The notes beneath the pieces are model-generated. The model ran no database searches and was not told the DNA's origin. It was given only the letters and a program-made list of their open reading frames with translations. Below, in pieces: positions 1 to 37,252 of a DNA stretch of 37,252 bases. Source of the stretch: Calcarisporiella thermophila CBS 279.70 (lineage: Eukaryota > Fungi > Calcarisporiellomycota); assembly GCF_041956535.1 (NCBI RefSeq), contig NW_027192196.1, positions 104,566-141,817 on the forward strand, in the 5' to 3' direction. Made by a program: the position numbers and the translations under genes. Numbering within the stretch: the first letter of the stretch is position 1; each line of letters starts with the position of its first letter.

Positions 1-134
1 TATTTATATAAGGAGGAATAAACTCGATGACAATCAAAGTATCATAATAATATCAATGGAGCGAATTTTTATAGCTTTCTTATTCCAAGGTGATATTGAG
101 CGACTGCTTTTTCTCCATCTGATATTCAATTTTG

Positions 135-1139
135 CTAGAGATCAAGGCACGTTAAAGTGGTGTTTTCTCGAAGTGCTTGAGCGAAAGCTTGTTTTCCTTC
201 ATCTGATATGTTATTCCCATACAAATAAATATTTGTCAGAGTCTTGTTCTCACGAAGAGCCTGAGCTATATCATTCCCTCCTTCATCTGATATCTCATTA
301 TAATCTAGTTCAAGCTGCGTCAAAGCTGTGTTCTTTCGTAATGCTTTACCAATTGCTTTTCCTCCTCCGTCTGATATCTCATTAAATTTCAGATCAAGAT
401 GCACCAAAGCCGTGTTCTCTTGTAATGCTTGAACAATTGCTTTTCCTCCTATATCCGATATACTATTATAACTTAGATCAAGCTGCGTCAATGTGGTATT
501 CTCTCGTAGCGCTTGAGCAAATGCTTCTCCTCCTTCGTCTGATATCTTGTTCCCTCCAAAATTAAATTGCCTCAAAACTTTGTTTTCTCGAAGTGCTTGG
601 GCGATTGACACCCCTCCTTCACACGTTATCTTATTACTTCTCAGAGTAAGATGTGCCAAAGTCTTGTTCTCACGGAGTGCTCGTGCGATTGCTTTTCCTC
701 CTACGTCTGATATCTCATTGCTACTCAGATCAAGTTGCGTCAAAGTCGTGTTCTCTCGTAGTGCTTGAGCAATTGCTTTTCCTCCTTCGTCTGATATTTT
801 GTTAATACTCAGATTAAGATGTGTCAAAGTCTTGTTCTCTAGGAGTGCTTGAGCGATTGCTTTCCCACCTTCTGCTAATATAGAATTATTGCCAAGATCA
901 AGCTGCGTTAATGTATTGATCTCTCGAAGTGCATGTGCAATTAACTCTCCTGACTGTTCAGAACGTCTTGCTTTGCATTTTGCTGGTTTCAATTGCTTCA
1001 TCTTATCCATTAATCCCGCGAAAGTTACTTCACCGATGTCTGATATAATATTCTCTCCCGCTATTTCAGCACAATATCTTTCTTTAGTATTATCAATCTC
1101 TGGCCGCTCATCGGGATTTATCTGGTGTATATCTATCAT
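135..1139 (-). CDS. RI-like/NLRC3-like LRR protein (array copy 1), kinase-less and probably truncated at both ends
   Basis: 334-aa ORF with about 9.5 28-aa repeats (LRENxTLTxLDLxxNxISDEGGKAIAQA). The N-terminal NPDERPEIDN matches the end of the kinase in copy 2. The LRR pattern continues past the stop (LDL*QN*ISDGEKAVAQ), and a homologous N-terminal stretch lies upstream of an in-frame TAA (KVVEEGFQTFNQGPKNKSAIKR*FSGEE). Confidence 0.85.
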   Translation of the reverse strand: MIDIHQINPDERPEIDNTKERYCAEIAGENIISDIGEVTFAGLMDKMKQLKPAKCKARRSEQSGELIAHALREINTLTQLDLGNNSILAEGGKAIAQALLENKTLTHLNLSINKISDEGGKAIAQALRENTTLTQLDLSSNEISDVGGKAIARALRENKTLAHLTLRSNKITCEGGVSIAQALRENKVLRQFNFGGNKISDEGGEAFAQALRENTTLTQLDLSYNSISDIGGKAIVQALQENTALVHLDLKFNEISDGGGKAIGKALRKNTALTQLELDYNEISDEGGNDIAQALRENKTLTNIYLYGNNISDEGKQAFAQALRENTTLTCLDL

Positions 1140-1718
1140 TTCTTCACCACTAAATTATCTTTTTATTGCACTCTTGTTCTTAGGTCCTTGGTTGAAAGTT
1201 TGAAAGCCTTCCTCGACTACTTTTTAATATTGTTTAAGCTGAAAAGGCGATGCAGAGACGCTAGTGTTTAAATGCAACAACTCTTATAGCTTTTAACCTC
1301 CATACTAAATTTACAGAGCCCCAAAAATTTAATACAAAAAAGGAAACCAGCTCTTCCGTTCGTTAATAGTTACAAAATAGATGCTATTCTGAGTCATATA
1401 CTTTTAATCTTTTATCGAGTTAAAATGGTGTAATTTGGAGTAAAGATGACTTTATTCTATGACTCGAATTTATATGTTTTGAAATTAACTATCACATAAT
1501 GCTTTTCAAAGCGAAATATAATTCAAGCCACAATATAATAAAAAAAATTCAAGATATAGGCAAGAGCAATTGTAAAAACTGAAAGGGCAACTTATAATAT
1601 AATAATGCATATTTTCTACTTTCCCTTTTGTTCATATTTCCTAGCAGAAGCATTAGAAAAAAAAACAATTAATAAAAATAATAAATAATAAAAGATTAAT
1701 CATGTTATGCTAAATCCA

Positions 1719-4084
1719 TCATATTACAAAGATTTTCGATAGCATCTTCTTCATTCTACAAGGGCGAACGATTGTAAATCCTTCTTCAGGCGATATCATC
1801 CTCAGTCTCCGATCAAAATTTATCGAAATCGATTTCTCTAGACGCAATTGTACTAATAATTTTAGTCCTTCATCGGATATTCTATTTCCACTCAGAAAAA
1901 GCTGCTTCAAACTTTTGTTCTCTCGAAGTGCTCGAGTAATTGCTTTTCCTCCATCATCGGATAAGTTATCCCCACTCAGATCAAGCTGCGCCAAAGTCGT
2001 GTTCATACGAAGTGTTTGAGCAATTGTTTTTCCTCCTTCATCTGATATGAAATTGTAACCAAGATCAAGACGTGTCAAAGTCGCGTTCTCTCGAAGTGCT
2101 AGAGCAATTGCTCTTACTCCTGCACATGATATGCTATTATATCTCAGATTAAGCTCTGTCAAAGTTGTATTCTCCCCAAGTGCTTGAGCAAATGCTACTC
2201 CTAATTCAAAAGATATGCTATAATAACTAAGATCAAGCTGCGTCACGTCTTATTCTCACTAAAAGCTTGAGTAGTTGCTTCCCCTCCTTCAGTTGATATG
2301 CTATTCCGACTCAGATTAAGCTGCGCCAAAGTCGTGTTCTCTCTGAGTGCCTGAGCAATTACTTTTCCTCCTTCATCTGATATGCCATTGTAACATAAAT
2401 CAAATTGCGTCAAACTCTTGTTCTCTCGAAGTGCTTGAGCTATTGCTTTCCCTCTTTCAGCTGATATATCATTATCTTTCAGATTAAGATGTGACAAAGT
2501 AGAATTCTCTCGAAGTGCTTGAACAATTGCCACTCCTCCTTCGTCTGATATTCTATTCCCATTAAGATATAGGTGCGTCAAAATTTTATTCTCTCGAAGC
2601 GCTTGAGCGATTGCTTTTCCTCCTTCAGGTAATATGTTATTATATCTAAGATCAAGCATCATCAAAATCGTGATCTCTTTAAGCGCTTGCATAATTAACT
2701 CTCCAGATGATTCACGAAGACTTGCATATAATTTTGCATGTTTCAACTCTTTCGATTTAGCCAAAAGTCCAGCGTAGGTTACTACACCAATGTTTGTTAT
2801 CACATCACTCTCTTTTGTTTCAGCAAAATATCATTCTATAACATTATCAATCTCCGGTCGCTCGTCGGGATTTTGCTTCCAGCATGCTTCAATCATGGTA
2901 TGATATTTTTTGAACTGAACCTGAATGCTTTCTTGCATTCCATCTATTACTTTATATCTTACTGCATCGTCTGACTCGGTCTCAGAGGGTAATCTTCGAT
3001 GGAGAATCTCCCACACAATCACTCCATATGAGAACACATCCGATTTAGCAGTGTACTGATTGAAATCATTTAATACTTCAGGTGCTCTCCATCGAACCGC
3101 ACCATTTGGTACAGATCCCTTGCTCAAAGTCAAGAGAATACTGCTCTAACTCCCTTTGACTAGTCCAAAATCAGCTATCTTGGGATGCATGGTACCATCT
3201 AGCAATATGTTATTGCTTTTGAGATCACGATGCACGACCCCGAGTTGATGGATAAAGGAGAGCCCATATGCCACTTCTTGTATGATCATCTCTTTAACTT
3301 GATCATCGAGGTGGTTATCAGAGTCACTCAAGTAATCCATGAGATTCCCATTTTCGGCCAACTCCATCACTACCATACACTTTTCCTCGTACACTGAATA
3401 TCCGTAGTACGACACGATATTATTGCATCCTTGCAATTTTTTTAATGCATAAATTTCTTTTCTGAACATCTTATCTAGGGAATTTGACAGTCTATTCATG
3501 ATCTTAACTGCCACAGTTATATTGTTCCAGCAACCCTTATATACTTTTCCAAACGAGCCACTATCCCAGTATTCCAACAACTGTACAGAATCATAACTTA
3601 ACTAATGTCCCTCCTCGCTACCGCACATAATCTCTGATTTGATCTGCTCAATACAACTAGCTGCAAGCTCGACAATGGAGTCAGGGGCTTCAAAATTTGA
3701 CACCTCTTCTTTCGGGTCGGTAGGAAAATTTTTTGTCGAGATTGAGACAAATGCAGAGACAGAGGTCATGGATAATTCCATCCAACCTTAGTAAAACGAT
3801 ATTAACTTTAAAGGTGTAGTTAGTGAGCATTATCCTTACGATACCTCTCTTGCTAAACGCATTTACAATCTTTTCGGCATCTCGTAAGGTCTCGCCTAAT
3901 TTTACTAAAATATGGTCATACTTTTGCTGAGCTCTCTGATCCATATTTTGGACAATATACTCCAACTATTGCAACGAGATACTATCTCTTCGCATCGTGC
4001 TTTATTGAACTTAATTTCATCTCTCTTATTGCTAATCTGATTAATCAAACTAAGTATCTGACCAGCAATTCCTGCAACTTCCAT
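1719..4084 (-). pseudogene. Disrupted MLKL-like N-terminal 4-helix bundle + TKL-type protein kinase + RI-like LRR fusion (array copy 2)
   Basis: ATG at 4084 gives MEVAGIAGQILSLINQISNKRDEIKFNKARCEEIVSRC; a frameshift leads to LEYIVQN...LVKLGETLRDAEKIVNAFSKRGIVRIML. Then: frameshift near 3730, TAG 3602-3604, kinase motifs SGSFGKVYKG, VAVK, HRDLKSNNILL, DFG, in-frame TAG 3146-3148, VRWRAPE, KSDVFSYG, CWKQNPDERP, in-frame TGA 2831-2833, and about 10 LRRs with a frameshift near 2246. Confidence 0.85.
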
Positions 4085-4420
4085 CTGCTTCAGCCTTTAT
4101 AAGAATGTATGAGATACAATAGAAAAGAAGCCGTATATGAGATGATTAGCACCTAGATAAGAGTGATTAACAAGTTAGACATTTAATAAAAGTTAGCCGC
4201 CCCCAATAACCATGTAAATCTGTCCTTATATTCATATAATTCTTTCTGGGTTTACCTTTTCAAGATGTGTTCTTCAAATTAAAAATTCGGTAAGAACAAT
4301 AGTGTTGTGTCTGATCTTTGAAAGTGAATATTTTAGAATCCAACAACCTCCAACTAGGGAGTGAGGCTGTACTGTGCCTCCACGGTCGTATACTCACTAA
4401 CTTAATTATTATGAATTCTA

Positions 4421-4910
4421 TTACTGATAAAGTTTAGGGAAAGTCCAATTGCTTGTAACTCGATAATAATGATTGAAATTTATGACATTAATTTGCATAG
4501 AGTTTAAATAAAATATTCGACAAACTCTTGTTTTCTTGAAGTATTTAGGTGTTTTTCTTTCTGATATGCTATTCCATTTGATATCTAGGCGGTGTAAAGT
4601 CATGTTCTTTCCAAGCACTCGAGCAATTGCATCGCTCCCTCCACCCAATACGATGTTAAACCCTAGATCAAGCTGCGTCAAAGTCGAATTCTCTCGAAAT
4701 GCTTGAGCAATTTCATCTTTCCCCTCATCTGATTTACTATTATTACTCAATTTAATTTACGTCAAATTTGTATTATCTCGAAGCGCTTGTGCAATTAACT
4801 TTCCTCTTTCGGTTGATACGCTGCCTAATCTAGCTCAGATCAAGCTTCAATAAAGTTGTATTCTCTTGAAATGCTTGTACAATTAACTCTCCTGACAATT
4901 AACCAAGGCT
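4421..4910 (-). pseudogene. Heavily decayed RI-like LRR fragment (array copy 3)
   Basis: SGELIVQAFQENTTLLKLDLS near 4895-4835, homologous to QSGELIAHALREINTLTQLDL of copy 1. Also IAQAFRENSTLTQLDLGFN and IARVLGKNMTLHRLDIKWNSIS. Several stops and frameshifts; boundaries approximate. Confidence 0.75.
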
Positions 4911-5043
4911 TACTTTAATAATTGATGGATTCAAGCTTGGAGTTTCATCGACATGCTCCCATATTCGCTAAACTTTCTTACAAAGGATTTCTCTTTTTCA
5001 TATGTTATATTGATAGCTCGCAGTTCAAGTTAAGCAGCTCTTC

Positions 5044-6664
5044 CTAGTTTTGCTCTATTATCCTGTGCTGACTAAGAGTAAGCCTTGTTAACGTTTTATT
5101 CTCGCGAAGTAATTGAATCATTGCTTTTTCTTCTTCGTCTGATATCATATTATAACTTAGATCTAACAGCTGCAGACTCTTATTCTCCCGAAGAGCTTGA
5201 GCTATCTCTTTCCCTCCTGCATTTAAAATACCATTCAGAAGCAATTCGAGCTGTACCAAGGTCTTATTTTCTTGGAGCGCTTGCGCTATTGCTTTTCCAC
5301 GTGCATCAAATATATTGTTTGCGTTTAAACTTAGATGAGTTAAAGTCTTGTTCACTCGTAGTGCTAGAGCTATTGCAACTCCTCCTTCAGCTGATATGCT
5401 ATTAGAGCCAAGATTTAGATACTTCAAAGTCATATTCTCTCGAAGCCCCTGAGCGATTGCTTTCCCTTCTTCAACTGATATTCCGTTTCGATTCAAATCA
5501 AGACGCGTTAAGCATTTGTTCAATCTAAGCCCCTTGCCAATTGCTTTTCCTCCCTCGACTGATATTCTGTTCCGACTCAGATTAAGCTGCATCAGACTTT
5601 GATTCTCTCTAAGCCCTTGGCCTATTGCTCTTGCACCTGCGTCGGATATCTTATTCTGTCTCAAATCAAGATGCGTTAACTTTTGATTCTCTCGAAGTGC
5701 TTGACCTATTTCATTTCCTCCTTCATCAGATATGGAATTTTTTCGCAGATCAAGCTGCATTAGAGACTTGTTAATACGAAGTGCTTGACCAATGGCTTTT
5801 CCTCCTTCATCTGTAATCTCATTAAAACCCAGATCAAGCTTAGTCAAAGACTTGTTCTCCCTAAGTCATTGAGCGATTACTTTTCCACCCTCACCCTTCA
5901 GCCTATTACAACTGATATCAAGATGTGTCAAAGCCATATTTTCTCGAAGTGCTTGTCCAAATGCTTTTCCTCCTCCATCCGATATTCCATTACCCTCCAA
6001 AATTAACAGCTTCAAGGTCTCATTCTCTCGAAGTGCTTCGGCGAGCTCTTTTCCACCTTCATCAGATATTTTATTCCGTCCTAGATCAAGATATGTCAAT
6101 GTTTGATTCTTTCGGAGAGCCTGACCTATAGCTTTTCCCCCTTCAGCTGATATATTGTTTCCATATATGATGAGATGTACCAGACTCTTATTCACTCGAA
6201 GGGCTTGACTAATTGCATATCCTCCTTCAGGTGAAATTCCATTATTACTTAGATCCAGGTGTGTTAAAGTATTGTTCCCTTGAATTCCCTGAACTATTTC
6301 CTTTACTCCTTCGTCTAAAATTCCATTGCAGCTCAGATTTAAATGCGTTAATACATTGTTGTCACGAAGCACCTTTCCGATTGCCATTCCTCCTTTAGCT
6401 GATATTTTTTTTTTCGCGCAAATCAAGTTGTCTCAAGCTCTTATTATCTCGAATTACTTGAGCGATAAGTTCTTCAGACAATTCACTAAGTCTAGCTTTA
6501 AATTTTTCGGAATTCTGTATTTTCAGCTCTTCTGATAATTCACTGCTCGGAGCTACATTATGATCTAAAATCAGAGAATCATTTGCTTCACCTCTGAATG
6601 GTGCTTTTATGCTGCTCTCGGTCTCTGGCTCTTCGATGAATACCTGAAATCCTCTTTCTATCAT
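5044..6664 (-). pseudogene. RI-like LRR gene (array copy 4, about 17 repeats, about 540 aa) with one homopolymer frameshift and one in-frame stop
   Basis: ORFs 6395..6664, 5866..6426 and 5044..5847 join via an extra base in the T10 run (6405-6414) and an in-frame TGA at 5866-5868 (AQ*LRENK, where sibling repeats have AQGLREN or AQALREN). Confidence 0.85.
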
Positions 6665-6997
6665 TTTTTTTTCTATAACTTATAGTAATGTAAAAGGAGA
6701 TATAAGAGATGTGAAGGCAGGAGTTTTTAATGCAGGTTATACTACAACTAAAAAACTACCATACTCATTCAAACGCACGAGTCCAAATACTTAATATACA
6801 AAAAAGGCAATAGATGGCTTGGTGATATCCATTTATTGCAAGTTACAAATAACTGTACTATTCTGAGTCATACACATTCTTTTATCAAGTCAAGTCTGGG
6901 ATTTGCTATAAATTGGAAAGTAGATGAATATATTTTATAACGCAAATTTATACACCTGTAAACTAAAAAAAATCGGCTCAAGTTCTTAGAAAGGCTA

Positions 6998-7483
6998 ATG
7001 GATAATATTAGTATTTGTGATCTGTTTGAACCTAGAGAAAATAGTGCAGCATGGTCCGATGAATTTGCCAGTGCAGTATCAAGAGAAATAATGCACTGTG
7101 AGAGAGAGAAGCTCTTCTCAATCGGATATCATCGGACTCGCCTACATTACCTACCGAGTGATATTGTAGCTCAAGAAGTTGATGAGACATACTCAAACAG
7201 AATAGGATGCATTGGAGAGTTGCAGGGCTGGCATCGGTGGCTTGATAATTACACGAATACTTATGTTGTATTATCTTGGGTAATGGAAAGTGGCCGTATT
7301 GGCATTTACGCTTGTGGTACTGTAGAAGGTTTGCAACATGTACTGATTCAAAACTCAGGTCATGGATGGCTAAGATGGCTGGTTGGCGTAGCGTTGGCAA
7401 GGAGACCTGCATGTTCACCTCAGGATTGGGACCGGTCTCTCTCATTTTGCTCTGATGTTTCTAAAGACACTTTGATTGGTTGA
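6998..7483 (+). CDS. Hypothetical protein (161 aa), possibly the 5' part of a decayed longer gene
   Basis: ATG-initiated ORF with protein-like, Trp/Gly-rich composition and no recognised domain; divergent from LRR copy 4. Confidence 0.4.
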   Translation: MDNISICDLFEPRENSAAWSDEFASAVSREIMHCEREKLFSIGYHRTRLHYLPSDIVAQEVDETYSNRIGCIGELQGWHRWLDNYTNTYVVLSWVMESGRIGIYACGTVEGLQHVLIQNSGHGWLRWLVGVALARRPACSPQDWDRSLSFCSDVSKDTLIG

Positions 7484-8096
7484 ATCCTATAGGTATTTAA
7501 AGACCCAAAGTAGATGGTAGTGATCCTACTATTAATGCCATTAAATCAGGCTAATGCTTCAGCAAAATGCCAATATTATCAAGTGTAAGACAGATAAAGA
7601 GTTAGATGGAAATAGTAGAATAGATAGAATGGTATAGCATGAGAAACTTAGATTAAGTTGGGACGTAGTGTTTCGTAAGAATGTGGATGGCTAAATGTTA
7701 CCATGGCGGCTGTATGCGCTCTCTTTGCGCATTGTGGATTCTTTGGATCCATGAGGTAAGGATGGCTGTGCATTGGTGTTTTGGGTCAATTAATCCCAGA
7801 CTGAAGCCCTTTGGTTGTTCCAGGAGTCTTCACTCGGTTTGCGAGCGGCATCCTCCCCAGAGGAATCGTTGGACTATTCGGGAAATTCTATCAAAGAAGT
7901 CTTATTTAAAGGGATTGAGATAGGCTAAGTACCAGAGCTTGGACAAAAGTCTAGAGTTGATAAGCAAAACTTTTCCTAGGAGGGATATTGAGCGTGATTT
8001 CCAGGTTTCAACTGTCTTAGTTCTCAACCTATATTTGTGACTGTCAAAATGATTGCTCGTAGCAAAAACCAACTTGTCAAAAACAATTCAAGCAAA

Positions 8097-8169
8097 GGGT
8101 GTATGGCCAAATGGACAAGGCGCCTGACTACGAATCAGGAGATTCCAGGTTCGACCCCTGGTACGCTCG
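8097..8169 (+). tRNA. tRNA-Arg (anticodon ACG)
   Basis: Acceptor GGGTGTA/TACGCTC, D-arm TGGCCAAATGG, anticodon arm CCTGA-CTACGAA-TCAGG, T-loop GGTTCGA; a T-run terminator follows. Confidence 0.97.
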
Positions 8170-8373
8170 CTACTATTTTTTATTTTCTCATTAAATTACT
8201 TTTTATACTTAATCTCACTTCGAGAGGGATATATATATTTTTTAATAATTTAATCCAAATTTGGCGCAATCTTCATTATGCATATTATGAAATTAAGTTA
8301 TTAGATGCGATTGAAAAAAGAACAGAAATCAATGTGTCATATATAAATATAGGTGGAGGAGACCTGAGACGCT

Positions 8374-11300
8374 TTACTCTATATCCATCCCGTTCCACTC
8401 TTCATTCTCTTCCTCCATGATTTTCCTTCTCTTCCCCGGGGCCTCATCCGCATTATCTCTTGCAAACTGCTTACTTGTTTTTTCTCTCAGCTCCTCCAAA
8501 CTTCCTGCGTCCTCTCCCCACTCCAACACCAAATGCCTTCCGTACAAATGGGTACTTCCCATCGTCTCATACACATTCTGTGCCTCTTGTTTCGTCATAA
8601 ATTCAATGAAAGCAAAACCACGATGGCCTCCAGTGAATTTTTTCGGTAAACGAAGGGTTTTGATCTTTCCGTACGCGGAGAAAAGCTCTTTGAGATCTTT
8701 TTTGGTAGCTTCGAAAGGTACGTTGCGCACAAGAAGTTTGGTAGTATTGAGCTGTTTTGAGGAAGCGCCAGAACGGTCGGAGGAAGCGAGGGCCTTGCTC
8801 ACTTGACGTTGAGAGAACTTGAGCTGAAGGGCGTGACCTTCCAGTACAAAGCCCTAATAAAGTTTTGGATATATATTAGAAATCATCGTTAAGACTTTTC
8901 CAACAAAGCAGTCTATGTGTATACCTGCATGCCCTTTAACGCGTTCATTGCATTCTCCTTCGTATCAAATTCGACAAAACCAAATCCCATGCTCAGTTTT
9001 GCTCCAGGTCGTTTTGGGTCCTTCTTCATGCTAATGCGTGCCGCACGGAATCCAGACAAGTTTGAGAAAGCTTTCGTCAGGGTAGCATCCGTCGTTGTGA
9101 AATTGAGATTTTTCACAAAAAGCGTTTGAGCGGCCTCGGCTCCTTCGCCTGGGCCTTTCTCTTCTGCAGCGGTAGTTTCGACTAAATCGGAGGCGGACGT
9201 GACAGTGGAAGCAGCCTGCTGCTTCTTGGGCGCAGACAAGGCATCCTGGTATTTTTCACGGAAAATGCCAACAGGGGCCTTCTCAAGATAGATGGGTGCA
9301 TCCTTAAATCGGCGATAAGCAAGGTGGCGGAAAGCAACTCGAGCCTCGCTTGGCTCCAAAAACTCGACAATAGCTATTGTTTTGGCTGGTGGCATTAAAA
9401 TCTGCATTAAGCGAAATGAGTCAATATATGAAGGAATCAATTAGTCAATTTGCTGATATTGAAAATATCAATATGTAGTGTACCCGTCCAAGCGATCCGT
9501 GCTTTCCAAATAGCTCCTTCAGCTCATCCTCCGTGGTCCCATAGGGTATATTTTTGACCAATATCACTGTGTCACTGCGCTCCTTTTTGCCAAAGGCGTC
9601 CAGAACGATTCCTTCCTCCTCCAGGAACTTCTTTGTCTCCTGGACAATATGAGTTTCAGCAAGCGCGAGACGTACTGCGGCATTGTCCGCTTCTGCGTCA
9701 AGGATATCTGACTTTGCTACACCAAGTCGGTCGGCAATGGATTCTGCAACTGCATCCGCCTGTTAAACCAAATTTACATGCATCGGTCAATCGTCCCCCC
9801 TCTACTATAGATATGAAATAACACTCACACTCATGAACAAACTATTCCAGTTGAAATCAGAGCCTGCTTGCGCCTTCTTTTTTGCTTCACGTTGCTTTTT
9901 CACGTTGGTCATCCCTGGTCCCCCGACTTTCTCCTCAGGAGCAGGTGGCTTTTCTTGTGCAGGCAAGATATGGAGTAGGCGTCCCATGAAAAATTTGTTA
10001 TCCAACTCTGCAAAAGCCTTCAATGCATGCTCAGGAAGTAAATAAAGAACATAGGCGTATCCTTTGGATCGTTTAGATTGGCGATCAATCGGCATATGTA
10101 TCTGAAAGCCAGGAGGAAAAGTTAGTATAGTTTTACCTAAAATAAGCCCAGTATCAATTGAATATCACCTCTGATAATGGCCCGAACGCTTCGAATGCTT
10201 TCCGCAGATCATCCTCCGTACAGCTATAGGGTAAATTTCGTACAAATAGTCGCCCGGTATCAGATATTTGCTCTTCCGGCGAAGTGTATGCTGGCGTCTC
10301 CGTTGTGGATGCATCTACCCCCTGGTGGGCTTGATCTCTTGTATTTGCAGATGCTTCACCACAGGTCTATCGAGAATAAAATTGATTAGATATTAGCTAT
10401 CTAGTGGCATTTTGGTGGAAGTGCAATCGTAAAAATATTAACCATTTCGCTAGGTATCTTGTTTGGCTCCTCTTCTTCTAACGCCTCTTCTCTCGGTTTC
10501 TCTTCCTCTCCCTCTTCATCCTCCTTTTCATCCTCCTCTTCTTCCTCCTCTTCTTCCTCATCATAATCTCCATTCTCATCCTCGCTTCCATCTTCGGAAT
10601 CTTTTTCAATGTCAACCATCATATCGTCACCCTTCAGCGTCATTTTCGATTTCAAATAATCCAAGTCTGAAATGGTTGAATCATGTGCTGCTCCACTTTT
10701 TTCCAATTCGATGTTCTCGGTATTGTCCTCCTCCTCTTCCTCCTTCTCTTCTTCGTCCTCTTCTTTTTCATCTTCATGCTTTTCTTTATCCTCCGGCTTT
10801 TTTGATGGCAAATCTTCATATTCATCGTCGTCGGAATCTCCGCCAAATTTCACATGCGTCTTGGTCAGTAACATCCCTTTTCCACCAGTCTTTCGATTTT
10901 CAACTGATTTGGTCTCAATTTTCGGCTTTGGGGCCTTCTTCTGCCTCCCTTCCTCCTGAGTTCTTATTCCGTCATCATTGGCCCATGTGCGACCTCTGGC
11001 ACGAGGCTTCATGGTATCTAGATATTCCTTGAGTTTCTCCATCTCTTCCTCCCCGCTTACGCCATAAGCAAACTCCGTGTGCTTCTTAATATCCTCCTCT
11101 TTCCTTCTTGCCTCCTCCTCTCTCCGTGCGCGTTCTGCTCTTTCCTCTTCAGCCTTTTTAGGATCTTCTCCTTTCATCACGCGTCGATTCAGCGACGATC
11201 CTACAGAGTACATCGACCAGGGCCGGGGGAGTGATTGGTCTCCCACTGGTTTGGCTAACTCGACGACGATCTTGGAGGTATCGATGTAAGTGTTATTAAA

Positions 11301-11623
11301 GTATTTGACTGCTCGTGCCGCATCCTTGTCAGTCTTATACCCAATGTAACCAAACCGTCTGAAAACACCTGATCTGTTGTTAAAATAAAGCAGCCAGTCA
11401 GAAAATGTAATAATGACGAGCGATGTCTATGAATACATACGATGTTTTCATAAGCTTCGCATCAGTGACCTCCCCCTTCTGCTCGAAATGCTTTCTGAAT
11501 CGTTCCTCTGAATAATGCTTTGGCAGATTTTTAACAATTATTCGGGTCCTATGTCCAACAAACATCAAAATAATGGGATGAGTTTTTTTTTTCTAGGCAT
11601 CATAACGGCTAATGTACTAACAT
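8374..11623 (-). CDS. MRD1: Multiple RNA-binding domain protein 1 (5 RRMs, 40S ribosome biogenesis), multi-exon
   Basis: RRMs [59 protein letters not shown] and [33 protein letters not shown]; acidic linker; about 7 short GT-AG introns. Confidence 0.93.
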
Positions 11624-12075
11624 GACTACTTATGATCAACGTGTGGTCAATAAGAATGGGTAGTGAAATAGAGTAGCAATTCAATTTAATTGTTCCTTGC
11701 AAAATTCACTGTCACATAAGATAGTAAACAGTGTGACTGACATTCTCGAATATTCATTCAAGAGGGAATCTTTGGGTAGTCGGAGGAACACTTTTCTATT
11801 ATACAATGAAGGAAGAGAGAGAAAGTATACCAATATACATCCATAAAAATAACACAATTGAATAATTAAAAACCGTGAGCATCTTTACTGTTATATAATC
11901 GAGAAGGAAGAGGGTGAAGGGGAAAAAAATGAGGCGAATGGAACTTTTGATATAAATTTGGAGCAGAAAATCAGATATATGGGTCAGATATGAGTTGAAA
12001 ATAGAAAAAAAAGGGGAGGGAGGGGGGATACTCGATTTATAATAAATAATACATATTCACAGGAATATTTATAAT

Positions 12076-13421
12076 TTAGCGTTGACCGTTGCCGGTAAAC
12101 TGGTTAATAATCTCGCTTGCGCCAGGAATTTGACCATTCTGTATACATCAAATTAAGAGATTAATTTTTGGATAAAAGGCCCATTTATATTGCAACCTTA
12201 CCTTCAGAGGGCAATCGAAGCTTGCGCTTTCCGAGAGTCGGGGTGCAATTGAAACAAACAAAATTCTGAGATACAGCGTGAGATCGTAGTTGATATTCAA
12301 CTTTTCCTTTGCTGAGCCAGTAAGACTACACTTTTTCGTAATATCGGCAAGAATGGCTTGTGAGTTCTATTCAAGAGAAATGAGTGACCCACTTTTTTAA
12401 GCTTATTCTATCATTGTGAGTGAGTTACCTTCATGGTCGGGTTGTAAGTGATCGAAAGTGGGAATATTATGGTCGTGGTGGAATGCGGCCCAAAATAGAC
12501 GTCCGATTTGTTTCCTCCTCCGACATACACCCCCTTTGGATCCGATCCACTTTCTTGGGCAAAGGCGGCGGGGACGGGATAGTAGGCATCTGCTTTGATC
12601 ATTGAAAAGTAGGGCCCAAATATGTTGTTGTTTACCACACTCACGTTCAGCCCCACATTGATGGTGAATGCCTTATTAGCCTGTGGCTGATATACAGACA
12701 GGCCGTCTGGATGGGTTCCAACCCCTTCGAACTTGATGATCGGCTGCTTGAACGTCCCGACAAGGGCTCCCGCAATAATGATCAGTGCGATCAATAACAC
12801 CAGACATGTACACCCGACAATGCGCAGCCAAAGGGGACAACATCCACAACACCTCCCAAGAAACTCTCTCTTTCGTTGCTGCTTCACATTTTCAAAGTCG
12901 TCGTCGGAGAATCGATGGTATCCAGCATGCTTATTCCCATAAGAGATAATCGAAGGGGATTGGGCGAAAGGCACCTCGGAGTTCGGCAGCGTTTTCATGG
13001 GATAGGAGGGGTCGAGAGAGCCGCGTAAAGTGTCAGCCTCATTGAAATCGGTGTTGGAGGCGGCCGTGGTGCCTGAAGCAGTGGAGGCCAGAGAGTGGTG
13101 CGGATTTTGCGGGATATGCGGCGGCACAGGTGGCGGTGGATGGGGAATGTGGGGCAATTCAGGAATGCTGTTTGGGTCTATCTCATTATGGGGTGACAGC
13201 ACACGCATGGAGTAGTCTTCACCGGGGGAAGGGTGAGCTTCTGGGTAATAATCACGCAACCGCTGAGATGGTTGCGGATATTCGTGTTGGGGTGGCCCTT
13301 GGTCTTCAAACGGGTTCTGGTATGGCTCATATTGTTGAGGGGTAGGATAGGAGGGGTATACGTTGGTAGAATGGGCTTTCTCATTCTCTCCTGGTCGGGA
13401 ATAATATTGCTGGTATGCCAT
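12076..13421 (-). CDS. Single-pass membrane protein with Pro-rich N-terminus and LEA_2-like C-terminal domain, 3 exons
   Basis: MAYQQYY start, Cys-rich juxtamembrane segment (RCCGCCPLW), TM helix, INVGLNVSVVNNN...GGGNKSDV..TIIFPLSITY. Spliced exons continue NSQAILADITKKC...SFDCPLK and NGQIPG...QR*. Confidence 0.75.
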
Positions 13422-13919
13422 GACTAATCCTGGGTCAACCTCACCAACGCGAAAAAAAATATAGGGGAAAAAAGAAATAAACAAAGGAGATAAGACCAAT
13501 GCGGATAATAGAGTCGTTATCCCCGCCACACGTTAAAAATAGACATGCGCCAAGATAGAAAAGGGCAAGAAAAAATCGCGTCACCGGAGAACAAAAAGAA
13601 ACTTCTTTCATGCTATATAAAAGCTAGGCTGTTGGAGCTCGAACCTATTTTCTGGTGGATCATCGGCGATGCAGCCTCCTTTCTTGGAATATGACACCTT
13701 GTTATTTTTTAAGTTAAAAAAAATGAGATCTATATTAGCGAGGGTGGGGAGAATGGGGAAAAACAACGAGGCAAGAAAGAACAGAGAGAGCGCAGAAGAG
13801 GTTCCATCATCATTATATAATTAGATAAAAGAAAAGCGAGATAAAATGAGCCGATATCTTAAAATAAAACATGGATGTAAGATTACTAATAATATAAAAA
13901 TGATATTTGATGTGATTCT

Positions 13920-15336
13920 CTAGTGCCCATTGGCGGTCGCCGGTTCCTCTTTCAGTAGCCATCGGCCTTGTCCATAGTCGAGGGGTCGATCGCCAGTAGA
14001 AAGCTTCTCCACCAATTTTTTGAACGGCTCATCCTCGGGTACATTCTTGAAATACTTTGGCTCCCAGATTTCGCCCGTCTCCGCACGCTTCCGTCTGGCC
14101 GCCCGCTGCTCTTCTTCGATCAACGTCTTCTCACGAGTTGCCAAAGAATAATTCTTATTCCGTAGAGCCTCTGACACCTTATGCCATAGGCGGTGCGATT
14201 CCATGGGGCCCTGCTCTTCCAACGGCTTCAATTGCATTTGAGAAGGGCCCGGTTTGGCCGCATCCAAAAATAGCTTCTTTTCGTTGGTCGCCAGGTCCAC
14301 TACCTCGGATACACTGGCCCATGTGCCTTCGATTTCGTGCGTCGGCTTCCCGGCTGGGTTGGATACCGTGCATTTGAAGCTGTGGTTTGTGCCAGAGAAC
14401 AGGTTGCGGGTGCTATAAGAGAAGCGAGCAGTCCAGCCAGTAGAGGAAACAATCCAGTTGGTATCGCACACTTCGGTATAAGGACTGCCCGTGAGCAAAT
14501 TCTTGATAAAAAGATGGGGTAGAGTCACCAGGTATTGCTCGGAGTTGCGTTTCTTCAGCGTAATCACCACATGTCCTGCTTGGTCGACGTAGACATAGGG
14601 AGCACGGAATCTTGTCTAAGCCGTCATAGGATAGGCAGAGAGTCTAGTCAGTACGAATGGCTCAAGGTATTGGACCGAATGCAGCATCGGTGCTAGGTGA
14701 TTTACCTTTTGGCCGGAATGGCCTACAAGTTCCACTCCCGCCTTCTCGTTTATTCCCCAGAAAGCCGATACGGGGGGATGATGTGAAACCTGCTCTGCCA
14801 TCAACCTCGTTTCGCCCAGATCGCCAACGGCTGGCCATGTTGCAAAAAATTGCTCTCCAAGAGGCGGATTGAATGGCTTTTTCTCGCTTTCTCCTCGGGT
14901 AGCTGCTCTACCTTCGGTTGTGTAGCTCCCGCGCAGAGTAGAGATGAACCATCGGGCCGCTGCAAGCATACGCTCAGATTCTGAATCGGATTCGGTGATG
15001 GCAGCAAAAAGCTCGGGATGATCTACCCAAAAAGCACTAGGAAGAAAAGCGTAAGATTCGAATATAATAGAATCCGAGGCAAAAATTCACGGATGTGCAG
15101 AAACAATCGATGATGAAAGGGGTGAAACCAACTTACGAGTATTCTAGCAGCGACATCCCACTCAGCAGAAACGATGGGCAAGTCATACTGGCGAGATCTC
15201 CGCTGAAAGAGGCAATGGTGCTGAGAAACGACATGAATTCGCTACTCAACTGCTGGCCATTGGATTTTCCGTTCTCGCTTCCTCGTCCATTAGATCCATT
15301 TTTCGAACTGTTGCCTCCGAATAGTCCCGAAAACAT
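13920..15336 (-). CDS. KES1: Oxysterol-binding protein, Kes1/Osh4-like short ORP, multi-exon
   Basis: FSGDLASMTCPSFLLS..SLLEYS, EKKPFNPPLGEQF, OSBP signature EQVSHHPP, EKTLIEEEQR..WEPKYF. Confidence 0.88.
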
Positions 15337-15532
15337 CCTCCGAACAAGTGATGAAAGAAAGAGAATCGATTAAAACAAAGAAGCAATCAACGAAAAAAAA
15401 AAATGATGAATAAGCCTAATAGACAACACAGAAGGGCTTAAAAAAAATGTTGTGTGATATATTGTGTGACTGCGTGACACAACCGGGCATAAAAAAGCAA
15501 ATCCGAATCTCTCTGATCTTCCAGTCCTAAAT

Positions 15533-15605
15533 CGAGCGTACCAGGGGTCGAACCTGGAATCTCCTGATTCGTAGTCAGGCGCCTTGTCCATTTGGCCATA
15601 CACCC
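15533..15605 (-). tRNA. tRNA-Arg (anticodon ACG), identical to the copy at 8097-8169
   Basis: Exact reverse complement of the 73-nt tRNA at 8097. Confidence 0.97.
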
Positions 15606-15670
15606 TATTCAGTTCAAGCCACACGCTTTGTTCCGGAATGACTAGTGTTTATAAACGAAGTTTTGGATTC

Positions 15671-15671
<1 letters not shown>

Positions 15672-15702
<31 letters not shown>
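15672..15702. repeat. Poly-T tract (T31; A31 on the minus strand)
   Basis: Uninterrupted run of 31 T. Confidence 0.95.
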
Positions 15703-15703
<1 letters not shown>

Positions 15704-18215
15704 TTCGGAAAGCTGTTCAGATCGGGACCAATTCGCACTGGCTTGGACTGATGAAGGTGTTGGTCCCTCCTCAAACTTTAAAGAAACCAACAAGTCGCTG
15801 GAGTCCTGGTCTACAAAGAATATCCGGGGCATAATGGACTAGTGGTCTAATAAAATCCATACGATGCTTTTCCAATATGCGATTCGACTCTGATGCCGAA
15901 AGGTGGCGCCTTGCTCTACTAATGACTCCTGTATCCATCTGTCTGCTTATCAACCGTGGGCATTTTTCGTTGTCGAGTTCAATTGGGAAATCTAAGCCTA
16001 CTCTCATCGCGTCATTAAGTGATAACATTGGTTCACGAACTCGACTCATCCTTGAGTTTATTCAAATTGATAGATGCAAACTAAGTTAGTTCGACGGATT
16101 AAATATAAAATTTCAACGAGGAACACACCATCTAATTCTCTAGCTAGTCTGTCCCCTCCCAGGAGGCCCGAGGTGTCATATACTGTTGGAGGTTGCTAAA
16201 ACAACTTGCCTGGGTCATGTAAGCATATTAAGCCAGAATATGCTTTGAGTGACTTATGTCATTCGGGATATCAAAGCAAACCCGGCACGGTACCCGGCTG
16301 GTTTGCTCAACTGGTTGCCCGCTAAATGCAAGCATCTTCGGCATTATGAAGACGCTCTACCCAGATACTCGTTGCTCAGCCCATCACTGCTATTCATTTC
16401 GCCCCCTTGTTATCATGTACAGTGTCAGCACATAACCTTTGTGCCATTCTCCAATGTTTGCACAGAGCTTCCTGAACTTTCTATGCTCTGCTTCGACTCT
16501 CCAACGGGTTGTCGGAGTTACTAGGCCGTAGTTAATAAAAAGAACTTCTAGATAACATCATCAGCCGTTTTAACCCTAACTTTAATTCCCACCTGTGTAA
16601 TATTTGCTTCTGTCGCCTTATAGAATATGGACCCTCGGTCAATTGGACTGCGTGTTTGGTGACCTTGCTAGCTCTCCATTTGAATTTCTTTTCTTTCAAT
16701 TGACTCTTTCCAGAGTGCAAAGATGCAAATTGTTCAACATCGTCGCCTTGACTGCCAAGAGGAATCTCGTCCGAGTATTGACGCCCAAACGGGACAAGCG
16801 GATTCCCATGGGAGAGCCCTGGTGCAACTGAAGCTGAAGCTCGAGCTGGAATCATCCGCCGTTGCCGCAAAATCTTGGATGCTAAAGGTTAAGCACTCTG
16901 ACCGTACCCGTGGAATGGGGGTGCAGCAAGCTATTTGTACCCAGTATAAGCTTTTTCGCTCGGAGTATCTATGGTGCCCCTGTGGCTTCATTTGTAACTC
17001 AGGATAGCCTGACCATGGGTTTAGGGAGAGAGGCTGACCCCTGAATTCCCCATGCGTAGCTCTGCTGTCAAGGCCAAGTTGGGCCATCCCCCAGACTTGC
17101 TCGGTCTCGCCTTACTCTGGGCCGGAGTCTAACCATGCAGTCGCGCAAAGCCGTTGAGAGGCTCCGAAGGGGTGGTGTGCATCGCGTGCGCGCCAGACTC
17201 TTCTCCCGGCGCTTGGCTGCAAACCCCTTCTCTGCCGGTGACAATTAAGCTCTGGCCCGTTGAGGGTTTTAGACTTTCAGCTCACAAGAAGGATGGATGG
17301 GATCTCTTGTTCATTTAGAATTCAATACCGCGTCATCCCCCTGCCCTATTCCGAAAATACCTTGGGTTTCCCGGGCTGCTTTGATTAGCCGAAGGCGAGA
17401 CTGGCTTCAGCCGAGGGGGTTGGGTGCGTCTGCAAGATGCAGCTCGATGTATAAAAATGAAGCGATTGTGCTAAATCAACCCGGTTGCATGCGGCTGTAG
17501 CAGGGCCGCCTTTCCAAGCCTTGCTGGCTGGGGGAGGGGGGCAGCGCGGCCTCGACTCGAACCCGCTCGAATTGATTCTAGGCCCTTGGTCGAGATCGAG
17601 CGGCCCGCGAACGAGGGCGGGTTGACGCGTGAGCAATGATGAAAGCGACACTGACTCGCAAAGGCTTCAAATCCTGTGAAAATTATATTTGTGCATGTGC
17701 GACTCAAATGCACGGTGCCCCCGGGAAAGATTTCGCGTAACCCGCTTGCAAAAAGTCTATTTTTTTTTTTGGCTGTGTGGTGTTTCTCCTGCTAACAGAG
17801 CTAGCCGCTGCTCTTTAGATCAACGAACTATTGCCTAAGGTAGGTTGCGCCCGCGGCGCTTGCCCTCTGCCGCCCAGAGGGGCGGTCCCTTCTTTTTCCG
17901 CTCTGTTTTTCAGGGCGAATGGGCCGGGCCTGGGATTCAGAAACATAAATAATAAAAACCTCGAATAGCCAAGATTACGAGATTGTGTATTTATTTTCTG
18001 TGTCGCTCACTTTTTTATTTTTTGTCTTTTATTCTTCGTCATTCCTTCCATTGCGCGCGTCCGATTCGATTCCCTTGGTTGTTAATTCTTTGCCTTTTTA
18101 TTCCTCGCTCTTCTATTAGATCGTCCAAATACTGTGCGTGTACTACCTCATCTTGTTTCAGACTTGCTATTTTTTGCGGTTTTCTCATTTTGCCCCATCG
18201 ATTCATAGGGTCGAG

Positions 18216-18981
18216 ATGTCGAAAGCACAATTCCTGCGCGAATACAAGCTGGTGGTTGTGGGTGGAGGAGGTACCGATTCATCCCGATTTCTGATGATGT
18301 GGATGCTTATTCCCAATCTCATCTCTAGGTGTCGGCAAATCTGCACTGACGATTCAGTTCATCCAGAGCCATTTCGTCGACGAATACGATCCCACCATCG
18401 AGGACTCCTACCGCAAGCAGTGCGTCATTGATGATGAGGTCGCCCTGCTTGATGTGCTCGATACAGCGGGCCAAGAGGAATATAGCGCCATGCGTGAACA
18501 GTACATGCGCACCGGGGAGGGCTTTTTGTTGGTATATGCCATCACGAGCCGCTCAAGTTTCGAGGAGATCAGCATGTTCCATCAGCAAATACTGAGAGTG
18601 AAGGACAAGGACTATTTCCCGATGGTGGTGGTGGGAAACAAGAGCGACTTGGTACACGAGAGGCAGGTTTCCACGCAAGGTATGGCTTCCCCCCTCTCTC
18701 CCCATATCAACGGGTTCCCGTTTTGTCCATTCGATCCAATGGACTCACTGGTCTCTTTCTGCTTGTTTATAGAGGGCAAGGAGCTTGCTCGACGATTCCA
18801 GTGCCCCTTCCTTGAGTCGTCGGCAAAAGACCGCATCAACGTAGAGGAGGCATTTTATGACCTTGTGCGCGAAATCAGGAGGTACAATAAGGAGATGTCG
18901 CCGGGTGCTCGGCAGAACGGATACTCCTCTGAGCAGGCCCAGACAGAAAAAGAGGGCGGATGTTGCTGCGTCGTGATGTGA
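18216..18981 (+). CDS. RAS1: Ras small GTPase (Ras1-type), 3 coding exons
   Basis: [18 protein letters not shown]|[49 protein letters not shown]-terminal CCCVVM (CaaX plus palmitoylation Cys); introns at about 18271-18328 and 18680-18772. Confidence 0.96.
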
Positions 18982-19542
18982 GGTCGCGTGTTTCATTCTG
19001 ATGAGCATCTTTCTTTTTATCCTTATTTGTTTGTTTTCTATTCCGTTTCGATGACCGAGTTTCTCTCTTCTATTTTTTTTTTCCCTTCGTTTATTTCTTA
19101 TTTCTTTTTCCATCTATATCTATCTTTTTCAATACTCTAATTATAATCGTTGTCTTTATCCATATCTAAATAAATAATATTTGTATTTGACCGCACCTTG
19201 GAAACCTCGCCTCTCCTCTTGGAGCTTGGTCACTGCTCTGCTGCGCCACATTTCCCAAAGTGACTATGCTTGATGGACACGCCCGTAATGGACATCTAAT
19301 TTTTCCCTCTCCTGTGTATAAGTAACCCCCCTTTGGACTCTGCCCCACTAATTTATCATCTCCATCCTGATGAACTCACTATTTTGATCCGTTCACTTGA
19401 TCACGCCTGCTGAGAATTGTCACTTTAGCACCTCTATAGCTTCCGAAATTTAGAATCTATAATAGCTTTCCCCAAAATCAAAGGGCTTTGATCCCATTGA
19501 TCCCCATCGATTTCTAAAATCATCCTTGGATCTCACCCCACT

Positions 19543-20277
19543 ATGGCTGCTGAGGTAATCGAGATTTTGAGCGATAGTGAACCGGAGGATATTGTAGCTA
19601 GCACAAGTGCATCTCAATCGCAATCAGTAGACGATGATGTCATTATCACTCGTGTCGTCGAGAACCACTCTCCATCCCATACCTTGACCGGCCCCTTCGA
19701 GATCCTAGATTCTGTCCTACGTACCGCCAATAATCCCCCCCCTCCACCCGCTGCATCTCCGGCCCCGTCCACCCGCTCGCGCCGAGGCCGCCCTACCCGC
19801 CGCGCCGCCCCCCGACGGACACCGGGGGGTCGGGGTCCTTCACAAAACTCGCGGCGGCGCACTTGGATGAATGCGCAACGCATGCAGGCCGCCATGTCAG
19901 GCCTTCTTCAGCCGCGATATTATCAGTTCCAGACGGTGCTGATGGAAGGATTGCCTCCAACCTGGCTAGATTCTTCCCCGGACTGGTTTTGGGAGGACGA
20001 GGATTCCGAGAGTGGGCGCCGCGCTGCTGGCCCTTACCCTACATCAGCGCCGATGAAGCCGGCGCGGGTGGCGAAGCCGGGGTTCACCCGGTCCCTGGCC
20101 CAACCGGTAGCGTGCCCGCTGTGCTTGAACGAGCTGTCCGAGAAGGAGATGCATGCGGTGCGGAGGTGTGGGCATGTGGTGTGCGGCACATGCGTCGAGA
20201 GCCTCACCAGGGGGGGGCGGAAGTGCGCTTGTGGCAAGCGGGTATATCCCCGGGACGTCATCCGGTTATTTGTTTGA
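19543..20277 (+). CDS. SIM-containing C-terminal RING-finger protein (SUMO-targeted ubiquitin ligase-like; RNF4/Slx5/Slx8/Rfp-type architecture)
   Basis: SIM-like motifs EVIEILSDSE and DDDVIITRV; C-terminal CPLC...CGHVVCGTC...CAC...IRLF. Confidence 0.75.
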   Translation: MAAEVIEILSDSEPEDIVASTSASQSQSVDDDVIITRVVENHSPSHTLTGPFEILDSVLRTANNPPPPPAASPAPSTRSRRGRPTRRAAPRRTPGGRGPSQNSRRRTWMNAQRMQAAMSGLLQPRYYQFQTVLMEGLPPTWLDSSPDWFWEDEDSESGRRAAGPYPTSAPMKPARVAKPGFTRSLAQPVACPLCLNELSEKEMHAVRRCGHVVCGTCVESLTRGGRKCACGKRVYPRDVIRLFV

Positions 20278-20618
20278 TCACTTCTCCATCTCGTTTTCTT
20301 GTTTGCACTGCATGTAATATTCTTGTTCATCCTCCTATTTAATAAATTCTTCTCATCATCTAATCGTGCCCAATCAGCGCCGGTCTTGGGATTGAAAATC
20401 AGATTGAAAATCTTGCCGGCCTATGAGCGGTGAGATCCCTCGTCTTTTTAAACCTAACCCTCAAACTTGACCTCTCTCTCCGCTACCGCTTTTTTGCTGG
20501 CTCTTGGCTTCCTGTCTTCCCTAACCTTCTCCTCTTCCCCCGCTCGCCCTTCGCCCTCTTCCTCCGCCAGTTCGATCCATCCTCTGTTGCTCCCGCTCTC
20601 CCAATCATAATCGCCATT

Positions 20619-20990
20619 ATGCGGATACATGCCTACTCGCTTTTCTTGGTCCTCCCTGCCTGGATCTCTGCCCAGGGTATAGAGTCGCTCGACAAAAAAT
20701 CCATTGTTTGCGTGCTCTCCGGCTCGCACGACGAGTCCTGCCCAGTCTCGTCTGAACCTGGCCTCTGCAAGAGTCTCGGCCAGAGCTGCCAATTCCCCAT
20801 TTCGTCCCTCACCGTGGTCCCTAATGATGCCGAGGTGCGCCTCTACTCCGATGACAATTGCTACGACATCATCAAGAGTTTCAATGGGGATGTGAATGAG
20901 GTGGGCGGATTGACCGCCAAGAGCATCAAATTGTTTGGCAAGATGCAGAACGAGGAGGCTCCCGAACCCTCAACCGCTCCCGCTAGCTGA
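20619..20990 (+). CDS. Small secreted Cys-containing protein (123 aa), beta/gamma-crystallin-like motif
   Basis: Signal-peptide-like MRIHAYSLFLVLPAWISA; ISSLTV..VRLYSDDNC..AKSIKL pattern. Confidence 0.65.
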   Translation: MRIHAYSLFLVLPAWISAQGIESLDKKSIVCVLSGSHDESCPVSSEPGLCKSLGQSCQFPISSLTVVPNDAEVRLYSDDNCYDIIKSFNGDVNEVGGLTAKSIKLFGKMQNEEAPEPSTAPAS

Positions 20991-21416
20991 ATGGCCTGCG
21001 ATGCTCAACCGCCTACCCCTACTCCCTGACCCTTTATCTGATATGCTATATTATAGTTGCTATATCGCACTTCTAATGTCGCTTTGATTTATTTTTACTT
21101 CTTGATCCCTCCTGGCTTCCCAGGAAGCAACTGTAAATAGAGTAGGCTTCTCTCTCTCTCTTTCTACTTTTCCATTTTAATGATATGGTTACTTTTTTAT
21201 CTCCTTCGCTTTCTAATAATAATAATATATAAAAGACAAATAATCATGTATTAAAGTAAGAATGCGGGCGGGAAATGGAAGGGGGGGGGGGGGGAGGGAA
21301 TAGAATAATTATCGTTGGGTGCTATGCCAAGGCTAACCGAATAAATGGAGTGGGAAAAAGAATCATAGTGGAAATAAACCAACTGAATATAGCACGAGAC
21401 TCGGGAAGAGGAGAGG

Positions 21417-23403
21417 CTATACCCCCTGCACCACCCGGGGCCATGTCTGTCGTATCTTCTCGAAGAGCTCGGGTTTTGTTCGCGCTAGTGCGCCGGGGTC
21501 CTCGGCCAGGGCCACGAAGGTAGTGGCGTTACCTGATAGGATCACACTTCCAAAGATGTACCTAGAATAAAGGAAAGAAGGGGGGTTAGAAGAGCACATC
21601 AAGCCGTCCGCCGATAGAGTTTAGCCCTCCGCAACGCTTACATCATCTGCAGGCCAAGCAGGAAACTGACGAACACAATGATGACGGTGTAGGGGCCATT
21701 GGCCGCCCCACCATTGAATGCGGGCTTGGCAATCACCAGATAGATGTAGCCCAGCACCCCTGTGATGATGCCCACCAGGAAGGCACCCATCCCCACCACG
21801 TTTCCAACCAGGTTGTCGTTGATGATCTGCTCAATGCCGCGGTCTTTGATGATGGTCCAGGTGTCCTTGGCGGCCCGCAGGAACGGCTTTCCATAGATGG
21901 CACATTGAGTATACGCGTAGAAGTTGATGTATTCAAGGATCCCCTCGATACAAGCCAGCAGGCAGTCAATGCAGATGAGGCAGAAAGCGGCAAACGCGTT
22001 ATTGGAATCGTACGCGGCAGAGCGCGTGAGCGTGCGCAGGGTCTGGATAATCGCAATAAGAAGCCCCCCGAAGCAGACACTTCCAAAGCTGGTGGTGAGC
22101 GCTCGTTTCAGCGATCCAATGGTGGGGTTGGACGGGGCCGTGGGGGTTCCGTACAAGAAGTAGTAGGAGGCAAATGCGCCACTGACGGTAACGTGAATCA
22201 CACCTTCAATCACTGTGGATGGAGCAGAGGATTCCGCGGGTGAGCGTCAACAAAGTTCGATGCTATAGCGCGACACCCTTACCTTGTGTTACCCAATAGA
22301 AGCTAAAAACGGAGTAGATCATTGCCACCACAAGACGCCCATCACTGGTCGTCTGCTGAGTGCCGTTGGGCTGCGTGGTAGTGGTGGAGAGCCATTGGTA
22401 GAGCCCAATGACCGTCAAAATCCACCACACGTTGTAGGCAATGGCTACCACCAGGCCGGCGATGGCAATGATGACGGTGCCGTAGTATCTAAAGGAAAAG
22501 GAGAGGCGGATTAGAGGATCAAGGGTTGGCCAGTCACATATGCACGGTGACAGTTACTTGCGCATGATGGAGGTGACGGTCTCCAGCATGACCACGGCGA
22601 AAGGAATGCGGCTTTTCCACCAGAACCACATCATGATAAAGAGCACCGAGAATATCAAAAAGATAATCGCGCCTACAAAATATCTACCAAGGGACATTCA
22701 AAAAGCATTAGCCATCGGCTCTTCTTGGAAAGGAATTGGCCCATGATCGATTACCCCATAACAAAGAAAAATATCGTGACGCCAATGTACACGAGAATGG
22801 ACAGAAGAAAAGTGAATTTGATGAAGAAACGCGGGAATCTGTAGTATTGCAAAAGTAAATGCAGAATGAGCTCACATCGTCAGGGTTCAACTGGTGCCAC
22901 TCTGCCCAGACTCATTACCTTTGGGCGAGCAGAACATAGAAAAAGCTTATCACGAATCCAATCACGGCAAGGATAAACAGCACCACAATTAAGCCGGTGT
23001 CCAGATTAATACTAGAAGACGTGCCCGAGCCCGAGGGGCGGCCAGAAAATATACCCTTATCCACGGCTGCACTCAAGCCAAAGTAGCTCAGTACCACAAA
23101 CCCAAGCAGGTGCACGATAAAGAGGATCGCAAAGAAAACATCATTGCATTTAGGCTGTGGATTGAATTTTTCAGAGTCTTGCGGTCGCGGGGGAGGGGGT
23201 TGGTAAGACTGTTGCGGAGATGCATAGCCGTCCGGACCAGATTGGTACGTAGGAGGGGGCGGCATGTAGTATGGTTGGGATTGGGGCGGTGGCGGATTGG
23301 GCGGTGGTGCGTACTGTTGCTGTGGAGGAGGCGGCGGGTAATAAGGCTGTTGCTGGCCACCTTGATAGCCCTGGCCTTGCGGAGGCGGATAGCCGTAGGA
23401 CAT
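21417..23403 (-). CDS. PNS1: PNS1 / choline transporter-like (CTL/SLC44) membrane protein, multi-exon
   Basis: P/Q/Y-rich N-terminus, CNDVFFAILF, RIPFA, HVTVSGAFASYYF, RALTTSFGSVCFG, INFYAYTQCAIYGKPFLRAAKDTW, IINDNL, TTFVALAEDP. Confidence 0.9.
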
Positions 23404-24526
23404 TGCGATTTAGAGTAGGTTTTGTGGTGATGGAGAGAAAAGAAACGAGGAGATTTTAATAGAACGGGAGCGAAAAAAGGCCGATTAACAAAAAGAGATT
23501 TGACGGAGGCACTTTAATGAAAAGACCTTACGCCACCACACTCAAGAATTTTCGATTGAAAAAAAATTGCCCTAAACAAAGCTCCAGGATTGGAGGAAAT
23601 TAAAAGATATTCTTGGCAGCCGATTTCTACCCGGCTTAATAGGGAAGAGAATTTGCCAATACGCTATTGAATGAAGGTAGTCAGTCTTCTCTATTGTATG
23701 GGGACGGCTGGTGTTGATTCATATTTTTACTACTGTTTTGTTTGCTTACATAACAAGTCTAGGGGGCGAGGTCCGGTAGGCGTAAATGGGCAGAAAGAGC
23801 AGAATTTTGGATACTATTTTGTCATACCGCCGATATAGTATGATTCTTTGAACACGCCCTGAAACCTTTTTTTTTTCTCGAAGTGTTAAGTTGAATTGGT
23901 AGAGATCGAATTTACGATCGCTGTTGGAGTGACAACTTCTAGGATAAAAGATGAACCAAAGATATTCTACCGTACACTGAAGAGAGTTTCATTTATCCAG
24001 AATAAAAAAAAGCCAAATATCTTAATTTGACTAGCTACAATCATGCTTATTTCTATAACGGATCTCCACAATTTATATGCATTTTTGCGTACTCGTTCAT
24101 CAGCGTAATAGCCTATTAACACAAATAAGTTTACATTAAGTTAACAGGTGATTGAATAATAGCGAGAGGACGATTGACGAGTCTGGTAATGCAATTACGA
24201 GCGTACTACCATTAGTTAGAAAATCCATAGTAAATAATTTATACTCTTCATCGCAAAGAACAGTTCATCGATGACTTGGAAATGAATTGGCAACCCCCAG
24301 TCGATGCCTCATGGGTTTCTTCATTGGAAAATGGGGAGCCCCTGTTATCGATGGCAGAACAACCCGAATAATACGTATTATAAACTATGGACTATTTCAA
24401 AACACCATCTTTCCAACCTTTTTTCTTTCACTCTTTTCCACAAATCTCCTATTGATATAGATATATGTATTTTTTATTAGATTTTGCTTTCAACCTTATT
24501 ACATATATTGCACTCTTCTCTAGTCA

Positions 24527-24838
24527 ATGATGAAATCAATTGTCACCATCGCAGCTATAGTAATATTAAGCTTTGCCTCTATTTCCAAAGGGCATCCAGT
24601 CAAAAATATTGAGACACCCAATTCTGTAAATCATCAAAATGAAGATTCTGAATCACCAAATCAAATATATGCTAGTGGTATGTCTCCCGATTTGTCAGCG
24701 AATGTGGGCAACAATTTGGATGCCGATGTAAACGGTGTGTTAGGTCTTATTAGGTATCCAACTGGTCTAATTGAGGAAAGTGGTGCTCAGGCATCTCTTC
24801 TTGTGTCCGGTGGGAGGGGATTATCACAGAAGAAATGA
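24527..24838 (+). CDS. Small secreted protein (103 aa), Cys-free, unknown function
   Basis: Signal peptide MMKSIVTIAAIVILSFASISKG; TATA-like TATAAA near 24379. Confidence 0.6.
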   Translation: MMKSIVTIAAIVILSFASISKGHPVKNIETPNSVNHQNEDSESPNQIYASGMSPDLSANVGNNLDADVNGVLGLIRYPTGLIEESGAQASLLVSGGRGLSQKK

Positions 24839-25338
24839 GAAGAAAGAAGAGAATAGCAAAAAGTATTGTTAACCCTATAGCAGATTCTTTATGAAGTGTA
24901 TGGTTTTCTGATAAACTTGCGTTGAGTGATAAAATGGATGAGTTAATAAAATTATATCCCGGATAGATTTAATTCCATTATATATCATTATGAATGTCAA
25001 GAAGTTAGAGAGCACATGAGTCAATCATTCCAAAAGAACAAGACTTTAAAATTATTTTTAGAATTTAACATTAAACATACCTTAAAACAGATGACTAATG
25101 AAGAGGTACGAATTTTTAATCAAGTACCATTGCTCAAGCCTTTTCAACCTCCATTCATCCAAGTTGTTCGAGTTGTTCTATGTAATCACCCAGGATGAAC
25201 CTTAAGGAATAGATGTTATTTATTGTAGATTACTTAATAACTTTGTTTTGCATTGTAACATAGACGAGCTTACTTCAAGAGCAAAAGTTATAAATTAGCC
25301 CCAAAATGCAGTTACACCTCAATTCCTCAGTTTCGAAA

Positions 25339-25644
25339 ATGTTTAGAGTGATTATTTTCTTAGTGATTTGCTCATTGGCGAGTGCTGGCAACCCAGTAGA
25401 CCTGTATTCTGCTTACAATTATACAGGTGCACGTTTTGCTGCTGGTGCTCTTCCTAACCGCTGCCAATTAATCGATAAAAAGCAGGTTTATAACAACCTT
25501 CACTCAATACACTACAAGCATAATTTTTCCTCGCTCGCACTGTATGAGGATGATGGGTGCAGAGTATTGGTTGCAACGGTTACCAAGAGCTACAAGAAGT
25601 TTTATATCCCCTATATTAAAAGTGTTAAATACATTCATGGCTAA
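25339..25644 (+). CDS. Small secreted protein (101 aa), beta/gamma-crystallin-like
   Basis: Signal MFRVIIFLVICSLASA; VDLYSAYNYTG..C..NNLHSIHY..LALYEDDGC..IKSVKY; TATAAA near 25289. Confidence 0.7.
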   Translation: MFRVIIFLVICSLASAGNPVDLYSAYNYTGARFAAGALPNRCQLIDKKQVYNNLHSIHYKHNFSSLALYEDDGCRVLVATVTKSYKKFYIPYIKSVKYIHG

Positions 25645-26085
25645 TATCGAGCACAGAATAAATTACTACTATACGTCTCTTACCTAGAGCTTTAACAATT
25701 GAAAAATTTTTGTTTACAATATGAAAACATCACAATTTTAAGACTCACAGATATTATTTTCACTTGGGTTTTAGTAAAATATTTTCTAAACAAACCAAAC
25801 TCAATATGCCATAAGTAAAGGATGCAAATCCAATATTAATACCAGGTGATACCTATAAGATGATAAAAAAATCTATTGAGCATCTGTAAAACTCAATGTA
25901 CTATTTCATGCTATTCCTTATTTTTGAAGGACACAAGGAAAATTGAGATATAGCCTAATGTATTCTCATTAAAATGACAATATAATAAATCTCGATCATC
26001 AAAAAGAATCAATACAATACGGACGTTGTAATGTATTTCTCAAAGATAAAAGGCCATATCAAGGAGAGTGGACCCCTATTCGCAC

Positions 26086-26307
26086 TTAGGCATAGTCACA
26101 TGTACAAGTGGTGCTTGTAATGCCAATGCAGCGGCCCCTAATAGCTCCACAAGTATTACGACAAAAGTTATCGCAGTTTCCAAACAGACATTGGCCATCA
26201 GCCGTACAGTCCCTTTTTTCGAGGGCAGACTTGTTGGGGCTTGTGGGAATCGCAACCGCAGTTCCGATGAAGGCCACTGCAAAGACCAGAGGAAAGAAAG
26301 AGCGCAT
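26086..26307 (-). CDS. Defensin-like (CSalpha-beta) prepropeptide, 8 Cys
   Basis: Signal peptide, propeptide ending in Kex2-type KR, and a 41-aa mature peptide with CxxxC, GxC and terminal CxC; upstream TATAAAA near 26403-26409 on the minus strand. Confidence 0.8.
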   Translation of the reverse strand: MRSFFPLVFAVAFIGTAVAIPTSPNKSALEKRDCTADGQCLFGNCDNFCRNTCGAIRGRCIGITSTTCTCDYA

Positions 26308-28304
26308 GTTTGACGGAAGTTTGAAACGCTGTATGACAGACAAAAAAATTATAAGATGAAAAACTAGTGATTGTTTTCGCTGTAATTTCATCCCCCCTCC
26401 CCTTTTATAACCATTGCACTTTGAGGGATTTATTCACTCAATTGTGCTCATGGAAAAAGGTAAAGCATTTTCGCTATTCGTTATGATGTTACGCACTGTA
26501 AGAGTATATGCGTTCTAATGAATTTCTTTGACCTTCTCACCTATTAGAAGTATGGCTTTGGCAAACTATGTAACGGCAAACGGTAGTGATATAAAAGAAA
26601 TACCAATAATACGCGCATGCCTCTTGTTTAACCCTTATTTAGGTTATCAAAAAAATTATAAAGATATTCTAGGCAACTTGAACTTTCGAAGCCACCTAAA
26701 CTAATAAGACCTAGTGATTTTTATCTGTATTTGTATGCTGCATGTCGGATTTTTATTTCCGCGTTAATGGTCAATTCTATGGTATGCGCCACATAGATGG
26801 GTAATAAATCTTGGCGAAACATCGTAATCTAGTTTGTAGTTGTATTCAAAAGGAATAGAATCATCAAGGGGTAAACTGTAATGATAATGGGATAATTGCG
26901 GGAGAGCTATATATGGCTTTCTAGTATGCTAAGCTTTGCATGTAATCACAAGTCTCCATTTAAAAAGAATAATAGCGGGATTAAATGAAATTAATGAGGC
27001 GCGATATTAATATTTGGAGGGGGGTAAACGAAGAGTGCATATACTGTATTGCAATGACACTAATAAGATATATAAGATGATGAGAAATGTATTATGTAAT
27101 TATTACAATAGATCAAATCATATTTGGATTGTCCTATATCTACTTTTTCTCACTGAAATTTTAACTCTTTTAACTTAGCATTTGTGGTAAGTCGGAGTTC
27201 CATCAAACATATCGAACAGAGTAAATCAAGATGGGCAAATTTGTTCTTTACAAAATCGCATGAAAATAACCAAATGTATACAACTAAACCTCATAAAATA
27301 AGAGATAGATGATGATGGCCCACATTTGCGAATACCATTACCTCTTTAGGCCGATTTTTGTTCGAAGAAGCTAGAGTCGATCTGTATTTCAATTTCAGAG
27401 CAAATTTAATCTGAGTTGGTTGAGGGAATATTTTCGAGGCGTAGACTTAATTTGTCCTTTAATAGTATATAAAATGGAATTGATCTAGAAATATTATCCA
27501 TTCTAAAAATGCGATCAGAGACTCGGGGTTCATAGAGAGATTTTGGGTCAGCCGAATGCTGTTAAACGTGACGGAGTACTTTAGATGGGGAATTCTCTCC
27601 TCGATTTTTCATATTTCTAATATTGCAATTAGTAGCCCACCTAGGATCAAAAGGTGGGCTGTATTATAATTGAGAAACTCCCAATACTGAATGGAATATT
27701 TTGTCTATTTGGTGATAGAGAAGTAGAATGTAATCATTTTCTCATCCTCAACGAAAAGTTTTCATCTTGTCAGATGTAGATAAAGTTATCAAGGCATGCT
27801 GGAACCGGCGTGCAGCTAATACACTTCCCAGAGATATTAAGCCTACCCTTGTTTTACCAGCTTCTGTAATCAACGGAAACTACACTAGTGTGGCTATTCG
27901 TGAGATTTAGCAGAAGAGCAATTAATTGAAATGTCGAAAAATGCTGCAAAAGTAGAAAATTATGCTGCTAAAAAGTGGTGTGTTGATAAAAAAGAGTAGT
28001 TCAATATCACTCAGAGTCTTAAACATAAGAGAGTGTTTGCTCATTTAATTTTGTCGAATGCTTCATCTGCTTCCCCGGATTATGAGAGCTAACTAGGAGC
28101 CAAGTAACTTTACAGTAATATTTCCACTCATTTTTCTGAGGTAATTGTTATATTGTTAATTCATATATATATATATAATGCGCCTATTTACTTCAACAAT
28201 TTTTTTACAGATTGAATATATAAAAGGGAGAATTATTAAGTAGGTAAGGCGTTGGGAACTCGATCATGTTACACTGGTTTACAGTTGGGTTCATTCATAC
28301 ATAG

Positions 28305-29396
28305 TCACGCCTGATTTTTAGCTGCAGGCCCAACTCTACCGCCCGGAGCCGTGGCATTGAGACAACTTAGTGGGATGGGCGCACCCCACCTTGTGCCCCA
28401 GTTAGGAGCAGCGCTCCACTGGTGCCAAACTCGTTGTTCGCACAGTCCGACATGACCCACTCCATGGGAAACCTGTCTGCTTAAATAGAACCTGTTTCCC
28501 CCAACCAGGTGTGATCTCACTGGATTGGCGCAACTGCCAGGCGCAATGTAATCTCGGAGGTCAAAGGAAATTGCTGTTGCCATGCTCCATGGACACGACG
28601 CCCAAAATCTGGTCAGCGCCCAGTCACAGTAGAATAGTAAGCAAATGGCAACGCCAGCGCCGCAAAGCACGGATAACTCAACTACCTGTAACGGCCCAAT
28701 GGTCCAAGTGATGGCTTGTATGTCCGAAGCCACTAGGCCCATCATCGTTGGGTCACTGAGTTTGCTACCCTCTAAACGAGACCTGGCAAAGAATTCAGCC
28801 CACACTGATCCGATCAGCCACGTCGTGAGAGCACTGGCGCCAGCACTGATAGCAGACCTGGTGAAATACGCTACCACAGCCGCTACCACCTCTGGTTCGT
28901 GGCCAGGGTTGCCAAGCAGCGTGCGTAGGCTAGGTTGCCTGCCACTCAGCATCTCCATGAGTATACCCACCCGTTCTGCACTTACGCCACGCGTCCTACA
29001 ATGCAGTATTCCCCAAATACGCACACTCTGTATATGCAATGGGATAACCACATGTGACACTATTAGGGCCATCACAATGGAATGCCCCACGCTCCAGCCA
29101 ACTAGTTGGTCAAATGAAGTTGCTCGATCTGCACTGAGAGGCAACACAGCAGCTACTATCAACAGAGCAATGGTTGGCACTATCACAGCTCCTGCGTGAG
29201 TCAGGCCTGCAAGAGCTGCGGTCGCAGACGACGCGCCACTGCTCCTGGGCGGGACCGGTGGCCCTCTAGTAACCCAAGCATACATTTCTTGTTGAACTGG
29301 AATTGCGGCAGTGGCTGCATGTGAAGACGCTGGCGGTGGGCTCGGAAGAGCTACGGGGCAGAGACTTGGAGAACTGATGGAATTTGGTTTTTCCAT
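28305..29396 (-). CDS. Hypothetical multi-pass membrane protein (363 aa), intronless
   Basis: Long ORF, more GC-rich than its flanks, with several hydrophobic segments; no family recognised. Confidence 0.6.
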   Translation of the reverse strand: MEKPNSISSPSLCPVALPSPPPASSHAATAAIPVQQEMYAWVTRGPPVPPRSSGASSATAALAGLTHAGAVIVPTIALLIVAAVLPLSADRATSFDQLVGWSVGHSIVMALIVSHVVIPLHIQSVRIWGILHCRTRGVSAERVGILMEMLSGRQPSLRTLLGNPGHEPEVVAAVVAYFTRSAISAGASALTTWLIGSVWAEFFARSRLEGSKLSDPTMMGLVASDIQAITWTIGPLQVVELSVLCGAGVAICLLFYCDWALTRFWASCPWSMATAISFDLRDYIAPGSCANPVRSHLVGGNRFYLSRQVSHGVGHVGLCEQRVWHQWSAAPNWGTRWGAPIPLSCLNATAPGGRVGPAAKNQA

Positions 29397-30590
29397 TATG
29401 AACTTCGCGGAACAGTAATGAATTGCTTAAAGTCAGTCAATATAATCTTAATAAAAATAGAAGTTCGTTCTAGATTAATAATATAGCAAAAACAATAAAT
29501 AATCGGAATATCCTCACCTTATAAAATAAAAAAGGGTGAAGAATAATAAAATAAAGAGGGTGGGTTTATATAGATATAGGAAATTAAAAGATGGAAGTTT
29601 ACTCAAATTATTTTAAGACTCTACACAATTGAAGATTGAGAAAGTTATTGTAAAAATAACTGCGGCGTCTACATCTTTTATATAGATCTCTATGAACATG
29701 GCTTGCACATATCTAGATATGTGCAAGCCATGTTCATAACTGAAAACAACGGCGTCAGGGGGTTGAAACTGTAAAAGTGCATATCTCCAGGGCACTCCGA
29801 AATTGAGCTCATATGGCACACGTACATGCTCAGAATGGTGAGGCACTAACCCTTTTTAGATAGCCTGATTGTATATTATATTGTAGGATTATAAGTAGCG
29901 TCATAAGAAGGAAATGCCTATTGGTTTGAGGACAAACATCAACGTTAATGGGCATATGATAGTCGAATTGCTTTATGTATTTCTGAAGTTATCGTTTATT
30001 ATTCAGAATATTAACCTCACTTTTCAGTTTCAAAGAAATGGCTTTATAAAACTGGTGTATTTTGAGAATCATGCTTTTAGCAAGGCTTTTAAAAGTATTG
30101 GAAGATACATTTCTACATAAGCCAAGCGTTTGAGTTAGATGAATGGCTTTCATTGCATGTGGCTCAGCAGATTGCAAAAGCCACGATAAACAAAAACAGA
30201 GCGACTAAATATTCCTACAAATTTACTGCCCCTAATTGAGATCCTTTAAAATTCCAGTAATTAATGTTGCAGTTAAATGTCACAATATATATATGCATTA
30301 GTTAATAACAAACTACTTAAAAAGGATGAATGTGAGTATGACTGTAAAAAAAATTTGCATTCTACACTATTTCTAAGAATACATGCAAGGCACGTTTAAA
30401 AAAGAGAACCTAAAACTCTGACGGACAAGATTAAAAAGTGTTGGAAAATGTTTTTTGAGTTAGTAAAAATGGCTACAAATTTTTCTCATTACATGGTCCT
30501 TGCTCCTTAATCCTTATTTTTCCCATAGGCTTTTTTTTTTAAAAAAAATGCATAATATCCCTAATAGCATATTTTATTTCCACGATTATA

Positions 30591-31741
30591 ATGAAACCGT
30601 TCTCTAAAATGAATCTTGCTAGTACATTCATGTATTCCAAAGGAGAAAAATCTTGCCGTCAAATAGTGAACTTTCTCGATATACATTACTCGATAATTGC
30701 TAAGGTCATTGTGGGAGAAAGAAGGTATCAACTTGAGTTCAAAACGCCACCTGGCGGTCGCCCCCGAACTCTAAGAGGCAGGAGAGAAAATAACAACATT
30801 AGCTTGTTATAGTCAGGAGTAACATGCCCTGTAAGAAGTCCATGGGTTAGGTTTAGAAAATGCTTTAAGATTGCGATCAATTACAGAATTGAAATAGTGA
30901 AAATGCAGATTTCTCTATTTCAGAAAATACCTGGTTGGGGCGGGATTCAAATTTCAAAATGCAATAGATTTATTAATATTGATCGAATTGTTTAATTTTT
31001 CTTACAGTATTTGCTGAATTATCAATTAGATCCACTTGCATAGATACGGATTGTGAGCTATGATCAAAAAATAAAGCCTCTTCCTTAAATAAAGAATTAA
31101 CAACAAGGGATGGCGTTCGCCAAAAGGCACTTAAATTGAAATTTGAGCAAGCGTGTAATGTGGTCCGATGAGAGTGGGTTTACTCTCTATCGGAACACAG
31201 GGGGAGAGTACCTTTACAAAGGCAAAGGTGAACTCTTCCGGGGGTTAAATTTTAAAACCGTTGTCAAGCTATTTGGTAGATCGATGAAGGTCTGCGGATG
31301 CATCACGGAGCATGGCATAGGAAATTCATGTAAGATAGCTGGAAGGTCGGACGACCTCCTTTACTGCAAAATCCTTCAGGAGAACGAATCGGGCATTTTT
31401 GAATACTATCGCATGTACGAGTAGAAGTAAATATTTTAGCAAGTCAACGATCCTAGATATGCTGCCATAAGTAATAGAGCTTGATTGAAGAATAGCATGC
31501 TACAGGTGCTGGAATTGTCTTTTCGGCATTTCGATATAATTCCCAATCGAGAATTTGTGGAGTGAGGTAGCAAATCGTCTCAATTATATTCTCAAAGGCC
31601 CAAGAACAAGTATGAGCTTTGGAAATGAATCGAAAAGACTTAGGAAGTAATTGAAAAAGCTTTTATCGAAAAACTTTAGGGCAGCATGCCGGCGCGAGTC
31701 CATGCCGTGTATAATGCCAAAGGAAGCTACACTAATTATTA
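30591..31741 (+). mobile_element. Decayed Tc1/mariner DNA transposon (transposase pseudogene)
   Basis: HTH-like KSCRQIVNFLDIHYSIIAKVI..GRPRTL; VMWSDESGF; MKVCGCITEHGIG; degenerate F*QVNDP (canonical FQQDNDP); PIENLW near 31543; SMPARVHAVYNAKGSYTNY*. Many stops and frameshifts; TIRs not identified. Confidence 0.85.
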
Positions 31742-32405
31742 ACAAAAGTCTGACGATAAAAGGTAAGAAGAAGAAGGATTGATTTCGAGAAATATCTTGC
31801 TAAAGCGGTGGTTTATTACGCCGCTTCTAGTAACCCATCTACATTTCATTTCTAAAATGCGGATTCAGCATTCATTTGAAAAGACTTTTTTTTGTATGAA
31901 GCGGATCTCTCTCCGGACTTTGGCAACAAAATTATTGCGATGGAGTGTCTAGCGAATAGTATTCACGGAAAAATTATTCTCCCGTCGTCCCATTCATATT
32001 CAATAACTGCCCTTGACTGCGTTGGAATGCCTCTGCATTATCAAAATTGAATTTCTCCACGATAACTATTAAAGAGCAATATAATGGTAACTATTTGTGA
32101 TATAGCTATTTTTTGAATGTCTTTAATAATCTACAGTAGTGGCTAACTTTTTATATCCTTGAATTAACTGGTTTTAGCACGTAATCACTTGTTCTATCCC
32201 TATCTAACTCTGGTTTCATTATATTTTAAATTGGCTGAAAACTAGTGTTGGAAAAATAAAGTAAGCATTTAATTAATATTGTCCCCAAAGACGAGAATAG
32301 AGAGACTATATTTTTTCACGAAATATAATTCACTGTAATTAAGTATTGACAATCCAATAGACTATCATTAGATAGGGGCAAGAAAAGGTTCGAGAATATG
32401 CCTTT

Positions 32406-32633
32406 TCACTCATTTACAAGACAATCATAAATATAAGTATCCGCTGTGCACCTATTTCGCCTCACCGCTCTACAGAACGGCCGGTCATTGCATATCCTTC
32501 TGCACCTGCTGTCAGCCTCGCTTTGGGTCTTTGCACAAAGTGCACCACACTGCGTACAAGCCTTTTCAGGAGCCGCTGAAGCAAGTGTCACCAGGGCAAT
32601 GAAGATAAGAAAAAGTACGAAAATTTGTTTCAT
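32406..32633 (-). CDS. Small secreted 8-Cys cationic peptide, paralog A (75 aa)
   Basis: Signal MKQIFVLFLIFIALVTLASA; C-x2-C-x3-C-x10-C-x3-C-x5-C-x7-C-x8-C. Confidence 0.85.
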   Translation of the reverse strand: MKQIFVLFLIFIALVTLASAAPEKACTQCGALCAKTQSEADSRCRRICNDRPFCRAVRRNRCTADTYIYDCLVNE

Positions 32634-32860
32634 GGTTACAATTTCATAACTTGCAATTTAGAGGAAATAAACTAGAGCAGCTGTGTAGAGTAGTATACAG
32701 TTATTTCGTGGCCTATATATACTTTTACCTGGAGTATTATCAGATGCCAGTAAATGAGATCTTTTCTCAAAGATGGGTGAGAAAGCCATTGATATTAGCT
32801 AATATCTCATGCAATGAAGAAGTTCGAAAGCACTTCTATTTCTTATGATCCACTTTCTAT

Positions 32861-32869
32861 ATGAGTCAT
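32861..32869. promoter_or_regulatory. AP-1/Gcn4-type bZIP site ATGAGTCAT upstream of peptide paralog A
   Basis: Consensus ATGA(C/G)TCAT about 230 bp upstream of the ATG, conserved in the paralog. Confidence 0.4.
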
Positions 32870-33918
32870 TTTACACAGTATAGGTTATATATCTCCATAA
32901 GCAAATGCGCATTGTGAGAAAGAATTATTAGCTGCATGAGAGAGCAGTTTAGCTCGGAAACTTGGCTCGAGGCTATAAGCATCTTTAATTCTATCGAACT
33001 ATTCTTCTGGACCAATAGATTTCTGGTCAGCATTCATTTTAGCTTTGCATAATCTGCACAGCCATAATTCAAGTCATCAATTGAATCTCGCTACATAATC
33101 TTTTTCTGATGTATGATTGAATCCTACCAGCCACTTCAAATTTGGAAATATGCGGCTTTCTATTAATTCAGAGTGTCGTGAACAAAGAGAAATATCCCTG
33201 GAAATTCTCTCGCGTACTTGTCTATTGTTAGTATTCATGGATATCGTTTTCATAGTTGACCTAATGCTAATGCATCGTAAGAAATGGCTAATCTCCGCAA
33301 TTTACAGTATATACATTCTTCGCACACGCCCATCAGTATAATAACCTTTTAACACAAGTAGGTAGATATTTAAATTAACTGGTGAATGCATGATGGCGAT
33401 AAGGGTTGTTTTACTCTGCTGATGCTATAATTATTGGTATGTTTAAATTGGTTAGTACCCCGTAGTGATAATAATCAATCGATATATCATCCTCGTGTAA
33501 TAAAGTAAATTCTCAATAAATGATTTTGCAACGCCCGGTTGGTACGAATTGGATTCCTTGAATGAAATTGTAATTTCTAGTTAACTTTGGCCAAATTGAC
33601 GATGCAGAATAGTCATTTTTCTATTGATTTTTTTTCTTTTCTCAATTTCATACATGCGGATCGGGTTTTATGAGAGTATTTTATAAAATTTCTTATTTCG
33701 TTTTTCAATTGATTCCAGACCTTTGTATTCAAATCAACTGATACTAGCGACGGTAAAGTAGAATGGCCGTATTGTACCGAGGATGAATAAGGAGAACTAC
33801 ATTTATTTAAGACATAAAATCATCTGTTATCAACTAACTATAATGATCATCCAAATAAACTGACGCATGGCATTAGCAAGAAGCATCAAGGTAAACTCAT
33901 ATTTAAGAAAAGATGTTT

Positions 33919-34143
33919 TCATAAATATGCGAAGCATCTGTATATATCGGTATCTGAAGTGCATCTGCTGCTCTTTTTTGCACTACAGAATGAATAAGGA
34001 CTGCATATTCGTTTGCATCTGATATTGGCTTCGCTTTGGGTCTTAGCGCAAAGTGAACCACAGTGTTCACAAGCCCTCTCGGGCGCCGCAAAGACAAGTG
34101 TCACCAGAGTAAAGAAGAAAAAAAGGGCGAACAGTTGTTTCAT
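33919..34143 (-). CDS. Small secreted 8-Cys cationic peptide, paralog B (74 aa)
   Basis: Signal MKQLFALFFFFTLVTLVFA; same Cys spacing as paralog A and shared LCAKTQSEA. Confidence 0.85.
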   Translation of the reverse strand: MKQLFALFFFFTLVTLVFAAPERACEHCGSLCAKTQSEANIRCKRICSPYSFCSAKKSSRCTSDTDIYRCFAYL

Positions 34144-34376
34144 CACTTTAAATTCGTAAGTTACAACCCAAGAATAGGAGAATATAAAACTAGGGTAACT
34201 AAGTAGAGTGGTAATCTGCATTTTCGTGGACCATTTATACAATTTGCAAGAAAGCCACGATGTCATTAAACTATATCTTTTCTCAAAAATGTATAAGAAA
34301 GCCTTCAATATTAGATAATATATCATGCAATGAACAAGTTCCAAAACACCTTTATTACTTACATTCCTCTATACCT

Positions 34377-34385
34377 ATGAGTCAT
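34377..34385. promoter_or_regulatory. AP-1/Gcn4-type bZIP site ATGAGTCAT upstream of peptide paralog B
   Basis: Same motif about 234 bp upstream of the ATG. Confidence 0.4.
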
Positions 34386-35563
34386 TTTACACAGTATATG
34401 CTATTTATCTCCATAAACAAATGCGCATTGTGATATGTAATAAATTGTGCTGTAGTCATTATAACTTTACTTAGCTTAGATATTCATAGTTGTAAATACA
34501 TGTCACTAGCTTTCTCTTAACTTGTCTGCCTACCATATTATCACTTAAATATTTACAGAGAACAATTAAAATATGTTATAATATTTAGAAGACATAGTCT
34601 GCCAGAAGCAACCAAGAGCATTTCAACAATTAATTATGTTGATTATTTGCGCTTGTGCTAATACTAATCATAACACTATTTTATATTATAGGCGAAGTAA
34701 CTAAGTAGTGCGATTGACTTTATTTATCAACCCTAAATTACATTTTCTGTGTCAAGATGGCTGAATGCCATGTGTTCGTAATAGTTTGTCTTGCATTATC
34801 AAAGCAAGGGAAATTAACAGCATGAGAGAGAGCTTAGCTCGAGAGCTTGGCTCGAGGCTATAAGCAGCTTAATTACTACCAAACCTTTCACTTGAACCAA
34901 TAAATCGCCGATCAGCGTTCATTTAGCATTGCTTTATCTGCACAGCCCTATACCGAGTCATCAACCGAATTTCACTATGTGAACTTATTATGATATGTTT
35001 AAACCAATCAACCACTTCAAATTTGGAAATAAACGGCTCATGCTTTAGTATTATTTCAAAGTGCTGGGAACAAAGGAAGAGGAATATCTTGAGAACTTCC
35101 CACACGCACTCTTCTGCTATCTGCTATTGGCACTCTTAACTGACTCGTCCATGATTAGCCTATTACTAATTTATCGTGAGAACTGGTATTTTTAGGAGAA
35201 AGCCAAATTTGCTATCGAACTTTATTTCAAGTTCAAACCATATTTCTCAATAACAAATATTCACACTTTTCGCTCCAGGCTATACCATGAGCTGACTTTT
35301 AGTTCTGAGTTTTAGGAATTGGAAGAACTACATAGCTCTAAAAGAGGGTAGATGTCTCTATAGAGGGAGGAAAAGCTCTATAGGAGAATGAGAACTCATG
35401 GACTATGAGCAAGTGGTCAAGTGCAGTTAGTGGAGGTAACGTTTATTGTGGATGTGCCAACCTGAAAATAAAAATGATCTCGACCATAATACAGTCTAAT
35501 CTTAAGTATGATTACCAAAATTATGTTTATTAGTAAAAGCTATAGGTACATTTCAATAATTCT

Positions 35564-35905
35564 TTAAATAATGCAGGTAACTTCGACTGAGTCAATCTTG
35601 TTATCGGCTTCTGCGCTAAGCTCATCCTTCCACCAGCCACCCGTGCTTCTGCCTAGCCTATCACCATGACAGTCACGTTGAGACATAAACTTGGCCGTGC
35701 ATAATGGAGTAGCAGTGAAGACAAAGCTGCTGATCGTGTTCTCGTAGCCCCTATCGACATTATGGCAGTATGTGCCACTGTTGATAGAGTTGTCAACACT
35801 CAAGACCAGTCGACCCTCGCGGTTCTTTTTGGTCCAGCCACGGAGCACGTACGCATTTGCAATGGTGAAAAACAGGGTCGACAGAAGAAGGAGAGATCTC
35901 AACAT
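35564..35905 (-). CDS. Small secreted protein (113 aa), beta/gamma-crystallin-like
   Basis: Signal MLRSLLLLSTLFFTIANA; YCHNV..YENTISSFVF..CTAKFMSQRDCHG..DNKIDSVEVTC (twice-repeated N.ISS / N.IDS motif). Confidence 0.8.
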   Translation of the reverse strand: MLRSLLLLSTLFFTIANAYVLRGWTKKNREGRLVLSVDNSINSGTYCHNVDRGYENTISSFVFTATPLCTAKFMSQRDCHGDRLGRSTGGWWKDELSAEADNKIDSVEVTCII

Positions 35906-37252
35906 TTTGGTGATGAAGATTGTAGATTATAGAGGGAGAGCTCTGCTGGACGAGCCAATTTATAGCTTCTGGAGAGCTGGTCGGATAATTTCAAATGCAA
36001 GTCGGCTCTTTGATGCAGACATTAGCGGTAACTAGAGGTGTGATCTGTTCACGTTTATACCAATTAAGATCCCTTCTCCTTTATGGTATCTTCAAATCAC
36101 GCGAAATTTACGTTCCGGTCATGGCAAGTGGTGTAGGAAAAGAGTTTTGTGCTCAGTGGCGTATTTGTGAGGCTGATGACCACCCCTCCGTTTGCACTTT
36201 TCAAACTCCTAATGCCCACAAGTGATCGCTTCATTAACTTTAACTCATTTTTTAATACCCATTCAAACTAAATATTTTGAACAGATTCTGAAAATAAAAT
36301 CGAGAACAAGTGCAATATCAAGACGTCTCAGAAATTTGTGGATTTGGGTTGCTATATCAAATTATTTCTTTACATAAAATATCTAGCTAAAGCGAAATGA
36401 AGTATTCAAAGTACAATCTCATTATACAAAAGCCAATTCAGCTAGATATTGAACGGTGCTCTCTTGTTGGACACGGGAATTTGCCGATGGATGATTCGAA
36501 ATTGAATAACTATATTACTGTATATTTCTACCGAGCATCCAATTTCCAAGTTCACACTCAGCTTTTTTCTGTGGAATCGAGATAGGATCTTCGGAATTTG
36601 ATTTAGAATTCTAGAAATATTTCTAGTATGGACACAATTAGTAGGAGGGATTTAAATTATTTTACCAACAGGCGAAATGGTAGAACGCGAACTGCCACCA
36701 AAATTTGCTGAGATCCTCGAAACTTAGGTTTGTTCCAATCCTTCACTCATTACTAATCCAAGACACGGAAGAAGGAGTGGATGTGAGCCATCCCATCTCT
36801 TTCCCGAATTTCGGCTAAACTAGAGATCATATCCACAGGAATCAAATAGACATAAGTTATTCTCCATTAAGGTTGTTTGTTTAGAAAGAGGTAACGAAAG
36901 ATATAACAATTCAAGTTAATTGAATTGGGTTAATTTTGGTGCGTGTAATTTTTCTTTCAGATTTCCTTCAACCTTACCACAAATTGAAAGAGTGGAGGAT
37001 GCTGATATGAACACCGTACCGATACGGCTGTCTCGGCTACAATTACGCCATTGTGGCATAAATTTCTTTAGGTATTTTCACAATAGCTTAGGCAATAGCT
37101 TAAGCTGGCAGGCGCACTTTAATTGGAGTAGATAGGCACAATAAGTGCAATATAATTGTTGTATTTCCCTTTTTTTTTAAATATAAAAAAAAAGGAAAAT
37201 AACTATTCGCTCAAGCTCTTCAAGAGAACCAGACTTTATAGCATTTTTTCTG

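Follow-up and report, generated by a model that had tools for sequence, protein, structure and literature searches.

A recently inactivated Calcarisporiella thermophila gene combining a probable MLKL-type bundle, a TKL-class kinase and leucine-rich repeats

The DNA analysed here, called the window, is a stretch of 37,252 nucleotides from the fungus Calcarisporiella thermophila. On its minus strand, positions 1719-4084 hold a former gene of 2366 nt, or about 788 codons. The best joint explanation is that this gene died recently and belonged to a small family confined to C. thermophila. Ancestrally such a gene would have encoded an N-terminal bundle, a kinase and leucine-rich repeats (LRRs), and by analogy its product would have been a cell-death or immune switch. 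We put the probability of this explanation as a whole at roughly 0.6.

The gene is now spread over pieces of open reading frame, all on the minus strand (3905-4084, 3690-3965, 3602-3781, 3146-3580, 2831-3133, 2243-2803 and 1719-2246). A preliminary description of this DNA had joined such fragments, plus a 5' piece with an ATG at 4084, into one fungal gene with the domain order bundle, kinase, LRR. This holds up. The pieces lie where they were placed, the order is as claimed, and the organism is indeed a fungus (VTP21DRAFT_9732, C. thermophila). The ATG aligns with Met1 of a paralogue and with that of P0002, the outside relative discussed below. The window gene is called copy D here, and the paralogue, which has an open frame and lies 23 kb away, copy A. 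Copy A ends about 30 codons before the end of copy D, at an aligned INF/VNF motif. Each piece of copy D was searched singly, with the results shown in Table 1.

Table 1 Features of copy D and of two sister copies, in window positions.
Feature	Position	Strand	Basis
Piece 1 (residues 1-39): start codon, then helix 1 and the beginning of helix 2 in MLKL-like four-helix bundle	3968..4084	-	67% identity to paralogue residues 1-39; MLKL_N profile 2-33, E 0.015
Lesion 1: frameshift, one base short; two bases where paralogue has one codon	3966..3967 (about)	-	
Piece 2: bundle helices 2-4, including conserved RDAEKIVNAF	3735..3965	-	48% identity to paralogue residues 41-135; MLKL_N profile 45-117, E 0.08
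Lesion 2: frameshift within A6T4 homopolymer run	3725..3734	-	
Brace/linker helices, bundle to kinase	3605..3733	-	Aligned with paralogue residues 122-163; helix H136-169 in low-confidence model
Lesion 3: in-frame TAG	3602..3604	-	
Kinase N-lobe through DFG: Gly-loop, VAVK, alpha-C Glu, HRDLKSNN, DFG	3149..3601	-	Pkinase E 7.8e-34; 46% identity to P0002
VAVK	3503-3514	-	
HRDLKSNN	3209-3232	-	
DFG	3164-3172	-	
Lesion 4: in-frame TAG directly after DFG	3146..3148	-	
Kinase C-lobe, APE to DERPEID end motif	2834..3145	-	PK_Tyr_Ser-Thr E 1.2e-16; 46% identity to P0002
APE	3077-3085	-	
Lesion 5: in-frame TGA	2831..2833	-	
Family-specific kinase-LRR linker	2669..2830	-	Also in LRR copies at 921-1112 and 6446-6646
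LRR repeats 1-5, 28 residues each, RI/NLRC3 type	2247..2668	-	LRR_6 E 8.6e-25, 5 stretches; counted in translation
Lesion 6: frameshift, one base short, start of LRR repeat 6	2244..2247 (about)	-	
LRR repeats 6-10	1826..2246	-	LRR_6 E 7.1e-21, 4 stretches
C-terminal tail and stop codon (1719-1721)	1719..1825	-	Translation; alignment with paralogue
Copy C: 334-aa open frame; last kinase residues NPDERPEID, linker, about 10 LRRs; rest of head lost	135..1139	-	LRR_6 E 7e-51
Copy E: linker and LRRs in several frames, without bundle or kinase	4421..6664	-	

Compared by tblastn with the intact paralogue and P0002, the assembly sequence of copy D contains six lesions, three of them frameshifts and three in-frame stops. 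The claim that the gene is now a pseudogene is thereby supported. The two single-stop junctions described earlier, at 3146 and 2831, are both real, but a third such stop at 3602 had been missed. On the preferred explanation, copy D was inactivated recently, and no bundle-kinase-LRR protein would be made from this locus today.

It could be argued that the gene is whole, with assembly errors or unusual introns posing as lesions, and that an intact three-domain protein is made. The lesions are indeed read from an assembly, and lesion 2 lies in a run that is a typical site of long-read error. It is the sole lesion that could be due to sequencing error: the remaining two frameshifts are outside long homopolymers, and the stops are of the substitution type, in an otherwise continuous and well-conserved frame. 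The neighbouring copies have decayed too. Introns at the frameshifts are ruled out, since the paralogue is open, collinear and intronless there, which makes the junctions too tight to hold one. A working gene is thus extremely improbable.

For most of its history, copy D was under purifying selection. Its dN/dS against copy A is 0.31 over 450 codons, with dS about 0.86. With a DNA identity of only about 72%, the copies are too far apart for a mutation spectrum that would show whether RIP made the stops.

The kinase and the LRRs are certain from sequence. The kinase is of the TKL class, and the Pfam scores of both lobes in copy D are far beyond chance (E 8e-34 and 1e-16). Pfam finds LRR_6 (PF13516) in 9 stretches (E 9e-25 and 7e-21), and counting by hand gives ten 28-residue repeats of the RI type. 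About ten NLRC3-like LRRs had been predicted, and RI/NLRC3-type repeats are what is there. Also as predicted, the kinase keeps VAVK, HRDLKSNN, DFG and APE, unlike the pseudokinase of MLKL. The beta-3 Lys, the alpha-C Glu, HRDLKxxN, DFG and APE are all found in copy D, where the Gly-loop has Asp in place of its first Gly. By its motif set, the kinase is seemingly active. The catalytic motifs of P0002 are complete too, so neither protein has the MLKL-style pseudokinase that goes with RIPK3; RIPK and RHIM partners were looked for in the gene neighbourhood. Among solved structures, EGFR is the best relative of the P0002 kinase, with CTR1, B-RAF and RAF1 also among the best.

No NOD domain is present in any piece of copy D or in the paralogue according to Pfam, in line with the preliminary description. 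A search of the genome found no NACHT domain. NB-ARC proteins do exist elsewhere in the genome, and those sampled carry TPRs.

For the N-terminus, sequence supports MLKL_N only modestly. The two pieces of the copy D bundle match this Pfam profile weakly, under its cut-off, but they do so collinearly. Copy A (L007:2760-3269), 48-67% identical to copy D, scores 30.1 bits on MLKL_N (PF22215; E 4e-7), which is 3 bits over the cut-off of 27. In a genome-wide profile scan it scores 29.8 bits and is the only MLKL_N locus above cut-off in the whole genome. It also matches RPW8, with E 0.01. When a profile of the family is compared to 177,635 PDB sequences, the top 6 are all MLKL, aligned from around residue 8 in both, at an E of about 0.04. 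Language-model neighbours are without exception MLKL_N, MCAfunc or RPW8 clusters, with a score of 0.93.

Structural evidence comes from P0002, a homologue of the window copy. An AF2 model of its residues 1-130 (pLDDT 83.5, confident in only one of five models) is an up-down four-helix bundle and can be superposed on MLKL, NRG1 and RPW8, with scores that are not formally significant. The top five Foldseek matches of this model are the human MLKL executioner domain, at probability 0.98-1.0 and a non-significant E of 0.06-0.2. VIA gives a Z of 11.9 for mouse MLKL and 11.6 for human MLKL (110-127 residues aligned), and 11.1 for the NRG1.1 CC-R domain, all below the value of about 13 under which the tool itself advises caution with helical bundles. 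In the ESM Atlas, TM scores are 0.73-0.78 (1.7-2.2 Å) to plant MLKL_N, MCAfunc and RPW8 clusters, and the closest neighbours are plant clusters where MLKL_N/MCAfunc is joined to a kinase. Foldseek against the BFVD library of viral structures gave no match. An AF2 model of the N-terminal 170 residues of copy A, from a 5-row alignment, is poor (pLDDT 54), and its Foldseek matches, to generic bundles, were discarded.

Taken together, the Pfam score of copy A, the PDB profile and the P0002 model indirectly support an MLKL-type bundle at the N-terminus of copy D, as the preliminary description had proposed. It had also held that a lack of structural likeness to MLKL/RPW8-type bundles would count against it; the likeness was found, on the P0002 model. 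Copy D, copy A and P0002 share one architecture, with a bundle in residues 1 to about 115, helices up to about 170, and then the kinase.

These same data can be read more soberly. The protein may have been an ordinary cytoplasmic TKL kinase with LRR scaffolding, comparable to ROCO/LRRK or RAF-like kinases, in which the bundle serves regulation or dimerisation instead of permeabilising membranes, and likeness to MLKL is a matter of shared fold only. The intact kinase motifs fit this well. Four-helix bundles are also common: Cbl and designed bundles reach a VIA Z nearly as high as MLKL does, in the aligner's warning range, and the Foldseek E-values do not help. Neither an amyloid or RHIM partner nor an NLR is seen adjoining copy D in the gene neighbourhood. 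Yet sequence methods, which do not depend on fold, also pick MLKL_N, be it Pfam, the PDB profile or the language model. Moreover, the protein begins with the bundle, whose helix 1 is hydrophobic, and brace and kinase come next, exactly as in MLKL and wheat Pm13. The surroundings of the gene, described next, also speak against this reading, which we consider unlikely, if still a serious contender.

Copy D is part of a tandem array on contig 6, within a TE-rich island of low GC content (36-39%), and the array shows birth and death of its copies. Such dynamics in a TE-rich array are typical of immune genes. Copy A has retained its bundle, but about 141 residues are missing from its kinase core, and copy B has lost the whole kinase. 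Since sister copies have lost the kinase more than once, and many genes consist of LRRs only, the LRRs may work without the head.

The preliminary description had proposed a search for an intact homologue with all three domains in one open reading frame, and had named the lack of any as a reason to give up its reading. None was found in the genome or among 1.84 billion representative proteins, which by that test counts against it, and viral and metagenome contigs gave no match either. Word-indexed protein searches with the N-terminus of copy A or of P0002 returned only the query itself. In an exhaustive search, the 1.84 billion proteins yielded just one relative from outside, P0002, with 40% identity over the bundle and 46% over the kinase. 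It has the same bundle and an intact kinase, followed by Sel1 repeats. In a chytrid protein, P0007, MLKL_N and a kinase are combined with ankyrin repeats. The literature yielded no paper on the family, or on the SRA run (SRR23867098) behind the P0002 contig.

P0002 is located on a compact and intronless contig of 27.9 kb that resembles a giant virus, with genes for RNA polymerase subunits 1 and 2, TFIIS, UDG, a D5 primase-helicase and an SNF2 helicase. This raises the idea that the bundle-kinase head moved from a giant virus to Calcarisporiella, or from such fungi to the virus. The fungal family would then be a relic, and the viral copy would serve the virus, for manipulation or as a decoy, rather than fungal immunity. 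That the only outside homologue is on such a contig favours an exchange, as does the low-GC, TE-rich island in which the fungal copies lie. P0002 also forms a clade with copies D and A in a kinase tree (support 99/90), although this tree was sampled solely from P0002's own matches, and one viral sequence cannot give a direction. An identity of 40-46% is no sign of recent transfer. In the 80 kb around the array there are no relatives of the other genes of the viral contig, except for a 23%-identical GH18. The fungal genome has no NCLDV capsid, and its one weak D5-like match is on another contig. On these grounds, the array is not an endogenous giant virus. Sel1 kinases of the MLKL family have been described in Glomeromycotina as genes of the organisms themselves (PMC8778642); plain capture of a host gene by the virus may therefore be the whole explanation. 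Exchange between virus and fungus is distinctly unlikely as an account of the family, and it is compatible with either functional reading, death switch or signalling kinase.

From N to C, the ancestral product ran through a four-helix bundle of the MLKL_N type, the brace helices, the TKL-class kinase, the family-specific linker and ten RI-type LRRs. Under the preferred explanation of a former death or immune switch, and by analogy with MLKL, Pm13 and the fungal HeLo/HELL proteins, the intact protein would have been autoinhibited. The LRRs could keep it shut until they bind a ligand or a modified guardee. Activation of the kinase, by autophosphorylation or dimerisation, would then free the bundle via the brace, and the freed bundle would oligomerise on a membrane and permeabilise it. 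The words 'receptor', 'LRR-sensed' and 'cell death', as applied to this gene earlier, are analogies we infer from these systems, and the receptor reading of copy D is only partly supported. To say that a kinase stands in for the NOD module is likewise to draw an architectural analogy.

Fungal MLKL-type executioners are known mainly from Dikarya, where they are driven by amyloid or NLR partners. To our knowledge, fungal innate immunity is described as NLR-centred, without LRRs.

Fusions of the bundle to a kinase are not new. HELL/MLKL_N domains fused to kinases or pseudokinases have been noted in fungi (PMC12881547). The MLKL-family kinases with Sel1 repeats of Glomeromycotina were identified by TCDB family assignment, not by the bundle (PMC8778642). 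Pm13, a cloned wheat resistance gene, joins an MLKL_NTD to an active kinase (PMC10951266). The preliminary description therefore overstated the novelty: as such heads are already known in fungi and plants, only the LRR tail on an MLKL-like bundle-kinase head in fungi is new.

Animal MLKL (4BTF, 2MSV, 6ZVO) is the best profile and structural match, and has its four-helix bundle, brace and TKL-like kinase fold in the same order. It is however a RIPK3-activated pseudokinase without C-terminal repeats, where the present family has a VAIK-type Lys, HRD, DFG, APE and LRRs, and sequence identity in the bundle is about 12-15%. The family is closer to Pm13. Plant MLKLs and Pm13 share the same head, and the Pm13 kinase has all catalytic residues and acts in immunity; they lack the LRR tail, belong to another kingdom, and have no detectable sequence relation beyond the Pfam profile. 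HET-S, HELLP and other HeLo/HELL proteins are fungal membrane-targeting bundles of the MLKL superfamily, but they are from Dikarya and often driven by amyloid motifs and NLRs. Copy D has no amyloid motif and no adjacent NLR, and does have an LRR tail.

In the Glomeromycotina kinases and P0002, a bundle-kinase head is again followed by solenoid repeats, and P0002 is nearest in both head domains, but the tail is Sel1 and not LRR, and P0002 is on a giant-virus-like contig. NLR/STAND receptors, such as the NLRC3 type and fungal NB-ARC-TPR proteins, offer an N-terminal effector, a C-terminal solenoid 'sensor', RI/NLRC3-class LRRs and tandem loci with rapid turnover. With neither NACHT nor NB-ARC, copy D does not encode a STAND protein. 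ROCO/LRRK proteins are likewise cytoplasmic and unite LRRs with a TKL kinase in a single chain. Their LRRs are N-terminal of the kinase, they have no bundle, and Roc/COR is absent here.

A bolder reading sees a modular class of NOD-less death switches, shared by early-diverging fungi and an associated giant virus. An MLKL bundle and an active TKL kinase would form its head, with a swappable solenoid: LRR in Calcarisporiella, Sel1 in P0002 and Glomeromycotina, ANK in the chytrid. The array would then record how a full receptor turned first into a 'hollowed' kinase and then into LRR-only genes, and the viral copy would be a weapon or decoy in an arms race between virus and fungus. This is speculative and rather doubtful.

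The window locus no longer works, its family is very small, and all that is said here on function is an inference. If the proposed reading is true, an executioner bundle, an active kinase and RI-type LRRs would make up a self-contained sensor, switch and effector without a NOD module, with a logic nearer to Pm13 than to HET-S. LRR, Sel1 and ANK would be three natural 'sensor swaps' on one head, useful for testing how MLKL-like bundles are restrained. The giant-virus homologue, finally, hints at movement of this module between fungi and their large DNA viruses.

Copy D consists of seven consecutive ORF pieces on the minus strand (window 1719-4084). The two most 5' pieces match the Pfam family MLKL_N weakly (E 0.015 and 0.08), and these matches are consecutive on the profile, at positions 2-33 and then 45-117. 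They are followed by both lobes of a kinase and by RI-type LRRs, ten in number and 28 residues each. The kinase has kept VAVK, the alpha-C Glu, HRDLKSNN, DFG and APE, and its Gly-loop has an Asp in place of the first glycine. Searches were run with single pieces of copy D or with intact relatives as queries. The domain composition and order are established; the ORF pieces bear out the order given in the preliminary description, and the Pfam matches and motifs bear out its kinase and LRR calls.

Features of copy D, its relatives in the genome and the contig of P0002, its sole outside homologue (contig 6 is NW_027192196.1; L numbers are DNA stretches)
Feature	Location	Strand	Evidence or content
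Loss of one base	window ~3966-3967	minus	tblastn
Frameshift within A6T4 run	window 3725-3734	minus	tblastn
TAG in frame	window 3602-3604	minus	tblastn
TAG in frame	window 3146-3148	minus	tblastn
TGA in frame	window 2831-2833	minus	tblastn
Loss of one base	window ~2244-2247	minus	tblastn
Kinase N-lobe	window 3146-3580	minus	Pfam E 7.8e-34
Kinase C-lobe	window 2831-3133	minus	Pfam E 1.2e-16
RI-type LRR block (LRR_6)	window 2243-2803	minus	Pfam E 8.6e-25
RI-type LRR block (LRR_6)	window 1719-2246	minus	Pfam E 7.1e-21
Copy A	contig 6, 81759-85179 (L007:2760-6180)	plus	bundle, kinase part, linker, long LRR domain
Copy B	contig 6, 99.4-99.9 kb (L012/L024, 99.4-101.5 kb)		many stops, whole kinase gone
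Kinase catalytic-loop scrap	contig 6, 101391-101474		28 residues, separate from copy B
N-terminal-domain scrap	contig 10		60 residues
Copy C	window 135-1139		only last kinase residues, linker, LRRs
Copy E	window 4421-6664		linker, LRRs
DIRS-like element	L056 3746-6005		reverse transcriptase, tyrosine-recombinase-like
P0002 contig	Logan SRR23867098_1540, 27.9 kb (L059:1-22046, L020:10001-12109)		P0002

The lesions were placed by tblastn of P0002 and of copy A, a paralogue about 23 kb away, against the window. Both queries trace one collinear gene with six breaks, and the P0002 alignment spans window 3748-2852 in one frame, crossing two of the stops. Introns at the frameshift sites are ruled out because copy A is open and intron-free there. 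Sequencing error could plausibly account for only one of the six lesions, the homopolymer frameshift. Measured against its intact relatives copy D is a pseudogene, as had been proposed. It shares ~72% DNA identity with copy A, at a dN/dS of 0.31 over 450 codons, which is a rough figure with dS (~0.86) close to saturation. This means that during most of its past copy D evolved as coding sequence. Its inactivation was fairly recent, given only six lesions in 2.4 kb.

The N-terminal domain is very probably homologous to the MLKL bundle (we put this at roughly 0.85). Several independent lines agree on it, each of them modest. The N-terminus of copy A scores 30.1 bits against MLKL_N (curated cut-off 27, E 4e-7), its next match, a weak one, being RPW8, and it is the genome's only MLKL_N match above the cut-off. 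When the family profile is compared with all PDB sequences, the first six matches are MLKL, at E ~0.04 and aligned from both N-termini. The language-model neighbours of the domain are all MLKL_N, MCAfunc, DUF7792 or RPW8 clusters. The AF2 model of the copy A N-terminus is poor, and structural matches to it are meaningless. For P0002 residues 1-130 one of five AF2 runs was good (pLDDT 83.5, pTM 0.78). With this model, the five best Foldseek matches are the human MLKL executioner domain. VIA ranks mouse and human MLKL best (Z 11.9 and 11.6) and gives Z 11.1 at rmsd 2.2 A for the NRG1.1 CC-R domain, all below the ~13 under which scores are common for helical bundles. In the ESM Atlas the model is closest to plant MLKL_N/MCAfunc clusters, some of them kinase-fused, and to RPW8 (TM 0.73-0.78, rmsd 1.7-2.2 A).

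Calcarisporiella thermophila is an early-diverging fungus, to which the NCBI taxonomy gives a separate phylum; the window covers contig 6, 104566-141817. Throughout its genome (28 Mb, 116 contigs), the N-terminal domain is found at four loci only, and a closely related kinase at two, plus the 28-residue scrap. Copy A has an intact 170-residue N-terminus and kinase N-lobe, and an in-frame deletion of ~141 kinase-core residues, from the catalytic loop to helix I. In its LRRs a 454-base stretch is masked and the reading frame after it differs by one, so copy A may not be open throughout. The database gene model, VTP21DRAFT_9732 (399 aa), starts 35 residues too late, missing helix 1, and leaves out most of the LRRs. 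A LysM and GH18 chitinase gene (L007:83-1802) lies just upstream. In copy B the bundle runs straight into the last kinase residues and the linker; this is a second kinase loss, independent of that in copy A. Contig 6 also has, at 141-166 kb (L056, L057, L058), a large array of genes that consist of RI-type LRRs only. Their open frames measure 293-931 codons, and those of 800-930 codons lie among DIRS-like retroelement ORFs; several stretches of the array are masked as N. The LRR/kinase array in window 1-7000 has 36-39% GC, versus 47-52% in the adjoining housekeeping block (window 14000-24000: RRM protein, oxysterol-binding protein, RING finger, choline-transporter-like). Elsewhere in the window, GC is also low at 24-28 kb and 30-36 kb.

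When 1.84 billion representative proteins were searched exhaustively by HMMER with the copy A N-terminus, P0002 (E 7e-13) was the one true outside relative. In its 702 aa it combines the family's bundle (40% identity) with an intact TKL kinase, 46% identical to each half of the copy D kinase, and with C-terminal Sel1 repeats. A tree of 56 kinases, sampled only from P0002's own matches and three other kinases of the C. thermophila genome, places copy D in one clade with copy A and P0002 (99/90). The P0002 contig has compact, intronless genes at 32-40% GC: UDG, TFIIS, RNA polymerase subunit 2, a split subunit 1, D5 primase-helicase, SNF2 helicase, DUF4326 and a GH18 chitinase. Such a set of genes is a Nucleocytoviricota signature, and the contig resembles a giant virus or an endogenous copy of one, whose host was possibly chitin-walled. 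The array itself is not an endogenous giant virus, since no NCLDV capsid was found in the genome, and near the array none of the P0002 contig genes had a relative. The GH18 beside copy A is only 23% identical to that of the contig, and so does not point to common synteny. The possible viral link, seen on a single contig, concerns origin and is a matter of its own.

The search with P0002 also found P0007, HK102_000538 of the chytrid Quaeritorhiza haematococci (606 aa), with MLKL_N (29.6 bits, in an N-terminally truncated model), a TKL kinase and, at the C-terminus, ankyrin repeats. Its bundle has no BLAST-detectable similarity to that of the copy D family.

A search of the whole C. thermophila genome gave no NACHT and at least 14 NB-ARC loci. 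Three of these loci were examined; they encode NB-ARC-TPR proteins of 1079-1268 aa (L065:976-4368, L066:1158-4394, L067:2977-6780), and as their NB-ARC is almost N-terminal, no effector domain is seen there. The RI-type LRRs of this fungus therefore occur with a bundle-kinase head or alone, and not with a NOD.

By analogy with MLKL, Pm13 and HeLo/HELL biology, the product would be autoinhibited, with the LRRs as sensor, the kinase as switch and the bundle as the part that attacks a membrane. The chief alternative is an ordinary signalling kinase with a regulatory bundle. Wheat Pm13 has the order MLKL_NTD-brace-kinase and predicted catalytic activity, and resistance depends on it (PMC10951266). 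An existing three-domain receptor, as first envisaged, is for now not borne out: no intact bundle-kinase-LRR protein turned up anywhere searched, and the intact relatives instead have Sel1 or ANK tails, or have lost the kinase.

The feature is real and was correctly read, and its bundle-kinase-LRR form is preserved here only as a pseudogene, inside a decaying tandem array. A survey of early-diverging fungi placed MLKL-family homologues (TCDB 1.A.105) 'exclusively in Glomeromycotina', with Sel1 repeats (PMC8778642); a literature search on the copy D family in Calcarisporiella found nothing. Copy D is of a known MLKL-like bundle-kinase kind, and what is new is the LRR tail and the lineage. The ankyrin repeats of P0007 are a third repeat type behind such a head in early-diverging fungi.
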